Positions 1 through 64,000 of a DNA stretch of 64,000 nt are shown piece by piece; within the stretch, counting starts at the first letter, position 1; the number at the start of each line of letters is the position of its first letter. A program made the position numbers and the translations under genes. The notes below the pieces were generated by a model that saw only the letters and a list, made by a program, of their open reading frames with translations, had not been told where the DNA came from and did not search any database. Location: the sequence record MK327931.1; one strand, written 5' to 3'.

Positions 1-320
1 TTTTTCAACAAAATAACATACTCTTCAAGTTGTACATTTTTAGGTTTAAACTTTTTAGCAATAGAATAATAACTATCACCAGGTTGAACCGTATAATGCT
101 TCTCGCCGCGTGGAACATCCTTTGATATTTCTACCTTTGGTAATTCCTGCTTTTGAATTTGCGTAACTTGTGGTTTTAAATTGTGTACCTGACTTTCGTC
201 CGATGATGATACACGATCATTTTGAGAAAAACCATAAAATCCAATCGCAGCGACAAGTACTGTGCAAACTAGAACACCATAAGTAGTCTTAGTTTTCAGT
301 GCTTTTTTCGCTTGTTTCAA
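1..320 (-). CDS. Membrane-anchored LysM-domain protein (truncated by window edge)
   Basis: Own translation: TTG start after AGGAGG, N-terminal TM (GVLVCTVLVAAIGFYGF), then LysM signature KHYTVQPGDSYYSIAKKF. Confidence 0.75.
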   Translation of the reverse strand, partial: MKQAKKALKTKTTYGVLVCTVLVAAIGFYGFSQNDRVSSSDESQVHNLKPQVTQIQKQELPKVEISKDVPRGEKHYTVQPGDSYYSIAKKFKPKNVQLEEYVILLK

Positions 321-436
321 AACGCCTCCTTTGTTGATTGTTAAGATGGGCAATCACAAAGATGGCAAAGAGGCCATTTGTAAAAGCCTCATCGGACTTT
401 CTACAGTACAAAAACGTTCTTTTCAAATGTTTAAGT

Positions 437-464
437 AGTATAGCATATTTTTATTTTATTACAA
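437..464 (-). promoter_or_regulatory. sigma70-like promoter
   Basis: TTGTAA-N16-TATACT with TG extended -10, upstream of LysM gene. Confidence 0.55.
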
Positions 465-488
465 GACATATTTACTGTAAAAACCACA

Positions 489-899
489 TTAATCGTAGTA
501 GGTTCTACCTACAGTGATGTGATATTTAAAGTACTTGGTTGGTAGTCCTAGTTCATTTCTAATATGTGTGATGAAATCATCTTCAAATTCAATGATAAAG
601 AATGAACCTGGATTCTTTTTATCTTTTACTATCTCAATACAAGGATTGAACTTTATCTTTACTTTCATTCCATCGTACTTTTTCCAGTACTCTGGATTTG
701 GTGGCACTTCACCACGAACGATACTGACATGTGCTCCCCATTGTGGGTCTTTAATATCAATATGTAAGTCAGTTCTGATGAAGTACTGGTAGTATCGAAC
801 CAACTGTAATGGAAGTTGTAGTACTAACCAGAAGTCCTTCTTCTTTTTCATAGTGCCACGTTCTGGATCATACACCAGAGTTCCTTCCATTTCAATCAT
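489..899 (-). CDS. Putative 2H phosphoesterase
   Basis: Two HxS/T motifs (GAHVSIV, YHITVG) about 70 aa apart in a 136-aa protein. Confidence 0.6.
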   Translation of the reverse strand: MIEMEGTLVYDPERGTMKKKKDFWLVLQLPLQLVRYYQYFIRTDLHIDIKDPQWGAHVSIVRGEVPPNPEYWKKYDGMKVKIKFNPCIEIVKDKKNPGSFFIIEFEDDFITHIRNELGLPTKYFKYHITVGRTYYD

Positions 900-906
900 A
901 TGTTAC

Positions 907-1125
907 CTATAAAATTACATATATGTTTTTATTTTCAATACGAACATATGTTTCCAAAACATCTTTCGGAATTTTATTACTTGTTTTGAACCATGTAGTA
1001 TTCTCTACTAAAACAAAAGTTTCACCTTCAGTTTCACCAAATGTACTTAGTGCATAAATGAAGTAATTGGGTGATGCACTACAATATATATCAGCATTAA
1101 TTTCAATCATACTTTTACACCACAA
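907..1125 (-). CDS. Hypothetical protein
   Basis: Co-directional ORF in packed run. Confidence 0.6.
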   Translation of the reverse strand: MWCKSMIEINADIYCSASPNYFIYALSTFGETEGETFVLVENTTWFKTSNKIPKDVLETYVRIENKNIYVIL

Positions 1126-1246
1126 TAAAACTTAATACAACAAGTGTAATAAACACACCCACAATAGCAGTCATTTCTGGGTTTGCATCATATGTATAGC
1201 GTATACATTTTAGAAAATCTTTACCAAATTTCTTTAGTCCATTCAT
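1115..1246 (-). CDS. Small membrane protein (43 aa, not in ORF track)
   Basis: MNGLKKFGKDFLKCIRYTYDANPEMTAIVGVFITLVVLSFIVV, AAGGA SD upstream. Confidence 0.55.
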   Translation of the reverse strand: MNGLKKFGKDFLKCIRYTYDANPEMTAIVGVFITLVVLSFIVV

Positions 1247-1257
1247 ATATTTTCCTT

Positions 1258-1614
1258 TTATTTCTTGTGTAAAGGTTCATCACTTTCATAATAAATTGTA
1301 TCATTATTTCGCTCTATAGTAAAGCTCTTTTGACACAACTCTTCAGCTAAACCCTTTGCATAGTTTAATACATCTCGGTTGAGATATACTTCTTCTTTTG
1401 GAAAGCGTGGGTACTGAATAATACGAGCACACATCCCACTTTCAAGACCGCCAGTGTAGATATATTCACAGGGAATTAATTGTACACAAAAGCCATGCTT
1501 AAACGCAAATTTTCTTGTGTACTCTCTTGCTGTTTGAATATCACCAGCAATATGGATATTCCAGTACTGTGTCTCCACTGTACCTTTATCGATGTATTTC
1601 ATACTCATCTCCAA
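1258..1614 (-). CDS. Phage hypothetical protein
   Basis: Co-directional ORF with a YTGGLESG...IIQYPRFP segment. Confidence 0.7.
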   Translation of the reverse strand: MEMSMKYIDKGTVETQYWNIHIAGDIQTAREYTRKFAFKHGFCVQLIPCEYIYTGGLESGMCARIIQYPRFPKEEVYLNRDVLNYAKGLAEELCQKSFTIERNNDTIYYESDEPLHKK

Positions 1615-1631
1615 TTATAGCACTAAAAATC

Positions 1632-2021
1632 TCACTTTCCCAACTCTTCTATGATTCTTTTTATTGAATCATGGTTTTCCAGACATAAAGTACTGAAATT
1701 TCTACCTGTTTTTTCATTTAGTTCGCTGATTTCAAGCATAAGATATCCATATGTAATATCTTGAACCCTACTTCGTTTTACCCTTGAGTACAGCTTGATT
1801 GGTACTGATACACGAGTATTCAAAAAGAATTCTGGCAAATCATAACGATATACCAGGTATTCATTCTTGTAACGTTTACGACTGTACGATTCGAAACACT
1901 GCGGATAACGTCTATCAAACATACTACTTCTTAGTTGAAGTATGATTGGATCTAACTTATGTGAGTAATATTTTTTGATTATTTTATCAAATCTTTTTAC
2001 ATGTCGTTTACGCCATCTCAT
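1632..2021 (-). CDS. Hypothetical protein
   Basis: ATGA overlap with upstream ORF. Confidence 0.65.
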   Translation of the reverse strand: MRWRKRHVKRFDKIIKKYYSHKLDPIILQLRSSMFDRRYPQCFESYSRKRYKNEYLVYRYDLPEFFLNTRVSVPIKLYSRVKRSRVQDITYGYLMLEISELNEKTGRNFSTLCLENHDSIKRIIEELGK

Positions 2022-2515
2022 GTTCTAACTCCTTTCAATAATACAATAGGAAAATACTGTGTATCTGTATCAGAAATACTATTACAGTACTCAATAATTT
2101 CTTGATGGAGTGTGTTTATATAAATGCTAGGATATGGAATTGGTGTTTGTATTAGTCCAGAACTATAAACACAATCAGTTCTTTGACAATCAATATAGTG
2201 TGTTGTTGGTATATCTTTACCACGTTCCTCAACTACAATTGAGTACGAGTCAGCAATAAAAATGAACGCATTGTTAATTGATACATATTGTAGGGAATAC
2301 ACATCATCATGAACTTCAATCAAAGGACCATCAAAATTCATCAATACCGAACGACGATATCCTAACACATCACTCATTGCATCGAACTGTTCTTGTGATG
2401 AAAGATAACAAAAACACGTATCACGACATACGTCAATAAAACGCTTAAATGTTTCTGTTTCTATAAGCATATAATTTTCCTTAAAAAAGACCCCACATAG
2501 TGAGGTCAAATACAT
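2018..2515 (-). CDS. Hypothetical protein
   Basis: Packed minus-strand ORF. Confidence 0.65.
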   Translation of the reverse strand: MYLTSLCGVFFKENYMLIETETFKRFIDVCRDTCFCYLSSQEQFDAMSDVLGYRRSVLMNFDGPLIEVHDDVYSLQYVSINNAFIFIADSYSIVVEERGKDIPTTHYIDCQRTDCVYSSGLIQTPIPYPSIYINTLHQEIIEYCNSISDTDTQYFPIVLLKGVRT

Positions 2516-2740
2516 TTAATCGTTATCATCATCCAATGCGTCACGGTAAACATAATAAACATGTGCACCTAGCAGAGCAATAAGTACAATAAAGATTAAC
2601 CAGAATGGTACAAAATGCAGTACTAGTGAAAACGCCAGTACTGTAATAACCATTACAACTGAACTGAAAATAAGACTTACTGCTTTTTCAAATCCAGATA
2701 GTAATTTTTTAAAGATTTTTTTCATAAATGAATCAACCAT
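2516..2740 (-). CDS. Hypothetical membrane protein
   Basis: Two hydrophobic segments. Confidence 0.65.
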   Translation of the reverse strand: MVDSFMKKIFKKLLSGFEKAVSLIFSSVVMVITVLAFSLVLHFVPFWLIFIVLIALLGAHVYYVYRDALDDDND

Positions 2741-3083
2741 TTTTAATCCTCAAGAAAGTATGCTTACATTTTAGTTTATTACCATAGAATGAAATAGGAA
2801 CATTAAACATTTCAATCTTATCTTCTTTCAACAAACGTAGAATATCAGGATCGTTTTTTGTTTGAATGCAATGAAGACCATTAACCTGAATTTCTAAACC
2901 TTTCTTTAGATATTCATAAATTTTTTGACGACGCATCCCACCATAACTATCATTATGTACCACATCACGTAATTCTTTATATTCTTGCTTCAATGCTCGG
3001 TCTACAAGTGTTCCATCTTTCTTCCTGATCTCTGCAATACATTTATATTGATTTGAACCTCTAAGAGCCATGTTGTACCTCAT
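2733..3083 (-). CDS. Hypothetical protein
   Basis: Packed minus-strand ORF. Confidence 0.65.
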   Translation of the reverse strand: MRYNMALRGSNQYKCIAEIRKKDGTLVDRALKQEYKELRDVVHNDSYGGMRRQKIYEYLKKGLEIQVNGLHCIQTKNDPDILRLLKEDKIEMFNVPISFYGNKLKCKHTFLRIKNG

Positions 3084-3540
3084 TAGGGTATTTTTTCATC
3101 AATTCGTGTAAACGCTGAATCTCTTGTTCTTTTTTTCTATCACTCTCGTATTTTCGAGAAAGTTTCTTTTTTGTATTTGCTTCTTCTAATCTAATATCAG
3201 TACAGAATTTGTCATTTTTAAAAAAATTGATACGCAATGCATCGAAAACAGACTTGAAATCGTTTCCTAATTCTTTAGATGTGTCAGTATGATTATGAAA
3301 ATACATATTATTTGTCATATTTACATGTTCAATTACTGCACCATTGTGCGTTACGATAAACATTATATCTCCATACTGTTCACGTGGTTCTGTACGATAC
3401 AGATATATATGTTGACGTAAATAATCTTTTAATTCATGTTCAATGCCACTTTGTTCATAACTTTGATATACTAAAACCTCACCATCAGTTGAACTGTTGT
3501 CAGATTCATATGGTTCGCGGATAATTATAAGATTATACAT
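3061..3540 (-). CDS. Hypothetical protein
   Basis: AAGGAG SD, packed ORF. Confidence 0.7.
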   Translation of the reverse strand: MYNLIIIREPYESDNSSTDGEVLVYQSYEQSGIEHELKDYLRQHIYLYRTEPREQYGDIMFIVTHNGAVIEHVNMTNNMYFHNHTDTSKELGNDFKSVFDALRINFFKNDKFCTDIRLEEANTKKKLSRKYESDRKKEQEIQRLHELMKKYPNEVQHGS

Positions 3541-3548
3541 ATTACTCC

Positions 3549-3830
3549 TTATACCGGAGATACGGTACTCAACATTAGTAAAGCTGTATTTTCATCAATT
3601 TCATGATAGTTGTCGCATACAAGTGTTTCCAACAAATCAGGATGATAATAATAATGTTCATAATCAGTATCATTAGGAATATGATGATATACAAATACAA
3701 TATCAAAAACATCATCATCATTTTCACACTTGAAACGCTTTAATTCATCGACACTTTCAACAAAGCCATATTCTTCAAAAGCAGTTGTACCATCTGGTAG
3801 TTTCATCCATGCACTTGCAACAATTTTCAT
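3549..3830 (-). CDS. Hypothetical protein
   Basis: Packed minus-strand ORF. Confidence 0.65.
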   Translation of the reverse strand: MKIVASAWMKLPDGTTAFEEYGFVESVDELKRFKCENDDDVFDIVFVYHHIPNDTDYEHYYYHPDLLETLVCDNYHEIDENTALLMLSTVSPV

Positions 3831-3847
3831 AAATTTGTGAATCCTTA

Positions 3848-4432
3848 TTATTTTGTAATGTTTAGTTTAGAAACGAAGTATTCTTTGGCTTCTTCATATG
3901 TCATTGAAGTATACATAGGATTCCATTTATCGTCAATATCGATAAGTACTTTAACTTCCATTACATCTTCTGGTGTATAGAATTGCCATGTATTGTGATC
4001 TGGCTCATAGTTAGGGTCCAGTACAAAAACCGTACCATCCTGACCATAAACTTCTCCATCCTCTAATAGCTCACGGAAGAAATCTTCTCCAGTAGTTGGG
4101 TCTTCGTATGCATTATAAAAACGAAAAACAACATTCTCAACATCTGTTCGGGTAGTACCATCGTCTTCATCATATTCCACCAAACGGTCCTGATGAAATA
4201 CTAGGTCAATTGCACCAATGCGAGGTTTATTATGTGGAGTTTTGATTTCTTGCTGGGAATTGTAATCAATACGTTCAGTACTGATGAATACTCCACTAGG
4301 GGTAATTTCAATACCAGACACATTTTCTGGTGAATAGTAAGCGTCACACATGTCATCAATGTGCATGTGCTCATGATACACTTCCATTTCAGGATTCTGC
4401 AACAACAGTGCTGCTAAGTCTTTTGCTTTCAA
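3848..4432 (-). CDS. Hypothetical protein, paralog of 5168-5815
   Basis: MKAKDLAALLLQNPEMEVYH vs MKSHELAKLLLSQPNLEIYH. Confidence 0.7.
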   Translation of the reverse strand: MKAKDLAALLLQNPEMEVYHEHMHIDDMCDAYYSPENVSGIEITPSGVFISTERIDYNSQQEIKTPHNKPRIGAIDLVFHQDRLVEYDEDDGTTRTDVENVVFRFYNAYEDPTTGEDFFRELLEDGEVYGQDGTVFVLDPNYEPDHNTWQFYTPEDVMEVKVLIDIDDKWNPMYTSMTYEEAKEYFVSKLNITK

Positions 4433-4821
4433 TCTACAATCTCCATAGAATTATCATCATCATAATCATCACTGGTGTACTTAGTTTTTACCTCAATACC
4501 ATTCTCATGTAGGTATGTGATAAAACCATTACCATAAACGAATTGATTATAATATGTATTTTCTTCTACATGTGCATCATAATCATCTTCATAATATGTG
4601 GGTATTGTAACATCATGACCTACACTTTGCAAGTACTGGAACAATTCTTTCAGTACTACTTCGATATCACCTTCTTCTGTGCCATAACAATATGCAGGTT
4701 CACCGTGAGTGAATTTGAAACCTTTACAGGAAACTGTATAAATGTCACTCATTTGTATACCACAATCATCACATTCATGTATAGAACAATGCTGGTGGAA
4801 TTTAATCTTTTTGATTTGCAT
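4429..4821 (-). CDS. Hypothetical protein (CxxC motif)
   Basis: HECDDCG near N-terminus. Confidence 0.65.
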   Translation of the reverse strand: MQIKKIKFHQHCSIHECDDCGIQMSDIYTVSCKGFKFTHGEPAYCYGTEEGDIEVVLKELFQYLQSVGHDVTIPTYYEDDYDAHVEENTYYNQFVYGNGFITYLHENGIEVKTKYTSDDYDDDNSMEIVD

Positions 4822-5161
4822 TTAGAAAATCCTGTAAAGATGTAGTAGACATTGGACTATCAGCACCATCATACCACAGTGATGTATATGGCTGAACTGA
4901 ACTAATATCAATACAGAATCCTTCACGCTCACATTTTCGAGCGAATTCTTCAGTAGTTAGTTTGTTACCAAAAGAAATCTCAAATTCATAACTAGACATA
5001 TCAATATCAGTACTGTAAATCAATGCACCATCATATGTAATATGGAGTTTAGAATCTGCGTCAAAAAGACGATCTGAAATAGCTTCATAATCATCTTCAG
5101 GAACTGCTTCAATAAGACGTGCCATTAGTCCAGATGTTACGCGGTAATCACTCATGTTCAA
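4802..5161 (-). CDS. Hypothetical protein
   Basis: GAGG SD, packed ORF. Confidence 0.65.
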   Translation of the reverse strand: MNMSDYRVTSGLMARLIEAVPEDDYEAISDRLFDADSKLHITYDGALIYSTDIDMSSYEFEISFGNKLTTEEFARKCEREGFCIDISSVQPYTSLWYDGADSPMSTTSLQDFLNANQKD

Positions 5162-5167
5162 CCTCTT

Positions 5168-5815
5168 TTATTTTTCAATTTTATCAATCATAGAAGGTGA
5201 TACTTTAACATTGAATTCAGAATCAGGAAAATCTTTAGAAAATGATTCATTTTGTTCTTGTGAAAGTTCTTTTTTCGGTGGAAATAACATTTTGGCTAAA
5301 TTTTTACCACATTCAATTGCTTCATCATATGACATATTTTCCCATGTTTCATGCCAAGTATTAGGATCATATTCTGTCAGTACTGAAATGAAATCAATAT
5401 CATCAGATGTATAACAAACAGCATGTTGATTAGAGAATTGTGTTGATTTATTTTTACCTAATAAAACAATTGGCTTTTCATAAGGAATGTTAAATACCAA
5501 CCCATATTCTAAGCTAAGAACAGTTTGAATATGTGAACCCTCCAATTTTGGAGTAATAGTACCATCCTTAAAGAAAATTTGCACATGACCCAAGAGGGGG
5601 GTTTCGTATGGTGTAAGTACATTTTCAGAAACTGATGTAGGTTTTACCGTTGTGAAAATACCAGATGGTGTAACCATTAATCTATTATCAAAATTCTGAT
5701 AATGCAAGTCACTCTCTGCATCATAATGATAAATTTCTAGATTTGGTTGAGATAGTAGTAATTTTGCTAACTCATGCGATTTCATATTATTTCTCCAAAA
5801 GAAAAGGAGAGTCAT
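5168..5815 (-). CDS. Hypothetical protein, paralog of 3848-4432 (likely start MKSHEL near 5785)
   Basis: Shared N-terminus and C-terminal MSYDEA/MTYEEA motif; GGAG SD before internal ATG. Confidence 0.7.
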   Translation of the reverse strand: MTLLFFWRNNMKSHELAKLLLSQPNLEIYHYDAESDLHYQNFDNRLMVTPSGIFTTVKPTSVSENVLTPYETPLLGHVQIFFKDGTITPKLEGSHIQTVLSLEYGLVFNIPYEKPIVLLGKNKSTQFSNQHAVCYTSDDIDFISVLTEYDPNTWHETWENMSYDEAIECGKNLAKMLFPPKKELSQEQNESFSKDFPDSEFNVKVSPSMIDKIEK

Positions 5816-5833
5816 AGCGACTCTCCATATAGT

Positions 5834-6274
5834 TTATTGTAAAACTTTAAGTTTGTAAAGTGTTCCTTCAACAAAACTCATAATATCTTCTAATGTGTTT
5901 ACACTGCCGTAATCACCCGATTCTTCAAGCATATCATGAATTGCTCTGCATTGCTCAACATATTCTTCAAGAATTGGTACACAATCTTCAATTGGTGTAA
6001 AACGATAACTATTACCAGTCCCAACTTGCAAAGCACCACGATTATTCATGATACCTTCAACAAATGCGTCTACATATTCTGGTAATTCTTTATATAGTTC
6101 ATCTAATTGTAAATGCTTTGTATAAAAATGACATTGTAAGTGCCAGTTATGTGCAGCAGAACTTAAAAACAAACTATTTTCAATAAAAGTTAATAGTACT
6201 TCATCATATGAATTATCTTCTTCAGTACTTCCGATAAAGTCCATTACGTGTCGTAAATCATTAATATCTTCCAT
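5834..6274 (-). CDS. Ferritin/Dps-like protein
   Basis: AHNWHLQ...H..LDELY...VDAFVE and terminal TLYKLKVLQ match the phage Dps-like four-helix pattern. Confidence 0.7.
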   Translation of the reverse strand: MEDINDLRHVMDFIGSTEEDNSYDEVLLTFIENSLFLSSAAHNWHLQCHFYTKHLQLDELYKELPEYVDAFVEGIMNNRGALQVGTGNSYRFTPIEDCVPILEEYVEQCRAIHDMLEESGDYGSVNTLEDIMSFVEGTLYKLKVLQ

Positions 6275-6306
6275 AATATCTCTCCTTAGAGTTATTCTCT
6301 TATTAT

Positions 6307-6735
6307 TTAGTTAATAATAAAGGTAATTTCAGGATTCATTTCCGAAACTGCATTGCGTTTACTTCTATCCCATAGTATTCTGTTATTATACAAAGAAGAA
6401 TCACATACTACAAGTAAGCAATTTCTTAATCTACTTACAGTACTTTGATTATTTAAATCAGTTTCTGAAATAAAAAATACATTTTCAGGAACTACTAAAG
6501 GAATAGATTTATCAAAAAACAAAACTACAATAGGTCTTGTTGTATGAACTGATTTAACGAAATCCAAAATACTATTATAAAAATTAGTTTCTTTAGTAAT
6601 TACTGACGGATCTTTAATTCTTTTCAAATATTGCTGTGGTAATTGATGTTCGTCTTTTATCTGAAACTCAAAATATTCTTTGAATAACATTTGTGTTAAT
6701 TCGGATTTATCGGATATTTTCGTTGTGTTACTCAT
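6307..6735 (-). CDS. Hypothetical protein
   Basis: First minus-strand ORF following element copy 1. Confidence 0.65.
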   Translation of the reverse strand: MSNTTKISDKSELTQMLFKEYFEFQIKDEHQLPQQYLKRIKDPSVITKETNFYNSILDFVKSVHTTRPIVVLFFDKSIPLVVPENVFFISETDLNNQSTVSRLRNCLLVVCDSSLYNNRILWDRSKRNAVSEMNPEITFIIN

Positions 6736-6821
6736 TCACTTCGTTCTCTCGTAACTCAAGAAGTCACTGCGTTTACTTCGTAAACTAGTTCCTTCTGAAA
6801 ATGATAATGTACTTTAAAAAC

Positions 6822-7351
6822 TTGACGGGATTTGTTGAGGACTATTACATCCCCCCGCAGGGGAATGAAGGTAATAAAAAAGAGACAATTAAGTCTCTCT
6901 TGACGATGATGGCATCGGATATTATCGAATTGCGAATTTCTCAAATTTTGGACGGATCTTTCTTGTACCAAAATTTAGAGAGCGAAAGCGGGTTGCTCGG
7001 TTTCTCTCTATCGCAGTCATATGCAACGGTCGCTGGTCTTTTCATCAACAGCACTCAGTACTAACTCTATTCGATCAAAGTAGTACTTGTTCTCAAATTT
7101 TGGACGCAACTTTCTTGTAAAAATTGCGTCCGCTATTCTTGAACTCCCTTAGCAAATCTGGTAAGGTGCGAACCTTATACATCTATCTAGGAACTCTCTG
7201 TATGCTTATCGGAGTTCTTTATACAGCCGTGTCGCCGTGATTCGTGGTCTTACATCGTGTTTGTTTGAATGCCAGTACTCTAACAGGTTTCTTCTGCTGT
7301 TCGCTACAACGGTAAAGCTCATCTATCCTTTACATTTTCAAGAGAAGTAGG
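6822..7351. ncRNA. Putative large structured non-coding element, copy 1 (~530 nt)
   Basis: Intergenic; collinear identical blocks with 62883-63349; many hairpins; compensatory changes; no conserved reading frame. Confidence 0.7.
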
Positions 7352-7396
7352 TTCTCAGTGTCCATTTTTCAATGTCCGTTGTCATTTTCTATATAC

Positions 7397-7424
7397 ATTA
7401 TATCATTGGAACATATAATGTCCC
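7397..7424 (-). promoter_or_regulatory. GGGACA-N16-TATAAT promoter (TGA extended -10) upstream of element copy 1
   Basis: Same pattern at 32614, 41850, 57336, 63423. Confidence 0.55.
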
Positions 7425-7425
7425 A

Positions 7426-7902
7426 TTACATGTATACTTTTTTTAAATCCTTAGAACAACGATCAAAAATTGTGTTTATGAATTCAACATCTTCGATAAT
7501 ATTCGAATCGTTAGCAACATTTTCATTTCTTGTCGTGTTCCTATATGTGTGTTCAGGATGATTGTATACCACCTTGACTACATTATTTAGGTCTATAAAA
7601 TTTGACGTTTTTTGCGTATAGGAAGCCTGAAGCTTGATGAGTTTACCATCATTCTCAAGATTGGTTTTATGAATTAGTTCTTCAATGCCAGTTAAATGGC
7701 TATAGCTATCTTTTTCTTTTACAAAAGTAATAGTAACAAGAACTGCTTTCTCATCTCCCATATCGGAAATGTTTTTTACAGCACTGATAATTTCTAAGTT
7801 TGAAAAATCTAATTCTTTAAGCATTTTACAAATATTTCCACAAAGTTCGATAAGTGATAATTTCTTCTCTGGTAACAGAAACTTCATTGCACTTAACACC
7901 AT
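7426..7902 (-). CDS. Hypothetical protein
   Basis: Packed minus-strand ORF. Confidence 0.6.
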   Translation of the reverse strand: MVLSAMKFLLPEKKLSLIELCGNICKMLKELDFSNLEIISAVKNISDMGDEKAVLVTITFVKEKDSYSHLTGIEELIHKTNLENDGKLIKLQASYTQKTSNFIDLNNVVKVVYNHPEHTYRNTTRNENVANDSNIIEDVEFINTIFDRCSKDLKKVYM

Positions 7903-8182
7903 CAGTTTCAGTACTGAATGGTTGTACTGGTCTATCTTCTGTTAAACCTCGTTCATAAGTACAATGATAAAACTTATTTGTGCTCATGTCAAGAAATACG
8001 AGATCAAATTCTTCAGTCCACCTTCTGTGCCCTTTGCTTTCATTGCAGATGATTTTATATTTTACATCTGGTTTAAAAGTTTCAGTACTGTCATCCCATG
8101 CACCATAGTCAGTATATTCATCATTTTCATCTAACTCTGCTAGATGCCACATTAATTGTGGTAAAAAGATTTTAGATTTCAT
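7826..8182 (-). CDS. Hypothetical protein
   Basis: GGAG SD; phage-type RRW...YERGLTE segment. Confidence 0.7.
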   Translation of the reverse strand: MKSKIFLPQLMWHLAELDENDEYTDYGAWDDSTETFKPDVKYKIICNESKGHRRWTEEFDLVFLDMSTNKFYHCTYERGLTEDRPVQPFSTETDGVKCNEVSVTREEIITYRTLWKYL

Positions 8183-8198
8183 TTATTTTCTCCAAAAA

Positions 8199-8222
8199 AA
8201 AGGACTTGAATACTCAAGTCCC
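8199..8222 (-). terminator. Rho-independent terminator
   Basis: GGACTTGA-loop-TCAAGTCC followed by T8 on minus strand. Confidence 0.7.
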
Positions 8223-8234
8223 TATAATATCATA

Positions 8235-8891
8235 TCAATCATGTTTATTCAATTTCTTCTGTTCTTTTTTCAAAGCTTTCATATGACGACCAAACTCTCG
8301 AACATGCCATAGATGATCGGTTTCCCATAATTCTTGACGTAACCTACGTTCTTCTAGTAGTTTCGACTTGTCAATGTTATTTTTCTTTTTTTGTACATTA
8401 AAGAAATTATTCATATGTTCTTGGAGAAGATTACGACCTTTAACTTTCTCAAGAAACTCATCAACTGTTTCAGTTTTATTCGAACGTAGTTGATTACATC
8501 TGGAGCACATAGTATTAAAGTTTGACTCTAAATCAGGTCCACCCTTAGATGCCAGATGATTATGGTCAACTGTCATTAAAACTTCATAAAGACCACATAC
8601 AGCATATACATTTAAATGTGGTTTACCATATACTGGATCAGAACATAATGAACGTTCAATGCGTACTTCAGTAGCTTCAATCCCACATGCCACGCATTTT
8701 GGATTCTTAACAAAAGTAAGAACTTTTTGTGGGAAATATCGAAAAGTAATACCATTTAAAGTGTAGCGTTTCATCTTAGTACTTCGTTGATTTAATTCGT
8801 CAAGAAGTGATAATTTTGTCGTATAGTAAACATGATATTTGTTCATTTTATTCCTTGATATTGATTTTAATATCTTTACCTTGTAAATCAC
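8235..8891 (-). CDS. HNH endonuclease-domain protein (likely start near MKRYTL)
   Basis: CVACG, TVDH...SKGGPD..SNF..MCSRCN..RSNK. Confidence 0.8.
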   Translation of the reverse strand: MIYKVKILKSISRNKMNKYHVYYTTKLSLLDELNQRSTKMKRYTLNGITFRYFPQKVLTFVKNPKCVACGIEATEVRIERSLCSDPVYGKPHLNVYAVCGLYEVLMTVDHNHLASKGGPDLESNFNTMCSRCNQLRSNKTETVDEFLEKVKGRNLLQEHMNNFFNVQKKKNNIDKSKLLEERRLRQELWETDHLWHVREFGRHMKALKKEQKKLNKHD

Positions 8892-9156
8892 GAATAGTTT
8901 TAATCAATGCGTCGTGTTTTAAAGCACATTCATTGTAGACTGCATCCCAACGAGTAAGTACTTTAAGAATTTCTGCACCATCATAACCTTTAAAACCATT
9001 TTTGTCAATCATAATTTTTTGTGGTAGAGGTGTATCATCATCACATCTTTCTAACAGAATTTCTTGTTTAATTGGTGCGGGGGATTGTAGTTTTACTTGC
9101 TCGGCACACCCACTTATAATTAAAAAAGAAATCATTGGAACTAATAATTTTTTCAT
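8848..9156 (-). CDS. Rz1: o-spanin (Rz1-like lipoprotein)
   Basis: Signal peptide with ISGC lipobox, conserved Cys, ATGA overlap with upstream i-spanin. Confidence 0.75.
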   Translation of the reverse strand: MKKLLVPMISFLIISGCAEQVKLQSPAPIKQEILLERCDDDTPLPQKIMIDKNGFKGYDGAEILKVLTRWDAVYNECALKHDALIKTIRDLQGKDIKINIKE

Positions 9157-9527
9157 TTGAATTTATTCCTCGCTGCTTGAGAATTTTGTTTTAGTTCATT
9201 CAGTACTTTTACACCATCTTCATCTAAACATACATTCTTATAAACTTCACGTTCTACAATAAAAGGAACCTTTGTTTCAATAACTTTAGCATTATCTTCC
9301 ATGATTTTTTTAGTTTCAAGGTAATTTTTTGCATTTTCTTGTTGCATTTTATCCAAGGCGGTATCAACTTTTTTAGCTATTTGTTGCTCTATGCTTTGTT
9401 GATATCCACTGTAATAAGTATTAGCTTCCCAACCAGCATAAGCTGAACCGCCAATTAATAATACAAAAGAAATTGGTTTCCAAAATGGAATAAGAATTTT
9501 TGAAACAATTATTTCTAACATACTCAT
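9153..9527 (-). CDS. Rz: i-spanin (Rz-like)
   Basis: N-terminal TM, coiled coil, C-terminal VYKNVCLDEDG. Confidence 0.75.
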   Translation of the reverse strand: MSMLEIIVSKILIPFWKPISFVLLIGGSAYAGWEANTYYSGYQQSIEQQIAKKVDTALDKMQQENAKNYLETKKIMEDNAKVIETKVPFIVEREVYKNVCLDEDGVKVLNELKQNSQAARNKFK

Positions 9528-9580
9528 AATAATATCTCCTATAGTTGATGATATTATTTAGAGTATACAATTGTATAGTT

Positions 9581-10000
9581 TTACAACATTTTTTGAATAT
9601 GTTCTACTAGTTCATACAGCTTCGTTTCATTATTCTCGAACTTTTCATCAACTTCAACATTGAATTTTTCTTCTAGTTCCATGACCATTTCAATCCAATC
9701 AAGCCAATCAAAATTGAATTTTTCTTCGACTTCCAATTTAGTAAGATTGAAGTTCGCTGATACCTCATTCTCTGATGTATCACAGTAACGAGTAGTGATG
9801 AATTTGACAATTTCTTTTTCAACATCGTTTAATTCACGAGTTTGATATTCGGGCTGAAGATACCACCATTCTCCCTTATTAATAGATTCCAATTCTTGTT
9901 TGATTTCATGCATTACTTTATAACGGTCAGTACTTTTATCAATAGAATTTACTTCTTGGTTCAATACATGTAGTGCATTTTTAATACGTTCATTTAACAT
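9581..10000 (-). CDS. Acyl-carrier-protein-like protein lacking the Ppant serine
   Basis: FDWLDWIEMVMELEEKFNVEV aligns with ACP helix II (ADSLDTVELVMALEEEF) with S replaced by W. Confidence 0.7.
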   Translation of the reverse strand: MLNERIKNALHVLNQEVNSIDKSTDRYKVMHEIKQELESINKGEWWYLQPEYQTRELNDVEKEIVKFITTRYCDTSENEVSANFNLTKLEVEEKFNFDWLDWIEMVMELEEKFNVEVDEKFENNETKLYELVEHIQKML

Positions 10001-10013
10001 TTTATCACCTTAT

Positions 10014-10041
10014 AAAAAAAGAGAACTCCATATGAAGTTCT
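10014..10041 (-). terminator. Rho-independent terminator
   Basis: GAGAACT-loop-AGTTCTC + T7 on minus strand. Confidence 0.7.
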
Positions 10042-10044
10042 CTG

Positions 10045-10073
10045 ATTATACATAATTACTTTTTCTATGTCAA
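10045..10073 (-). promoter_or_regulatory. Consensus sigma70 promoter
   Basis: Perfect TTGACA-N17-TATAAT. Confidence 0.85.
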
Positions 10074-10074
10074 G

Positions 10075-12864
10075 TTATAAATCACGGAAACGATTTGGTG
10101 TGTTTAAGCGGTACATTGAGTATAATCCCAATCCACGCATAATCTCACCTGCCCAGAAACCAAAAAACATACCATTATCAGTACCTTCTCTAACTGCTGG
10201 ACTCCATGAACCATTCATTGGAGAACCTGGACTTACAATAACATAGTTCTTTTGAAGTTCGAGAACTAAGTTATCAGCGAGTGTTGTTAGACCTTCTATT
10301 TTACATCCAGCCAATCCAGCAGCACAAGCCCCAGCTAACCACAACCCACACATATGACCTGTAAAGTCCCAATCTGGACCTTCAACTGTGCCATCTTTAT
10401 TGAAGATTGTTGGTGAACGACCATCATTATCTTTTTGAAATTGAATTAAAAAGTGAATCCAATTCTCACAAAATTCAACAAGATCTGCTGGTGGTTCAAT
10501 TCCTCTCTCTGCGAGTTCTTGCCATGCTCTGGCAGCCCCAAAGAACGCACGTGGTTCATACCCACTCCATGCTTGATCACCCCAATGTAGCATAGTAAAT
10601 GTATCTGGTTCACCATATTTTAAGTTATCCCAGCGGTTCCAAACATATGCTTGTGCACATGGACCAACAGTACCGAATTGTTGAGTAAACCATGTTTGAG
10701 AATCTTTCATAAAGCTTAACATGTTGCCTAAACGTGTGTTATCAACTGGTTGGTCTTTAAAACAATATATCACAGGATATTGATAACCTGGATACGGTAA
10801 ACCACGCCATCCTGAATACTGGTTCGCATACGGGTCAGTGATGTTAGAAAATGGTATTGTTCCTGGTGTGTAATGCAATGAGTTTAACAAATAATCCTTG
10901 ATTACACAATCCCCTAACTGTGCAGTATATGGTGATTCACCTGCAATTGTTATTGAAAATGTCATAGTATAGTCATCACCGTCAGCATCCGTGTATAATT
11001 CTGGAATGTCATTAATACAATACCAATCAATTATTGCAGCAACACCATCTACTGGGGTTGTATCAGGTAAAATAGTAATATCTTCTAGTTCACTATAAAC
11101 TGGTGCATCTGGTCTTGGGTCAGAACTTGGATGATTTGGCTGATACCCAGATAAACGTAATGTATCGGAACTTAGTGTGATTGTAGTCCATTCCCCGTGT
11201 GTTGCAGGAATCATCCACCACCATCTCCAACCATTATCATCTACAATTCTTATATTGTAATCATCTTCATATGAACGATAGGTAAAAGATTTAACTTCAG
11301 ACTTATTTGTTGCTAATAGCCAAAATCCAATAACAGCACCATCATCTTCACCACAAACTAACTGATTAATGGTATCGCGGCGTGTAACTAATATATCAGT
11401 ACTATATATCATTTCGGACGTAGCTGCACCATAAGGAACAACAATTCTACTATCAGCAATTATATAAGGGGAACCATCTGCTTTCTTTTCTCTAACAAAT
11501 GCACTTAAAGGTGTTAATGAATGTGTGATATTTTGGTCTTTACTTTCCGGTAAGCCACAACGATAACGAACAACATCATGGTCATTTTTTGTTTTTGACA
11601 ATTCCAGTACTGGTTTAAATGATAACGGCTTACCATCATCACATACACCACCATAGTCTACAAGTAATTTAGAATCAGCATTGACCCTGAACCAAATAGC
11701 TTGTTGTTCCATAGTACTTTGTGCACTTTGGTCTTGCCTGATAGTAATATATCCTAGAGAATTTCTACCAAACTTAGCAATAGCATCACTAGGATAAAAA
11801 TATTCATAGGAAATACCATCAGTGAATGGTGTGGTTACAATTGTACTTTGTCTGAAAAATTTATCTCTGGAGTCAATATCACCATAAGCATAACACGTTA
11901 GTAGTGAACATTTCCAACCCAAATAATGTTTTCTTTCTTTTGTTATTTTATATAACAAATAAGAAGCATCACTAAACCATAATTCTGCATCTGATGCGTT
12001 ATCAGCAAATTCCAAATCAATTGGAACATGAAGAGGGCGGTTGTGTTGCATTTCATTTCGTTGAATTATCACACCACCATATTCTACTGGTTGACGATTT
12101 GCAAAATTTAATTTATATACACCATTAATTGTTGTATTCTTTAATTGAACAGTTCCTTTTTCCGATTCGTCAAAACCTTCTGCTAAAATATTACCATCCC
12201 AGTCGATTTTTCTACCCATGAAATCGATAATCCAGTCAACATCATATTGTTCACCTGGTGTATCCCAATCAACACTACCATCTGGTAATAATGCTTTTAC
12301 TGACGCATTTATTTGGTTCCATGCTAAAGCACCTTTGAATGCAAATGTTACTTTATCCAAGAACTGACCATAATAAGGTGCACCATGTGGTATTTTACAT
12401 TGTCCATTTGTAAATGTAAATTCTACACCCTTGAAACCACCATGTGTAGGCCATCCATCATCAGCTAAAGGCCAGTTAGCCAATATAGGTTCTTTGGCAT
12501 TAACTATCCAGTTACATTGTAGTGGTGTAGGTGGATCTGGTAATTCACGTCCAGCATAAAAGTACTGATGATATGCGTCCCAATACCACTTTGCCTTATC
12601 TAAAAACATTGGATCATTTGTTGCCAGATACGCATAAATGTATCCTAAAATTAATAGACTTTGACCTTCTGTTGTCCCGTCACCGTTTGGTTGACCTTCC
12701 ATTGCAGAATAGTTAATAAAATGACGGTTGTTCGCCAAAACACCCTGATTATTCACCACATAATGTTGTACTGTTGGATCTATAGTATCACCAGTATTTC
12801 TTTCAATAAACTTATGATGCCCATAAAGAAGTTGTACTATATTATCAATATTATTGTTTAACAT
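10075..12864 (-). CDS. Large tail-associated protein with putative six-hairpin glycosidase-like fold
   Basis: 929 aa, W/Y/D-rich; DGTTEGQSLLILGY resembles the GH8-type TSEGQ motif; adjacent to tail-fibre-like genes. Confidence 0.55.
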   Translation of the reverse strand: MLNNNIDNIVQLLYGHHKFIERNTGDTIDPTVQHYVVNNQGVLANNRHFINYSAMEGQPNGDGTTEGQSLLILGYIYAYLATNDPMFLDKAKWYWDAYHQYFYAGRELPDPPTPLQCNWIVNAKEPILANWPLADDGWPTHGGFKGVEFTFTNGQCKIPHGAPYYGQFLDKVTFAFKGALAWNQINASVKALLPDGSVDWDTPGEQYDVDWIIDFMGRKIDWDGNILAEGFDESEKGTVQLKNTTINGVYKLNFANRQPVEYGGVIIQRNEMQHNRPLHVPIDLEFADNASDAELWFSDASYLLYKITKERKHYLGWKCSLLTCYAYGDIDSRDKFFRQSTIVTTPFTDGISYEYFYPSDAIAKFGRNSLGYITIRQDQSAQSTMEQQAIWFRVNADSKLLVDYGGVCDDGKPLSFKPVLELSKTKNDHDVVRYRCGLPESKDQNITHSLTPLSAFVREKKADGSPYIIADSRIVVPYGAATSEMIYSTDILVTRRDTINQLVCGEDDGAVIGFWLLATNKSEVKSFTYRSYEDDYNIRIVDDNGWRWWWMIPATHGEWTTITLSSDTLRLSGYQPNHPSSDPRPDAPVYSELEDITILPDTTPVDGVAAIIDWYCINDIPELYTDADGDDYTMTFSITIAGESPYTAQLGDCVIKDYLLNSLHYTPGTIPFSNITDPYANQYSGWRGLPYPGYQYPVIYCFKDQPVDNTRLGNMLSFMKDSQTWFTQQFGTVGPCAQAYVWNRWDNLKYGEPDTFTMLHWGDQAWSGYEPRAFFGAARAWQELAERGIEPPADLVEFCENWIHFLIQFQKDNDGRSPTIFNKDGTVEGPDWDFTGHMCGLWLAGACAAGLAGCKIEGLTTLADNLVLELQKNYVIVSPGSPMNGSWSPAVREGTDNGMFFGFWAGEIMRGLGLYSMYRLNTPNRFRDL

Positions 12865-12865
12865 G

Positions 12866-13493
12866 TCATACTCCTGCTCTAATCAATGCACCGTACCATG
12901 TAACTCCTTTATCGTATGTTTCTAATGAAATAATATCTTTTTCACCAATTTCATAAGAAAGAACAACTGGTCTATTATATGACCATTTAACATTAGATCC
13001 CCAATTAACGAGGTTAGACCCTGTTTGCTGAGTTAATAGGATAGTAATTGAATAAACTTCAGTAGGAGCAGCACCAATAGCAATAGTGGTATTTCTGTCA
13101 GATAAATTAATATTAAAAACTGTATTACCTGATAGGGGATTAATTAAAATATTATTAGAACTCAATACATTATATAATTTGTTACTAGCACTATCATACA
13201 ATGTTACCCATTCTGTTTCATGATTCTCATTAGTAGCTTTAGCTTTTATTTTTACATTATTTTCGGAAGAAGTCATTCCAGTCCAGCCAGAAATAATAAA
13301 AGAACTGTTTTTATTTGTTCCAAATGATGCAATTACTGAATCACTAAGAGAACTATCTTCACCGTCAATAGATCCGAGTACTGACAATGTTAAAACCATC
13401 ATTTTTAATGTCTACACCAGTTGCACCTGAAAAATTATTTTGAAATTTAATAACTCCGGTAGTGTGGATATCTGTGAAAATTTGTTGTGCCAT
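12866..13493 (-). pseudogene. Tail-fibre-associated protein split by a +1 frameshift (ORFs 13365-13565 and 12866-13402)
   Basis: Removing one base at about 13376 joins MAQQIFTD...DGFNIVST to GSIDGEDSSL...; span 628 nt = 3n+1. May be a sequencing error. Confidence 0.6.
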
Positions 13494-13570
13494 ACTTAAT
13501 CCTTGCGTTAATTTATATTGAGTATTTATTGAGTATAATGGCATTTTTAGTACCATTATACTCATGTATG

Positions 13571-14803
13571 TTACTTATACCATTGCATTTCTCTGATATC
13601 AATGATAATTTTTGATGCTAATTTAATGTTTGGTTTTTTGGGAAGTACTGATTTCTTATATAGAACATCACGAATGTATTGTACTTTATCATCGAAATAT
13701 TCTAATACTTCTTCATACTTCCACTTACCATTACGAATATCCATCAACATTTGTGCATCAGGTCGTTTAACTTGAATAATTCCACTCTGTAAAGCTTCTT
13801 CTGCACTATTCAAAAGTCTAATTGTGTGCATAGCATGTTTACAATCGTATCCGTGTTGTGATTCTAAAACAGCACGTTTGGCATTACGATTTTCTTTCCA
13901 TTTATGATAACTTTTCCTATTCTCACTATTCTCCTGATATTCTTTTTCGTTAAATTTTACAATTAGTTCTGGTTTGGTTTTCAACTCTTCAGTACTACGT
14001 TCTTTTGAAAAATAACGCAATGAACCATCATGGTTAATAGTGCTTTCATTAGGATTCTTAACAATCGCAAAAATGTTTTCTCCGTAATGAATTAGTTCAT
14101 AACCATTATTAAAATTCAATAAATTGAAATCACGATCAAGAATTTTTTCAGTAGTGTAGTTATGCACTAATCTTACGAAATGATATTGCTTTAATGGATT
14201 TTTCGAAACTAACTGCAATGATGTATCACGCATATATTTTTCAAAATCAATCTTTTTAGCATTAAATGGATGTAAGTTGGATGTATCTAAACGTTCAACA
14301 AGATACTGTGGGAATGAATCATACATCCACGCAAGAACCTCATCGACAGGGTGTTCTTCTAAAATCTCATTTAATCGTTTTTCAGCAATACGCTCTTTAT
14401 CCATCCAACCGTGATGATTTGTCATACGCTTAATCTGATTATATGCATATCCAGTGTATGAAAATGCAATCTTGGAACTAAGAAGTTTTTGGTTAAATGA
14501 ACGAAGATAGTCATAAATTTCAGTACTTTCCACAATGTGTTCAGGTTCAACCCAAAGTGATTCAAGAATATTAGGGTTAGCTTCAGTGTATAATTTTAAA
14601 TACTGATTCAACTCATAGAATTTAGTATCTTCTTCGCTTTTGTCAGCTACCTCTTTGACCTTATAGAAGGGTGTAAGAATAAATTCTTTATTAGCAAGAA
14701 AAATACCACGATAATCAGTATCACTTTCCGGTGTACTGGTTCCGTAGGCTTGTGACCCAGCCAAGTGTTTCACTATTGTTTGTTCAATATATTGGTTATT
14801 CAT
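13571..14803 (-). CDS. Nucleotidyltransferase (Pol-beta superfamily, phage/RlaP-like)
   Basis: GSQAYGTSTPESDTDYRG, NPNILESLW, GYDCKHAMHTIRLL. Confidence 0.85.
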   Translation of the reverse strand: MNNQYIEQTIVKHLAGSQAYGTSTPESDTDYRGIFLANKEFILTPFYKVKEVADKSEEDTKFYELNQYLKLYTEANPNILESLWVEPEHIVESTEIYDYLRSFNQKLLSSKIAFSYTGYAYNQIKRMTNHHGWMDKERIAEKRLNEILEEHPVDEVLAWMYDSFPQYLVERLDTSNLHPFNAKKIDFEKYMRDTSLQLVSKNPLKQYHFVRLVHNYTTEKILDRDFNLLNFNNGYELIHYGENIFAIVKNPNESTINHDGSLRYFSKERSTEELKTKPELIVKFNEKEYQENSENRKSYHKWKENRNAKRAVLESQHGYDCKHAMHTIRLLNSAEEALQSGIIQVKRPDAQMLMDIRNGKWKYEEVLEYFDDKVQYIRDVLYKKSVLPKKPNIKLASKIIIDIREMQWYK

Positions 14804-15201
14804 AGATAAATTGTTAACTCCTTTAAGAAACCATTATAATAACGATTAAAGTCATGTTCTAATGTTTTATAATCATCAAAACTAAAACCTAAATTGATAA
14901 TTGTATCTTCTTGAAAGAAAGTTTCTTCATTCATACATTCAATAGGTTCGTAATTAATTCCACCTTTGAAAACTTTTGTAAAAAACATTCCATCATTATT
15001 AATTTCAACATACATAAAATTATTTTCTGGGTCACGAGGACAGACGATATTCAGTGAACTATTTCCACTTGTATTGTACTCATAAGAAATTATATCAAAA
15101 GAATCAATACCATAACACTTAGATTTTTCTTTATCGCCAAATACTTTTCTATCTGTACTCATATTGCGTATAGTGCTATAGATATCATCAACTGTAGTCA
15201 T
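14800..15201 (-). CDS. Hypothetical protein
   Basis: C-terminal MNEETFFQ motif shared with 54656, 55342, 62223. Confidence 0.65.
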   Translation of the reverse strand: MTTVDDIYSTIRNMSTDRKVFGDKEKSKCYGIDSFDIISYEYNTSGNSSLNIVCPRDPENNFMYVEINNDGMFFTKVFKGGINYEPIECMNEETFFQEDTIINLGFSFDDYKTLEHDFNRYYNGFLKELTIYL

Positions 15202-15203
15202 AG

Positions 15204-15713
15204 TTAACCACCATACTTTGACTTGTATGTTTCAAGTGATAAAGATATACGATTTTGCTTTTTAATTCTTTCATCAATATCCTTTGAATTCTTCACACTT
15301 CGGTATACGTCAGCTAATAAATTATAATCTTCTTTATTTGAGCTATGCTGTGTCCAACCTATGTCTGTTTTAATACGAACATTTGCTTTATTTGACGAGT
15401 AAAAGAAACTGAAACCATTTGACCCATCAAAAATATCAAAAGTATCTACCCAATCACCATAAGGAAAACTCATCGGGACTGACTCGTGGTCGATTGTGAT
15501 ATCCGATAAATTTTTTGAACAGTACTTCGCAAAGTGATAAACAATTGGATCACATTTAGATAATTCATATTTGTATTCAATGATAGTTTTTCTATTAGCA
15601 TCATTGATAGCATATTCTTTCATCAATGGGCTTTTTTTGATGATAAGAGTCCACAGAAACGATTCTAATCCGGTTTCATCAACTTTTTGTTTCTTTTTGA
15701 AAAATGAAATCAT
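15204..15713 (-). CDS. Hypothetical protein, tandem paralog 1
   Basis: KSPLMKEY..NDANRKTIIEYKYELSK. Confidence 0.7.
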   Translation of the reverse strand: MISFFKKKQKVDETGLESFLWTLIIKKSPLMKEYAINDANRKTIIEYKYELSKCDPIVYHFAKYCSKNLSDITIDHESVPMSFPYGDWVDTFDIFDGSNGFSFFYSSNKANVRIKTDIGWTQHSSNKEDYNLLADVYRSVKNSKDIDERIKKQNRISLSLETYKSKYGG

Positions 15714-16231
15714 TTATATAAACCCTTAATTTTCTGTCTATTATGTATATCATTTTGCTGGATTTTCAATTTAGTAAGGTTGTTTCTTACACCTTCAACT
15801 CCACGCATTATTTGTAACATAATTAGTGATTCGTCATATGTTAGTACATTGCTATTATTATCGATATATACTTTCACTCCACTTTCAAGATAATCATTTT
15901 CTTTGGAGTTAAAGTTTCTAATAGCAAACTTAACGCCATTTGATGTATCACTGAAAACATATCGTTCCGCACCGTAGAATGTTTTTCCACGAAATAAACC
16001 GCCGTCTTCCCACTTCCAACGACTAGATTCATAATCATTAACGTAATCAATGATTAAAGAAAGTAAAGGGTGTTTGCTCAATTTATATTTTGCATCTAAC
16101 AGGATACGTCTATCATTATCTGTGGTGATAATATCCTTTAGTGAGTAGCTTTTAGATATAATTTTAAAGATAATTTCATGCCAAATTAAAGTACTGTTTT
16201 GTTTTCCAACTGATCCAAAAAACATATCCAT
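15710..16231 (-). CDS. Hypothetical protein, tandem paralog 2
   Basis: KSYSLKDI..TDNDRRILLDAKYKLSK. Confidence 0.7.
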   Translation of the reverse strand: MDMFFGSVGKQNSTLIWHEIIFKIISKSYSLKDIITTDNDRRILLDAKYKLSKHPLLSLIIDYVNDYESSRWKWEDGGLFRGKTFYGAERYVFSDTSNGVKFAIRNFNSKENDYLESGVKVYIDNNSNVLTYDESLIMLQIMRGVEGVRNNLTKLKIQQNDIHNRQKIKGLYK

Positions 16232-16237
16232 TCCTCA

Positions 16238-16804
16238 TTAGTATAAATCAGTAATGTCTTTGTATGCATTAATCTGTTTTTGTTGTAATGAAAGTTCATT
16301 GAGTTTAGTTACCATTTTATCTACACCAACACGTGTATAGAAAATAATAAATGAATCTAAATTGCCTAGAGTAATTCTTGAACTGAAATTTGAAAGTTTT
16401 CTTGCATAAACATAAATTTCTTCTTCACTTGGTAAACGTTTCTCAATCGGCCAGCTTTCCACACCATTCGGCTCATAATCGATTTCAAATTCAACTCCCA
16501 TCACTGTGTCTTGAATGAGATCCGTATATGAACCACCGTAAAAATACTCTCTTGGTTTGGCTCTCCAACGAGGACTAAATGGGTCAGATGCGTATTCTTT
16601 TACAAATTTGTAAAAGGACATTTTACTGAGCATATACTTCATCTCAATTAGTGCTTTGCGGTCATCATCAGTTTTAAACTCTGCTTTGAGCGATGGACTT
16701 TTACACAGTAACTTAACTAAATTGATGTACATCTTTAATGTACGTTGTTCTTTCATTTCTTTGATTTTGTGACGTTTTGGTGGCGGTAATAAAGATTTGA
16801 CCAT
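16238..16804 (-). CDS. Hypothetical protein, tandem paralog 3
   Basis: KSPSLKAE..TDDDRKALIEMKYMLSK. Confidence 0.7.
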   Translation of the reverse strand: MVKSLLPPPKRHKIKEMKEQRTLKMYINLVKLLCKSPSLKAEFKTDDDRKALIEMKYMLSKMSFYKFVKEYASDPFSPRWRAKPREYFYGGSYTDLIQDTVMGVEFEIDYEPNGVESWPIEKRLPSEEEIYVYARKLSNFSSRITLGNLDSFIIFYTRVGVDKMVTKLNELSLQQKQINAYKDITDLY

Positions 16805-16826
16805 AATTTCCTCCTATTTTTATTCA

Positions 16827-16855
16827 ATTATACACATAAAAGAAAAGCCCGTCAA
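16827..16855 (-). promoter_or_regulatory. sigma70-like promoter overlapping a terminator hairpin
   Basis: TTGACG-N17-TATAAT; the -35 lies inside the AAAGCTCGTC/GACGGGCTTT hairpin. Confidence 0.75.
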
Positions 16856-16871
16856 TAGACGAGCTTTAAAT

Positions 16872-19691
16872 TTATTTCCAACGTGTACCTGGACCTGATG
16901 GTACACCAGTACTGGCAGGTATCGCTGAACCACGTTTCGTTGTACTTGGACGATATGTCAAAAAACGAGTTACTTTTTCTGTATCAATTGAAGTTATTCC
17001 TGAAGTTCCAGTAACTATCTTACCAATGTAAGTGCTAGTTAAAGATTCATCAATTGTTTCAGTACTAATAACATATGACGCTTTCTTAGTATTCCTGTTC
17101 ATTTGTATATACAAATAGAACGTAGTATTAGCTGGGTTACTTTTTACAGTACTTAAATCAACACTTTGTATAGGTAGTCTGTCGAAAATTCCACCTAAAA
17201 ACACCGGAACTTCACGTGTAAAGTACACTGAGAATCCTTGTGCAACGTCTTGTGATACTACCACAATCTTTTCTTTAACGCTACCATTTCCACTAATTAA
17301 ACCATCCATTTCAGCAGATGTTGTACCAAAAACGCTGAATACAGATTTGGTTTGATAGTCAGAATCTTGAAAATTGTAATATCCAAAACCAACACCAGGA
17401 ATAACACCATGTTGATATGCTGCACCAAGTTGGATGTAACTAGATGATAAAAAACGATTTGATGTTATGACACCATCTACTGTTTTAGCTATCATCATCT
17501 TAAATTGTGCATTACCTGGTTGTGAAAATTGATGAACAGCATCAACACCAATGTAACCAAATCCTGAATATTTTGCAACTGTTAGACCAGTACAACGTTT
17601 CATATATGCTTCAGTAATAATTCCTGTAACAGAACTAAGTGTCTCATATCTAGTACTTACCAATGTAGCTGAAGTTATGTTAGATCCAGATAATACAACA
17701 TCAACTTCGGCATAGATTGCATAACCTTGGTTATTGTTAAGATTATATGCTGAAACTACTGCAATGGATTTAGAAAAAGTATTATCAGGTACATAATATA
17801 ATACAATTTGTCCAGATAGTGTACCAACAATGCCAGAGTTTCCTAGATTAGCAAAAATATCTTGTTTTAATGATTCTAATACCGTTGGTTCTATTGTATA
17901 TGTTTCATCAAATTCTAAAGTATCTGGGTTTAATAATCCACCACTTGTTTTATATACACCTTCAATGAATGATGTTCCATAACATCTAACACTACCATCG
18001 GTATCAACAAGAGAAATCATAGCAGTGTATGTAAAATCATCACCTATTTGTTTACGATTAGATTGTGGTGCAAAACCATTTAATGTAGTATTATTTTGAA
18101 CTGAGTTATATTGATATGTTGGTTGTGAGCCTATTTCAGAAAAAACAGTATTATTATAATTATATGTTACATCATCATACGTACCAGAACATGCTAATAA
18201 TATTTTTCTATTATCGATGAAACGTACACCTAATAGGTTTGCACCAACAGCACTACCAAAAACTGGTAAAACGTTTGCATTTATAACGTTACTTGCGGAT
18301 CTAGTACTAGCAACCCATGAATCAAACGGTGTACCACTAACCTTATATCGTTGTAGACCATAAAATTCAGTTGAACTCCATCTAAATTTAGATGCAAATA
18401 CTAAACCATCTTTGGTTTGACATAAACCACCTGCGTTTCCTAATACACCAGCAGCAGTTGTCCCAGTAAAGTTGACCATATTGATTTCAAATGGGTTAGA
18501 AACTTGAAATCCATTATCATATGAAACTGTAGCAGGAGCACGAGCAGAACCATCTAGTGACATAGATTTTGAGTTTATATTATAAACAAAACTGATACCA
18601 GTACCATACACTGTTGAAATATATAAAGGTGTAACCATTCTATGGGTTGGGTATAAAGTTACACGTATTTTGGATAAATCAGTACTAACGTTTGCTTGTA
18701 TATTAAAGTCTGTATAATCCGAAAATTCTACACGTGAGACTGGTGATGTAACTTCGAATAATGAATCCGAGCTAGTACCAACACTATATAATCTATCAAA
18801 CACTCTTATGTTATTAGATGCAGAATAACTTGTATTTCGAACAGTTTGCCCTGATAATCCAGTAACTTTTGTTAATGATGCCATTGAGCTTGCTTTCACA
18901 TCACTTAGCTCTACTGTATAAATTGAAAGTGCTAATCCTAAATTAGAAACACTTTTATCTTTACACCAAATATATACTTTTGTTCCAACAATATGAGTAT
19001 ATATAGGCATATCATTACCAAAAGAAGTACTTGGTACTTTAGCATGAATATGTGATACTTCGTTGAATGTACCATTAGTTATAGTAAAAATATAATTATC
19101 TTCTGTACTTAAACATCCAAGCATTTCATAACCATTAGAGCCAATAAAATACTTAATATTCTCTGTACTACTCATAATTGAAGGTTTATACATTGAATTG
19201 GTTGAAATAACACTTTCTTGTGAAATCATGGTTATATTTCTGATTTCTCGTATAAATGAATAATAAAAACCTTTAGTACTACCATTGGTTCCGCTACGCA
19301 GAACAACGGCGGTTCCATCATCTTCAATAATTGTTGGCTGAACTACTTGGTCACTTGACATAGGTGTAGCACCTTCATACGACCCACTTACGTTTAATGG
19401 CAAGTAATCCATTTCTCCTACACGTGATATAGGCAACATATCTAAAATACTTTGAACTTCTGAACGCTTATATATTGGATATTGAACAATTCCAGTATTG
19501 GCATTCGGTGAGGTTCCATTAAAAGTACGCATAGCGTACCTTTGTCCAATTGCCAAGTTCCCAAGGATCTCGGCACTTCCTATAATTCGTTTTGATGACA
19601 TCTTTCTTTTCCTTAATTTACCAACCAATTGTACCAGTTTCTGATGGTTTTCCAGTACTGACTGGGAATGAAGAACCTTTTTGTGTAACAC
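16872..19691 (-). CDS. Virion structural/tail-associated protein (likely start MSSKRII near 19601)
   Basis: S/T/N/G-rich; paralogous N- and C-termini with 20217-22913. Confidence 0.6.
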   Translation of the reverse strand: MLHKKVLHSQSVLENHQKLVQLVGKLRKRKMSSKRIIGSAEILGNLAIGQRYAMRTFNGTSPNANTGIVQYPIYKRSEVQSILDMLPISRVGEMDYLPLNVSGSYEGATPMSSDQVVQPTIIEDDGTAVVLRSGTNGSTKGFYYSFIREIRNITMISQESVISTNSMYKPSIMSSTENIKYFIGSNGYEMLGCLSTEDNYIFTITNGTFNEVSHIHAKVPSTSFGNDMPIYTHIVGTKVYIWCKDKSVSNLGLALSIYTVELSDVKASSMASLTKVTGLSGQTVRNTSYSASNNIRVFDRLYSVGTSSDSLFEVTSPVSRVEFSDYTDFNIQANVSTDLSKIRVTLYPTHRMVTPLYISTVYGTGISFVYNINSKSMSLDGSARAPATVSYDNGFQVSNPFEINMVNFTGTTAAGVLGNAGGLCQTKDGLVFASKFRWSSTEFYGLQRYKVSGTPFDSWVASTRSASNVINANVLPVFGSAVGANLLGVRFIDNRKILLACSGTYDDVTYNYNNTVFSEIGSQPTYQYNSVQNNTTLNGFAPQSNRKQIGDDFTYTAMISLVDTDGSVRCYGTSFIEGVYKTSGGLLNPDTLEFDETYTIEPTVLESLKQDIFANLGNSGIVGTLSGQIVLYYVPDNTFSKSIAVVSAYNLNNNQGYAIYAEVDVVLSGSNITSATLVSTRYETLSSVTGIITEAYMKRCTGLTVAKYSGFGYIGVDAVHQFSQPGNAQFKMMIAKTVDGVITSNRFLSSSYIQLGAAYQHGVIPGVGFGYYNFQDSDYQTKSVFSVFGTTSAEMDGLISGNGSVKEKIVVVSQDVAQGFSVYFTREVPVFLGGIFDRLPIQSVDLSTVKSNPANTTFYLYIQMNRNTKKASYVISTETIDESLTSTYIGKIVTGTSGITSIDTEKVTRFLTYRPSTTKRGSAIPASTGVPSGPGTRWK

Positions 19692-20205
19692 TAGGTCTAT
19701 ATGTACTAAATCTGGATACTTTATTAATGTTTATATTTGTAATACCACTTGTACCAACGGTCAGTGTTCCAATAAACATTATAATTTCAGATTCTTGTAT
19801 TTGTGTTGGTGATATTTTATAAATTGGTTCACCGAGAACTAACGTTGCATATACATATTGTGTTTGTGTTCCAGATGAAACAGTTGAAGCAAAAATAGAA
19901 ACTGCTGGAAATTTATAAAGATAACCACCAATAAATGATGGTATCTGTCTATTAAATGTAAGACTATAGCCTGATGAAGTAATATTTAGACTAGCGTCAT
20001 CATACAATTCTCCGTATTGTGTAAGTGGTAATCCATTGACAATAAAGTTAACTTCATCTTTGGTAATAGAGGGGAATGTACATTCCCCATTTGAATTTGT
20101 TGGGTAATAAGTCATATTATTACCTAATACACCAAGTCCAGTACTTTTACCCTGTACTGTAACTTGTTGCATTGCCTTAAGGTCTGCTCTTATTTTAAAT
20201 GCCAT
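19618..20205 (-). CDS. Short structural protein sharing the C-terminal domain of its neighbours
   Basis: KVSRFSTYRPS...GSSFPVSTGKPSETGTIGW. Confidence 0.6.
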   Translation of the reverse strand: MAFKIRADLKAMQQVTVQGKSTGLGVLGNNMTYYPTNSNGECTFPSITKDEVNFIVNGLPLTQYGELYDDASLNITSSGYSLTFNRQIPSFIGGYLYKFPAVSIFASTVSSGTQTQYVYATLVLGEPIYKISPTQIQESEIIMFIGTLTVGTSGITNININKVSRFSTYRPSVTQKGSSFPVSTGKPSETGTIGW

Positions 20206-20216
20206 TATGTAATCCT

Positions 20217-22913
20217 TTACCAGTTTATGGTTCCTGTTTGTGATGGTAGACCGTAGCTAACTGGGAACGATGAACCTGCTGATTCAAGTGAAGCACCAAA
20301 TATATCTAAACGTGAACGTTTTTGTATATTAATAGTTTCGATTTGAATTGCGTTAGTTTGAATAGTACCTATCCAAAAAATATTATATGCAGTTGTTCCT
20401 GTTTCGGAAATAACATCAGTAGTTATGTAGTAGTTTGCCAACCCTTGTTCTAATTTAACATATACATAAAATGTTGTATTTGCTGGATTAGATTTTATAG
20501 TTCTCAAATCAATATTTGAAACTGGTAGTGTAAAAGACTTACCTGATAGTATAACTGGTGTTTCCTCTGTAAAATAAACAATAAACCCTTGAGCAACGTC
20601 TTGTGATACTACGTTAATTGGGCTACCTTGTGGAGTCCAGTTATTATAGTCGGCTATCGTTGTTCCATATTTTTGAAATGACATTTTATTTGTATAATCC
20701 AGTGGATCAAAAATACCAAATCCAATACCAGGCAACGCAGTGGGTTGTCTTCCTTGTTCATAACTGGCATGAGAACCAGTAATAACAAAACTTGTAAATT
20801 GTGCAGTTGATTTAGTTACATATGCTCTAAATTGATGAGTTGCTGTATTTCCTATTGTTGGATGTGTTAATGGGTCAGAACCACCAATGAAGTAGAATGA
20901 ACCACCATCATAAATTGTTAACCCAACAGAAGAAGATGCAATCGAACCATTACCATTAGGTGTAAAGTTTTCACCATATGTATTTTCTAGTACTAAACGC
21001 TTAAAGGTAATAGATGTTATATTTCCAACTCTAGTATTAACGTTAACTTCAGCAATTCTAATATAGTTTTTATAGTCATTTGTTATAGTACTCAACATAA
21101 CAAAAGCCGGAATGTCAGTTTGTTGTGGAACAAATAATGTCATATCACGATAAGCTTGTGAAGATAAGTTCCAGTCACTTAGAACTTTAGCATATTCTGT
21201 ATTTCTAAAGTTATCTAGAACTGATTGTGTAACACTAATAACACCAGTACCATTTAAGTTTTTATCATATGAAAATGATTGTGAATAACGTTGACCAACC
21301 ATAAAAATACCGCCATTAGTTGTTACAGTTGAACCTGAAATACTACTAATGAAAATTCTATTATTGGCATTATCATCTACATAACCACGTTCAGTTGTAG
21401 GTTCATAACCTTGTATGGTTCCTAAAGATAATGATTTAAATGTAAAATTAGGAGTACTTTTATGAACTGCATATGATGGTCTAAACCCACCACTACCAGA
21501 CGCACGTGAATATTGTTTAGTACTATTATCTGGTAACAACTCCACACCATTAATAAATGAACCAACTGCTGAACCAAAGGATGGTCTAACAACTCCACCT
21601 TTAAAATCAGTTGATTGTACTGCACGAACGTTAATCATACTATAAACAATTTGTATAGGAAACTTTGCTTTTTGCATAAGTAATGGTTCTGCTAAGTTTG
21701 GACACACAGTACAAAAAGCTTCACCTGAACTTAAGTAAAAATAAGAACTATAAATGTTTCTTGCATTAGCATGATTATATAATGGATCATTATTTAAAAC
21801 GTTACCTGTAGGCACTAATGCAGAACCAGTATTGGTTATAACCAATGGTGCTTGATATGAACCTATGTCATTCCCAGCGTCTAGGGTGCATTGTTTAGTA
21901 CTCATATTAAATGCAAAGCTGTAGCTATGTTGTGGTCGGGCATTATATGTCGCCATTGTAAACCATGCATCACCATTCATTCTAAAACGAAAGTTCTGTG
22001 TTCCTGGTTGCTGTGCAACATACAAATCAATGGATGTCATATAAATCCCAATACCACGTAGGTTTTGTGGTACATACACATAAGGCTTATCTGCTATATT
22101 AGTTGAAGTTACTTGATTAGTAATAACCATGTTATTCTGTGCAGAATAAGTTGTATTATAGAATGTTTTTGTAGTCCATCCTGTAATACGAGTTGCCGTA
22201 TATGTTCCATTGCTAATATTATATACAACTCGGACAACAACTAACTGTAGTTGGTTATTTTCATTAAGAACACTAAAGACATAGATTGAACCATCTTCAG
22301 CCATCATTGCAAATTCTATACCACCTTCAGGGCAAATATCTGCTTGATTTACAAAAAAACCAGTATGTAATTTATCATCTAATGTACCATTAGTAATAGA
22401 AATAAACAATCCATTAGTACTGTTAGAAGTGTCTACATATCTACCGAGTAAAATATTTGGATCAGTATTGTATAAGCCAATTGCGACGCGATTTGAACCG
22501 AAAAAACCAGGCTTGTATTGACGACTGGTGTTAATTGTACGGCTCATGTCATCAACTGATAATGCGTTAGCCAAATATGAATAATATAATCCCTCAACAC
22601 TACCGTTTGTACCACTACGTAATAATACGAGTGTACCATCGTTTTCTAATAAAATTTTATTTCTACGTTGGGACTGGTTTTCAGATGCACCATTGAAATC
22701 ACCAGATACACCAGCAGGAAGATAGTTTTGTGACCCATAATGGGAAATTGGCATCATACTGACGATATCTAGTACTTCATCTCTTGAATAAGTATCTAGC
22801 TCCATATTGCCATTAGCATCAAATACTTGATCATTGATACCTTGTATTGTTCTTTTACCATTAACTGTCACATTATGTGTGACATCCAAGCCACCATATA
22901 TTTTCTTTGACAT
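20217..22913 (-). CDS. Virion structural/tail-associated protein, paralog of 16872
   Basis: Shared MxPIS...YLP..VSG, LRSGTNGS and VVSQDVAQGF motifs. Confidence 0.6.
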   Translation of the reverse strand: MSKKIYGGLDVTHNVTVNGKRTIQGINDQVFDANGNMELDTYSRDEVLDIVSMMPISHYGSQNYLPAGVSGDFNGASENQSQRRNKILLENDGTLVLLRSGTNGSVEGLYYSYLANALSVDDMSRTINTSRQYKPGFFGSNRVAIGLYNTDPNILLGRYVDTSNSTNGLFISITNGTLDDKLHTGFFVNQADICPEGGIEFAMMAEDGSIYVFSVLNENNQLQLVVVRVVYNISNGTYTATRITGWTTKTFYNTTYSAQNNMVITNQVTSTNIADKPYVYVPQNLRGIGIYMTSIDLYVAQQPGTQNFRFRMNGDAWFTMATYNARPQHSYSFAFNMSTKQCTLDAGNDIGSYQAPLVITNTGSALVPTGNVLNNDPLYNHANARNIYSSYFYLSSGEAFCTVCPNLAEPLLMQKAKFPIQIVYSMINVRAVQSTDFKGGVVRPSFGSAVGSFINGVELLPDNSTKQYSRASGSGGFRPSYAVHKSTPNFTFKSLSLGTIQGYEPTTERGYVDDNANNRIFISSISGSTVTTNGGIFMVGQRYSQSFSYDKNLNGTGVISVTQSVLDNFRNTEYAKVLSDWNLSSQAYRDMTLFVPQQTDIPAFVMLSTITNDYKNYIRIAEVNVNTRVGNITSITFKRLVLENTYGENFTPNGNGSIASSSVGLTIYDGGSFYFIGGSDPLTHPTIGNTATHQFRAYVTKSTAQFTSFVITGSHASYEQGRQPTALPGIGFGIFDPLDYTNKMSFQKYGTTIADYNNWTPQGSPINVVSQDVAQGFIVYFTEETPVILSGKSFTLPVSNIDLRTIKSNPANTTFYVYVKLEQGLANYYITTDVISETGTTAYNIFWIGTIQTNAIQIETINIQKRSRLDIFGASLESAGSSFPVSYGLPSQTGTINW

Positions 22914-22962
22914 TATATATCCCTTATAAATTAGATATTAGTTAATGTATTTATATACATAA

Positions 22963-22987
22963 CAAAAAAGCACCCAATGGGTGCTTA
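22963..22987 (-). terminator. Rho-independent terminator
   Basis: AAGCACCC-ATT-GGGTGCTT + T-run. Confidence 0.7.
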
Positions 22988-22989
22988 TG

Positions 22990-23460
22990 TTAAAAATCTT
23001 TATTTTTATATAGTATTCTTTGATTATTTGAACCACGGAAAGGTAATTTTAAATTCTTTTCGGACTCGATAAACTTACCATCAACTAATACATCTAAGTA
23101 CTGAAGTATATCTTTAGCATGATTTTTCATAATCTCATCTAAAGTATACCCACTCCAGCACCAAATAGTTTTACTAGGATAAGTTTCTTTAACTACTTTG
23201 CATAGATTTAAAACTTCATCTATATTCTTTTTCATTAATGGATCGCCGCCTAGAAGTGACAAACCACTAACATATGGTTTTTTTAGTTCCTGTAGTATAA
23301 TCTCAACTGTTTCAGTACTGAACTCTTGTCCACTTCGGTAGTCCCATGCTTCTTCATTGAAGCAACCATCACATCCGTGCGAACACCCACTAACAAATAA
23401 AGAGCAGCGAACGCCCTCTCCATTTACTAAATCATCCTTGATTATCGTCTGGTAATTCAT
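22990..23460 (-). CDS. nrdG: Anaerobic ribonucleotide reductase activating protein (radical SAM)
   Basis: NGEGVRCSLFVSGCSHGCDGCFN, GGDPL, FRGSNNQR. Confidence 0.97.
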   Translation of the reverse strand: MNYQTIIKDDLVNGEGVRCSLFVSGCSHGCDGCFNEEAWDYRSGQEFSTETVEIILQELKKPYVSGLSLLGGDPLMKKNIDEVLNLCKVVKETYPSKTIWCWSGYTLDEIMKNHAKDILQYLDVLVDGKFIESEKNLKLPFRGSNNQRILYKNKDF

Positions 23461-23764
23461 CTAATATTGCACTCACTATTTCGACAAGAACATCGCCGTG
23501 ACATGATTTTGGTTTACAGAAACAACCAAGGCGTTTCCCTGCGAGTTCAAGTAATTCATCAATCTTAACTTCTCCACAAGAAATACGTTCAATAATGTAT
23601 TCTCTGAATTTTTCAATTGATTCTTCTCTTGTACTAACAATGAATTCGGCTTTAGTTTGTTTATCTTTAATATGGGTAAATGGGTTTCCCCATTTAGACC
23701 CACGTCCAATATACACATCATACGGTTCTTTGTATTTGTTAACCACAATTGGCTTTAAATCCAT
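23432..23764 (-). CDS. DUF4326-like protein
   Basis: YDVYIGRGSKWGNPF ... LGCFCKPKSCHGDVL. Confidence 0.85.
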   Translation of the reverse strand: MDLKPIVVNKYKEPYDVYIGRGSKWGNPFTHIKDKQTKAEFIVSTREESIEKFREYIIERISCGEVKIDELLELAGKRLGCFCKPKSCHGDVLVEIVSAILDELPDDNQG

Positions 23765-23772
23765 AATTTACC

Positions 23773-25578
23773 TTATTTGTGCTGAATACGCTCACAACAC
23801 TCTTGTTGTTTGCCTTTATTGAATCCACGCGAAGAAGGATTACCCAAGTAACCAGAAACACGACGAATCACTGAGATTGTCTTCTCATTACGATTATCAC
23901 ATACCGGACAGTGGAAACCATGTTTATCTACACTGAACTCACCCTGGAAGCCACATTCATAACAATGGTCAACTGGTTGGTTAATACCAAAATATGGTAT
24001 CTTAGTGTACGCATAGTTAACTAATGTTTCAAGTGCTTGAATGTTGTTTGCTAAGTTTGGAGATTCAACATAACTGATGTTTCCACCGTTACTTAGGTAA
24101 GCAAACCCTTCTTCATAACTCCATTTATCAAATGGAGAACTTTCTACCCATACTGGTTGATGGAAGGAATTTGTGATGTAATCACGTTTTAGTACTGAAG
24201 GATATTTTGCTTCAATGCAACGTGCAAATTTATAACAAAGCGACTCTGCTGGAGTTCCATATAGACTAAAAGCAATATTACTTTCTTTTTTGAACTCATC
24301 ACATTTTACTTTCATATAATTCAGTACTGACATACAAAACTCCTTACTGATAGAACCAGTGAGGATTTCTGAACATTCAACAAGACCAACATAACCAATA
24401 CTAATACTAGCATAACCATTGTAAAATAGCTTGTCAATGGTTTCTTCTGCACCTAAACGTGCTAATGCACCTTCCATGAACAAAATTGGATTCTGCTTCG
24501 CTTTAGTGCCTTTTAAACGCTCCACACGGTTCATCTGAGCACGATATGCAATATTCATGTGCTCGTCTATCTTATCAAAAAACTCTCCATCAGAAGCACT
24601 CTCAAGAGCAATTAGAGGTAAATTGATAGAAACTACGCCTAAATTGAAACGACCGTTGTATTGTTCATTTCCATTTGAATCTTCCCATTTTCCTAAGAAT
24701 GAACGACAGCCCATCGGTGTTACAGCAGTACTACTACTTCCAGTCACTTTGTGATTTAATGGAACTGAAACAAAGTCTGGGTAGATTCGTTTTGATGCAC
24801 AACGCATAGCTAACTGTTTAAGGTCATAATTACTATCATTGGTATTCATGTTTATACCATCTTGTAAAAAGAAAATTACTTTAGGAAACACTGGAGTAAT
24901 CTTATCTTTACCTAAACCATTCTCATGAACTTTTAAGTACTGTTCAGTGATTAATTTACCAAATTTAGAAGTATTAAGCCCTAAACTAAGAGAAATGAAT
25001 GCAGCTTGTCCATTAGTGCTAATCATTGAATTAGTCTGGTAAAGTAATGTTTGACATCCATCGTATACTTCTTTTCGTAATTCTTCTTCAATGAACTCAT
25101 CACTTAGATTATATTTCTTTTGTTTTTCTAACAGCTTATCCCATGACTTTTGGACGTAAGGTTCAAGACCAACGTCAATATGAGCCAACGATTGTCCACC
25201 GTACTGGGAACTGGCAACAGCTTGGACAATTTGTGTCAGTACTGTGCAAGCTACACTGAAACTTTTTGGTTCTTCAATTTTAGCACAACCAATAGTGAAG
25301 CCGTTTTTAAGCATATCAGGATAGTTAACCAAGCAACAATTGGTCAATGGGCTAATATAGTAATCTAAATCATGAATATGACCATATCCATCATTATGCC
25401 ATTGCATTAACTCGGTGGGAATAACATCTTGTGAATAATGCTTAGATAGAATACCTGCTAGTAAATCTCTATGTGTATTGACGCATTTTGCATCTTTATT
25501 AGCGTTTTCATTAGTAAGATCAGTATTACTCTGATTTAGGAAATTTGTTACATCGGTATATAATTTATCTAATTGCAT
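23773..25578 (-). CDS. nrdD: Anaerobic ribonucleoside-triphosphate reductase (class III)
   Basis: HIHDLDY, TPMGCRS, FNLGVVSIN, YGTPAESL, C-terminal Zn site and RRVSGYLG glycyl-radical loop; start moved to MQLDKL on AAGGA SD. Confidence 0.98.
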   Translation of the reverse strand: MQLDKLYTDVTNFLNQSNTDLTNENANKDAKCVNTHRDLLAGILSKHYSQDVIPTELMQWHNDGYGHIHDLDYYISPLTNCCLVNYPDMLKNGFTIGCAKIEEPKSFSVACTVLTQIVQAVASSQYGGQSLAHIDVGLEPYVQKSWDKLLEKQKKYNLSDEFIEEELRKEVYDGCQTLLYQTNSMISTNGQAAFISLSLGLNTSKFGKLITEQYLKVHENGLGKDKITPVFPKVIFFLQDGINMNTNDSNYDLKQLAMRCASKRIYPDFVSVPLNHKVTGSSSTAVTPMGCRSFLGKWEDSNGNEQYNGRFNLGVVSINLPLIALESASDGEFFDKIDEHMNIAYRAQMNRVERLKGTKAKQNPILFMEGALARLGAEETIDKLFYNGYASISIGYVGLVECSEILTGSISKEFCMSVLNYMKVKCDEFKKESNIAFSLYGTPAESLCYKFARCIEAKYPSVLKRDYITNSFHQPVWVESSPFDKWSYEEGFAYLSNGGNISYVESPNLANNIQALETLVNYAYTKIPYFGINQPVDHCYECGFQGEFSVDKHGFHCPVCDNRNEKTISVIRRVSGYLGNPSSRGFNKGKQQECCERIQHK

Positions 25579-25716
25579 TGTACATTCCTTGTATTTTGAA
25601 ATCATCTGGGGGTGAAGATATTTAATATCACCAGACAACATTATAGCGTCAGAACAGGTTATTTCTCTTGACCTATATCAAGGAAAAGTCACATTGCTTT
25701 TTATTTGCACAAATAG

Positions 25717-25741
25717 AAAAAGCACCACAAGGGTGCTTTTA
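25717..25741. terminator. Bidirectional-type terminator
   Basis: AAAAAGCACC-ACAAG-GGTGCTTTT. Confidence 0.65.
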
Positions 25742-25841
25742 AAGTACTGCTAATATAACAACTGCCCAAATTAGCAGTAATACATTGGTTGGTGCGGAAA
25801 AAAGCATATATGCAGCAAGTGCACTGCAACCTATGACAAGT

Positions 25842-26078
25842 TTAGCTAGTCTCATCTGGACTCCATGTAATAGTTACTGTGAACGTCCCTTCTTGAAAAC
25901 CAAACTCATCTTGTGGGATTTGTTCAGCTAATGGGTTAAATCTTGAATCGAAGGCTTCATGCACATCTCTCTGAATATCATAGAGACTTTCACCATCGTA
26001 TTCTTTTTTAAAGATTTCATTCTGCATTGATACGTAACGACCCTCGTATTCTGTCTGGATAGCCATCAAATAGTTCAA
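25842..26078 (-). CDS. Hypothetical protein
   Basis: Packed ORF. Confidence 0.6.
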   Translation of the reverse strand: MNYLMAIQTEYEGRYVSMQNEIFKKEYDGESLYDIQRDVHEAFDSRFNPLAEQIPQDEFGFQEGTFTVTITWSPDETS

Positions 26079-26427
26079 TAAGTTGGTTTAACGCATAAGA
26101 ACTGAAGAATGGATTATTCTTTGCAATTTCTATTCGTTTTTCAATATCCATTAATATAATCTCTGGTCTACTGAAATTACCTTTACGTCTATATGTTAGT
26201 AAACGCTCTTTGTGTCCGTTGAACTGAAATTCAAAATATGTTGATGATGTATAATCACTTCCATCAGGAATCGGAATTGAGAAATCAACATTGTACTTAT
26301 AACCAAATGCAAAAAAATAACCACCATCTTCGAACGGTATAGTTGTATCATTTAGGTGGAAATCTATTTCATCTCCTAATATATCAAATATCTTGGTACT
26401 TAGAGACATAAAATCATCGGCTAACAT
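26017..26427 (-). CDS. Hypothetical protein
   Basis: Packed ORF. Confidence 0.6.
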   Translation of the reverse strand: MLADDFMSLSTKIFDILGDEIDFHLNDTTIPFEDGGYFFAFGYKYNVDFSIPIPDGSDYTSSTYFEFQFNGHKERLLTYRRKGNFSRPEIILMDIEKRIEIAKNNPFFSSYALNQLIELFDGYPDRIRGSLRINAE

Positions 26428-26437
26428 TTTTTTTACC

Positions 26438-26656
26438 TTATTTTATAACTCGACAGTAGTACTGAATAATGTAAGGAAATAATGGATTATTCACGTATGT
26501 AGCGAAATTAGCTATTGTAACTTTTTTATAGTACGAATTATGAATTGTTATAAGAGTGTGGGGATCTATTGATTCTCTATTAGAGAGTTCAACATAACGC
26601 CCACACTTCATATAAGCCTTACCATAATAATCGTAAATTATGTCATATTTTTCCAT
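26438..26656 (-). CDS. Hypothetical protein
   Basis: Packed ORF. Confidence 0.55.
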   Translation of the reverse strand: MEKYDIIYDYYGKAYMKCGRYVELSNRESIDPHTLITIHNSYYKKVTIANFATYVNNPLFPYIIQYYCRVIK

Positions 26657-27016
26657 TTATTCTGGATCTTTGTTTTTATCAACTGTGTTGTTTTTATTTA
26701 AATCAATTTGTAAAGCCATTGCAGCTTCAGCATTTTCTTCATGTGTGCCATTGAATTTATACCCATTCTTAATGAGATTCACTGTGTAGTACTTATTGTA
26801 AAGAAATGCCCACACGACCATTGCAATTGTACCCACAATCCAAAATGACACTGCGTTGAGGATGAAGTAAATTACAAATGCACCGATGAACGTAATAAAG
26901 TCACCACGAAACAATGCAGGGAATGGTCCAAAGAATAGTGTTGTCCATGAGAATCCAAAGAAACCATCTTTGCGTTGTCCTACATTTTCATTTTTTAAAG
27001 AAATAGTTTTAGCCAT
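26657..27016 (-). CDS. HrgC/DUF2628-like membrane protein
   Basis: GFSWTTLFFGPFPALFRGD, TM segments, YNKYY..LIKNGY. Confidence 0.65.
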   Translation of the reverse strand: MAKTISLKNENVGQRKDGFFGFSWTTLFFGPFPALFRGDFITFIGAFVIYFILNAVSFWIVGTIAMVVWAFLYNKYYTVNLIKNGYKFNGTHEENAEAAMALQIDLNKNNTVDKNKDPE

Positions 27017-27025
27017 TTTAATCTC

Positions 27026-27250
27026 CTACTTATTATTTGGGTTTGGTATACAGTACACATATACTAGATTACTAAAGTGTTCAGTACTGGAATATTTTGC
27101 TAACTCAGTAATGTGAAAGTTCTTGTCATAAAACCTTCCACTATTGAATGTTGTTATTTGGCAACAATGTATAGGTCTGAAAATATAATAATAAAATATA
27201 TCATTTTCAACTACAACAGTATGGTTTGTATAACGCTCGATTTTCTTCAT
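27026..27250 (-). CDS. Hypothetical protein
   Basis: Packed ORF. Confidence 0.55.
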   Translation of the reverse strand: MKKIERYTNHTVVVENDIFYYYIFRPIHCCQITTFNSGRFYDKNFHITELAKYSSTEHFSNLVYVYCIPNPNNK

Positions 27251-27615
27251 GTGTGGATAATTTCCTTAACCCCGTATTCCATAATTGCTAATGTGCAAAT
27301 TTCACATGGTTTGGCAGGTACAGGAATTCCATCTTTACTTATCCGTGCAATCAGTAAAGTATGAACATCAGCACGAGCAGCCAGTAAACATGAAATTTCA
27401 GCATGAAGAAACTCACCTTGCGGTCGCCCAGCACGAATGGCGAAACCCTTCTGTACTGGGTGAGTCTGTGTATAAGAATTTGTGCGAGTTGCCAGTACTC
27501 GACCTTTTTTATCCAGTGCACGAGCAATCACACGATACCGCTTGTAGTTCCCTACTTGCTCAATAGGTGGCATCCGGCGTAATTCTTCAACAAGTTTCTC
27601 CAATTTACTATTCAT
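27247..27615 (-). CDS. Zinc-dependent cytidine/deoxycytidylate deaminase-like protein
   Basis: LHAEI ... AKPCEIC. Confidence 0.85.
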   Translation of the reverse strand: MNSKLEKLVEELRRMPPIEQVGNYKRYRVIARALDKKGRVLATRTNSYTQTHPVQKGFAIRAGRPQGEFLHAEISCLLAARADVHTLLIARISKDGIPVPAKPCEICTLAIMEYGVKEIIHT

Positions 27616-28238
27616 AAGTCTAAGTCTATACCCTTTTCAAGTGATTTTTCTAGAACCCAAAGTTTACATTCTTCACTCTCCAAATGTATCTTTGCCTCTT
27701 GCTGTTCTCCTATTGTACAAGACTTTATGAATGCACGCAAGGCTTGGATTGTATTTTTTAAATTTTTTATGTCATCGATGATTTTTTCTTTGGTTTCTTC
27801 ATCGATTACACATGAACTCCAACTGTGTCGTTCCTCCCAAACTGTTTTAGCGGGATTATATATTGATTGTGATGCATTGAATGAATGTATTTTATGAAAT
27901 TTATCATCTGCTTCCTGTTGGGTATAATCCCCATATGTGTTCAGAACATTTTTGTATAATTCATCAATGGCCTCTTCATACGTATCACCACCACAATCCA
28001 ATTGATAATCATGTGCTTGTACCCATTCGTCGTCTTGCTCAATATACATTGGTGAAAGAAATTCTACCCAAAATTGAGTCTTTGTATTCAATGCTTTGAA
28101 ATCTTCAATTCGATTTGTCATTGGACACACATCATGAGGTTCAATATCAATCCTAGCTGGAACCATATCTTTGTTTATGAATTTAGGATGACCCAAAATC
28201 CACCAGTACTTTTCCGATGTAGTCATAGTAATCTCCAA
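27612..28238 (-). CDS. Hypothetical protein
   Basis: GGAG SD; DCGGDTYEEAI segment. Confidence 0.7.
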   Translation of the reverse strand: MEITMTTSEKYWWILGHPKFINKDMVPARIDIEPHDVCPMTNRIEDFKALNTKTQFWVEFLSPMYIEQDDEWVQAHDYQLDCGGDTYEEAIDELYKNVLNTYGDYTQQEADDKFHKIHSFNASQSIYNPAKTVWEERHSWSSCVIDEETKEKIIDDIKNLKNTIQALRAFIKSCTIGEQQEAKIHLESEECKLWVLEKSLEKGIDLDL

Positions 28239-28272
28239 TTAAAAAGTACTGCACACGATGGCAGTACTGATG

Positions 28273-28632
28273 TTAAACGTAACGTTTCTTTTTATAATCA
28301 TACCCTACTGCTTTGTAAAAGTCAAACAAAGAAGCATGTTCAAATGTAGGTAATAGATCATATGGGTGCTGATAGTTCGCAATACCAACAATAGCCATCA
28401 TTGATTCAGCAGTTCTTACGTTATCACTATCCCATTCATCTAAACGCCAAAGTGAGCAAAGTACCTCTCGTTCATGTTGCTTACCCAGAAAGAATCCAGC
28501 TTCACGGTCACGAAATGCACCTACACTGACAGTACTTTTGTACCAGTCTTTTTCACCATATAATGGCATACGGATAATATGTTTTTCTTTAGCTTCTCCA
28601 AAGCGATGAAGAAATGCTACATAATCACTCAT
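28273..28632 (-). CDS. Hypothetical protein
   Basis: C-terminal LFDFYKAVGYDYKKKRY. Confidence 0.7.
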   Translation of the reverse strand: MSDYVAFLHRFGEAKEKHIIRMPLYGEKDWYKSTVSVGAFRDREAGFFLGKQHEREVLCSLWRLDEWDSDNVRTAESMMAIVGIANYQHPYDLLPTFEHASLFDFYKAVGYDYKKKRYV

Positions 28633-28799
28633 AATTTATAACCCATTACAGGTTTGGTATGATCCGGTTCGTAAGACTTTTCAGTACTGAACCCTCTGAA
28701 ATTTCCACGTCCTGGATTTGGACAAGCCATCCCTTGTATTGAATGCTTACCCTTATCTTTGCCACAATTTTTACATTTGTAGCCAATTACTTCTTTCAT
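28629..28799 (-). CDS. Small putative zinc-binding protein (56 aa, not in ORF track)
   Basis: MKEVIGYKCKNCGKDKGKHSIQGMACP..., ATGA overlaps at both ends. Confidence 0.65.
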   Translation of the reverse strand: MKEVIGYKCKNCGKDKGKHSIQGMACPNPGRGNFRGFSTEKSYEPDHTKPVMGYKL

Positions 28800-29044
28800 T
28801 GTGCATCCTTCGGAACAGTATTAAGACGTTTGCGATTCACAATCTTCCTGCACATGAGGTTAAGATCTTGCCCATGACGCATAGTATGACATGCGTATAG
28901 TGTTCCTTGATGATTTAGTTTTGTTAAACCTTGACGGATGATTTCAGCATCCATCTCATCAACTTTAGGAGCACAACCACAGAGAATAATGGATACAAAT
29001 ATTGTTAATGTAATGAATATATTTTTCATGATATTTTTTCTCAT
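28796..29044 (-). CDS. Putative lipoprotein
   Basis: Signal peptide with LCGC lipobox. Confidence 0.6.
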   Translation of the reverse strand: MRKNIMKNIFITLTIFVSIILCGCAPKVDEMDAEIIRQGLTKLNHQGTLYACHTMRHGQDLNLMCRKIVNRKRLNTVPKDAQ

Positions 29045-29421
29045 TTAGTAAAACACGAATTATTACTGATAAGTTCATCAAGTACTTTTTGTACTTCGAT
29101 AGAATTAATATCAACTTTGTAATAATTATAGTTTTTAACTCTAAAATGTTCTTTTGATATATCAACTTTAAATTCAATAATATCAAGATTACCAATAAAA
29201 TCAGACTTATCAGTTCTTAAATCCAAAATACCTAATTCCGGTTTTTGTGGTTTACATAAAATCAAACCAAATTTATTTTCTTCAAATGCCTGATTAAACA
29301 TATCATAATAATCACTAATAACAAATCTAATATTATCAGTGCTTAACTTTCCTGATTTTCCTTTTTTATAAACAGAAACAATGTTTAGTTCAAAGGTTTT
29401 ACCAAAGCGTGTGATTTTCAT
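29041..29421 (-). CDS. Hypothetical protein
   Basis: Packed ORF. Confidence 0.65.
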   Translation of the reverse strand: MKITRFGKTFELNIVSVYKKGKSGKLSTDNIRFVISDYYDMFNQAFEENKFGLILCKPQKPELGILDLRTDKSDFIGNLDIIEFKVDISKEHFRVKNYNYYKVDINSIEVQKVLDELISNNSCFTK

Positions 29422-30389
29422 TTTGGGCTATAACCACTTTTAATTTTAGAAATTACTTTCTTCTCGAAGAACTTACGTGCTTCTTCAATAGTTTCGAATT
29501 CTTCACCATCTGTAGTACTGGTTTTACCAATAGCACCGTACTCAATAATTACTTCACACACTGGAGCATTCAATTCAATATTATAGAATTTGTTTGAAGA
29601 ACCGTGAACATATTCCAAATGTACATTATCAGGAATGTTCTGTACATAATCATAGTTCTTGAAGATAATATCAATCATATTTTCTTCGCCGCGATCAGGA
29701 AATAGTTCAGTATTATTCAGTACTAAACGCTGTGCAGCACGGAACATATCAAAATATTGTTCGCCTTTTTTCAGTTCTTTTGTATCAGAACAGAAATGAC
29801 CATAGTATTCTACATAATCATTCCAAGGATAAATTCCTTCATCAGCAGTTTCAGACACGTAAGTTTCATCTTGTGGAACTTTAAAACCACGAGTTTTTGG
29901 ATGAGAAATTAAGCACAGTGAAATATTATGACCGATATCTGAATCATCAGTAATACTACCACCAACCATATGAACAACATTTTTAATACTTTCAAAATCT
30001 ACATCTTCAATTTCATGATACATTAAATGTTCTTCAATATTACTTACTAGTAATGAATTACCATTTCCGGCATCGAATTCAAAAATGAAAAGTTCTACAC
30101 AATCTTCTTCTTTCATTTCAATAGTATCACTGAGTTTAATATACTCATTTTTTAATTGTTCAATATTTTCATGAGAACCAAAACTATAACGTGAACTGAT
30201 ATAACTACTACCGTCCAACCATCCCATATCCCAAGGTTCTTCTGACATGTATTCTGAGCTATAGAAATCAGTCAAATCATCTCTCTGAGTACAAACCGTA
30301 AGAGAACGAACATTACTAAGACCTTGAACTTCAAGATTCAGTACTGTAGTATTGCCAATTTTTTGTTCAGAAATAATTTTAGTTTTCAT
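29418..30389 (-). CDS. Protein with C-terminal WGR domain
   Basis: SNKFYNI...IEYGAIG....F...EEARKFFEKKVISKIKSGY. Confidence 0.75.
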   Translation of the reverse strand: MKTKIISEQKIGNTTVLNLEVQGLSNVRSLTVCTQRDDLTDFYSSEYMSEEPWDMGWLDGSSYISSRYSFGSHENIEQLKNEYIKLSDTIEMKEEDCVELFIFEFDAGNGNSLLVSNIEEHLMYHEIEDVDFESIKNVVHMVGGSITDDSDIGHNISLCLISHPKTRGFKVPQDETYVSETADEGIYPWNDYVEYYGHFCSDTKELKKGEQYFDMFRAAQRLVLNNTELFPDRGEENMIDIIFKNYDYVQNIPDNVHLEYVHGSSNKFYNIELNAPVCEVIIEYGAIGKTSTTDGEEFETIEEARKFFEKKVISKIKSGYSPK

Positions 30390-30398
30390 TTAAAATAC

Positions 30399-30596
30399 CT
30401 ATTGAATTGATTTACGCCATTTGGCTAGTTTAACATTCATGTAAGTAACTCACGTTCCATCTCTTCTGAACTCATATTATCGCATTACAAAGCGAACATG
30501 TCAAGTGCACAAATGCAAAGATCTACAGCTTCACCTTTGACACCATCTTTACCTGCTTCTTTATATGATAACCCATCACGGATGTTCATATTTCAT
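30399..30596 (-). pseudogene. Degraded MazG-like/NTP-pyrophosphatase fragment
   Basis: GVKGEAVDLCICALDMFAL*CDNMSSEEMERELL then -1 shift to MNVKLAKWRKSIQ*; echoes the C-terminus of 30603-31253. Confidence 0.5.
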
Positions 30597-30602
30597 ATCA
30601 TC

Positions 30603-31253
30603 CTACTTTTTCGATTGGAACAATGCAATCTGTACGCGTGTAATGAACTCACGCTCTACTTCTTCAGCACTGTGTCCTTCATATTGTGTCTTGAAAAGTT
30701 CCATTGCTTTTAGTGCCATCTGTACAGAAATGTCTGTAATACTTTCAGTACTGGTACTTTCAAATACATTTTTGAGGCTTAGTTCATCATCACTAACATC
30801 ATCAACTTCAACTGGGTTGTTGTTTTGTTCATCAATGTAACGTAAAGCTTTGTACTCTGCTTTTGTTAGATTTTCATACCAACGTGGGTGGTGGAACAAA
30901 TCATGCATTGTAACTTTTGCTGCTTCCATGAGAAGTAATAGCTCTTCATTTCTGCGAATATGTTTTTCTTCACCTTTATGATTTTTGTAAGTATATGCAC
31001 AACGCATAATGGCTAATCGAACTTCACCTGCTTTGGTGATAGTGTATGAATGTATTGCATTATCATAATCACTTTCCCATTTCTGACCAGCATATTCGTA
31101 CCAAAGTTCATTAGTTTCCCATTTAATGAAATCAAATTCTAACAAACTGTCAATCAACTTAGCCAAATTACCACTGTACTCACGGCTAATGATATTGAAA
31201 CCACCATTGTACTTTGCAAGGTACAGAATCTTTTCTTGAGTTACATTTTTCAT
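30603..31253 (-). CDS. Hypothetical protein
   Basis: Packed ORF. Confidence 0.7.
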   Translation of the reverse strand: MKNVTQEKILYLAKYNGGFNIISREYSGNLAKLIDSLLEFDFIKWETNELWYEYAGQKWESDYDNAIHSYTITKAGEVRLAIMRCAYTYKNHKGEEKHIRRNEELLLLMEAAKVTMHDLFHHPRWYENLTKAEYKALRYIDEQNNNPVEVDDVSDDELSLKNVFESTSTESITDISVQMALKAMELFKTQYEGHSAEEVEREFITRVQIALFQSKK

Positions 31254-31591
31254 TACATGTAATCCTTGATGTATTTTAGCAGTTTAGATTTCTCTTCGGT
31301 ACTTAATGATTTCTTGTTCATTAAGTGTTTCATTTCTTGACGTTCAATTTCTTCACATCTTTTAGATTCAGCTTCAATTCGTGTATTATATTCTTCGTCA
31401 GTTTCTTCTCTGGTCCAAATTACATTGTATCCATGAAAACCGCCGTAACCACTGTCTGGTGAAAGACTAATGTGACCGTTATATTCAGCACGATACTTAT
31501 TAAGAGTGTCAATAAAGGTATCAATGCCACACGGTTCAATTTCAATATAACCAATCACTACAGTAACGTCAATTTTGTTCATAAAGTTCAC
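31253..31591 (-). CDS. Hypothetical protein
   Basis: REETDEEYNTRI motif. Confidence 0.7.
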   Translation of the reverse strand: MNFMNKIDVTVVIGYIEIEPCGIDTFIDTLNKYRAEYNGHISLSPDSGYGGFHGYNVIWTREETDEEYNTRIEAESKRCEEIERQEMKHLMNKKSLSTEEKSKLLKYIKDYM

Positions 31592-31609
31592 CTATAAAAT
31601 TAGGGAGCA

Positions 31610-32167
31610 TTAGCTCCCTTTGTATTGATGTTTACGTTTAGTACTGTATTTCCAGCCAGTACTATGTCTTGTTCTGATATCGTCCCAATACGATGGTAAT
31701 GAACGCATCTTACGTCTTCCACGTATATCAGGTTCCCCCTCATCCTTCAGTACTGCACAAGCCATACGACGCTCTTGTTGTGTCTTAGGACGCTTGTATC
31801 GGGAGTGGTTATGTTTGTACATATACGAACGCTTATGTCGCCATTCCGTATCACGAGCTTTACGTTTATGTTCCCAGTACTCATTATAGAGTATCATGTA
31901 TTCACCCATAAGTAAATCAGGAGATACAAGTAATCCTTTTTCAGTACAAAGATAATAACCCACAAACTTTTCTGGAAACATTTCGTAATAGAAACGGTTC
32001 TTCCAAAATGTTTCACGATTCTTTTTGTTGAATTCAGCTAAATCGAATTTCATCTTACTGTGGAAACGGTCTATACCGTCATGTTCCGCAATGTACTCTA
32101 ACAGATTATCAATAATCTCAACTTTACCAGAATCGTGATACAACGTAAATGTTTGGTCAAAAAACAT
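31610..32167 (-). CDS. Hypothetical basic protein
   Basis: RPKTQQERR...IRGRR...LPSYWDD...GWK. Confidence 0.75.
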   Translation of the reverse strand: MFFDQTFTLYHDSGKVEIIDNLLEYIAEHDGIDRFHSKMKFDLAEFNKKNRETFWKNRFYYEMFPEKFVGYYLCTEKGLLVSPDLLMGEYMILYNEYWEHKRKARDTEWRHKRSYMYKHNHSRYKRPKTQQERRMACAVLKDEGEPDIRGRRKMRSLPSYWDDIRTRHSTGWKYSTKRKHQYKGS

Positions 32168-32393
32168 ATGAAATCTCCTTTAAGTTAAAATAACCTAATG
32201 GAAAGTCATTCTTCCTTTAATACATGTTCTCATGATTTGTTCCTTTTGTCAAGATATAGATATAAAAAATCCCTGCCAAAAGACAGGGACGAAAAACTGA
32301 AATAACACATGGAGTTCTTTTTAATTTAATAAAAAGTATTATTATTCTTATAAAAGTATTTATTAAGAACTCCACAATATGTCTTCAAATGAA

Positions 32394-32582
32394 TCAAAAA
32401 CCTTTCTGAGCTACTAGTTCACGGTACTGTGCACGAGTTAGTACACCTTGTTTGCGTAGAGCTTGAAGACCGGATAGGGTTTCACTCTTACGTTGTTCGT
32501 ACATACGTTGTTCTTTAGATTGAATAACTTTCTCTTTCTTAACTTTTGCTACTGGTTCTTTTTTCTTAGGTTGTTTAGCCAT
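32394..32582 (-). CDS. Small basic protein
   Basis: AAGGAG SD, K/R-rich 62 aa. Confidence 0.7.
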   Translation of the reverse strand: MAKQPKKKEPVAKVKKEKVIQSKEQRMYEQRKSETLSGLQALRKQGVLTRAQYRELVAQKGF

Positions 32583-32613
32583 TTTATATCTCCTTCTGTA
32601 TTATGATAACAAC

Positions 32614-32642
32614 ATTATATCATGTATGGGACATAATGTCCC
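32614..32642 (-). promoter_or_regulatory. GGGACA-N17-TATAAT promoter embedded in a hairpin
   Basis: TGTATGGGACAT/ATGTCCCATACA inverted repeat carries the -35 region. Confidence 0.5.
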
Positions 32643-32650
32643 ATACAATA

Positions 32651-34090
32651 TTACATATTTTCTTCAGCAAATTCTGCAAGTGGTGAACGAACAACACCTT
32701 CTAGTTCGATGACACGACAACCTGCCCAATCTTTAAACTTCTCAGTTACATATGTCAAACCACTGTTAACAGGACTAATAAACTTACTGTCAATCTGACT
32801 CAAGTTACCCATAATTACTACTTTACAGTTTAATCCTGCTCGTGTCAAGATTGTTTTGGCTTGTGCAGGTGTAATGTTTTGGAATTCATCAACTACTAGA
32901 ATAGTGTTGGTGAATGAACGTCCACGTACAAAGTTTAGTGCTTTAAATTGAATAACATTACGTTTCATAATCTCTTCAATACTACCTTGAGGGTTAGCAT
33001 CATCTTTATGAAGAAACTCTAACGCGTCAATTGCGGCTCCACAGAATGGAATCACTTTTTCTGCTTCTGAACCTGGCAAGAAACCAATATCTTCAAACTG
33101 TGAGTCTTGAGTTTTAGAGAAGATGATTCGGTCGTATTTACGTTTTTCCAGTACTAATTCTAATGCAGTCGCAATCGTAATTAGTGTTTTACCAGTACCA
33201 GCAGAACCTAGCAGTACTGTTAGATGTACATCAGGATCGAGAATACTGTTGATGGCGAGTGCTTGTTGGATATTCTTTGCTTTAATATCCCATACTTTAG
33301 CACGTAAAGCTACTGATTGTCCAATATCTTGGAATACCAAAATATCTTCTGGTGTTAGTGTTCCATCATCTTCCTCAATTGCTGATTGACCTTCGTACAC
33401 AAATAATACGTCTGCATCATCATATAGATAATCCCCGATGCATAGATTTTGTGGGAGCAAATGCTCAATCAAGCTTTTGGAAATGTAATGATACAAACGA
33501 CGACCAACTTGTTCGGATTGAATATTAGTATTGGTTAAGTTGCTATATACTTCCCAAAAATTGATTTCCAAATGGTGTTGACCAATGTGAATCAAATCAC
33601 TATCACCAATAACAATATCATGGCGATAATCTTGTACCTCGACACCATAACTTAGTGCTTTGATACGCATGTTGATATCACGAGTTACCAGTACTGATTC
33701 TGTTGCTAAAGCTACCAGAATGATTTTATCATCAGGTACTGTGCTTTTGAGAAGGGTTTGAACTTTCTCTTCTGAACCTTTAGTACGAATTAGTGCTTCA
33801 GCTTCTTCGTTTGTAATAACAAACAATTTGCTATCAGGATTCATATTGGTATGAACATCAGCAATATTAACACCAGTACTACTAATCTCATCATGTGATG
33901 CATCTGCAATAATTGCTTCAATGTTACGAATAGCAACACGAGCATCGCGTGAAACATCTACATTACGACTCTTAATTGAATCCAATTCTTCCAGTACTGT
34001 AAATGGTAGAATGATTGCAGCACCATCAAAAGCAATAGATGCATTAGGGTCAGATAGTAGTACGTTTGTGTCAATTGTATATTTTTTCAT
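32651..34090 (-). CDS. phoH: PhoH-like ATPase with N-terminal PIN domain
   Basis: IDTNVLL PIN start, GSAGTGKT, RGRSF, DEFQN, GNLSQID. Confidence 0.95.
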   Translation of the reverse strand: MKKYTIDTNVLLSDPNASIAFDGAAIILPFTVLEELDSIKSRNVDVSRDARVAIRNIEAIIADASHDEISSTGVNIADVHTNMNPDSKLFVITNEEAEALIRTKGSEEKVQTLLKSTVPDDKIILVALATESVLVTRDINMRIKALSYGVEVQDYRHDIVIGDSDLIHIGQHHLEINFWEVYSNLTNTNIQSEQVGRRLYHYISKSLIEHLLPQNLCIGDYLYDDADVLFVYEGQSAIEEDDGTLTPEDILVFQDIGQSVALRAKVWDIKAKNIQQALAINSILDPDVHLTVLLGSAGTGKTLITIATALELVLEKRKYDRIIFSKTQDSQFEDIGFLPGSEAEKVIPFCGAAIDALEFLHKDDANPQGSIEEIMKRNVIQFKALNFVRGRSFTNTILVVDEFQNITPAQAKTILTRAGLNCKVVIMGNLSQIDSKFISPVNSGLTYVTEKFKDWAGCRVIELEGVVRSPLAEFAEENM

Positions 34091-34150
34091 AAAACATCCT
34101 TGAGTTATGAGTACATCCTTGTACTCGACTAATGTTATTGACTCGGATTA

Positions 34151-34453
34151 TTACATATTTGGTTCGTATTCAACATAGCAACGTGAACCTCGAACCTTTT
34201 CTTCCCAGCACTCCTGGTAAACAAGTTGACCAATTGAAACTGGTTCTCTTGATAGTCCATTACGTACTTCACCATTTTGGGTTTTATACATAAATGAACA
34301 TTTGGACTCGCTACATTGTCCTAAACTAACAACTTCTGCGGTATTGTAGTGAATGTTGGTACGCTTAGTGTTCTCGTGATACTGTCCGAACCAAAGAACT
34401 CCTGCACCTAACAGAACAGTACAAATAAGACTTTTGATGTGTGTTTGAATCAT
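34151..34453 (-). CDS. Hypothetical membrane-anchored protein
   Basis: N-terminal TM, Cys pairs. Confidence 0.65.
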   Translation of the reverse strand: MIQTHIKSLICTVLLGAGVLWFGQYHENTKRTNIHYNTAEVVSLGQCSESKCSFMYKTQNGEVRNGLSREPVSIGQLVYQECWEEKVRGSRCYVEYEPNM

Positions 34454-34770
34454 AATGAGTTAAATCCATTGTTTAAGTATGTTTCAATATTAATTTTACC
34501 AACAGGATTACTACTGTGAACAAAGTACTCAAACGGTTCTTTAATATTATTATCAAACATATAATCAATAAGAAACTTAGCAAAAGAATATCCAGTCTTT
34601 TCGTCTTCGCTCACATCACCCAAGTCATGGTCGAATGATACAAATGCTGGAATTCCATTTTCAATAACATATTCACATGCACTTTTAAAGTCACGACATA
34701 CCACCATATCTTGGTTTGGATAATATAGATTTGCATCACGAATATCATCCAAAAACATTGAGTAAGACAT
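34450..34770 (-). CDS. Receiver-like (cyclic-phosphate-processing) domain protein
   Basis: MFLDDIR, VSFDHDLG, TGY, HSSNPVG. Confidence 0.75.
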   Translation of the reverse strand: MSYSMFLDDIRDANLYYPNQDMVVCRDFKSACEYVIENGIPAFVSFDHDLGDVSEDEKTGYSFAKFLIDYMFDNNIKEPFEYFVHSSNPVGKINIETYLNNGFNSL

Positions 34771-34779
34771 GTTAAACTC

Positions 34780-35331
34780 CTATAGATAACTAATTAGTAA
34801 GTTTTCTTTTTGAACCAGATACTCCAATTCTTGTTTTGCTGTACCGATGAAGTTCTGTGTCATAAGATTATTATATCCCGCTTCTCGATTTTGTCCCTTA
34901 GAATAACGAGAAATATGACATAAATTTACACCAGCAACTTCTGCACTTGCATGTTTAGCATTAGTGTATCCATCTCTAATGTGTTTCAACTCGTCATAGG
35001 TTACTTCATAGCTAAAACTGTGACTGTTTGCACCTGGGTAAATTTCAAAAGTTTTGAGTGGTCGAAGATGGGAAACAAAAATATTGTAATCCATTTCTTC
35101 TTGAACTTCACGACGCAACGCATCTTCTAGTGAGATATCAGTACTTTCTACGGTTCCACCACATCCACCAAGAAGACCATCCCATCGTAATTGCAGTAAT
35201 ACTAAATTTACTTCTGGTATATCATTCAACTCATAGTTTTTGTAAGGGTTGCATTTTCTTGCAAAGAAATAACAAAATACAAAATTTGCACGTGTGCCAT
35301 ATTCACCAAAGGGAACTTCTTTAACACTCAT
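34780..35331 (-). CDS. Nudix hydrolase (T4 NudE-like)
   Basis: GGTVE...ALRREVQEEM Nudix box. Confidence 0.85.
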   Translation of the reverse strand: MSVKEVPFGEYGTRANFVFCYFFARKCNPYKNYELNDIPEVNLVLLQLRWDGLLGGCGGTVESTDISLEDALRREVQEEMDYNIFVSHLRPLKTFEIYPGANSHSFSYEVTYDELKHIRDGYTNAKHASAEVAGVNLCHISRYSKGQNREAGYNNLMTQNFIGTAKQELEYLVQKENLLISYL

Positions 35332-36086
35332 TTCATACGTTCCTTAATTATAGTCTCTAGATGCGGTATTGCTTTGGTTGCTGGCTTGATAACTTTTTCA
35401 TTAAACAAAAAATCATTATCATTTTTACGAATGTTAACATTAACACTATAACATGGTAATGCTGCTGCTAATCTCGACCATACCAGTACTGTATCGCTAC
35501 TACCAATTACAATAACTGTATCATTTTCATTAAGAGATTTCAACACATTATTTCGTTCTTCGTAAATTGGTAAGCGAATACCATCAACATAACGATGATA
35601 TTCTCCAATCATTACTACATTTGGTTTAGCAAAAACATCATGTTTTGGTATGTATGGTTCGTATCCGCAGTTAATAACATTATAATCATCGGAATTGATA
35701 CTATAATTTTCAATAACTTCGCACAAGTTTCCATGAAGTTTAAGCTCATGACCACCAATACGAGTATAAAGATCGTCCATGTTAGAAGTCATATGAAGGA
35801 AGCAATCACCATATTGATCTTCTAACGATTTTATAAAATAATGCATTGCATTCGGTTCGCATTGTCCCAATTTTACACGTAATGTATTATAGAAAGAATG
35901 AACAACATGATATTTTGTAGTTAAACTAGCAATGTTACATACATCATTAATTTTAAATGTATCCCACAAACCATCATCAAATCGAAAAGGTTCCATACCA
36001 CTTTCAACAGAAAGTCCTGCACCTGATATAATCAGTAATCGCTTTTTACCTTCATTGCTTATAAATTTTTCTGATATCATATTCAA
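35328..36086 (-). CDS. Sir2/CobB-family NAD-dependent protein
   Basis: ISGAGLSVESG..FR..GLW, TSNMDDL, LHGNL, KPNVV, IGSS. Confidence 0.9.
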   Translation of the reverse strand: MNMISEKFISNEGKKRLLIISGAGLSVESGMEPFRFDDGLWDTFKINDVCNIASLTTKYHVVHSFYNTLRVKLGQCEPNAMHYFIKSLEDQYGDCFLHMTSNMDDLYTRIGGHELKLHGNLCEVIENYSINSDDYNVINCGYEPYIPKHDVFAKPNVVMIGEYHRYVDGIRLPIYEERNNVLKSLNENDTVIVIGSSDTVLVWSRLAAALPCYSVNVNIRKNDNDFLFNEKVIKPATKAIPHLETIIKERMK

Positions 36087-36283
36087 TCCTTATAAAAAAC
36101 AATTAAATATATTGATAATAACAGAATGATTCCAATATGATAGGCATACATAAAATTATTATCTTTGTGATAACCATTGGATTTCAAGTCCCTATATAAG
36201 CATTTAGCATTGTTATAAATTACAACAATAGAAAAAACTATAAAAAAACTCAAAACCCATTCATAAATTGTGTATGCCATCAT
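36083..36283 (-). CDS. Small membrane protein
   Basis: Two hydrophobic helices. Confidence 0.55.
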   Translation of the reverse strand: MMAYTIYEWVLSFFIVFSIVVIYNNAKCLYRDLKSNGYHKDNNFMYAYHIGIILLLSIYLIVFYKD

Positions 36284-36310
36284 CTATTCTCTCTTATAAT
36301 ATTAGTACTT

Positions 36311-36904
36311 TTAATATTTTAAAACATCAAACTCTTCGCTTACGNNNNNNNNNNNNNNNNNNNNNNNNNNNNNNNNNNNNNNNNNNNNNNNNNNNNNNNN
36401 NNNNNNNNNNNNNNNNNNNNNNNNNNNNNNNNNNNNNNNNNNNNNNNNNNNNNNNNNNNNNNNNNNNNNNNNNNNNNNNNNNNNNNNNNNNNNNNNNNNN
36501 NNNNNNNNNNNNNNNNNNNNNNNNNNGATTGTATGATTGTGGAGAATGATAAATTGTCCACCTCCTACATCTTGTGATGCATCTCGTGCACCCCATTCTT
36601 CTTTAAACATTTGACGAATAATTGGAATAACTTTAAGAACCAAATATTGTGAAAATGTTTGACTAGCATCTTGTTCAGGTAAATTAAGGTTATAATTTAA
36701 CAACTGACCCATACGAAATGATGTAGTATAACCCAATGCCATTACTTCTTTAGTTCTAGTTAGTCCATCATCATGTAACTTGATAAATTCTTTCTCGAAT
36801 ACCTTTGGCTCAGTTTGAACAGTTTTTGTAAATCCATTGCTTCCTAACTTATCCCCAGCAATAAAAGAACTTACTCCGTCAGTGTGTGCAATAATACAGG
36901 TCAT
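36311..36904 (-). CDS. HslV/proteasome-beta-like Ntn hydrolase (partly N-masked)
   Basis: Start MTCIIAH...IAGDKLGSNG exposes an N-terminal Thr; GYTTSFRMGQLL. Confidence 0.7.
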   Translation of the reverse strand: MTCIIAHTDGVSSFIAGDKLGSNGFTKTVQTEPKVFEKEFIKLHDDGLTRTKEVMALGYTTSFRMGQLLNYNLNLPEQDASQTFSQYLVLKVIPIIRQMFKEEWGARDASQDVGGGQFIILHNHTIXXXXXXXXXXXXXXXXXXXXXXXXXXXXXXXXXXXXXXXXXXXXXXXXXXXXXXXXXXXXXVSEEFDVLKY

Positions 36905-37161
36905 AAAATAGCTCCAATTGCAAATAATGTTGTGTATAAGATATAAATTAGTGCTCCTAACAACATTAGGCACACCAAGTATGAAGTTGATAGTACATAA
37001 TAAATTATTGCTTCGAATTTTGAATTGAACTTCATTGTAGTTGAATCAATAAAGCCATTACGATAATCTTTGTAAATGAAAACTGTTAGAAAAATAACTG
37101 TAGCATACATTACTACAGTAGCATAAAAAATAATAGATGTCAAGTTTTGGATGTTTGTCAT
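36901..37161 (-). CDS. Small membrane protein
   Basis: Two hydrophobic helices. Confidence 0.55.
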   Translation of the reverse strand: MTNIQNLTSIIFYATVVMYATVIFLTVFIYKDYRNGFIDSTTMKFNSKFEAIIYYVLSTSYLVCLMLLGALIYILYTTLFAIGAIL

Positions 37162-37231
37162 AGTTATATAATCTCAATATAATTAATAACAAAGGAAGTA
37201 CATCATAATCATCCTGTTATTTTAATTATTT

Positions 37232-37855
37232 TTATTGTTTGACTGAACCGTAAAAAACCAGTTCTGGTTTTGTTAATATTACAACATCTTCACCACGAGA
37301 ACGACTAACTCTAAATAGAACTTCTGGTGGGATTCCATTTGCTGCATATAGTGAAAAAAGGAAACCTACCTTTGTTGCCATTTCTTCGGTAAAAGTTGAT
37401 AACTGTCTTACAGACACAAATGAATTATCACCATCAGTAACATTACTTTTAATCGAAATGTTATGAAGACCCAGTACTGAGCGATTTGTCATATATCGCT
37501 TTTCGGGAGATACACTAAAGAATACCACAGTACATGCTGAATTGCAATACCTAGAAACAATTAAATTTATCCCATTGTCTCTAACAAAGTTTGCCATTCG
37601 AATACCTGCATCAAAATCACCACCAGGAGATGTAATTGTGATGGTATCATAGTGTTCTTTATCATACAACTCTATCATACGCTTGAGTGACCCATCTGTA
37701 ATATCTGATATGAAATATACATTTCGGGTTTCAGGATTATACTTTATCACATTTTTACTTTCAATACCAGCACTGGCTGGAAAATTTATTAACAATAGAA
37801 ACATTGCTGCTTGTATCACTTCAAGCCATAGTCTTTTCATATAACAAGTCCTCAA
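37232..37855 (-). CDS. Exported ClpP/crotonase-fold protein
   Basis: Signal peptide; ITSPGGD, CNSACT, VLGLH. Confidence 0.7.
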   Translation of the reverse strand: MRTCYMKRLWLEVIQAAMFLLLINFPASAGIESKNVIKYNPETRNVYFISDITDGSLKRMIELYDKEHYDTITITSPGGDFDAGIRMANFVRDNGINLIVSRYCNSACTVVFFSVSPEKRYMTNRSVLGLHNISIKSNVTDGDNSFVSVRQLSTFTEEMATKVGFLFSLYAANGIPPEVLFRVSRSRGEDVVILTKPELVFYGSVKQ

Positions 37856-37966
37856 TTTTGTTTAGGAAGATATAAATAATATAGTACTTAAACACTTAAG
37901 TCAAACTTTTTCTGTACTTAACTCAAATTTTTAAAAATAAAACTTAAGGTGTACAGTTTATAACAG

Positions 37967-37995
37967 ATCATATCATACCACTGATGTTTTGTCAA
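37967..37995 (-). promoter_or_regulatory. sigma70-like promoter
   Basis: TTGACA-N17-TATGAT. Confidence 0.7.
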
Positions 37996-38065
37996 CTAGT
38001 TCATGGTGCATCTGATGTAAAAAACAAATATATTTCATACTTATATTTAAAAAAGGAAATAAAAT

Positions 38066-38443
38066 ATGAAAGCTATCGCAGCACAAGGTAAACTACCATT
38101 CAATATCGGCGGGTTTTGTGTAACCGCAGCTAATATAAACGGTGAATTGAAATATAACTTGAACATCTTTAATCAACGTTCTAGTTGTGTTTACGATCTC
38201 ATTGATACTGATTTTAATGTTTATCGTTTTGTAACTATCACTAGTTATGATAAAGATAAAATTAGATTAGATGCATCTAAAACAGCATTGGAAATTGCAC
38301 CAACTCTAGCCAAAAATACTTTTTGTATTAAGATTGACGATAGTGCATTTGCTGAATCATTCCAGTTTCATAAAATTAAATTGAGTACTGGGGCGATGAA
38401 ATATCACCCTTGGGATTTGTATTATTGCAACCTCCCAGGTTAA
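38066..38443 (+). CDS. Hypothetical protein, only credible plus-strand gene
   Basis: AAGGA SD, fills a gap with no minus-strand gene, followed by a bidirectional terminator. Confidence 0.75.
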   Translation: MKAIAAQGKLPFNIGGFCVTAANINGELKYNLNIFNQRSSCVYDLIDTDFNVYRFVTITSYDKDKIRLDASKTALEIAPTLAKNTFCIKIDDSAFAESFQFHKIKLSTGAMKYHPWDLYYCNLPG

Positions 38444-38444
38444 C

Positions 38445-38472
38445 AAAAAAGGAGCCTTGTGGCTCCTTTTTT
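38445..38472. terminator. Bidirectional terminator
   Basis: AAAAAAGGAGCC-TTGT-GGCTCCTTTTTT between convergent genes. Confidence 0.85.
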
Positions 38473-38729
38473 TATTCTACAGTATTAAGCTTCTGACAAA
38501 TCATATCAGCTTCTACTNNNNNNNNNNNNNNNNNNNNNNNTCCAAATCTACTTGTTACCCTTTTCTCACTACGGTGTATACAGTTTACAATATAGTACTT
38601 ATTATTTTGTGCAGAAAAACGAACTTCATAATTTCGAAAAGAAGTATTAGGTTCATCCATAGCAACTATATATAACATAAAAATAAAAAACACTGTTATT
38701 AGAAAAGCAATAATAATTATTACTGTCAT
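38472..38729 (-). CDS. Hypothetical membrane-anchored protein (partly masked)
   Basis: N-terminal TM. Confidence 0.55.
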   Translation of the reverse strand: MTVIIIIAFLITVFFIFMLYIVAMDEPNTSFRNYEVRFSAQNNKYYIVNCIHRSEKRVTSRFGXXXXXXXXVEADMICQKLNTVE

Positions 38730-39202
38730 TTATCAAGACCCTTATCATAAATGCAATTAACAATAATTNNNNNNNNNNNNNNNNNNNNNNNNNNNNNNNN
38801 NNNNNNNNNNNNNNNNNNNNNNNNNNNNNNNNNNNNNNNNNNNNNNNNNNNNNNNNNNNNNNNNNNNNNNNNNNNNNNNNNNNNNNNNNNNNNNNNNNNN
38901 NNNNNNNNNNNNNNNNNNNNNNNNNNNNNNNNNNNNNNNNNNNNNNNNNNNNNNNNNNNNNNNNNNNNNNNNNNNNNNNNNNNNNNNNNNNNNNNNNNNN
39001 NNNNNNNNNNNNNNNNNNNNNNNNNNNNNNNNNNNNNNNNNNNNNNNNNNNNNNNNNNNNNNNNNNNNNNNNNNNNNNNNNNNNNNNNNNNNNNNNNNNN
39101 NNNNNNNNNNNNNNNNNNNNNNNNNNNNNNNNNNNNNNNTTGTGAAATACATTTACTTTCCTCAGCAACTACTTCTGCTATCTTCAACCAAGTCGTATGT
39201 TT
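38726..39202 (-). CDS. Probable dCMP deaminase (mostly N-masked)
   Basis: MKHTTWLKIAEVVAEESKCIS matches the T4 cd-type N-terminus; catalytic motifs hidden by Ns. Confidence 0.6.
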   Translation of the reverse strand, partial: KHTTWLKIAEVVAEESKCISQXXXXXXXXXXXXXXXXXXXXXXXXXXXXXXXXXXXXXXXXXXXXXXXXXXXXXXXXXXXXXXXXXXXXXXXXXXXXXXXXXXXXXXXXXXXXXXXXXXXXXXXXXXXXXXXXXXXXXXXXXXXXIIVNCIYDKGLDK

Positions 39203-39686
39203 CATTATAAGCTCCAATACTTAACAATGCGTTTTTACACAAATCATGAATTTTCATAACTCGAATATAGTTTAACACATCTGTTTCATTAATTTCAAAT
39301 GGTTTATCTGCATATGTAGACCACGTTTGATTTAATTCAATAACAAATGTAATTTTATCTGTATCCATAATATTATCACAAAATCTACGAAAATCTTGCT
39401 CTTCATCGGAAAGTCTGAAATTTAAATCATTTTTTAAACCATTAACTGTGAAGCAAATACCAGTACTGTAACCGATGCAAATATCTTCAATATCATATAA
39501 TCCATAAATTAATTTAGAGATAAACGTGCTATATTTGTTTCTATGATAATAGTTTAATATTTCTTGTTTAATATTAATTTCAATATCAGTAGTTTTTTGT
39601 AATGTAAGTTTAATTAATTCTAATGTCTTGATTATGTTATCTAACCAGATATTAGTATCATCTATACTTAGGTGTGTGTATTTCAT
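39162..39686 (-). CDS. Hypothetical protein
   Basis: Packed ORF. Confidence 0.6.
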   Translation of the reverse strand: MKYTHLSIDDTNIWLDNIIKTLELIKLTLQKTTDIEINIKQEILNYYHRNKYSTFISKLIYGLYDIEDICIGYSTGICFTVNGLKNDLNFRLSDEEQDFRRFCDNIMDTDKITFVIELNQTWSTYADKPFEINETDVLNYIRVMKIHDLCKNALLSIGAYNETYDLVEDSRSSC

Positions 39687-40212
39687 TATGTCCCTCTAGA
39701 TTCCAATCATCAACGAGTTTAGAACAAACTTCCATATGATTATAGTACTTTTCATCCAATACATACGGTTTATTATGATNNNNNNNNNNNNNNNNNNNNN
39801 NNNNNNNATTTCTATATATGAATGACATATTTTTATGCATTAATTCTATAGTTTTCCAAATTTTCTCAATATCATATAGAATTGTTTCTAATGACAAACC
39901 TGTTAACTTGGAAATTCTTTCAACTTTAAACCCTGATAACATCATAGTACTGTTGTGTTTAGTTAAGTAACTATATCCAATAGAACTATGTATTAACTCA
40001 ATACTATCAGTGTATGTGATTGTTTTTAGAAATGATTTTATATTTCTATTAAACCAATACCACTTTTTGTTTTTATTATAACAACTATACCATTTCTTCA
40101 ATATATCAATTGCTTCAGAATTAATTTTTAAANNNNNNNNNNNNNNNNNNNNNNNATGATGGTAAAAAATATCACTTTGTTCTTCAGTTAAATTATATTG
40201 CTGCATATTCAC
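39658..40212 (-). CDS. Hypothetical protein (partly masked)
   Basis: Packed ORF. Confidence 0.55.
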   Translation of the reverse strand: MNMQQYNLTEEQSDIFYHHXXXXXXXXLKINSEAIDILKKWYSCYNKNKKWYWFNRNIKSFLKTITYTDSIELIHSSIGYSYLTKHNSTMMLSGFKVERISKLTGLSLETILYDIEKIWKTIELMHKNMSFIYRNXXXXXXXXXXHNKPYVLDEKYYNHMEVCSKLVDDWNLEGHNEIHTPKYR

Positions 40213-40332
40213 CTACCCTAGTAACAATGATTCCTTGGGTATTTAGCTCATATAGATCAAAATATGATCAATGGAAAATTGATATACAGCAATAAAAATA
40301 GGAATCCCATGATAGGATTCCTTTTCACAATA

Positions 40333-40779
40333 TTATTTTTGATATGGGGTGTACTGATATTTTTCACAATCAGAAACAGTTAGAACACCTTCATCATAAC
40401 CATATTGAAGTACAAGGNNNNNNNNNNNNNNNNNNNNNNNAACAACATCTTTATAACGAACAATCTTATGAGATTGATTCTCAACTGCTTTCATAATCCC
40501 CATTAGCAACCAGCGACCTTCATCGGTGTGTAATTTAGCAAAGCGTGGACGCTTTGTCGCTGCCATAATATCAGTCCATTCAGCTTTAAAAATGTGTGGA
40601 CGTTTTGGAATATCATATAGTGTAGTAGGGAAAGTTACATTATTTTTCTTCATTGCTTCTGCTTGTGCTGCACGATAGCCCTGACGATATAATGGATGCT
40701 GCATTTTTAGCTGTTCAGCACTTAGAACTACTTTTGCTTTGTATGCGTCATAACCATCTTTATATTGTGCATTGGACAT
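40333..40779 (-). CDS. Hypothetical protein
   Basis: Packed ORF, YKDGY/YRQGY repeats. Confidence 0.65.
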   Translation of the reverse strand: MSNAQYKDGYDAYKAKVVLSAEQLKMQHPLYRQGYRAAQAEAMKKNNVTFPTTLYDIPKRPHIFKAEWTDIMAATKRPRFAKLHTDEGRWLLMGIMKAVENQSHKIVRYKDVVXXXXXXXXLVLQYGYDEGVLTVSDCEKYQYTPYQK

Positions 40780-40780
40780 A

Positions 40781-41098
40781 TTATTCTTTTACCTCATCAG
40801 TTTGAATGTATTTTTTGTCAGAGAATGTACCGTGTTCTTTACGCACAGCTTCTGCATGTTGAACCGCATCAACNNNNNNNNNNNNNNNNNNNNNTAGTAC
40901 TTCATTCATTAATTCAAGTACAATTGCAAAACCATTCAGCACACGCTCAGATTCATCTACATTTTTTAATTCAAGTGCTACTGCACTAATTTGATCGAAC
41001 GCAACATTAATAAAATCGGAATCTTCTAATACATTTGCTACTTCCGTATTATTACGTACTAGTACTTTCATATAATCTCCACAAAGATGATGCCCCAT
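40781..41098 (-). CDS. Hypothetical protein (likely start MKVLVR)
   Basis: GGAG SD before internal ATG. Confidence 0.65.
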   Translation of the reverse strand: MGHHLCGDYMKVLVRNNTEVANVLEDSDFINVAFDQISAVALELKNVDESERVLNGFAIVLELMNEVLXXXXXXXVDAVQHAEAVRKEHGTFSDKKYIQTDEVKE

Positions 41099-41119
41099 AT
41101 TGAGGCATCAAAATCTATC

Positions 41120-41815
41120 TTACACCCACTCTTCTACACCACCGCGACGCTTAACTAAGTACTTGCCTTCTTCGTTACGTGGACCAAGAATAATACCATC
41201 AATGAAACCATGTTCACCATATTCAAGTGCTTCTTCTGCATTTAACCACAAATCGCGGTCAGCATCTTTTAGTAATTGTTCATGTGATACACCTACAGCT
41301 TCTGCAATTTCTTTGGTCAACAATGTATTCAGTGCATCAGAATGTTGTAGGGAAATCTTCTGGTCTGTAATTAGACCTTGTGTACCAGAACTTACTTGGT
41401 GACACATGAAGTATGAGCGTTTACCACCTAAACGGAAACCTTTAGTCCCAATAACAGATTGTGTATAGCAACCCATTGATGCTGCATAGCCCATTACTAC
41501 AGTGCGAATTGGCGAAATACAAGACTTAGCAACATCTGCAATACCCAAACCTGCGTGTACTGAACCACCCGGTGAACTAATGTAGAATGTAATAGGGGAA
41601 TCACCTTGTGAGTCTAACCATACCAATTGTTGTTTGATGATATGTGCCATTTGATCATTGAAATCAGTATCAAGGAAAATGATACGGTCTTGCATCATAC
41701 GAGATGCTAGATCATATGTACGTTCTGAACCATTAACTTTCTCAACTACGTAAGGAATAGAAATGTTACGTACTTCGCCATTAGCATAACCACCAAACAT
41801 GAATTGTTCAACCAT
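41120..41815 (-). CDS. clpP: ClpP protease proteolytic subunit
   Basis: RMMQDRIIFL, YISSPGGSV, YAASMG, MCHQ, DRDLWLNAEEALEYG..ID. Confidence 0.95.
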   Translation of the reverse strand: MVEQFMFGGYANGEVRNISIPYVVEKVNGSERTYDLASRMMQDRIIFLDTDFNDQMAHIIKQQLVWLDSQGDSPITFYISSPGGSVHAGLGIADVAKSCISPIRTVVMGYAASMGCYTQSVIGTKGFRLGGKRSYFMCHQVSSGTQGLITDQKISLQHSDALNTLLTKEIAEAVGVSHEQLLKDADRDLWLNAEEALEYGEHGFIDGIILGPRNEEGKYLVKRRGGVEEWV

Positions 41816-41849
41816 TATTAATTTCCTCTATTATTTCGTTGTTGTGAGT

Positions 41850-41877
41850 ATTATATCACTAAGATTTAAAATGTCCA
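41850..41877 (-). promoter_or_regulatory. TGGACA-N16-TATAAT promoter upstream of clpP
   Basis: Same TGA-TATAAT class as 7397 and 63423. Confidence 0.6.
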
Positions 41878-41879
41878 AA

Positions 41880-42320
41880 CTATTTTACTGGAATATTTGA
41901 AAAGAAATCAGTCATCCAATACGCCGTCTCTTTGTTGAATAATACTGGATCAAACTTAAGTAACTCAACATGACTTGTATCATACACGCTTGTATCGGTA
42001 ATGTCAAACAAAGTTTTAGTACTGAATAGTGGATTACTCACTAGAAAGTAGTAATCAGCAGTAGTGCTAATGTCATCATAAAACACACCGTCATACCATC
42101 CATCATCATATACATAAACAGAATCGTCATGAAGATAGTAAACTTCTATATGTAAACTCAAGTTCTTCATGGTTTCAATCATTTTTGCCGTATGAGGATT
42201 TAACTTATTGACATTTTCAAACACATAAGAGTGTTTTTTATTCATATCAACAAATGAAAATATTCGTACTGAACGTATATTCATATTACTCCAAATAAAC
42301 AAGTGAATTAATGAAATCAT
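41880..42320 (-). CDS. Hypothetical protein
   Basis: Packed ORF. Confidence 0.6.
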   Translation of the reverse strand: MISLIHLFIWSNMNIRSVRIFSFVDMNKKHSYVFENVNKLNPHTAKMIETMKNLSLHIEVYYLHDDSVYVYDDGWYDGVFYDDISTTADYYFLVSNPLFSTKTLFDITDTSVYDTSHVELLKFDPVLFNKETAYWMTDFFSNIPVK

Positions 42321-42669
42321 ATTTCAATTTATCATCAACATAATTCAAATCAACTTTAATCATCGGAGCATGGGAACGTATAGACAGTGTTTCCATAAAG
42401 TACTGATTAAGTTTGTATGTATGGAAAAGATGAATATCTCGTTTCAATACCACCATTACTTCCCCGAACAGATCACAGAGTTCAACTTCAGTGTTAGTTG
42501 GGTCAAACCCATAACGATTCTTTAATGTACGTGGTTCTTTATTTCGATAATAATGCACAGCTTTATTACTATTCACTAACAAGTGATGATATGCATTACT
42601 ATAAACTGAGCAAATAACTCGGCTTGGATAATTGGTATATTCTGGCAGTTCAAAATAAATTAATGACAC
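42286..42669 (-). CDS. Hypothetical protein
   Basis: Packed ORF. Confidence 0.6.
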   Translation of the reverse strand: MSLIYFELPEYTNYPSRVICSVYSNAYHHLLVNSNKAVHYYRNKEPRTLKNRYGFDPTNTEVELCDLFGEVMVVLKRDIHLFHTYKLNQYFMETLSIRSHAPMIKVDLNYVDDKLKYDFINSLVYLE

Positions 42670-42681
42670 AATATCCTCTCA

Positions 42682-43485
42682 TTAAATTTCAAATACAAAT
42701 TTAGGATTGTAATCAAAATTCTCACAAGCTCCACTGTATGATTCATAGCCTCGTGGATTACAAATGATACGTGTCTTACCAATGTGGTAGTCAAAACTAC
42801 TATGAACATGACCATGAATCCAAACATCAGCACCCAAATCTTCAATGTACTGATCCATATCGGAACAGTAACAACCATTCAGTGAATCATTTTTATATTT
42901 TGGTGAAACACTTTGATAACTTGGTGCGTGATGGGTAACCACGATGACCTTGAAATCATTATCATGCATAAAGCGAACTGTGTCAATAGAATTTTTGATA
43001 AATTGTTTATCTTTGTGATGCATAAACTCAGTATCATCTGGTGTCAGTTTCTTACGCCAAGGCTCTGATGTTGTTCCATGACGGATATGTTTGTAATCGT
43101 TCATCTTCAGACGAGCATCAAACTTCGTCAAAGAATTACCTTTATCGAAGTCTGTCCACAGAGTACTACCAACAAGCAGTACTCCGTCCAGCCATACAAA
43201 TTTGTTTTGCAAAAAGATGAAATTTGGAATCTCATCTTGCATATCGGACAGTACTTTATGCGTTTTGTGGATATTGGAACCATAATATTCATGATTGCCA
43301 GGAACCAGTACTACATTCTTAAACTGCTTACATAGTGATTCTATACCAGTACGGTAACGACTGCGTTTAACTTCATCGAAGTCCCCAGCAATAATCAGTA
43401 CTGTATCACTGTAATCACCACTATGGAGGTAATCAGTCCCACCGTGTACATCAGATGTTACAACAAATTTCATAATCACCTCCAA
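42682..43485 (-). CDS. Calcineurin-like metallophosphoesterase
   Basis: SDVH, AGD, GNHEYY, THHAPS, HGHVH. Confidence 0.92.
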   Translation of the reverse strand: MEVIMKFVVTSDVHGGTDYLHSGDYSDTVLIIAGDFDEVKRSRYRTGIESLCKQFKNVVLVPGNHEYYGSNIHKTHKVLSDMQDEIPNFIFLQNKFVWLDGVLLVGSTLWTDFDKGNSLTKFDARLKMNDYKHIRHGTTSEPWRKKLTPDDTEFMHHKDKQFIKNSIDTVRFMHDNDFKVIVVTHHAPSYQSVSPKYKNDSLNGCYCSDMDQYIEDLGADVWIHGHVHSSFDYHIGKTRIICNPRGYESYSGACENFDYNPKFVFEI

Positions 43486-43492
43486 TAAATGG

Positions 43493-44911
43493 TTAACCTA
43501 ATGCGTCAATAATACTGTTTGAGAACACTTCAACAGCACTCTCACGAATTTCTAAGATACGAGTATAATCATCACAAGTGTTTTTGTCAAATCTAAATTC
43601 AATAAACACTGGTAAGAACAGTGATGGCTCACCAGTACGCTTGTCGAATACAATGTCATTACACTCAACTGTAACCACTTTACCAATAAGTTCTTGCATT
43701 CTTTCCCAAATGGTTTTAAATGTCCATTCAGCATCTTTCTCTTTGATACCAGTACCCACATTAACTTTCAATGAACCACAAGCACTTTCCAGTTGTAAAG
43801 AACCTAGGCTTCCTTTACGTTTACCTTCACCTTCATTGAAACCAACAATACGTAAGTCCAGTTGCATTTTCAATTTCATTTTCAACTGCTTAGGTGAAGT
43901 ATGAGATTTCCAGATACCATCTTCACATTTCAGTACTGAACCCTCTTCACCTTCGTTCATTAGTTCACTATTGTACTCAAATGCTTCTTTGATGTTTAGA
44001 ACTTTACGGAATCCAACCATACGAACAAAATCACTATTGAGTTCGTTAATTGCATCTACTAAGATCTCGCGACGTTCTTTACGTTTTACATCCCATACAC
44101 CTTCACAAAATGCATCATATGGAACAACATCCCATAGAACGAATACAGTACGCATTGCTTCATTCTGACTGATGCTATCTTTACCAGCTTTCTGAATTAT
44201 ACCGTTGCCAGTAGTGCGTGGGAGAATGGTTTCTCCATCATTGTCCAGTACTACACCTTCCCCCATAAAGACTACACCACTACTAAAACGTTCATCTTTA
44301 CTTTGGATGATGTGAGCAAGACCTGCCATCTCACCATCACGACAACCCAGGAAGTCGTATAGTTTACCATTACGGGATGTAGAAGTTAATGAACCATTAA
44401 TGACAACGTGGTTTAAGTACTGACCATCCATTTTCACTTCTGATATAGCGTAACCATAATCTTTGAAGTTGATGTTCTTTGCAGTCTTTTTGTCAATCAA
44501 AGAACAACGCATATATGGTTCGTCTTTGATGAATCCTTTACCAAACACATCATTGCAGTTCTTCTCCTGAATACCACAATCAAGGTTCTTAGTGAGCATT
44601 CTACGTAGAACTTCCTGATCATCTTCAGATACAGAACCCAGTACTGAAGCAATGAAATCACGCCCCGCATTTCCTGTCACATCACGCTTGTAAATGCATT
44701 CTAGCTTATCAATTGCTTCATCTAACGTCATATGTTGATATACGTCATCAGCGGCAGGGAGCTTCTTATAGCCACTAACGATAGAAGGGTCTAGAGTATA
44801 TTTCAGTACTTTTTGTAAAGTTACATTATCTTTATTTTGTTCAAGAATAGCCTTTTTGCCCAGAGTACTGCTAGTATTTTTAATGCTTTCAAGAATTGCT
44901 AAAATGCTCAT
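43493..44911 (-). CDS. lig: ATP-dependent DNA ligase (T4 gp30-like)
   Basis: EVKMDG adenylation motif, GEEGSVLK, KMKLK, OB-fold LFLPVF.EFRFDK. Confidence 0.95.
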   Translation of the reverse strand: MSILAILESIKNTSSTLGKKAILEQNKDNVTLQKVLKYTLDPSIVSGYKKLPAADDVYQHMTLDEAIDKLECIYKRDVTGNAGRDFIASVLGSVSEDDQEVLRRMLTKNLDCGIQEKNCNDVFGKGFIKDEPYMRCSLIDKKTAKNINFKDYGYAISEVKMDGQYLNHVVINGSLTSTSRNGKLYDFLGCRDGEMAGLAHIIQSKDERFSSGVVFMGEGVVLDNDGETILPRTTGNGIIQKAGKDSISQNEAMRTVFVLWDVVPYDAFCEGVWDVKRKERREILVDAINELNSDFVRMVGFRKVLNIKEAFEYNSELMNEGEEGSVLKCEDGIWKSHTSPKQLKMKLKMQLDLRIVGFNEGEGKRKGSLGSLQLESACGSLKVNVGTGIKEKDAEWTFKTIWERMQELIGKVVTVECNDIVFDKRTGEPSLFLPVFIEFRFDKNTCDDYTRILEIRESAVEVFSNSIIDALG

Positions 44912-44922
44912 TGTATATTCCT

Positions 44923-46125
44923 TTATAGATAATACTTTCCAATATAAAGTGGATTACTAATTGATAGTTGAACGTGACATGGTTTGTCTTGGTAGTAACG
45001 AGTGCTTGATGTTTTGCGTTCATTTGGTGGGAAGAATGGGGAACGATAGCCATTCCATGTACTAAATGATGAGTGTTCATTAATATCAACATCCATTACC
45101 ATAATCCCATTATCATCAATTTGAACTGGATATGCACTAAAGCGTTCAAATTTATCATTATAATGGATATTATAATCTCCACTACGCCCATAATAACTAC
45201 GCGTTGTATTATTACTTACACCAAAAAATACGCGATATGTTTGTTCATTATCTTTAGTCATAAATGGTACGTTCTCGTTGAAACGTCCATTATTCATAAG
45301 ATCATCAACATTTATTTCTTCGTATTTAATTTTAAGGTCTTTTGCTTTAAATGATTTATTGTGTACCAGTACTGGAATGTTAGATTCACCTAATGGGTTA
45401 TGTCTGTTTGTTCTATAGCTTTGCCAAAATTCATTAGCAAGTTTAATTTCTTCATCTGCCGTAGTCTTCTTATTCAAGAGTGCACGAGGTTCAAGATTGT
45501 AATTATCCAAACGTTGATTCAATGCATAAGTTCCACGAGTACTGTTAAAAAGTAAATGATAAACTGAACTTTTGTCGGGATATGCAAATTCTTTAGTTTT
45601 CTTTATACAAATTGCATGTACTTTACCGCAGTAATAGTAATCTTCTTTAAGATAAGTGAAACCATCACCAACTTTAAGACCTGCTACAGTTTCTTTTTGT
45701 TGTTCTTTTTTATTTTCTTTTTCAACTAACTTAGCAAACGTTTTTGTTTTACCATTAATTAATTCTAAGTTATTGTTGAAAAACATTGGGTCTACAAAAA
45801 CACCTTTGATTATATCGTTATTGATAATTAAATCATTCATGTTTTTTGCACTAATCATAAATTCAAATCCTTCTGGGTGACGGATCGTGAAATATGTTTC
45901 TCGTGCATGAGTTGTTAATTTATCAACTACACAAAATCCCGTAGTTGGAACGTTGTCAATATATAACGATGGAAGATTGTTCTTCTTTGCCCAGTACTCT
46001 GCTCTCTCTTTCTTTGTTTCAAACGCTTTTGTATGTGATTTTGTTGCATCGATAATAAAACCATCAACTTGGTTGTGGTTTACATAGGAACGTGCAACAA
46101 ATAACTTCTCTGGAAAATCCATCAA
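44923..46125 (-). CDS. Hypothetical protein
   Basis: 400 aa; IDNVPTTGF, HPEGFEFMI segments. Confidence 0.75.
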   Translation of the reverse strand: MMDFPEKLFVARSYVNHNQVDGFIIDATKSHTKAFETKKERAEYWAKKNNLPSLYIDNVPTTGFCVVDKLTTHARETYFTIRHPEGFEFMISAKNMNDLIINNDIIKGVFVDPMFFNNNLELINGKTKTFAKLVEKENKKEQQKETVAGLKVGDGFTYLKEDYYYCGKVHAICIKKTKEFAYPDKSSVYHLLFNSTRGTYALNQRLDNYNLEPRALLNKKTTADEEIKLANEFWQSYRTNRHNPLGESNIPVLVHNKSFKAKDLKIKYEEINVDDLMNNGRFNENVPFMTKDNEQTYRVFFGVSNNTTRSYYGRSGDYNIHYNDKFERFSAYPVQIDDNGIMVMDVDINEHSSFSTWNGYRSPFFPPNERKTSSTRYYQDKPCHVQLSISNPLYIGKYYL

Positions 46126-46541
46126 ATTGTCCTCATTGTGCTGATTGCTTTTAATGTGTCAAACAATGCACCATATTTTACTTGCATTAGTTGATCACCA
46201 GCAGGAAGATTCATACGCATAACAGCCATGTCTTCAATCATTTCAGACGTACACAGTACTGCTACACAGGTAATAGCATCATTCAATCCAGCTTCATTGA
46301 ATTTGGCAAACGGAACTTTTCCCTGTTTGCTAAGGTTGTTATAATAAGAATTTAACTTATCATGTCCACCAGCATTTAGTACTACAATAGTTTCGTGTTC
46401 ATAGTACCATTCATCAATAATAGTACTGAAAGCAGTACCTTCATATTCTTTAATTAGTTTAACACCAGCATGGAATGCTTGAATACCAGCTTGGACACCT
46501 TGGCAGTACATATTAGTTAAGCAATACAATTTCATTTCCAT
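46122..46541 (-). CDS. Putative Pth2-like peptidyl-tRNA hydrolase
   Basis: GIQAFHA, TIVVLNAG, F.EAGLNDAITCVAV resemble Pth2 fold motifs. Confidence 0.45.
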   Translation of the reverse strand: MEMKLYCLTNMYCQGVQAGIQAFHAGVKLIKEYEGTAFSTIIDEWYYEHETIVVLNAGGHDKLNSYYNNLSKQGKVPFAKFNEAGLNDAITCVAVLCTSEMIEDMAVMRMNLPAGDQLMQVKYGALFDTLKAISTMRTI

Positions 46542-46759
46542 ACCTCTTGTTTTTCTACGTAGCCTTTCCCATCACAGTGTGGACAAGCATAAAAGCTGCG
46601 GTAATCTTCTGACGGTACTTGTTGTGTTCCATTACATGTAGGACATACTTTACGTGCACCAGAAATAATACGTTCATGGTGTTCAGCTTGTTTAGCTGAA
46701 TCAAAAATACGACCATCTTCAGTTTGGTATTTTTCTACCATAACTTGAATTACTTTCAT
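46532..46759 (-). CDS. Small zinc-finger protein
   Basis: CPTCNG...CPHCDGKG. Confidence 0.7.
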   Translation of the reverse strand: MKVIQVMVEKYQTEDGRIFDSAKQAEHHERIISGARKVCPTCNGTQQVPSEDYRSFYACPHCDGKGYVEKQEVWK

Positions 46760-46769
46760 TTCTATTTCC

Positions 46770-47039
46770 TTATAAAAATGTTAAATCTTCAGTACTTAAT
46801 TGTGATAATTTACCATCATATTCTATTTCAACATATACATCTTGGTCATAAACAGCAACTACACGTTTAATAACTCCAACCTTCACGACATTCTTTTTGT
46901 AGTTGAACTCAACTGAACAACCAATAAGTTTATTTGATAGAATCTCACGTATTTGATTTGCATGGTCTTTTAGGATAGAATTAATAGATTTTTTCATAAT
47001 ATATCTATCATTCAAATATTTTTTAACTACATCATGCAT
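46770..47039 (-). CDS. Small paralog-family protein
   Basis: Helix + KLIGCSV + beta strands. Confidence 0.65.
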   Translation of the reverse strand: MHDVVKKYLNDRYIMKKSINSILKDHANQIREILSNKLIGCSVEFNYKKNVVKVGVIKRVVAVYDQDVYVEIEYDGKLSQLSTEDLTFL

Positions 47040-47044
47040 AATTA

Positions 47045-47803
47045 TTACCTTTTGAAACGATTGAATGAGTACTCATCTTTTTCTTTACGTAAGTATCTCA
47101 TCCCACCACTTTGTGGAGTAGCGAGAGTTAAGTCACCCGTCAAGAACTGACTATCAATCCAAATGCGATTACCGTAAATGAGTGGGTCTGTAACTGCTGT
47201 ATGTCCACTAAAGACACAATGCACTCCATCTAACTTAGGTGCATAATATGTATTATTAGTTCTACAATAATCGAATGTTTTTCTATCCCACAAGCACTTA
47301 TCAATTATATCAGCACTAAGTGATTTTGTCCCATTAACAAATCGTTCCCATGTTGTATATTCCAACGGAACTCCAGCATGAACTAACCCAATCTTCAATC
47401 CTCGGTGATTGATTTGGATAATCATAGGGAGATCCTTTAAGTACTGACGAAAGAATTGAATGCCTGTTCCTCCAACTTCATCAAGGAATTTATCACCACC
47501 ATTACTTATCCAACAATGATACCAATCTCGAAGTGTTTCCGAATCAACGCACATCATCTCATGATTACCCGCAATCATGTAACGATTTTCTCCGAACAAA
47601 AATTCAAAAAGGAGCTTTGAATTTTGTTCTCCACGGTCGATAATATCACCTACACTGAAAACATAATCATTGTGTGTAATACCAAATTCTTTCACTGTAG
47701 CATCCCATAGTTTACCATTACCATGCAAATCACCTACAATGTATAAATCTTTATCATCAGGTACAGTTACTTCTAAGAAGTGTTTCATTATTACTCCAAC
47801 CAT
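47045..47803 (-). CDS. Ser/Thr protein phosphatase (NinI/PphA-like)
   Basis: GDLHG, VGDIIDRG, GNHE, W..NGG, LWDR, GHT. Confidence 0.92.
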   Translation of the reverse strand: MVGVIMKHFLEVTVPDDKDLYIVGDLHGNGKLWDATVKEFGITHNDYVFSVGDIIDRGEQNSKLLFEFLFGENRYMIAGNHEMMCVDSETLRDWYHCWISNGGDKFLDEVGGTGIQFFRQYLKDLPMIIQINHRGLKIGLVHAGVPLEYTTWERFVNGTKSLSADIIDKCLWDRKTFDYCRTNNTYYAPKLDGVHCVFSGHTAVTDPLIYGNRIWIDSQFLTGDLTLATPQSGGMRYLRKEKDEYSFNRFKR

Positions 47804-48042
47804 ATAATATTAGTGTGTTTAGTAACTTGTGTTCCAGCAAAAGAACCATCTTTAAGATAAGTATTAATTTTAAAACGCCATTCACCACCACTAATATACA
47901 TATCAGTAATAATATACTTTCCATACCCTCTGGAGTTTATTAATCGTACTTCTTGACCAATATATTTTGGCTTCAGATCATTTATAAAATCATCAGCCAA
48001 AGACATAAGATATCGCAAATGTGATAAGTCAGTGTTGAACAT
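47791..48042 (-). CDS. Small paralog-family protein
   Basis: KYIGQEV. Confidence 0.65.
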   Translation of the reverse strand: MFNTDLSHLRYLMSLADDFINDLKPKYIGQEVRLINSRGYGKYIITDMYISGGEWRFKINTYLKDGSFAGTQVTKHTNIIWLE

Positions 48043-48257
48043 TATTTCTTTCTCTTATATTTGTTAATAATATCTTGGGTAAGTGAAATAAAAATATATA
48101 CTAATGTTACAGGCCAAATAATAGCCATCAGTGCTGCTGTTTGGAGATTCATGATAATCATGATTTCATCTTTAAAACAACCCCAATTAAGTACTAGAAA
48201 GTTGGTTATAAATGTAACAAATGCTACAAAACCATATATTGCAAAAAATGTTATCAT
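48042..48257 (-). CDS. Small membrane protein
   Basis: Two TM helices, IIWP. Confidence 0.6.
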   Translation of the reverse strand: MITFFAIYGFVAFVTFITNFLVLNWGCFKDEIMIIMNLQTAALMAIIWPVTLVYIFISLTQDIINKYKRKK

Positions 48258-48259
48258 AA

Positions 48260-48589
48260 TTATTCCTCATCATCCACTAAAACAAGATAATCCAAACTTA
48301 ACTCGGTATCTATGTAACAATCACAATTCAAGTACTCAATTTCAGCACCTATAGTTCTCCCATTCTTAAATATCTCAATGATTTTCATTCTAGTATTGGG
48401 ATTAATGTGTTCAATGTCGTATTCGTATTCAGGGTCAATATACTCACTTGTCATACGTTTGATGTATTGTTCCGAATATCGTACAGTTTTACCTATAAGA
48501 TCATTACTCAACGTCTGATAAAAATCATCTTGAATTTTGAATAATGACCTATAAAAAATATTATGTTGAATTAGTGGTTTCATTGACAT
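48260..48589 (-). CDS. Small paralog-family protein
   Basis: DLIGKTV. Confidence 0.6.
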   Translation of the reverse strand: MSMKPLIQHNIFYRSLFKIQDDFYQTLSNDLIGKTVRYSEQYIKRMTSEYIDPEYEYDIEHINPNTRMKIIEIFKNGRTIGAEIEYLNCDCYIDTELSLDYLVLVDDEE

Positions 48590-49230
48590 TAATCACAACT
48601 TCCAGACGATGAACTTGAATCAGAACTAGAGCTATCATAGGAACAAGAATCAGAGGAAGAACTGCTGTGACGGCTATAATCACTGTAATCATCATTGTTG
48701 TAGATTGGTGATGTTACGATTGCTGCTGCGGTCGCTGCCGTTGCAATTTGTGCAGTATGGTCATGAACACCTAGTTGTGGTTCATCCTTAGATTTACCTT
48801 TGTTCTTACCTTTAGTGTAACGAGCTTTCTTTGCAGTTTTAGTATTTTTCTGTACTTTAGGAGCTTTTGGTTTCACATCTTCAACGACTGGAACTACATT
48901 CACTACAACTTTAGGATCAGTTTCTTCAAGTGTATTATACACTTTAACTTGCATTTGAACTTCAACTTCTTTAACTTCTTCTTTAACTTCTTCTTTAACT
49001 TCTGGAATAACTGTTTCTGGTGCTGGAGTGATTTTATCAAGTTCTTTAGTAATAAAGAAGCTTGTATTTTTCTCACCTAGCATAACAAGAAGACCAATGG
49101 CAATCACTGGACTTAGTACTGTACCAAGTACTACATAACCTAGAACACTTCGGTTATAGTTATATGCAAGCATACCAGAAATAATAATACCGATTACATA
49201 TGCACTGCTAAGAATAATTGGGGTTAACAT
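48589..49230 (-). CDS. Membrane protein with low-complexity Ser/Asp tail
   Basis: Two TM helices, EVKE repeats, SSSSSDSCSYDSSSS...SCD end. Confidence 0.75.
   Translation of the reverse strand: MLTPIILSSAYVIGIIISGMLAYNYNRSVLGYVVLGTVLSPVIAIGLLVMLGEKNTSFFITKELDKITPAPETVIPEVKEEVKEEVKEVEVQMQVKVYNTLEETDPKVVVNVVPVVEDVKPKAPKVQKNTKTAKKARYTKGKNKGKSKDEPQLGVHDHTAQIATAATAAAIVTSPIYNNDDYSDYSRHSSSSSDSCSYDSSSSDSSSSSGSCD
48961..49002. repeat. 12-bp tandem repeat (about 3 copies, EVKE/EEVK)
   Basis: (TTCTTTAACTTC)n inside 48589-49230. Confidence 0.7.
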
Positions 49231-49534
49231 ATTCTACTCCTTTGTATATAAATTTACTAACTTCTTCGATGTATAAAGACAACCCTGAACGTTCATTTAG
49301 AACTAACCAAGCACCAAAACCACATCGAATCTCGGATATATGAAACTCTTCTACACTATAAATTGAATACGCGTTAAATGGACATATTTCATCAGATATA
49401 CTTACCACATAGTTATTATTAATTGAATCTAACACCTGGGTATTGTATAAATTATTAGTACTGAAAATCTGCATTAACGAGCTAGAAAGCATCTCGGTTG
49501 TCTTTTCTAATATTGTTAAAAACGAACCATTCAC
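49208..49534 (-). CDS. Hypothetical protein
   Basis: Packed ORF. Confidence 0.55.
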   Translation of the reverse strand: MNGSFLTILEKTTEMLSSSLMQIFSTNNLYNTQVLDSINNNYVVSISDEICPFNAYSIYSVEEFHISEIRCGFGAWLVLNERSGLSLYIEEVSKFIYKGVEYVNPNYS

Positions 49535-49591
49535 TTCAACTTCTCCCTATTGGTGATGTAATCAAATTATATCACCGAATTCTGATACGTC

Positions 49592-49897
49592 TCATGATAT
49601 TCGCATTTCATCTATATATAATGAACATGATTCAGAATTATCGTCTAAACTTAAACCTAAATCGACCATCAAACCGCAATGCGTTCCCCAGAATTTCTTT
49701 ATGTATAGTTTTTTGCTATTATTACCTAAATCATAAACATATTCATTTTTAAATATACTTTTTAATTCTTCACATATACATTTTATTATCTTCATTACTT
49801 GATTATGATATTCGTATGGTATTCCATCAAGTTCGTTAATTATTAATGCAAAACCATCATCATAGTACTTAAGTTTATTGAATGTTTGTATATCCAT
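49592..49897 (-). CDS. Hypothetical protein
   Basis: Packed ORF. Confidence 0.6.
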   Translation of the reverse strand: MDIQTFNKLKYYDDGFALIINELDGIPYEYHNQVMKIIKCICEELKSIFKNEYVYDLGNNSKKLYIKKFWGTHCGLMVDLGLSLDDNSESCSLYIDEMRIS

Positions 49898-50194
49898 TTA
49901 ATATATAATCTCACTAGCTTCTATTGTGTAGACACCATCATCAGTCATTAATCTAACTGCAACTTTAATATTATTAGACATTCGTGTAACTATCAATCCA
50001 ATAATTACACCATTCTTTAAAGTACCGTTATGGTATCTTACTTGTACTTTAGTTTTGTTATCAATTAGGTATCTTCGAATTTGATGAATTTCAGTTCTAA
50101 ACAGTTCTAAATAAACTTCACTATATTCCTTATCTGAACCGTCTGAACACCAGTACAATAAATTTACTTGTTCAAATAATTTTTTTATATTCAT
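49898..50194 (-). CDS. Small paralog-family protein
   Basis: Helix + beta-rich C-terminus. Confidence 0.6.
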   Translation of the reverse strand: MNIKKLFEQVNLLYWCSDGSDKEYSEVYLELFRTEIHQIRRYLIDNKTKVQVRYHNGTLKNGVIIGLIVTRMSNNIKVAVRLMTDDGVYTIEASEIIY

Positions 50195-50493
50195 AAAAAT
50201 CTCACAGATTTAATATTACTGGTTACATGATTTACCCAAGTGTTATCGAACTTGTAAACAATTGTATTAAGTGATTTATGAAAATTAACCTCGCACACTA
50301 ATGCCTTGGAACCATTGATTGTACAGACCGTGGATGGTAAGTTGTTTGCTAATATCTCTTTTTCATCTAAACATAGTGAACTAATACAATCATAATAGAG
50401 AGGTTCAAGAACTTTTTCAGTACTGAGAAATTCAAAAGAAAGATCATCTATTAGTTTTATGTAATCGAATAAATTATGATAATATTCATTCAT
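50191..50493 (-). CDS. Hypothetical protein (start MNEYYH)
   Basis: AAGGA SD before internal ATG. Confidence 0.6.
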   Translation of the reverse strand: MNEYYHNLFDYIKLIDDLSFEFLSTEKVLEPLYYDCISSLCLDEKEILANNLPSTVCTINGSKALVCEVNFHKSLNTIVYKFDNTWVNHVTSNIKSVRFL

Positions 50494-50740
50494 TGCAGAT
50501 CCTTTTAAATTTAGCATTATTAGAATATGTATATGAATGACCGAAATCATTTACACCATGTACATTTAGTACACCGTCACTGAAATAAATTCGATCAATA
50601 GTGAGTTCACGTTTATAATCCCAATCATCATACCAGCACAGAACACGAATACCTTTGTACTTTGTAGTTAAATCATTTTCTAATATAGTCAAGTAATCAA
50701 TATGACTTTTGAATATCTCTAAGTCCTGCTCAAACATCAT
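50486..50740 (-). CDS. Small paralog-family protein
   Basis: KYKGIRV. Confidence 0.65.
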   Translation of the reverse strand: MMFEQDLEIFKSHIDYLTILENDLTTKYKGIRVLCWYDDWDYKRELTIDRIYFSDGVLNVHGVNDFGHSYTYSNNAKFKRICNE

Positions 50741-50997
50741 TGTTCCTCGTATAATTCTATATCATCAACACCAACTTGGCGAATTGCAGTACTTCTGTTG
50801 AATGTATTTTTTTCAAACAAACATACTGTTAAACGTATTTCACACTTCAATGCACTATAATAAATCATATCAATAACACCATATGTTTCATACATTTCTA
50901 CGTATACATTTCGACCTAAATACTTTTCTTCTAAATCAGTAATTAGACTATTGATAAGATTACCTATCTGTGTTATATCTGTGTGAAATTTATCCAT
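50737..50997 (-). CDS. Small paralog-family protein
   Basis: KYLGRNV. Confidence 0.65.
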   Translation of the reverse strand: MDKFHTDITQIGNLINSLITDLEEKYLGRNVYVEMYETYGVIDMIYYSALKCEIRLTVCLFEKNTFNRSTAIRQVGVDDIELYEEQ

Positions 50998-51222
50998 TAT
51001 AATAAACCTCTCACATAAAACATTGATGAAAATAGATAATCATCAGTACTGGAATTTAGTAGTTTATCAAAACTATAATTTTTATGCTTATTTTCATACA
51101 AAGACAATCTATAGTATCGTTCTATATTTTCTAAGTAGTCTTTTTGTAATAACATCTGTGTTGTTACATTCACTATAATGTACCTTAAAAGAAAAAGGGA
51201 CCAATATATGATCCCTTTTGTA

Positions 51223-52155
51223 TTAGAAATTTCCTTCAGCCACTTGGAAAACTTTCAACCCAAGTAGCTTACGCCACATGAATACAACTTGATCGCGGTC
51301 ATCATATACCTTTTTAACATCGTAATGATCAACCACATTTTTCATGTACAGGTCGAATTTTACAACATCATCAGGACGTTTATCATCGATATCTCGCATA
51401 AACAATGCATCGTAAGGAACACCCCAATTCTTAAGCCACTGTTCGGTATCAGCACGACACCCTTCAGTACGCCCACTCATGACGATAATCTTGCGTTTAT
51501 GAAAAACTGCTTCAGCGATAATAGACAAAATAACTTCTTCATCAGGTGTATCCTGAAGAACAGTACTTTCATCGTAAGGATTACGACCCCATTTATGAGC
51601 AAGAGTTCCATCGATATCAACGATGATAGCAGCTTCGCGTGAATTACCATAGTAACCAATGTGTAATGCCTTACTATAATAGTACGTATCTGCCATTGTG
51701 TCAATGATATCATCTTGTACTGAACGCTCACGCTGGAGGTTATATTTCTTACAAAGTTTTACGAACTCTTTAATCTTAAAGAATTCATGAACATCTGCAC
51801 CACGGTCTTCATTAGGTACAAAATCATCATAGAAGTTCTTTTCTTTGTAATCATAACCATTATCTTTAGCCCATACTTTCCAGAGATTACGGAAATGTTG
51901 TTTAAGGTTTGTATCGGATATGATGATGTTCCAACCATTCTCTGCTGCTGAATTTGCTGCACTGAACTGTAAATTAGTTACGTACTGCTCATTAGCATCG
52001 TTGAATTTGTAAGCATCATGTGACCCAGCCATAGATTCACGAATATCATCACGGTTGATGTTGATAGTCTTGGATTTGGCATTTTTAATTTCTTGAACTG
52101 CCCATGTGGTTTTACCACACCCAGGTAATCCAACTGTTAGTGTAATAGTTGGCAT
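51223..52155 (-). CDS. pseT: Polynucleotide 5'-kinase/3'-phosphatase
   Basis: GLPGCGKTT, NRDDIR, ISDTNL, DIDGTL HAD motif, SGR, DDR..VV.MWR..G..VFQV. Confidence 0.97.
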   Translation of the reverse strand: MPTITLTVGLPGCGKTTWAVQEIKNAKSKTININRDDIRESMAGSHDAYKFNDANEQYVTNLQFSAANSAAENGWNIIISDTNLKQHFRNLWKVWAKDNGYDYKEKNFYDDFVPNEDRGADVHEFFKIKEFVKLCKKYNLQRERSVQDDIIDTMADTYYYSKALHIGYYGNSREAAIIVDIDGTLAHKWGRNPYDESTVLQDTPDEEVILSIIAEAVFHKRKIIVMSGRTEGCRADTEQWLKNWGVPYDALFMRDIDDKRPDDVVKFDLYMKNVVDHYDVKKVYDDRDQVVFMWRKLLGLKVFQVAEGNF

Positions 52156-52167
52156 TATTACTCCTTG

Positions 52168-52482
52168 TTACTCAATGAATTCTACATCTTCGAGTTTGTG
52201 CCATCCTCTTGAAAGGTTTCTTGTTCCGTTATTGTATTCAGTGTATACAAAGCATTCACCATTTACTAAATTACCAATAGCAGTACGCGATACTTTAACA
52301 TCAAGAATTATAGTACTGAACCATTCTCTGATTGTATGATCCCAGCATTTAACTTTACATCCAATCAATGTTTTCTTAAAATCGAAAACGTAATCTTCGA
52401 CCATTGATTCGACAGATTCTATTAGTTCCTTTTCAATGTACTTTAACTTTTCGATCCTCTCAAATGCAAGTTCTTTATTCAT
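52168..52482 (-). CDS. Small paralog-family protein
   Basis: TLIGCKV. Confidence 0.65.
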   Translation of the reverse strand: MNKELAFERIEKLKYIEKELIESVESMVEDYVFDFKKTLIGCKVKCWDHTIREWFSTIILDVKVSRTAIGNLVNGECFVYTEYNNGTRNLSRGWHKLEDVEFIE

Positions 52483-52488
52483 ATGTCC

Positions 52489-52743
52489 TCAATTATCTAG
52501 AACATCCACTATCAAACAAGCTTCAATAACGAAACAATCATCTAATTCAAAGAGTAATTGATAGTCATCAGAAAACTTCACTTTAGTAATGTAAGCACTT
52601 TCAATTCCACCACTATGATAAGAACTATATAAAATACATTTACCTGTATATTCCTTACGGATACGACTAAATTCTTCATATAAATGAGTAATAAACGTAT
52701 CCGCAGTTTTGTTGTAGTATTTTAGGTCACTTACTGTGCTCAT
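52489..52743 (-). CDS. Small paralog-family protein
   Basis: EYTGKCI. Confidence 0.6.
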   Translation of the reverse strand: MSTVSDLKYYNKTADTFITHLYEEFSRIRKEYTGKCILYSSYHSGGIESAYITKVKFSDDYQLLFELDDCFVIEACLIVDVLDN

Positions 52744-52957
52744 TAACTTTTCCTACTCCAAATCGTTTGGAGATTTTCACAAGTACAGATTCATCACAAC
52801 GAATACTAGCAGTATCATTGGATGAACTGTACTTTAATGGGGTCCACTGTAATTGAGATTCTTCTAGGAACTTGATACATCTGAAGTAATCTTTCAGAGA
52901 AAGAAATTTAACTACTGACATATCCTGAACAATACTATGCTGAACTTCAACTTTCAT
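52727..52957 (-). CDS. Hypothetical protein
   Basis: AAGGAG SD. Confidence 0.6.
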   Translation of the reverse strand: MKVEVQHSIVQDMSVVKFLSLKDYFRCIKFLEESQLQWTPLKYSSSNDTASIRCDESVLVKISKRFGVGKVNEHSK

Positions 52958-52966
52958 ATGAACTCC

Positions 52967-53224
52967 TTATAGTGGATCAAATTTATTTTCACGTTTCGAT
53001 GTATAGCGAGTTACATCATGTATTCTCGGCTTAACACCTTTTGGTTTCCTTTTCTTCTTGTATTCAGTACTACTACATCCGAAGGTATTCTCGATTCGTT
53101 TCTTACTTATCTTCACACCTTTCATTGAGCGTTTGTGCTGTAATTCATCGATTTCTTCTTGTATTTTCCTGAACTCAGTCGGAGAAAGGGAACCGTCATT
53201 TTTATACTTAGGTTTAGCCATCAC
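52967..53224 (-). CDS. Small basic protein
   Basis: AAGGAG SD, K/R-rich. Confidence 0.65.
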   Translation of the reverse strand: MMAKPKYKNDGSLSPTEFRKIQEEIDELQHKRSMKGVKISKKRIENTFGCSSTEYKKKRKPKGVKPRIHDVTRYTSKRENKFDPL

Positions 53225-53251
53225 TTCTCCTTGTGCTTAGGCTAGATAGTA

Positions 53252-54394
53252 CTAAAAATCCTTTAGTACAATTTTCATGTATTTTATAAGAGTCTCTTTG
53301 TAATCAACTTTCTTATTGTTATACATTGCAAAGGCCAAGCCCTGACGATTCAGTTCATTAGTTAAACACTCCTGAACCTTCATTGCGAATTCCTTTCGCT
53401 CCAAGTGCTTGTGTTCCTTGACGAAGCTTTCTACTTCATCTTGTAATGCATTATAGCACGAAAATACCAATTGTTCCATTCTTAATATCTTTTGCATAGC
53501 ATATTCATCAGTACTGAACAATTGTTTTAAATCATCACTTGAACCATTTAATACTGCTTCATATAAATGAGAATCAATAATAATACTATCTTTTGTAAGA
53601 TGTAATGAACTGTACCAGTCAGTCTTTATTTTACACATTGTCCCATTATTTAGGATGCACACAAAACCCTCAATATCAAGCATTTTATGAACTTCCTCCA
53701 CGCTTTCACGGAAGGTATTTCGTACCGGAAAAGTGTGATGAATATCTTTTCCAGTCATATTAGTACTGTACTGTGCAAGACATGGAAACTTATCACGTAG
53801 TGCTTTACCACATAGCAACTCACCACTCACACGATGACGAACGTTCAGTACAAACAGTTGTTCTACCTGATATGGTAATACAATTCGGTACTCTGGGCTT
53901 GTATACTCCATATTAACTGTGTAACCTAAACGTTCCGCTTCGTCGATGTACTGATACAAATTCTGGTTCTCGTTAATAAGTCGAGTACTGTTAATCGCAT
54001 GGTCAGAATACAATGCAGTATGTGATTTACAACGAATCTCACCATCATTATCACGGTAAGTACTGATAATCGAACCATCCAACTTAGGCATCACTACCGC
54101 AATGTCATCGCATGTGGTGTTAGCAGGGAACATTGTAGCAGGATTCTCGTAAGCATTGAAGAACTTTTTCATTGTACGTGCTGCACAACGTATCATTTCA
54201 CCTTCTTCATCAATTTCCCACATAGAGCCACGGGTTTCCAACGCATTTGGTTGCATGAAATCAGTGTATGATGCTAGACGATAACTGAATACACGATACG
54301 TGCCACCAGCAGGACTTTTATGATCCACATAAAAGAATGCATCGTTTGTATTACATAAGTGCATTAAATCTTCATATATTTGCAAAAGGGTCAT
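53252..54394 (-). CDS. rnlA: RNA ligase 1 (T4 gp63-like)
   Basis: YRLASY, ETRG, KFFNAYEN, KLDGS, EYTSP..RIV, EGFV, KIKTDWY..LH. Confidence 0.95.
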   Translation of the reverse strand: MTLLQIYEDLMHLCNTNDAFFYVDHKSPAGGTYRVFSYRLASYTDFMQPNALETRGSMWEIDEEGEMIRCAARTMKKFFNAYENPATMFPANTTCDDIAVVMPKLDGSIISTYRDNDGEIRCKSHTALYSDHAINSTRLINENQNLYQYIDEAERLGYTVNMEYTSPEYRIVLPYQVEQLFVLNVRHRVSGELLCGKALRDKFPCLAQYSTNMTGKDIHHTFPVRNTFRESVEEVHKMLDIEGFVCILNNGTMCKIKTDWYSSLHLTKDSIIIDSHLYEAVLNGSSDDLKQLFSTDEYAMQKILRMEQLVFSCYNALQDEVESFVKEHKHLERKEFAMKVQECLTNELNRQGLAFAMYNNKKVDYKETLIKYMKIVLKDF

Positions 54395-54699
54395 TTTATT
54401 ACCTCTATATCTACATCAGTTCCATAATATGATATTAATCCATCATCAGATTCACACTGAATAGACAACTCAGATTCATAGTATGTTACTTTATTCACTG
54501 TTAGTACTTGTTCTTCAATTACTCCAGAAAAATAATTCATCTCACGTACACGAACTTTAGTTCCTTTAGGTAGTTCATCTGAGATTTTTCGAACAAGATC
54601 ATAAGCAGCCTGTTCAAGTGTGTACAGTAATTGTAATCTATCTTGAATATTCATATTATTTCCACCAACTGGTATCACGTCCATTAGACAAAGATTCAT
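54391..54699 (-). CDS. Small paralog-family protein
   Basis: LPKGTKV. Confidence 0.6.
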   Translation of the reverse strand: MNLCLMDVIPVGGNNMNIQDRLQLLYTLEQAAYDLVRKISDELPKGTKVRVREMNYFSGVIEEQVLTVNKVTYYESELSIQCESDDGLISYYGTDVDIEVIK

Positions 54700-55345
54700 T
54701 GTACTGATGCCTAAAATTAGTTTTTGGATTATTGTTCATAGTACTAATAAAATCAAATTTAACATTCTCTTGAATATATTTTTTAACACTATCTTTAAAT
54801 TTAATAGTACTGAAGTCTAAATCTAGATGTTCATACAATACCGGATGACAAAACTCATGTGTACGCAACGCTGGCATGGTATCCTTAATGTATTGCACAG
54901 TGTTAATCATTGCATTGTATTCCGGCATAGCACGCATCATCATTAGCTGAAAGTGTTCTTCCTCTGACATTGACTCATCCAAATCAATAACGACTTCATC
55001 ATTTTTAGAGTCATAAACTTTAATGGTACTCTTGGTTGGATCAAGCATAGCCCACTCTGGATACAGGCATGTTTTCCAAAAAGGATTATTGCACTGAAAC
55101 ATACTAATGAGATTTTGATCTTTATCAAAAATAGCAAATCCAAGATCCGAACTTGGTTGTACTTCACATACACAAATATCGTAAGACGAGTCTTCAGTAC
55201 TGAGTGAACCAACTACATTTGATATATGTGAATATGGAGTTTCTCTTGACTCCAACTGAAATGTACTTTCAATTCGATTGATTTGTGGATGTAATGTAAT
55301 TACACCCCTTAGTACATATAAAATTCTATCTAAATCTTTAATCAA
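54656..55345 (-). CDS. Hypothetical protein
   Basis: MSEEEHFQLMM motif. Confidence 0.65.
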   Translation of the reverse strand: MIKDLDRILYVLRGVITLHPQINRIESTFQLESRETPYSHISNVVGSLSTEDSSYDICVCEVQPSSDLGFAIFDKDQNLISMFQCNNPFWKTCLYPEWAMLDPTKSTIKVYDSKNDEVVIDLDESMSEEEHFQLMMMRAMPEYNAMINTVQYIKDTMPALRTHEFCHPVLYEHLDLDFSTIKFKDSVKKYIQENVKFDFISTMNNNPKTNFRHQYNESLSNGRDTSWWK

Positions 55346-55920
55346 AATTCTATCCCCGTATCAGTTAATTTCGTTCCGTCCATGTACTTAACAGTTATTT
55401 CAATGCGTCGATCAGTACTCAATTTTTGAAGATCATTGTAGTACAATTTAAATTCTTCAAAGAACTCAAGTGGTGGAATATCGTATAAAGTACTAATCTG
55501 GAAGTGCTCAGGTAATCCAAATTCCAATATATCAATCTTAGGCATAAGTCCATCGGCTGCTGCACCTTCTGGAGTACTGCTATCTGCTACATAAAACATA
55601 GAATTACCATGACGCTGGATAACGAATATGCAATCATCTTCACTTACATAAATCATATTTCCAAGGTATGGATCGTTATCACACCAATTATCATGGACGA
55701 GTTGTTCAACTTGAAGTAAATCTTTTATAATTCCCTGACCACTATCGTCAACTAGAATATGTAAACCAGAACAATCTTTGCTCAACCAGCGGTATCTTGC
55801 ATCACATCCTGATTCCATAAATGGATATTTTGAAAAATCCATATCAGTACCATTATAAAACCAATCGTACCACTCATTACGCATACTAATCAGCTTAGTA
55901 CTTAATTCTAATACATTCAT
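55342..55920 (-). CDS. Hypothetical protein
   Basis: PEHFQISTLYDIP motif. Confidence 0.65.
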   Translation of the reverse strand: MNVLELSTKLISMRNEWYDWFYNGTDMDFSKYPFMESGCDARYRWLSKDCSGLHILVDDSGQGIIKDLLQVEQLVHDNWCDNDPYLGNMIYVSEDDCIFVIQRHGNSMFYVADSSTPEGAAADGLMPKIDILEFGLPEHFQISTLYDIPPLEFFEEFKLYYNDLQKLSTDRRIEITVKYMDGTKLTDTGIEF

Positions 55921-55927
55921 TTTAGTT

Positions 55928-56230
55928 TTATCCTCTTAATTTAATAGTACTGGCTGGATATTCTACAAAAGTATTATCTGGTAATCCTATACAGTAATAA
56001 GGTAAATACCCCATCTTTATATTAATACCAATTAAAATTCCTGTTTTATATGAAGTATTAATTCCATAGTAATCGTCTATATCAACAGCAAGTCCATATA
56101 ATGATATGTTACAATCCTTGATGTATCGGTCAAACATTTTATACATTGATGGATATAAAGTTCCATTGGATTGTCTCACCAAATCAGCCAACATTTTGAT
56201 AGTACTGTTAATTAAATCTATACTGAACAT
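55928..56230 (-). CDS. Hypothetical protein
   Basis: Packed ORF. Confidence 0.6.
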   Translation of the reverse strand: MFSIDLINSTIKMLADLVRQSNGTLYPSMYKMFDRYIKDCNISLYGLAVDIDDYYGINTSYKTGILIGINIKMGYLPYYCIGLPDNTFVEYPASTIKLRG

Positions 56231-56274
56231 CTTTGTACCTGCGAAAAAAGACCAGCAAACGCTGGCCTAAGAAT

Positions 56275-56556
56275 TTAAATTATTTCATAAAGACAATATA
56301 CACCATCAACGCCAGCATCAGGAAAATCAACATAGAAATTCACACTAACAGTGTCGTAATCTATATCAGTGATTCGTCCGGTTTTACCTACACTTTTTAC
56401 AAATATATCAGACCCAAGATACACAAACTCGAACTCGTCAGCATACTCTTTTATGATATCTGCGAACCTACAACCACACCTAGGTTCTGTGTTAATAATT
56501 TCAAGATATAATGTAATATATTGTTCGTATGTCCATGTGTGTAGATAAAAATCCAT
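56275..56556 (-). CDS. Small paralog-family protein
   Basis: VYLGSDI. Confidence 0.6.
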   Translation of the reverse strand: MDFYLHTWTYEQYITLYLEIINTEPRCGCRFADIIKEYADEFEFVYLGSDIFVKSVGKTGRITDIDYDTVSVNFYVDFPDAGVDGVYCLYEII

Positions 56557-56566
56557 AGAAGTTTCC

Positions 56567-57304
56567 TTAGAAATATATCATACCCATCAATTCAGAATCG
56601 GCGGGGCGAGTATAACCTTGCTTCTTAACTTTAAAATAGAATGATTCATGCTCTTCTAAATTATAACGTTTTTTCAAGCAACGAGTGTATGTCTGACAAT
56701 TTGGGTGAACCCATTCATAAATGTGAATGCCATTTTCGTCATAACCATTTATACTACAACGATTTCCTTCATGCTTCATGAAGTTTTTACTTTTTTCAGT
56801 AAATTCTTTCACTGTAGTTGTATATGGGGATTTGTATTCAAAAGGAACTTCAGTCATACGAAAATAATAGTATTCTTCGTCTTCATCATATCCCAAGAGC
56901 ACTGTGTTAGTTTCACGTACATTGTAATGATTCTTACTTTTTAATTCATTTTCGTATATATCTTTCAGTACTTCTGCAAAAACTTCCTCGCTTGATGCAT
57001 TAGGATTAGATACACCTGATACTCGGCGTTCAATAATAAAATCAGTGAATTTACGGTCTTCGGCAATATCTTCGTTCATATAAAGACTAACAAACTTATC
57101 CTTATATGTCTTTACACTATATTGCTTACTTTGCACTTCACTATAAACATCTGCTAACATATTCTCCTGACCACACTGCACACCACTTACAGAATAAGCA
57201 CATGCATGTTCAGCCATTACTGATGTTAACATTTGGAAATTTGCCATGTTTAATTCATTCGCCATCTCTGTAGCGAAACGGATACGGTCAAGCATTTCAC
57301 ACAC
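56567..57304 (-). CDS. Hypothetical protein
   Basis: AAGGAG SD, 245 aa. Confidence 0.7.
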   Translation of the reverse strand: MCEMLDRIRFATEMANELNMANFQMLTSVMAEHACAYSVSGVQCGQENMLADVYSEVQSKQYSVKTYKDKFVSLYMNEDIAEDRKFTDFIIERRVSGVSNPNASSEEVFAEVLKDIYENELKSKNHYNVRETNTVLLGYDEDEEYYYFRMTEVPFEYKSPYTTTVKEFTEKSKNFMKHEGNRCSINGYDENGIHIYEWVHPNCQTYTRCLKKRYNLEEHESFYFKVKKQGYTRPADSELMGMIYF

Positions 57305-57335
57305 TCCTTGTGTTAATTATTGTTCCTTACCCATT

Positions 57336-57363
57336 ATTATATCATGAATTAAACTATTGTCCC
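57336..57363 (-). promoter_or_regulatory. GGGACA-N16-TATAAT promoter
   Basis: Same TGA-TATAAT class. Confidence 0.55.
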
Positions 57364-57650
57364 TGTTTATAGCAATAAAGATTCTCTAATTTAAAATCTA
57401 CTAGATCACATTCAGAACGTACTCGATTCTTGTTCCAGAATAAAATACGAATCCTTTCATAATCACGATAAACACTAATAATGCTTCTGTGCTTGGATTT
57501 GTAGTAATCCTGTACTATCCCCAGATACACAGTCCTCAATAAAGACTTAGTTGGATAGGGCATATTCTGTGCTGACGTGATATCGTAAATCATCTTCATT
57601 GTTTCAGCAACAAGTACTTCATTTGTTCTCATTGTAATCCTTACATACAC
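57354..57650 (-). CDS. Hypothetical protein (true start probably internal)
   Basis: Packed ORF. Confidence 0.55.
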   Translation of the reverse strand: MYVRITMRTNEVLVAETMKMIYDITSAQNMPYPTKSLLRTVYLGIVQDYYKSKHRSIISVYRDYERIRILFWNKNRVRSECDLVDFKLENLYCYKQGQ

Positions 57651-57795
57651 TATGTAAAGTAAATCCTAATCCAACACCGACAAATGGAAATAGTAAATTG
57701 ATATACCAAGTATTAATTGATGAAAGTAAACAAATCCCACATACTGTCAGTACTGCCAATGAAAAAAGACTCCAGATAAAAAATACTGCTCTCAT
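57619..57795 (-). CDS. Small membrane protein (58 aa, not in ORF track)
   Basis: MRAVFFIWSLFSLAVLTVCGICLL...; ATGA overlap. Confidence 0.55.
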   Translation of the reverse strand: MRAVFFIWSLFSLAVLTVCGICLLSSINTWYINLLFPFVGVGLGFTLHSVCKDYNENK

Positions 57796-58082
57796 AAAAA
57801 TGTTACCTCATCAAATGAAAAGTTTAAGTACGTTGTTGAATCTTGGTCTAAAGTATGAATAGTAATATGACCATTGAAATAAAAAGAAACATCAACTATT
57901 TGAAGTTTTGGGTATTTTCTAGTACTGAAATACCTTCCTACTACTAAGTCAGAAAACATATTTCTGTATTCTTGTGTTACGTTTTTGTATAGGTTATGTA
58001 GAGCACTTTCTTGTGAATCGAAAGTAATGGAATAATCTTTCACCAATATAGCATATGTTTTCTGCATTAAAATGATATTCAT
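57792..58082 (-). CDS. Small paralog-family protein
   Basis: MNIILMQKTYAIL. Confidence 0.65.
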   Translation of the reverse strand: MNIILMQKTYAILVKDYSITFDSQESALHNLYKNVTQEYRNMFSDLVVGRYFSTRKYPKLQIVDVSFYFNGHITIHTLDQDSTTYLNFSFDEVTFL

Positions 58083-58465
58083 AAATCTCCTAATATCTCA
58101 AAAATTATTGATATTGGGTATACTGGGTTATCAGATGAAGTAACACATACTATTAGTACGTTTTTTCCAGGTGCTACATCCTTTACCGTGAAATTAATAT
58201 TATTAAGAATCAGTGATTTACCAATATAATGCTCTTTCAATAATTCAACAAAATAATCCAGTACTGGATTATCTGCACTATATGATAACTCAGTACTTGA
58301 TATCATTTTATATGTATGAACTATTAGTTCAGCTTTAGTCATGAACACGCTCACAATTAAGGCAATAAATGCACTCAATGTCAGGTCGCCATGATTTATC
58401 AAAATCTTTGTGTTGTTCTTCGGTGTATTCCGCATCATCATTAATAGGGAAGAAATCACCAGCAC
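58079..58465 (-). CDS. Small paralog-family protein (likely start MTKAEL)
   Basis: HTYKMI...HYIGKSL. Confidence 0.6.
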   Translation of the reverse strand: MLVISSLLMMMRNTPKNNTKILINHGDLTLSAFIALIVSVFMTKAELIVHTYKMISSTELSYSADNPVLDYFVELLKEHYIGKSLILNNINFTVKDVAPGKNVLIVCVTSSDNPVYPISIIFEILGDL

Positions 58466-58535
58466 CAGTCGCCCAGTCTGAATCTAAACGGAAACGAGCT
58501 AATTGAGTACTGTTACAATATGGACATTTATTCAA
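58335..58535 (-). CDS. Small zinc-ribbon protein
   Basis: CPYCNS...CLNC. Confidence 0.7.
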   Translation of the reverse strand: MNKCPYCNSTQLARFRLDSDWATGAGDFFPINDDAEYTEEQHKDFDKSWRPDIECIYCLNCERVHD

Positions 58536-58812
58536 AATTTATTCCTTCTAACTGATATACGTTTAATGAAAATGACCCACTATTATTATCGCATCTGAAA
58601 CACAGTGTTAAAGAACCATTAAAACTAACTACATCCGTACAGATACATTTTTCACCATTGGATATGATAGATTTTCCTATATATAAATCTCTTACTATAG
58701 TACGGTAATGTTGCCATAAAAAATAATACACACTTTCATAGTACTCATCTTTTACATATGATAAGTATAAGAATTTATAAAATACTTGTATTTCCTTTAA
58801 GTTGTTTTTCAT
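58528..58812 (-). CDS. Small paralog-family protein
   Basis: EIQVFYKFLY...LYIGKSI. Confidence 0.65.
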   Translation of the reverse strand: MKNNLKEIQVFYKFLYLSYVKDEYYESVYYFLWQHYRTIVRDLYIGKSIISNGEKCICTDVVSFNGSLTLCFRCDNNSGSFSLNVYQLEGINFE

Positions 58813-59086
58813 TCTTCAATTCCAGTAAATTTACACCAATCCAATCAACATCACTATCAGTACTTAATTCCAATCGTAGCTTACCGCTATGACTAACAAT
58901 ATCGCGGAATTTGTATATTTTATTATCACGAACTATACACAAATCATGGTAATATTCATGTAATTCATCCAAAAACTTTATCCATACCGAACGATAGATT
59001 TCACTGTAGAGATATTCTCCAGCATCAACCGTAGCGTATTGGATATACAAAAATTTGTATGTGAATTGTATATCATTTAATAACAT
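58775..59086 (-). CDS. Small paralog-family protein
   Basis: LNDIQFTYKFLY. Confidence 0.7.
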   Translation of the reverse strand: MLLNDIQFTYKFLYIQYATVDAGEYLYSEIYRSVWIKFLDELHEYYHDLCIVRDNKIYKFRDIVSHSGKLRLELSTDSDVDWIGVNLLELKNEKQLKGNTSIL

Positions 59087-59096
59087 ATGTAACCTC

Positions 59097-59408
59097 TTAT
59101 AAATTCACCAACTTCACAACTTTAATCTCGATAAATCCCCTATCGGTTATTTCCTGAAATTGAACATGGATTATACCATTATATGATTGCACACCATAGA
59201 AATCGAATTTATCATTTCCATCGATAAAAGTACTGTAATTCTTTTTTATATATTCACCTACTGAATCTAAGTACTCAATATATAAATCAATAAATGGTTG
59301 TTCTTTGGATCGGTTATGTGAACCTATGTTGTTACTAACAAGGTATACATCATACAAATCATATAGGATCTTATAAGTGAATTGTATATCATTTAAATTT
59401 AATCCCAA
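59097..59408 (-). CDS. Small paralog-family protein
   Basis: LNDIQFTYKILY. Confidence 0.7.
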   Translation of the reverse strand: MGLNLNDIQFTYKILYDLYDVYLVSNNIGSHNRSKEQPFIDLYIEYLDSVGEYIKKNYSTFIDGNDKFDFYGVQSYNGIIHVQFQEITDRGFIEIKVVKLVNL

Positions 59409-59665
59409 GGGAATATCTCCAACGGAATACTGGTAAATCCAAAATCAGTGTAGTACTGAACCTCAACTTTACCATCACGTCTAATGATTATATCAGAAAA
59501 TTCTGCATGGTCATCACCAATAATAACAGTACTGAATTTTTTTTTAATCTTACCACGAATCGTATGAATCATTTCAGTGCATGTGTCTTCTAGACTAGGG
59601 CTATCATTGTCGTGTGCTAAATCTCGAATAATCTTGTATGTTAGTAGGAAATCTTTATAATTCAT
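59399..59665 (-). CDS. Small paralog-family protein
   Basis: MNYKDFLLTYKII. Confidence 0.7.
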   Translation of the reverse strand: MNYKDFLLTYKIIRDLAHDNDSPSLEDTCTEMIHTIRGKIKKKFSTVIIGDDHAEFSDIIIRRDGKVEVQYYTDFGFTSIPLEIFPWD

Positions 59666-59937
59666 ATGTCCACCAAATCTATACTATATCTTTCATTAGT
59701 ATTACTATCTATAAATGATAGTACTAATTTACCACCAAAACTATTAACTTGTTCTATCTTCTGTTTTTTACCACGAATGATTATCTCACTATTAACAAAA
59801 TATTCACGTATCATTATTAAGTGATTAATCCAGATAGTATGAGTGAATGTGTTTTCTCGTATTGTATTGAGATATCTTCCATTGTGATGTAAATCAAACA
59901 AAACACTGTATGTATATTGTAGAACTTTATAATTCAT
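59662..59937 (-). CDS. Small paralog-family protein
   Basis: MNYKVLQYTYSVL. Confidence 0.7.
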   Translation of the reverse strand: MNYKVLQYTYSVLFDLHHNGRYLNTIRENTFTHTIWINHLIMIREYFVNSEIIIRGKKQKIEQVNSFGGKLVLSFIDSNTNERYSIDLVDI

Positions 59938-59949
59938 ATATCCCCTTAC

Positions 59950-59978
59950 AAAAATAGCCCGAACTTATGTCGGGCTAT
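59950..59978 (-). terminator. Rho-independent terminator
   Basis: ATAGCCCGA-loop-TCGGGCTAT + T-run. Confidence 0.75.
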
Positions 59979-59983
59979 GTACA

Positions 59984-60578
59984 TTATTCATCGTCGTCAT
60001 CGTCATCTAGATCGATATAGATACTATCATCACCATCATCAAAGTACTCCACAATAACTCCTGGAATATTAAGGGCAGTAAACATTGCATCATATTTCTC
60101 ATCAGATGGAATCAAAACAAATTCGTCAATGTTTTGAACTTCTGGCATTTTATCTTCGGGGATACCCATATCAACAAGTGACTGAATAATCTTTTCTTTG
60201 AATTCTAAAAACTTCTCTTCAGATTCAAAATCCATAATAAGCTGTGCAACATATCCTTCATCGTTACCGAATGAAATTGACATTTGTGCATCAGTACCGA
60301 CATAGCACCAAACACGTTTACCTGTGTGCTGCTCAATAAAGTTTTGAATCTGTAACACAATGTCATGGCGAGAACTGTTAGCAATGTTGTTAAGATTTTC
60401 TACACCAGCATTAATTCCAGTACTGTCATTTGTTTCTTCAAATTCACCATAATCACCCAATACATACTGTACACCTTCATGATGTAATGCATATGCATAG
60501 TCAAGGTCAGCGAGTGAATCGCACTTTCCACGGATCGGACGTAGGGAAAGACCTAAGCGAAGATAACGGAAGTATGTA
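59984..60578 (-). CDS. Acidic hypothetical protein, start codon uncertain
   Basis: Open frame with acidic tail; upstream part of the track ORF overlaps 60579-60878. Confidence 0.55.
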
Positions 60579-60878
60579 TTAGTATTTGTATTTGTCAACG
60601 TAATGCTCCTTAACAATATAAAAGTAGTTGCTGTTATTGTCAAAAAAGATAACCATCCCTTTATAGACATTTACACCAATTTTGATTTCACATATGTTAT
60701 TTGATTTACTCGCTTCAGTCAATAACATTTTGTGCTCTTTACTGAAAGTGTGGAACAGTGGTTTGACATGCCACATTTCGATACCATCCAGTACTGAAAA
60801 TTTTTCACTAAATTTAATCATTGATTCTTGTAAAAAATATCCTGTAAGATTTATTTCATCACACATGCAAGTTTCCAA
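60579..60878 (-). CDS. Hypothetical protein
   Basis: Packed ORF. Confidence 0.55.
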   Translation of the reverse strand: METCMCDEINLTGYFLQESMIKFSEKFSVLDGIEMWHVKPLFHTFSKEHKMLLTEASKSNNICEIKIGVNVYKGMVIFFDNNSNYFYIVKEHYVDKYKY

Positions 60879-61152
60879 GAAAATTAATCACATCTGCATG
60901 TGATAATGTATCATTACCTTCTAGTACATTAATGATAAACGGCACTTGACGATATAGTTCAGCCAGGAATTGTACCTCATCAGATGTGTAAGAATATCCC
61001 ATAGGAACAACCTGTGCAGTCCAGTTTCCTAGAGTTTTGTTAGCAATAATTGCAACTACAGTATTACCTTTGTATTCAACATGGATGGAACGAAATCCTG
61101 ATTGCTCATTTTGATCCCAAAGTACTGGATTGGTTTTGAACAGTACTGACAT
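60859..61152 (-). CDS. Hypothetical protein
   Basis: GAGG SD. Confidence 0.65.
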   Translation of the reverse strand: MSVLFKTNPVLWDQNEQSGFRSIHVEYKGNTVVAIIANKTLGNWTAQVVPMGYSYTSDEVQFLAELYRQVPFIINVLEGNDTLSHADVINFLGNLHV

Positions 61153-61154
61153 AA

Positions 61155-61688
61155 TTATTTCCTCATGTATTTTATAACGTCTTCAAATAATTGTATTTTT
61201 AAGTCCTCGTCATTTCCAGGTAAAAACTCACGAAAACTATCAAAATCTTCATTTTTTGCGAAGTTACGCATTTGTGTTGAGCTATATTGACTTACATTAC
61301 GGTCAATACCTGCCTGAATTGCTTTTATACTACAAAAATTATACAACTTACCATTGTACATGTCAAGAGTTTTTTGAAAAGAATCAATACGGTCAGAACC
61401 ACAAATGAAAAGAACATCTAAGTACTTTCCATCCAGTTCTCTCATTATATCAAATAGATTGTCTTCTGTGTAGATGTTCTCTTGCACTGAAGGATAGAAT
61501 CCCTCTGTATAATACATTTTTAGTTCAGGTGGGAGTGGGTTTTTTATATTGTCAGTACTGGTGCTTAGATATATTTTTAAATCAGCATTGTACTGTTCTT
61601 GTAATGTTTTGGCCTTTTCAAAAACTAAACCATGTCCACGATGTACAGGATTAATACGACCAAACGTTAATACACATGTTTCTTTCAT
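61155..61688 (-). CDS. Cytidylyltransferase-like (HxGH) nucleotidyltransferase
   Basis: TFGRINPVHRGH, KNPL, GSDR, SSTQMR. Confidence 0.88.
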   Translation of the reverse strand: MKETCVLTFGRINPVHRGHGLVFEKAKTLQEQYNADLKIYLSTSTDNIKNPLPPELKMYYTEGFYPSVQENIYTEDNLFDIMRELDGKYLDVLFICGSDRIDSFQKTLDMYNGKLYNFCSIKAIQAGIDRNVSQYSSTQMRNFAKNEDFDSFREFLPGNDEDLKIQLFEDVIKYMRK

Positions 61689-62206
61689 AAATTCTTCATC
61701 ACCAATCCGAGAGATTTAAGATAATTAATTTTAGCAGTGGTTAAGTACTTATCCAGTACTATCAGACACGAAGGAAATGGTGCTGAATCTGTTTTCTTAT
61801 CGGGTTCTTCTGGTATACCAAATCGTAATCTTCCCTTAATAAAACAAATACAATCACATATTTTAGCAGCATAATCCTGAAAAGCAATTGTGTCGGTTCT
61901 TGAGGGTACAAGAATAACTACAGTTGCCCCGTTATTATATGCATCTACTGCTTTAGATAACCAAGTTTTCAAATCACTGTATGGTGGATTCAACCAAACT
62001 ATATTATTTCCCCAATCCTGTGATAGTGAATCATCTTCTGGAGTGAAAAAATTATCACACAATGCAGTCTCATCAACACAAGCAGCATCAAGTGTAAATC
62101 CCCATAACTCATCCAAATCTTCAAAGAAATCTTTGGGAGTTGTCCAGTTATCTTTTCCAGTACTGAAATGTACTGAATGTTTTTTCGAAGCATCCTTCTT
62201 CGACAT
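61685..62206 (-). CDS. Phage N6-adenine DNA methyltransferase (orphan)
   Basis: W.TP..F, FTLDAA, WLNPPYS, VILVPSRTD, FIKGRL.F; no adjacent restriction endonuclease. Confidence 0.92.
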   Translation of the reverse strand: MSKKDASKKHSVHFSTGKDNWTTPKDFFEDLDELWGFTLDAACVDETALCDNFFTPEDDSLSQDWGNNIVWLNPPYSDLKTWLSKAVDAYNNGATVVILVPSRTDTIAFQDYAAKICDCICFIKGRLRFGIPEEPDKKTDSAPFPSCLIVLDKYLTTAKINYLKSLGLVMKNL

Positions 62207-62222
62207 TATATAATTCCTTTTG

Positions 62223-62765
62223 TTAGAGACAGTTGTGTACTATCTTATCAAAAGTACTACTGTCAATGTTATATTCATATAAAAATTTAAAATGTGAACC
62301 GTAACGCATCATCAGATTAAACTCTTCTTCAGTATTGAACTTGTAATCATGAATAGTCTCAGGGGTACATTTTAAACCCAAGAACTCTATAATTTCAGAT
62401 GTTACATCATATCCTGAATTGAAGTATTTAACCCAAACACATTTTCCTTGTGGGTTGTATTTTCTATATTCTCCTTCTAGTTCTCCTTTAATAATATGAG
62501 CCTTAACACTTATTGAATTATTACTATATCTTTCTTCAAAATAATTACCATACTGGGCTTTTGATATTGTTGGTTTTTGAGTAGGAAGTAATTTAACTGA
62601 AGTTACTTCAATTCCATTTTGTAATTCCTTTATATAAGAAATGCATCCTTTTTCTTTAATAACCACATATCCAGTAAAGATATCTTCGTCTTGTGATTGA
62701 TTAATGCAATCATCAAAATTCAAAGTTTTATAAGTAACAGTTTTTTCTTTTCTAATAAATGCCAT
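62223..62765 (-). CDS. Hypothetical protein with MORN-like segment (start MAFIRK)
   Basis: GELEGEYRKYNPQGK; first minus-strand gene following element copy 2. Confidence 0.65.
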   Translation of the reverse strand: MAFIRKEKTVTYKTLNFDDCINQSQDEDIFTGYVVIKEKGCISYIKELQNGIEVTSVKLLPTQKPTISKAQYGNYFEERYSNNSISVKAHIIKGELEGEYRKYNPQGKCVWVKYFNSGYDVTSEIIEFLGLKCTPETIHDYKFNTEEEFNLMMRYGSHFKFLYEYNIDSSTFDKIVHNCL

Positions 62766-62882
62766 CATTATTCCTATGGAAACATCAATGAATATACGTG
62801 ACGTTGATTGCATCAACATCAGTAGAATTATCATGCTACGCATGTCTAATTCTACACAAGTACTATTTTCTTTTAATTAATA

Positions 62883-63349
62883 TTGACGGGGTTTGCTTGA
62901 GCATATTTCATCCCCCCGCAGGGGAAAGAACAAAAAAATTTGACGCTGGTGGCCTTCACATAGTTCATATCACGAATTCTCTTACGAGACGAAAGCGGGT
63001 TGCTCTGTTTCTCTCTATCGCGGTTCTTGTAGCAACGGTCGTCGGTCTTAAACATCCCGACACATAATACAAATACCATATGACCAGTACTTGTATTTGA
63101 TTTCACAAAATTTGGACGCAACTATATTGTATAATTCCGACCGCATATTTCTTATGAAATCTCCCTTAGATAATTGGTAAGGTGCGATCCTTATATGTCT
63201 ATCGAGGAACTCTCTTTATCCTATTGGAGTTCTTTATACAGCCGCATTGCCGTGAGTGGTTCAAACTATGCCATCATCTAACGGGTTTCATCTGCTGTTC
63301 GTACTGAAAGGACTACTCATCTACCCTCTACATTTTCGAGTGGATTAGG
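62883..63349. ncRNA. Putative large structured non-coding element, copy 2 (~467 nt)
   Basis: Collinear homology with 6822-7351 and compensatory changes. Confidence 0.7.
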
Positions 63350-63385
63350 CTTTTAATCATTTCCTTATGGGAACCTTTCAGGATT

Positions 63386-63420
63386 AAAAAAAGGTGACTA
63401 ACATATTATGTTGTCACCTT
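63386..63420 (-). terminator. Rho-independent terminator
   Basis: AAGGTGAC-AACATAATATGTTA-GTCACCTT + T-run. Confidence 0.7.
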
Positions 63421-63422
63421 AT

Positions 63423-63450
63423 ATTATATCATTAACTTATCATTTGTCTC
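63423..63450 (-). promoter_or_regulatory. GAGACA-N16-TATAAT promoter upstream of element copy 2
   Basis: Same TGA-TATAAT class as 7397. Confidence 0.55.
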
Positions 63451-63967
63451 AGTTATATTCGGTTTTTTCTGTGAAATTTGTTAGTATATCAACACTAAAA
63501 CTTCGAATAACCTCAATCCTGCTTGGCATGAAACGATGTTTATTTTTAATATACAACTCATCATCTTCAATAAAAGACGTAAAAATAAATGTCATATCTT
63601 CACGTGGAATTTGTAAAATATCACACATTTCATTTGCCGATGCTACTGGTGAATCGTTGTAGTACTGAGAGTATGCACTAGATTGGCGACCGATTATAAT
63701 AGAATTTCTGATTAGAAAATTACTACAGTACTGAAAATCTTTGTAGTACTTTTCAATAATGTAAGGCATAAGTGCTTCTTTCACGTCTTCATAACCATTA
63801 GTACTATCAATTGCTATACAGTAATCTTCACGTTCTTTTTTCTCATGATGGTAATCATAAACATACTCAAAGAATGAATTTTTATTTAATGAATCATTTA
63901 AACCAACTGACCCACTATAGTATGATTTTCTATCATTCATTCGATCATCTGGGCATGATGCATACAT
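63449..63967 (-). CDS. Hypothetical protein (probably extends beyond window)
   Basis: Open frame at right edge. Confidence 0.6.
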   Translation of the reverse strand: MYASCPDDRMNDRKSYYSGSVGLNDSLNKNSFFEYVYDYHHEKKEREDYCIAIDSTNGYEDVKEALMPYIIEKYYKDFQYCSNFLIRNSIIIGRQSSAYSQYYNDSPVASANEMCDILQIPREDMTFIFTSFIEDDELYIKNKHRFMPSRIEVIRSFSVDILTNFTEKTEYN

Positions 63968-64000
63968 AGAAGTGTCATGTGATGATGTACCAATATAAAT

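Follow-up and report, generated by a model that had tools for sequence, protein, structure and literature searches.

Rak2-like jumbo phages carry 3-5 spaced copies per genome of an undescribed, heavily folded predicted RNA gene of about 0.5 kb, each copy with its own promoter, and single copies of the same element are found in small, defence-carrying islands of enterobacterial chromosomes, suggesting a self-contained module that phage-dependent elements can borrow. We analyzed a 64,000-nt stretch of record MK327931.1 (hereafter, the window), which contains two copies of the element, both on the minus strand. An earlier note had described these as two collinear, apparently intergenic stretches and proposed that they represent a novel structured non-coding element.

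A family of structured elements in Rak2-like jumbo phages

The observation made in the earlier note is confirmed. All seven identical sequence blocks occur exactly where the note placed them in both copies, and the two stretches are collinear, with 75% mean column identity over about 690 aligned columns. The similarity is far beyond chance, since nhmmer searches recovered the element at full length (E values of 1e-69 to 1e-131) in every related genome sampled, including members of Asteriusvirus, Mimasvirus, Eneladusvirus and Alcyoneusvirus and uncultured relatives. The number of copies is, however, larger than the two that were originally noticed: there are 4 in phage 121Q, the nearest genome compared, of which the window holds two, and 3-5 in other genera. 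The conserved unit is also longer than the 6822-7351 interval, running from a promoter at 7397-7424 to about position 6740. In each of 16 genomes or records, all copies lie on one strand, whatever the orientation of the neighboring genes, and their positions are syntenic across genera. The spacing is fairly even; in CBB, the copies lie at 32, 95, 175, 258 and 337 kb of a 356-kb unique genome, and by our calculation a smallest gap that large has a probability of about 0.005 for 5 random points. The paralogues remain distinct across genera rather than being homogenized or lost.

The element is conserved at the level of RNA structure rather than protein. In 73 non-identical copies, 96 base pairs are 94.5% canonical and 54 of them covary, against 35-44% canonical and 14-18 covarying pairs in slid controls, and 39 of the 96 pairs lie above the 99.9% quantile of all column pairs. 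Consensus folding of the alignment yielded 40 of 64 pairs with double compensatory changes. By contrast, the alignment contains frame-shifting indels and no conserved ORF, in agreement with the earlier note, although several depositors annotate 1-4 small ORFs in the region, which differ between records. A putative leader peptide at GGGGGGAUG was rejected, because the frames differ between copies and copy 1 reads AUG-UAA. The compensatory changes that the note reported in the terminal hairpin (7323-7350) are real, whereas the long-range helix TGATGGC/GCCAGTA that it proposed to close a large domain is not supported: in the family alignment its positions are 0-61% canonical, with one exception, and the 7255-7280 partner region is an insertion present in only 23 of the 73 copies.

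The element did not match any known RNA family. Searches of the 64-kb window against Rfam 15 (including RNase P, tmRNA, group I and II introns, 6S, ROOL, GOLLD, OLE, HEARO and raiA) returned no hits at the gathering score, and at E<=10 the two copies gave only noise, the best hit being 22 bits against a 60-bit cut-off and most hits lying in the flanks. ARAGORN found no tRNA or tmRNA in the window. Resemblances to the tmRNA 5' end and to RNase P blocks fall on opposite strands, are not supported by ARAGORN or Rfam, and are considered here as chance. The copies lie between unrelated, complete genes, in either orientation relative to them, which does not fit a group I or group II intron interrupting a gene whose exons rejoin into one reading frame. 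No description of the element was found in full-text literature searches, which did not extend to the supplementary csRNA catalogue of PMC10690425.

Strand and promoter

The earlier note left the strand open, leaning towards the plus strand because of GNRA loops and G-U pairs. The evidence favors the minus strand. All 53 copies checked have a conserved extended -10 promoter reading into the element, including the matching promoters at 7397 and 63423 that the note had pointed out, and G-U pairs outnumber A-C pairs 215 to 70 in the covarying helices. One hairpin (7191-7217) shows the opposite wobble bias (10 G-U against 26 A-C), for which we have no explanation. Folding energies cannot decide the question, as RNAalifold values are equal on the two strands (-121 against -123). 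A plus-strand promoter-like sequence, TTGACG-N17-TTACAT at 6824-6850, lies inside the conserved 3' block of the minus-strand RNA and in most genera the box reads CTGACG; we read it as part of the RNA.

The promoter of copy 1 (7397-7424, minus strand) consists of a -35-like GGGACA (7424-7419) and an extended -10 TGATATAAT (7405-7397), with the RNA inferred to start near 7390. The promoter of copy 2 (63423-63450, minus strand) consists of GAGACA (63450-63445) and TGATATAAT (63431-63423). The same motif class lies 30-90 nt before all 53 copies checked, about 20 such promoters lie on one strand of 121Q, and the class is the same as the TGAAACG/TATA promoter class reported for CBB (PMC5259590). In copy 2, a hairpin formed by AAGGUGAC and GUCACCUU and followed by U7 (63386-63420) is likely the terminator of the upstream gene and overlaps the predicted start of the RNA; analogous hairpins occur in many copies.

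Predicted architecture of the RNA

The conserved body of copy 1 reads from 7350 to 6821 on the minus strand. It begins with a 5' hairpin, H1 (7323-7350), with five covarying pairs, followed by the invariant GAUGAG box (7323-7318). The next domain (7223-7300) is closed by helix 7300-7296/7227-7223 and contains an inner helix (7286-7283/7238-7235) and a variable hairpin, with support from covariation; its internal-loop bases 7232-7230 pair with 7181-7179 to form a second pseudoknot, and the two window copies differ compensatorily at this contact (ACA/UGU versus AUG/CAU). All seven pairs of hairpin H4 (7191-7217) covary, and its loop bases 7205-7203 may pair with 7154-7152, just before the invariant UAAGGGAG block (7151-7144), although this contact covaries more weakly. 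An optional module occupies site B (7093-7137; roughly GUACAAnAnAGnUnCGUCCAAAAUUU in the RNA sense), inside a hairpin closed by the covarying helix 7144-7141/7092-7089, and copy 1 carries a second copy of the module at site A (6945-6975), an internal repeat that was also apparent in BLAST comparisons. The pseudoknot arm A/A' (7058-7086) pairs 7086-7079 with 7066-7058, and its loop, 7075-7069, pairs with 6930-6924; both helices are among the strongest covarying pairs, with 52 G-U against 5 A-C in A/A'. The central domain (6924-7057), which is the most conserved and includes helices H8-H12 and the blocks CGACCGUUGC and GAGAGAAACnGAGCAACCCGCUU, was used to build a model, R1, which recovered a third RaK2 copy missed by BLAST.

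The 3' part of copy 1 contains an intrinsic-terminator-like hairpin, AGAGAC/GUCUCU, with a U-run (6876-6898), just after the CAUCGUCA box (6908-6901). Such a hairpin, for which termination is inferred from sequence alone, is present in three paralogue classes only, whereas a U-rich tract is present in all. It is followed by a G-rich 3' hairpin (6845-6870; UUCAUUCCCC ... GGGGGAUGAA), in which 87 G-U and 0 A-C were counted among 364 pair cells and the 5' arm varies U/C opposite invariant G, and by the 3' box ACAAAUCCCGUCAAG (6821-6835). This second CGUCA box is invariant apart from U/C opposite G (160 G-C against 52 G-U) and may pair with GAUGAG and GGG of UAAGGGAG, although the pairing cannot be proven by covariation. 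Further downstream (6736-6820), hairpins with ACGnAGUG-type loops lead to the start of ORF 6307-6735; a similar module follows the element in most phage copies and in the two island copies read, and in many loci it contains a second promoter. The body of copy 2 (62882-63348, minus strand) is a compact form that lacks module site A and the terminator hairpin but retains the U-tract (62932-62938), the G-rich hairpin (62906-62931) and the pseudoknot (63096-63067 with 63084-63078/62970-62964).

Copies in enterobacterial genomic islands

Full-length, structure-preserving copies of the element sit singly in low-GC genomic islands of about 10-18 kb in Serratia, Enterobacter, Silvania, Buttiauxella and E. 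coli. The islands encode a recombinase, mostly a large serine but in some cases a tyrosine recombinase, a CI-like repressor and defence cargo (DarT, RmrA and DUF4238), but no recognizable replication initiator. With 121Q, they share only this element and its promoter type, and tblastn found no shared protein. The island copies keep 85-94% of the pairs, with compensatory changes, and their promoter type matches the local phage genus, being GGGATG-N16-TGATATAAT in E. coli, as in Asteriusvirus, and TGAAAC/TGAAAT in Serratia and Enterobacter, as in Mimasvirus and Eneladusvirus. The islands thus conform to the sequence-level definition of a phage satellite, that is, an integrated island with a recombinase, no structural genes and a sequence link to a helper phage, although mobilization by a helper remains a hypothesis. 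The arrangement differs between islands. No island backbone proteins were found near the element in IMG/VR loci, and the 15.7-kb viral contig nearest to the island copies is a jumbo-phage fragment, not an island.

Possible functions of the element

The interpretation proposed in the earlier note is partly supported. The element is a large, conserved, multi-helix non-coding RNA element without an Rfam match, and of the three alternatives offered, a multicopy ornate ncRNA and a mobile non-coding element each capture part of the truth, as the element is an independent transcription unit that also occurs in bacterial islands, whereas a long regulatory leader fits some loci but not the endonuclease VII locus. 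What the sequences demonstrate is a gene-like unit on the minus strand of the window, in which a conserved extended -10 promoter is followed by a highly structured, pseudoknotted RNA of about 470-580 nt, a U-rich tract or terminator-like hairpin, a G-rich hairpin and a conserved 3' box, kept as 3-5 diverged, syntenic and co-directional paralogues by the phages and as single copies by the islands; expression of the RNA and any role for it, by contrast, are inferred. Contigs from four wastewater RNA libraries are scattered over genes and element alike at low depth (2-13) and are uninformative in this respect.

Our best guess, which remains tentative, is that the unit works in cis as an origin or primer RNA. 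In this view, transcription from the phage-type promoter would yield a folded RNA whose 3' part (U-tract and G-run hairpin) stays on or returns to the template, where the T4-like replisome of the phage would start, giving several co-directional start sites along a 350-kb genome. Islands that have no replication genes of their own would carry one copy to be amplified, and then packaged, when the matching jumbo phage infects. This possibility is supported by the positional logic of the copies, by the occurrence of the unit in islands, and by its independence from neighboring genes: at the baseplate-hub/endonuclease VII locus, the unit points against its neighbors and is followed by a bidirectional terminator, the genes downstream of the two window copies share no function, and many loci have a second promoter after the element. 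There are precedents for such a mechanism. ColE1 RNA II is a folded pre-primer of about 550 nt, whereas T4 oriF and oriG consist of a middle promoter plus a persistent R-loop, and plasmids carrying them replicate and are transduced after T4 infection. However, the model is not backed by replication data, and GC skew shows no inflection at the elements, although skew here simply follows gene direction. Known primer or origin RNAs are not known to need a fold this elaborate, with at least two or three pseudoknots and many invariant unpaired bases, a complexity that points rather to a protein or RNA partner or to catalysis. Furthermore, the internal terminator-like hairpin lies upstream of the most conserved 3' block, which the origin model does not require, and for copy 1, and probably copy 2, we saw no separate promoter for the downstream gene, so that the RNA may also serve as a leader.

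Comparison with the two precedents reveals both parallels and differences. Like the element, ColE1-type RNA II has a sigma-70-type promoter, a folded RNA of about 500-550 nt whose structure matters and a G-run near the 3' part, needs no element-encoded protein and can be used by small replicons without replication genes. However, there is no sequence or Rfam relationship, a blastn search with an island copy against 72,556 plasmids gave no match (with sensitivity limited to about 65-70% identity), and the pseudoknots and invariant loops far exceed those of RNA II. No counterpart of the antisense RNA I was found; promoter scans around the two window copies, which were not aimed at a conserved antisense promoter, listed unremarkable plus-strand sigma-70-like matches near the 5' end of the RNA. 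With T4 oriF/oriG, the parallels are a T4-like replisome and several dispersed, directional sites that each begin with a promoter of the phage's own class, and the amplification and transduction of T4 origin plasmids on infection is the logic we propose for the islands. T4 origins, however, are short and are not known to have a conserved RNA fold, whereas here a 0.5-kb covarying structure is the conserved feature and no DNA-unwinding element has been identified.

Nearly as likely, though also no more than a possibility, is a trans-acting ornate non-coding RNA, namely a scaffold of an RNA-protein complex, a self-assembling RNA or a ribozyme, which would be made in quantity from 3-5 gene copies early or midway through infection, with the island copies being decoys or giving the island the same benefit. 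The complex fold with its pseudoknots and many invariant unpaired blocks, the promoter of each unit, the terminator-like 3' hairpin in several classes and the one stand-alone locus speak for this model, and the optional module is grafted at either of two helices, as with the peripheral elements of large ribozymes. By contrast, nothing in this model explains the conserved positions, the even spacing, or why a recombinase/repressor island backbone would keep one copy, the paralogues stay distinct across genera rather than being homogenized or lost, and no partner gene is linked to the element; a discrete transcript is likewise only predicted. Like ROOL, GOLLD, OLE and HEARO/omega RNA, the element falls in this size class, is multi-domain with pseudoknots, has unknown biochemistry and is associated with phages. 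It differs in that no Rfam model matches it, there are no tRNA genes in the window and no linked IscB/TnpB-type gene in the flanks examined, and these classes are not known to occur in 3-5 syntenic paralogues per genome. PA5oct, a distant relative of the Rak2-like phages, has RNA-seq-supported putative lncRNAs of 236-619 nt (ncRNA001-004; PMC7318152), but nhmmer found nothing on the region holding ncRNA001/002, and a whole-genome scan with R1 gave only a 20-bit hit that lacks the core and lies at none of the four annotated loci.

A giant cis-regulatory leader or attenuator appears unlikely. In such a model, the folded core would decide whether RNA polymerase stops at the U-tract or terminator hairpin or reads on into the downstream genes, by a riboswitch-like logic or by processive antitermination as with put or nut. 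In most loci, co-directional genes follow within about 90-170 nt, a terminator-like hairpin or U-tract sits between the core and the 3' block, and in one paralogue class the first CGUCAG box forms its 5' arm; the invariant GAUGAG could pair alternatively with either CGUCA box, but, the bases being invariant, covariation cannot test this. However, the endonuclease VII locus has no downstream gene, and in the Enterobacter and Serratia islands the RNA runs convergently into other genes. Downstream genes are functionally unrelated (DUF5856/Dps-like, Dam methyltransferase, cytidylyltransferase and unknowns), so that no conserved association with a downstream gene or pathway was found, many loci carry a second promoter after the element, the terminator hairpin is absent from compact copies such as copy 2, and at 500 nt the element is far larger than known leaders. 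Processive antitermination RNAs (HK022 put, lambda nut and EAR) are likewise cis-acting, placed just after a promoter and present in more than one copy per phage genome, but the known ones are 20-120 nt and always head operons, whereas this element stands alone at one locus.

Also unlikely is an island-centered role, in which the island copy, driven by a phage-type promoter, would be an infection sensor that switches the island on, for example through antisense transcription into the repressor gene, or a decoy that titrates a phage factor as a defence, the function in the phage being something else. The matching promoter types, the defence cargo and the convergence of the RNA with the CI-like repressor gene in Enterobacter chinensis speak for this view, but a sensor would need only the promoter, whereas island copies preserve the structure, the arrangement differs between islands, and the model says nothing about the phage copies. 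Finally, a DNA-level element without functional RNA (protein-binding array, cruciform or packaging site) or a cluster of small protein-coding genes is very unlikely: although pairing is mostly strict Watson-Crick, small ORFs are annotated and the repeated CTGACG boxes could be binding sites, covarying long-range helices and pseudoknots are not expected of duplex DNA, the wobble asymmetry points to a single transcribed strand, every copy checked has a promoter reading into it, and indels shift the reading frames.

Implications for jumbo phages and their candidate satellites

Large RNAs with this much covariation are rare, and nearly all of those solved so far turned out to do something fundamental. 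The element is present in 3-5 copies in every sampled member of a widespread group of therapeutic-candidate jumbo phages, including PBECO4, 121Q, RaK2, GAP32 and CBB, where it is either unannotated or mis-annotated as small hypothetical proteins, and the annotation of these genomes can be corrected now. Its presence in chromosomal defence islands that otherwise share nothing with 121Q provides a concrete, testable connection between jumbo phages and candidate satellites in Enterobacterales, and marks a sequence that could be used to find more such islands. The jumbo-phage satellites I23/I44/I55 of Pseudomonas (PMC12595487; commentary PMC12772148) are also defence-carrying islands without transfer or replication genes that are moved by a jumbo phage, but they are 20-70 kb in size and use tyrosine integrases next to tmRNA, and no shared RNA element is reported for them, whereas the islands described here, whose mobilization is hypothetical, are smaller, mostly use large serine recombinases and share a structured RNA with the phage. 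If the element is a trans-acting RNA, it is a new ornate RNA class suitable for structural study. If it is an origin RNA, it would explain how these genomes start replication and how islands hitchhike. It is possible, if doubtful on present evidence, that a folded RNA defines the replication start sites of a whole clade of 350-kb T4-like jumbo phages and that the same module is the ticket by which minimal, defence-carrying islands of Enterobacterales get themselves replicated and spread by those phages, which would make an RNA-specified origin the common currency between helper and satellite.

Distribution of the element in jumbo phages

The window belongs to an Asteriusvirus jumbo phage and is 100% identical over the element to PBECO4 and several others, the nearest genome used for comparison being that of 121Q. 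Most genes in the window run on the minus strand. Every sequence block that the earlier note had listed as shared between two distant stretches was confirmed in position in both of them, and the 2 stretches align collinearly at 75% column identity. The observation thus held, although the element is not limited to 2 copies. The 121Q genome carries 4, at 90.5, 193, 248, and 327 kb, of which the window holds the 248-kb and 193-kb copies. HNH homing-endonuclease genes (121Q positions 246,019-246,630 and 91,320-92,108) lie within about 1-1.5 kb of 2 of these 4 copies, which may be coincidence or a sign of local gene flux.

A blastn search against 50,697 phage records revealed the element in 72 records, with 256-270 places and up to 5 per record. 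All are Rak2-like jumbo phages of Escherichia, Salmonella, Klebsiella, Erwinia, Yersinia, Pectobacterium, Cronobacter, and Serratia, plus 2 records labelled Xanthomonas. The latter, OP292654 (XbC2) and OR258281 (XaC1), are labelled as infecting Xanthomonas vesicatoria, yet carry Mimasvirus-type copies with the same layout as in CBB and GAP32, which infect Enterobacterales, so that the host label or the host range deserves attention. Profile searches with nhmmer showed that essentially all copies are full length, about 470-580 nt, and a covariance model of the core found 3 copies in RaK2, one of which had been missed by BLAST. In IMG/VR, true hits occur only in contigs that are, or are fragments of, genomes of about 350-370 kb. 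In GenBank records of related phages (e.g., PQ390715, OR699181-8, NC_042116, MK773491, and PQ464590), 1 to 4 small "hypothetical protein" CDSs, some with annotated ribosome-binding sites, are called inside the element on either strand. Given the frame-shifting indels and the RNA covariation, these are probably over-annotations.

Covariation supports a pseudoknotted RNA

We aligned 73 non-identical copies from 16 genomes or records (effective number 44, mean identity about 65%). The consensus structure has 96 pairs, which are 94.5% canonical, and 54 pairs show 2 or more Watson-Crick types. Sliding the 3' partner by 1-3 columns lowers these values to 35-44% canonical and 14-18 covarying pairs, and mean APC-corrected mutual information falls from 0.42 to 0.03-0.07. 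Of the 96 pairs, 39 exceed the 99.9% quantile of all column pairs. The structure rests on MAFFT alignments and our own covariation statistics rather than on R-scape, and because the sequences are phylogenetically related, the counts overstate the number of independent events. Independently, consensus folding of 40 representatives predicts 64 pairs, 40 of them with double compensatory changes.

The core contains a true pseudoknot, in which the hairpin 7086-7079/7066-7058 has a loop (7075-7069) that pairs with 6930-6924, both helices being among the strongest covarying signals. Further covarying contacts join 7232-7230 with 7181-7179 and the loop of hairpin 7191-7217 with 7154-7152, and a helix closing an optional module also covaries. 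The 2 window copies themselves differ compensatorily in several of these helices. By contrast, helices built from invariant bases (the GAUGAG, CGUCA, and GGGAG contacts) are conjecture. The optional module, of about 30 nt (plus-strand AAATTTTGGACG[GC]A[TA]CT.T.TTGTA), is conserved in sequence but sits inside different hairpins at 2 alternative insertion points. It is present at both in copy 1 (6945-6975 and 7093-7137) and at only one in copy 2 (63103-63150), and could be a tertiary-contact element or a protein site.

Evidence favours the minus strand

Folding energy does not discriminate between the strands (-121 against -123 kcal/mol), whereas 2 other lines of evidence do. First, in all 53 copies examined, an extended -10 promoter on the window's minus strand reads into the element from 30-90 nt away, including at the locus where the neighbouring genes point the other way. 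This promoter (7397-7424 and 63423-63450 in the window) reads TGnTATAAT, preceded at about 16 nt by GGGACA/GAGACA/GGGATG in the Escherichia and Salmonella phages and in Erwinia phage Hallingskeid, and by TGAAAC/TGGAAC in Mimasvirus and Eneladusvirus. It is the "divergent RpoD-like" class of CBB (PMC5259590). 121Q has about 20 such promoters, with G(G/A)GACA or GGGATG, then N16, then TGnTATAAT, on one strand and a single one on the other. The difference in the upstream hexamer between phage genera hints that a phage-encoded factor recognises it.

Second, in covarying helices G-U on the minus sense outnumbers A-C 215 to 70. The 3' G-rich hairpin has 87 G-U and no A-C, and pseudoknot arm A/A' has 52 against 5. 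One strongly covarying hairpin (7191-7217) shows the opposite bias, with 10 G-U against 26 A-C on the minus sense and an invariant plus-sense G-T next to it, an exception for which we have no explanation.

Predicted architecture of the RNA

In RNA sense, copy 1 begins with the promoter (7424-7397) and a predicted start near 7390, followed by a 5' hairpin (7350-7323), the invariant GAUGAG box (7323-7318), a first domain (7300-7223), and 2 hairpins (7217-7191 and 7177-7162). The invariant UAAGGGAG (7151-7144) precedes site B of the optional module (7137-7093) and the pseudoknotted central domain (7086-6924). These are followed by the CAUCGUCA box (6908-6901), a terminator-like hairpin plus U-run (6898-6876), the G-rich hairpin (6870-6845), and the second CGUCA box (6835-6821). 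Hairpins with ACGnAGUG-type loops then extend down to the start codon at 6735. These hairpins (6736-6820) represent a second conserved module, with equivalent regions following most copies. In many loci there is also a sigma-70-like promoter whose 17-nt spacer is itself a hairpin (e.g., TTGACT-N17-TAAAAT).

Copy 2 is a compact version, which lacks the terminator hairpin but keeps the U-tract. Its promoter overlaps the likely terminator of the upstream gene, from which we infer that only transcripts started at the promoter should escape that terminator.

Genomic context in the phages

Within each of the 16 genomes or records, all copies lie on one strand, and their positions are syntenic across genera, for example, beside the sigma-factor gene, and between the baseplate-hub operon and endonuclease VII. 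At the endonuclease VII locus, the RNA is convergent with its neighbours, and in the Mimasvirus-, Eneladusvirus-, and Hallingskeid-type genomes a bidirectional terminator follows about 150 nt after the element, so that there the RNA stands alone. Elsewhere a gene follows, and many loci have a second promoter in between. The genes downstream of the 2 window copies have unrelated functions.

The copies are rather evenly spaced. In CBB, GAP32, Kaldavass, fHe-Yen9-04, XbC2, 7t3, and 3 further genomes examined (G002, G003, and G005), 5 copies per genome lie at intervals of roughly 50-86 kb, more even than random placement would give. In CBB, they lie at 32, 95, 175, 258, and 337 kb of a 356-kb unique genome, which by our estimate has a probability of about 0.005 for random points, although the genomes are not independent of one another. 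121Q has only 4 copies, with wider gaps.

Copies in bacterial genomic islands

Unexpectedly, a two-block pattern derived from the core hit 8 bacterial contigs, all of which hold full-length copies scoring 255-310 bits, with 1 copy in each of the 5 genomes scanned. The copies keep 85-94% of the 96 pairs, with 3-14 double compensatory changes relative to the nearest phage copy. The fold is therefore under selection in bacteria too. One full-length copy, on the 2.8-kb GTDB contig DPOH01000171.1 (locus L258) binned as Clostridium sp. UBA10317, is 96-98% identical to 3 of the enterobacterial island copies, and the contig is probably mis-binned. The element is rare in bacteria, being found in 1 of 151 sampled species of the family.

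In the complete chromosome of Serratia fonticola (NZ_CP183218.1, about 4,226,700-4,244,700) and in Enterobacter chinensis (contig 5, about 106,700-117,100), the copies sit in low-GC islands (30-40% against 50-59%) of about 18 kb and 10 kb, respectively. In most of the 8 loci, the element is flanked by a CI-like S24 repressor gene, a large serine recombinase gene at the island edge, or both. The defence and other cargo includes a UvrD-like helicase with DarT and an ADP-ribosylglycohydrolase, RmrA, DUF4238, HNH, Hcp/DUF4225, and ParB-like proteins. A tblastn search found no island protein in 121Q; only the RNA is shared. Two of 5,426 complete E. coli genomes have a copy, and the one examined (NZ_AP027515.1, about 9,900-20,600 of locus L304) lies in a 10.7-kb island next to ffs, with a tyrosine-integrase remnant, and is full length, scoring 391 bits.

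The promoter type follows the host's phage genus: the E. coli island has GGGATG-N16-TGATATAAT, the Asteriusvirus type, whereas the Serratia and Enterobacter islands have TGAAAC/TGAAAT, the Mimasvirus and Eneladusvirus type. We read these low-GC islands of 10-18 kb (bacterial loci L252-L259 and L298-L301, and L304 of E. coli), which carry a large serine (or tyrosine) recombinase, a CI-like repressor, and defence cargo and each hold one copy of the phage RNA, as candidate satellites of Rak2-like phages, their mobility being inferred from sequence alone. Satellites of jumbo phages have only just been described, in Pseudomonas, but these are of a different type and no RNA element is mentioned (PMC12595487, PMC12772148).

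Possible functions and relation to known RNAs

The interpretation put forward in the earlier note, which had proposed a large structured non-coding RNA of unresolved strand, was supported in part. Our analysis establishes a conserved, independently promoted, elaborately folded RNA unit, kept at fixed, spaced, co-directional places in the phages and borrowed by islands that otherwise share nothing with the phage tested, whereas transcription, the RNA ends, and the function are inferred. Tentatively, we favour a cis-acting origin or primer RNA, which best unites the positional features, the stand-alone locus, and the presence of the unit in islands with no recognisable replication initiator, with ColE1 RNA II and the T4 oriF/oriG R-loop origins as precedents. 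However, neither GC skew nor a plasmid search lent anything to this model, and contigs from public RNA data were uninformative. A trans-acting ornate RNA is possible and only slightly less likely, as it best explains the tertiary complexity, which the origin model does not. A giant leader or attenuator appears unlikely, and an island-side sensor or decoy slightly more so. An element acting only as DNA, or coding for protein, is very unlikely.

No Rfam 15 family matches the element. It is not an intron, because it sits between complete genes in either orientation, and it is unrelated to the PA5oct ncRNAs. None of the papers searched mentions it, although this did not extend to the 10,006 unnamed candidates of PMC10690425. 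We therefore consider the element to represent a new RNA class, the mechanism of which may turn out to resemble a known one, namely RNA-primed origins.

Follow-up and report, generated by a model that had tools for sequence, protein, structure and literature searches.

A large, multi-copy structured RNA carried by jumbo phages

Giant phages of enterobacteria, together with a few bacterial defence islands, carry a roughly 540-nt, intricately folded non-coding RNA gene that matches no catalogued RNA family and whose function is unknown. The element studied here is one of four to five diverged copies, and it lies in a 64,000-nt stretch of DNA (sequence record MK327931.1, referred to below as the window) from a 121Q/G17-type jumbo coliphage of the genus Asteriusvirus. 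It is encoded on the minus strand, has its own promoter, and is followed by a second conserved hairpin region. The 701 bases around the element are 100% identical to Escherichia phage vB_EcoM_G17 and phage Sharanji and 99.7% identical to phage 121Q, jumbo myoviruses of 350-370 kb, and G17 was used as a proxy for the whole genome. Nearly all long ORFs in the window are on the minus strand. In G17 the locus is an unannotated gap of about 680 bp between a gene for a 284-aa hypothetical protein and a hypothetical/Dam methylase/cytidylyltransferase cluster, and this synteny is kept in Munch, GAP32, CBB, BF, XbC2, Kaldavass, fENko-Kae01 and EJP2.

The element was brought to attention by a first-pass annotation made from the sequence alone, which described 62883-63349 as the second of two copies of a large structured non-coding element, homologous to 6822-7351. 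That observation proved to be real, and the element is larger than described. The two stretches align block for block in the same order, with 78% mean column identity over the two intergenic regions; the shared promoter box is present on the minus strand of both copies, and the terminator hairpin placed after it exists. The GAACTC/GAGTTC and TAAGG...CCTTA hairpins that had been pointed out are helices P6 and P7 of a covarying structure found across the family, and the further copies that were suspected do exist. The reading of the element as large, conserved, structured and non-coding, with selection acting on each copy, is likewise supported. What was not supported is the proposed end-to-end closure between a 5' GGGT and a 3' ACCC: in 54 copies no register gives consistent pairing, and the GGGU belongs to the local hairpin P2. 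The annotation also missed the folding strand, the true 5' and 3' extent (it gave 467 nt), the pseudoknot, the downstream hairpin region and the copies in bacterial defence islands.

Evidence that the element is a structured RNA comes from compensatory base changes. RNAalifold applied to 29 copies predicted 70 pairs, 47 of them with compensatory double changes, and an all-against-all column scan of 54 phage copies (median pairwise identity 64%) yielded 20 helices comprising 85 pairs, of which 95.5% are canonical and 63 show double changes. The covariation score of this model, computed in Python, is 0.59, compared with 0.20 (maximum 0.22) in 300 column permutations and 0.07-0.12 when the partner column is shifted by 1-3 positions. 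As the sequences are related, the permutation control overstates significance, but the shift control keeps relatedness and is equally clear. G·U pairs outnumber A·C pairs 345 to 56, which identifies the strand read from the promoter as the folding strand. The strongest single helix is a 7-bp pairing between the loop of hairpin P9 and a single strand about 115 nt downstream, which is 98.7% canonical with all seven pairs covarying; this is a pseudoknot, or possibly an intermolecular kissing contact. A random distribution of the differences between the two window copies relative to the predicted stems had been named at the outset as an outcome that would count against the structural reading; instead, the copies differ by compensated changes in P1, P2b, P3, P8, P9, the pseudoknot, P12 and P14. 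The folding energy of the single sequence is not significant (z = -1.49) and is uninformative by itself. The sequence is non-coding, as each of the 54 copies has at least three stops in every frame, with no open frame conserved among them, and 10 of the 13 indels between the two window copies are not multiples of three. The positions of the features are collected in Table 1.

Table 1. Features of the structured RNA locus and of its second copy, in window coordinates
Position (strand)	Feature	Supporting observations
63446..63451 (-)	-35-like hexamer TGAGAC of the phage promoter class TG(G/A)GAC(A)-N14-TGnTATAAT; overlaps the TGA stop codon of the upstream gene	8-9 of the 14 minus-strand TGnTATAAT sites in the window have a TGGGACA-like box at the same distance; the box is kept upstream of the phage copies and most bacterial copies
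63423..63431 (-)	Extended -10 box TGATATAAT; predicted transcription start near 63416 (inferred, not mapped)	Box conserved upstream of nearly every aligned copy
63386..63420 (-)	Hairpin GGUGAC...GUCACC plus U7; terminator of the upstream gene, just downstream of the -10 box; specific to the copy-2 orthologue group	Annotated as a terminator in the 100%-identical G17 record; orthologues keep it with compensatory changes; its effect on the RNA's own transcript is unexplained
62880..63416 (-)	Copy 2 of the structured RNA: conserved core, 537 nt from the predicted start	Full-length nhmmer matches; family alignment and RNAalifold; 20 helices mapped to window coordinates; RNA-library contigs on 62835-63392
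63238..63381 (-)	5' domain: P1 (63381-63377/63308-63304), P2/P2a/P2b hairpin (63348-63321), P3, P4 (63298-63294/63242-63238), P5 and the near-invariant CACGGCAAUGCGGC	Column scan and covariation
63099..63232 (-)	Central domain: P6 (GAACUCC/AGAGUUC), conserved GAUAGACAUAU, P7 (UAAG/CUUA), conserved CUAAGGGAG, a variable insert and P8	RNAalifold and covariation
62955..63102 (-)	3' core domain, the most conserved part: P9 hairpin, CGACCGUUGC, P11-P14 and GAUAGAGAGAAACAGAGCAACCCGCUUUCG	Covariance model of the 3' core (R1): 111.9 bits, E = 7e-24
63078..63084 (-)	Loop of hairpin P9 (GUCAUAU), 5' half of the 7-bp pseudoknot or kissing helix; partner 62964-62970 (AUAUGAA)	7 pairs, lowest canonical fraction 0.96; copy 1 has AUCGAAU/AUUCGAU
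62912..62925 (-)	3' hairpin UCCCC-UGC-GGGGG with the near-invariant G-run, followed by AUGAAA	Family alignment and RNAalifold
62883..62888 (-)	Second CGUCAA motif, at the 3' end of the core; the first is at 62940-62945	Both replaced together by ACGAAG in the divergent metagenomic lineage; motif density 0.58 per 100 nt in the 3' part plus downstream region, against 0.10 in the rest of the RNA
62803..62855 (-)	Downstream conserved region, degenerate in this copy: hairpin GUAGAAUUA...UAAUUCUAC with a GCGUAGCAUGA loop, then hairpin GUUGAU-GCA-AUCAAC; first gene starts at 62765 according to the G17 annotation	Family consensus GAAUUGAG / ACGNAGUGA loop / UUCUUUGA-stem-GNA-stem-GCAAU, with five compensatory stem variants
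6819..7390 (-)	Copy 1 of the same RNA (572 nt); promoter TGGGAC 7425-7420 plus TGATATAAT 7405-7397; downstream region with AACGCAGUGA (6773-6764) and AACGAAGUGA (6745-6736)	R1: 117.7 bits at 6914-7092

Nearly every aligned copy carries a promoter of the class TG(G/A)(G/A)AC-N14-TGnTATAAT, which looks like the phage's general promoter type for host polymerase, although that it is an early class is our inference. About half of the phage copies have a terminator-like hairpin with a U-run roughly 60 nt before the conserved 3' end, after which come the near-invariant CCCC-loop-GGGGGG hairpin and ...CAAAUCUCGUCAG. Conservation continues about 80 nt beyond the core, to about 62800 in copy 2. After an AU-rich spacer there is a hairpin whose loop has the consensus given in Table 1 in 46 of 54 copies, and this is followed by UUCUU(U)GA-stem-GNA-stem-GCAAU, found in 28 of 54 copies with a strict pattern. 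The short motif CG(U/A)(C/A)AG is six-fold enriched in the 3' part plus this downstream region.

No Rfam 15 family matches the element. No covariance model reached its gathering score in the 64-kb window, and with E values up to 10 on both copies only chance-level hits (27 bits or less) were obtained, none of them inside the conserved core of copy 2; the families scanned include ROOL, GOLLD, HEARO, OLE, raiA, group I/II introns, RNase P, tmRNA, 6S and RNAI. ARAGORN found no tRNA or tmRNA in the window. Full-text literature searches found no paper describing the element, though they were not exhaustive and a prior description elsewhere cannot be excluded.

The element occurs in 3-5 copies per genome in Asterius-, Mimas-, Eneladus- and Alcyoneusvirus. 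G17 has four copies, all on the minus strand, at 65.1, 176.1, 254.8 and 310.9 kb, the last two being the window's copy 1 and copy 2, while Munch, GAP32, CBB, BF, fHe-Yen9-04, XbC2, XaC1, Kaldavass, fENko-Kae01 and EJP2 each have five full-length copies on one strand. A blastn search found the element in 62 of 50,697 phage records, all of them jumbo phages of enterobacteria or plant pathogens, and a bacterial query raised this to 71 records by adding Klebsiella phages. A covariance-model search had been suggested beforehand as a check, and we built the model R1 of the 3' core from 45 sequences and 143 positions. It recovers both window copies at 112-118 bits and finds three strong copies in RaK2 and in K64-1 (Alcyoneusvirus), but nothing convincing in PA5oct, Atu_ph07 or XacN1. 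A 19-base degenerate motif from the core hits 59 places in IMG/VR, all in contigs of 345-378 kb or in fragments from the same samples, and 92 places in metagenomes.

In a maximum-likelihood tree the copies group by genomic position and not by genome; the copy-2 group, for example, holds G17, EJP2, Kae01, Munch, XbC2, Kaldavass, GAP32, Yen9-04 and BF. The paralogues therefore predate the split of these genera, and each has been kept since, at about 60-65% identity with the structure intact. The XaC1 copies cluster together, as do the RaK2 copies. A second, more divergent lineage occurs in metagenomic phage contigs with 42-44% GC that encode a portal protein and a Dda-like helicase. This lineage has the same promoter type and 3' core and a different 5' domain, and in it both CGUCAG motifs are replaced together by ACGAAG.

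Single copies are also found, rarely, in integrative defence islands of Enterobacterales, usually just downstream of a large serine recombinase. A motif scan of one genome per species gave 15 hits, of which eight are true by R1 (105-120 bits): two Serratia, Silvania, Enterobacter chinensis, an Enterobacteriaceae isolate, two MAGs, and a 2.8-kb contig binned as Clostridium. Each bacterial genome has one copy. None was found in 150 other Enterobacterales species sampled, and two of 5,426 complete E. coli genomes carry one. The bacterial copies are full-length and keep most of the promoter and the downstream hairpins. In E. chinensis and Silvania the order is nadC, then the island (helicase-DarT-DarG, small resolvase, LprI, 286-aa protein, HTH_35, cI-like repressor, RNA, large serine recombinase), then ppdD-hofBC; in Serratia sp. 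2723 it is arsC, then large serine recombinase, RNA, ... HamA-HamB; in S. fonticola it is recombinase, two ParB/RepB-like genes and RNA, then rof and tilS; and in E. coli LR-29-1 the copy is in an island beside ffs with PDC-M45. The neighbouring cargo is DarTG, Hachiman and PDC-M45. Five metagenome contigs also carry a large serine recombinase upstream of the RNA, about 400 bp away in four of them and about 2.7 kb away in the fifth. The island copies in Enterobacter, Silvania and the two Serratia converge with the next gene. A related recombinase/cI island in S. fonticola has a DUF4238 gene in the same slot, so that the RNA behaves as exchangeable cargo, and the E. coli copy nests inside a phage paralogue group, which suggests transfer from phage to island. 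No partner protein shared by islands and phages was found: the island proteins have no homologues in the flanks of the phage copies apart from an unrelated DUF4326 match, and the 286-aa island protein has no match in five jumbo genomes and no convincing Pfam, NCBIfam, PHROG or PADLOC family.

In four RNA-library runs from two studies (wastewater metatranscriptomes and 'whole organism' transcriptomes), contigs concentrate on the element and include a 287-nt contig with no differences and whole contigs of 350 and 377 nt. The stretches 62413-62814 and 63393-63618 are almost empty, and more distant genes are patchily covered. This fits an abundant discrete RNA, but contigs give neither ends nor strand nor level, and DNA carry-over is possible, so that these data do not settle whether the element is transcribed as a discrete species. 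Support for a stand-alone unit is provided by G17 copy 3 (176097-176570, minus strand), which sits between plus-strand genes, and by the convergent island copies.

We consider that the locus is a gene for a large, ornately folded non-coding RNA that acts in trans in phage-host conflict, a reading to which we assign a probability of about 0.55. The analysis itself establishes the promoter, the fold of the minus-strand sequence into at least 20 conserved helices in three domains tied together by the 7-bp pairing, the absence of coding capacity, the inheritance of promoter, core and downstream hairpins as a unit by jumbo phages of several genera and by a few bacterial integrative islands, and the stand-alone arrangement of several copies. 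The rest is inference: that the transcript itself is the product, that the near-consensus extended -10 promoters suggest host RNA polymerase makes it early and in high dose from several copies, and that it would then act as a compact RNA particle or RNP, possibly a homo-oligomer held by the paralogue-specific 7-bp helix. Such a particle would bind or sequester a factor in the conflict between phage, host and other mobile elements, and the repeated CGUCAG/ACGNAGU motifs in its 3' part would be the contact sites for that factor. We favour this reading because the structure is elaborate, some units are stand-alone, the RNA-library contigs lie on the element and the module behaves as cargo in islands. 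Several features sit less easily with it. Besides the lack of a shared partner protein and of measured transcript ends, strand or abundance, the even, syntenic spacing of the copies, all on one genome strand, would not be needed by a purely trans-acting RNA, nor would the conservation that runs past the core into hairpins with repeated short motifs; both fit a DNA-level or cis role. The terminator-like hairpin before the conserved 3' end in half of the phage copies leaves the position of the mature 3' end unsettled, and in copy 2 a full terminator hairpin lies right after the promoter. The function is unproven.

The main alternative, which we regard as less likely, is that each module is a replication origin fired by transcription, in which the structured transcript would form a persistent RNA-DNA hybrid near its G-run and the AT-rich spacer and would prime DNA synthesis, resembling ColE1 RNA II or the T4 oriF/oriG R-loops. 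The downstream hairpins and repeated CGUCAG/ACGNAGU motifs would serve as priming or protein-binding sites, and the islands would carry the module as a Rep-independent origin, or to be amplified or to interfere during jumbo-phage infection. In GAP32 the copies lie at 35, 99, 178, 262 and 341 kb of 359 kb, and by our calculation a smallest gap this large has P of about 0.005 for five random points on a circle, although the genomes share ancestry and this is roughly one observation. The orientation of all copies on one genome strand, even where the local genes are opposite, the promoters, the near-invariant G-run, and the conservation beyond the core into hairpins with iterated short motifs also favour an origin, as do the lack of a recognisable replication initiator in the islands with the module, one of which has two ParB/RepB-like genes beside it, and the position of copy 3 next to the endonuclease VII and gp46/47-like recombination genes. 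Against this, twenty covarying helices and a pseudoknot are far more structure than known primer RNAs need, many copies have a terminator-like hairpin upstream of the supposed hybrid site, and the related island with a protein-coding gene in the same slot indicates that the module is dispensable cargo there. No antisense RNA I signal was found, as RF00106 gave no hit in the Rfam scans. GC skew is flat across the 56 kb between the two window copies, with no inflection at either, but this test is weak in a phage transcribed almost entirely in one direction and leaves the matter of an origin undecided; replication itself was not assayed.

A role as a cis-acting 5' leader of the downstream early genes, such as a processive antiterminator that modifies RNA polymerase (like HK022 put or EAR), an mRNA stabiliser or a riboswitch-like sensor, is very unlikely. 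Copies 1, 2 and 4 do lie promoter-proximal, upstream of long runs of co-directional genes, the conserved hairpin region reaches almost to the next start codon, and terminator-like hairpins lie inside or beside the element. However, G17 copy 3 is antisense to both of its neighbours, the convergent bacterial copies have nothing downstream to regulate, the genes downstream of the five paralogue groups are unrelated to each other, and the size and complexity far exceed those of known antiterminator RNAs. A leader as a general role was rejected because some copies have no co-directional downstream gene. That the element is a non-functional repeat, a decayed mobile element or an overlooked protein-coding gene, as the small hypothetical ORFs annotated across it in several deposited genomes might imply, is refuted to our satisfaction by the stops in all frames and the compensatory substitutions in stems, and is further contradicted by the retention of the paralogues across genera and the absence of terminal inverted repeats and of a transposase.

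Among described systems, ROOL (RF03087) and GOLLD (RF01998) are also RNAs of about 0.5-0.8 kb with many covarying helices and long-range or loop-mediated pairings, carried by phages and prophages, with function unknown. They form RNA-only homo-oligomers (bioRxiv 10.1101/2024.12.08.627333), and a helix like the 7-bp loop-strand pairing could likewise be intermolecular, although the sequence alone does not tell whether the helix forms within or between molecules, and oligomerisation was not assayed here. There is no sequence or structure match to them, and the present RNA differs in its Enterobacterales jumbo-phage hosts, as opposed to Lactobacillales, rumen or lake organisms, in its 3-5 diverged paralogues per genome, in the lack of tRNA genes in the window, and in its copies in serine-recombinase islands. 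OLE, HEARO/omega RNA, raiA and other large bacterial non-coding RNA classes share large size and highly conserved unpaired motifs between covarying helices, and were found by comparative genomics before any function was known; OLE, however, has OapA-C and HEARO has IsrB, while no conserved adjacent protein gene was found here, the recombinase adjacency holding only in the islands. As in ColE1 RNA II and the T4 R-loop origins, a promoter drives a transcript of about 550 nt with a G-run near its 3' part, followed by AT-rich DNA and hairpins, and T4 has several origins in one phage genome; the structure here is far more elaborate and more conserved. In PA5oct, a distantly related jumbo phage, RNA-seq found four ORF-less, strongly transcribed loci of 236-619 nt (ncRNA001-004), two of which make up 2-5% of phage reads (PMC7318152), similar in number and size to the copies here. 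An nhmmer search found no similarity in the region holding ncRNA001 and ncRNA002, and R1 searched over the whole PA5oct genome gave only a 23-bit hit at 137.8 kb, away from all four annotated ncRNAs, so that homology is not shown. The HK022 put and EAR RNAs are likewise promoter-proximal structured RNAs upstream of long gene arrays in phages or operons, but are 5-8 times smaller, and copies of the present RNA exist with no co-directional downstream gene.

A more speculative possibility, which we consider doubtful, is that this is a new class of large ornate RNA that jumbo phages express from several ancient paralogues as a self-assembling RNA particle, with the paralogue-specific 7-bp 'code' keeping the assemblies homotypic. 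In this view bacterial defence islands have captured the same gene, placed it in a defence-cargo slot next to their serine recombinase, and express it as an RNA decoy that interferes with jumbo-phage infection. If so, it would be an RNA-only immunity gene derived from the phage's own essential RNA.

The element is a strongly supported, previously uncatalogued family of large structured RNA. Large, highly structured RNAs of unknown function are rare, OLE, GOLLD, ROOL, HEARO and raiA being the main examples, and each of these has led to new biochemistry, including RNA cages, RNA-guided nucleases and membrane RNPs. The recognition of this family also corrects the annotation of dozens of deposited genomes that place hypothetical ORFs across it. 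The RNA sits in cultivable E. coli, Salmonella, Klebsiella and Erwinia phages that are already used in phage-therapy work, has an alignment of more than 100 natural variants with a well-determined secondary structure, occurs in 3-5 separately deletable copies, and has natural 'transplants' in bacterial defence islands. It therefore gives a direct experimental handle on what ornate phage RNAs do, and on how jumbo phages that depend on the host RNA polymerase organise early infection or replication.

The core of each copy of the RNA is followed by a second conserved structured region, which lies downstream of both copies in the window and was also present in the bacterial island copies. This region consists of a hairpin with an ACGNAGUGA loop, followed by UUCUU(U)GA-5-bp stem-GNA-stem-GCAAU, in which the stem shows compensatory variants. 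The motif AACG(A/C)AGTGA occurs in the window only at the two positions listed in the table, both of which fall within the region downstream of copy 1. The short "hypothetical protein" ORFs that deposited annotations place inside the RNA, in many deposited relatives and up to six per locus in some records, are very likely spurious.

A phage promoter class was also identified in the window, in which a TGGGACA-like box lies 14 nt upstream of an extended -10 box (TGnTATAAT). There are 14 TGnTATAAT sites on the minus strand and two on the plus strand. In the copy-2 orthologue group, the terminator hairpin of the upstream gene lies immediately downstream of the RNA's own -10 box, such that a transcript initiated from this promoter would begin with a complete terminator; whether this attenuates the copy, or whether the start lies inside the stem, is unexplained. 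The related phage G17 encodes two putative sigma factors. RNA copy 4 of this phage lies directly downstream of one of them, while RNA copy 3 lies beside the endonuclease VII and gp46/47-like recombination nuclease genes, with the second sigma-factor gene beyond them. Elsewhere in the window, there is a region in which the G+C content drops to 0.25–0.28, compared to 0.32–0.35 in the remainder, and this region holds some of the few plus-strand ORFs.

Coordinates of the additional features in the window and in related phage genomes
Feature	Sequence	Position	Strand
Second conserved structured region, downstream of copy 2	Window	62766-62879	
Second conserved structured region, downstream of copy 1	Window	6736-6818	
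AACG(A/C)AGTGA	Window	6736-6745; 6764-6773	
Promoter class, first base of TGnTATAAT	Window	63431, 57344, 53458, 49574, 47312, 41858, 32622, 7405, 1622	minus
-10 box of copy 2 and terminator hairpin of the upstream gene	Window	63386-63431	
Region of low G+C	Window	about 36000-39500	
ORFs in the region of low G+C	Window	38066-38443; 38751-39224	plus
Short ORF annotated inside the RNA (equivalent to G17_00407)	Window	6909-7064	
ORF with identity to the E. coli LR-29-1 island DUF4326 protein	Window	23432-23764	
Putative sigma factors of G17 (loci L269, L268)	G17 record	65689-66654; 180422-181261	
Weak hit of the R1 model, 15.7 bits (locus L090)	RaK2	81068-81182	
Weak hit of the R1 model, 23.3 bits (locus L085)	PA5oct	137811-137896	

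Bacterial islands were examined at loci from Enterobacter chinensis (L265), Silvania (L266), Serratia sp. 2723 (L267), S. fonticola (L162/L264) and E. coli LR-29-1 (L258). These loci are small integrative islands that are bounded by a large serine recombinase and that carry DarTG, Hachiman (HamAB), PDC-M45 or DUF4238 cargo. The slot between the recombinase and a cI-like repressor holds either the RNA or a protein gene, and a 257/286-aa protein with no family match is shared by three of the islands. The product of one ORF in the window is 42% identical over 100 residues to the DUF4326 protein of the E. coli LR-29-1 island.

Searches with R1, the covariance model of the 3' core, also returned weak hits in phages RaK2 and PA5oct that were not confirmed by nhmmer, and these may be either degenerate remnants or chance matches. 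A divergent lineage of the RNA was found in other phage contigs with 42–44% GC, recovered as ENA metagenome contigs (L187, L194, L203, L229, L231, L232, L241, L242 and L200). This lineage has a different 5' domain but the same 3' core, and carries ACGAAG in place of both CGUCAG motifs. The divergent RNA occurs in several distinct genomic contexts, suggesting that it too is multi-copy.
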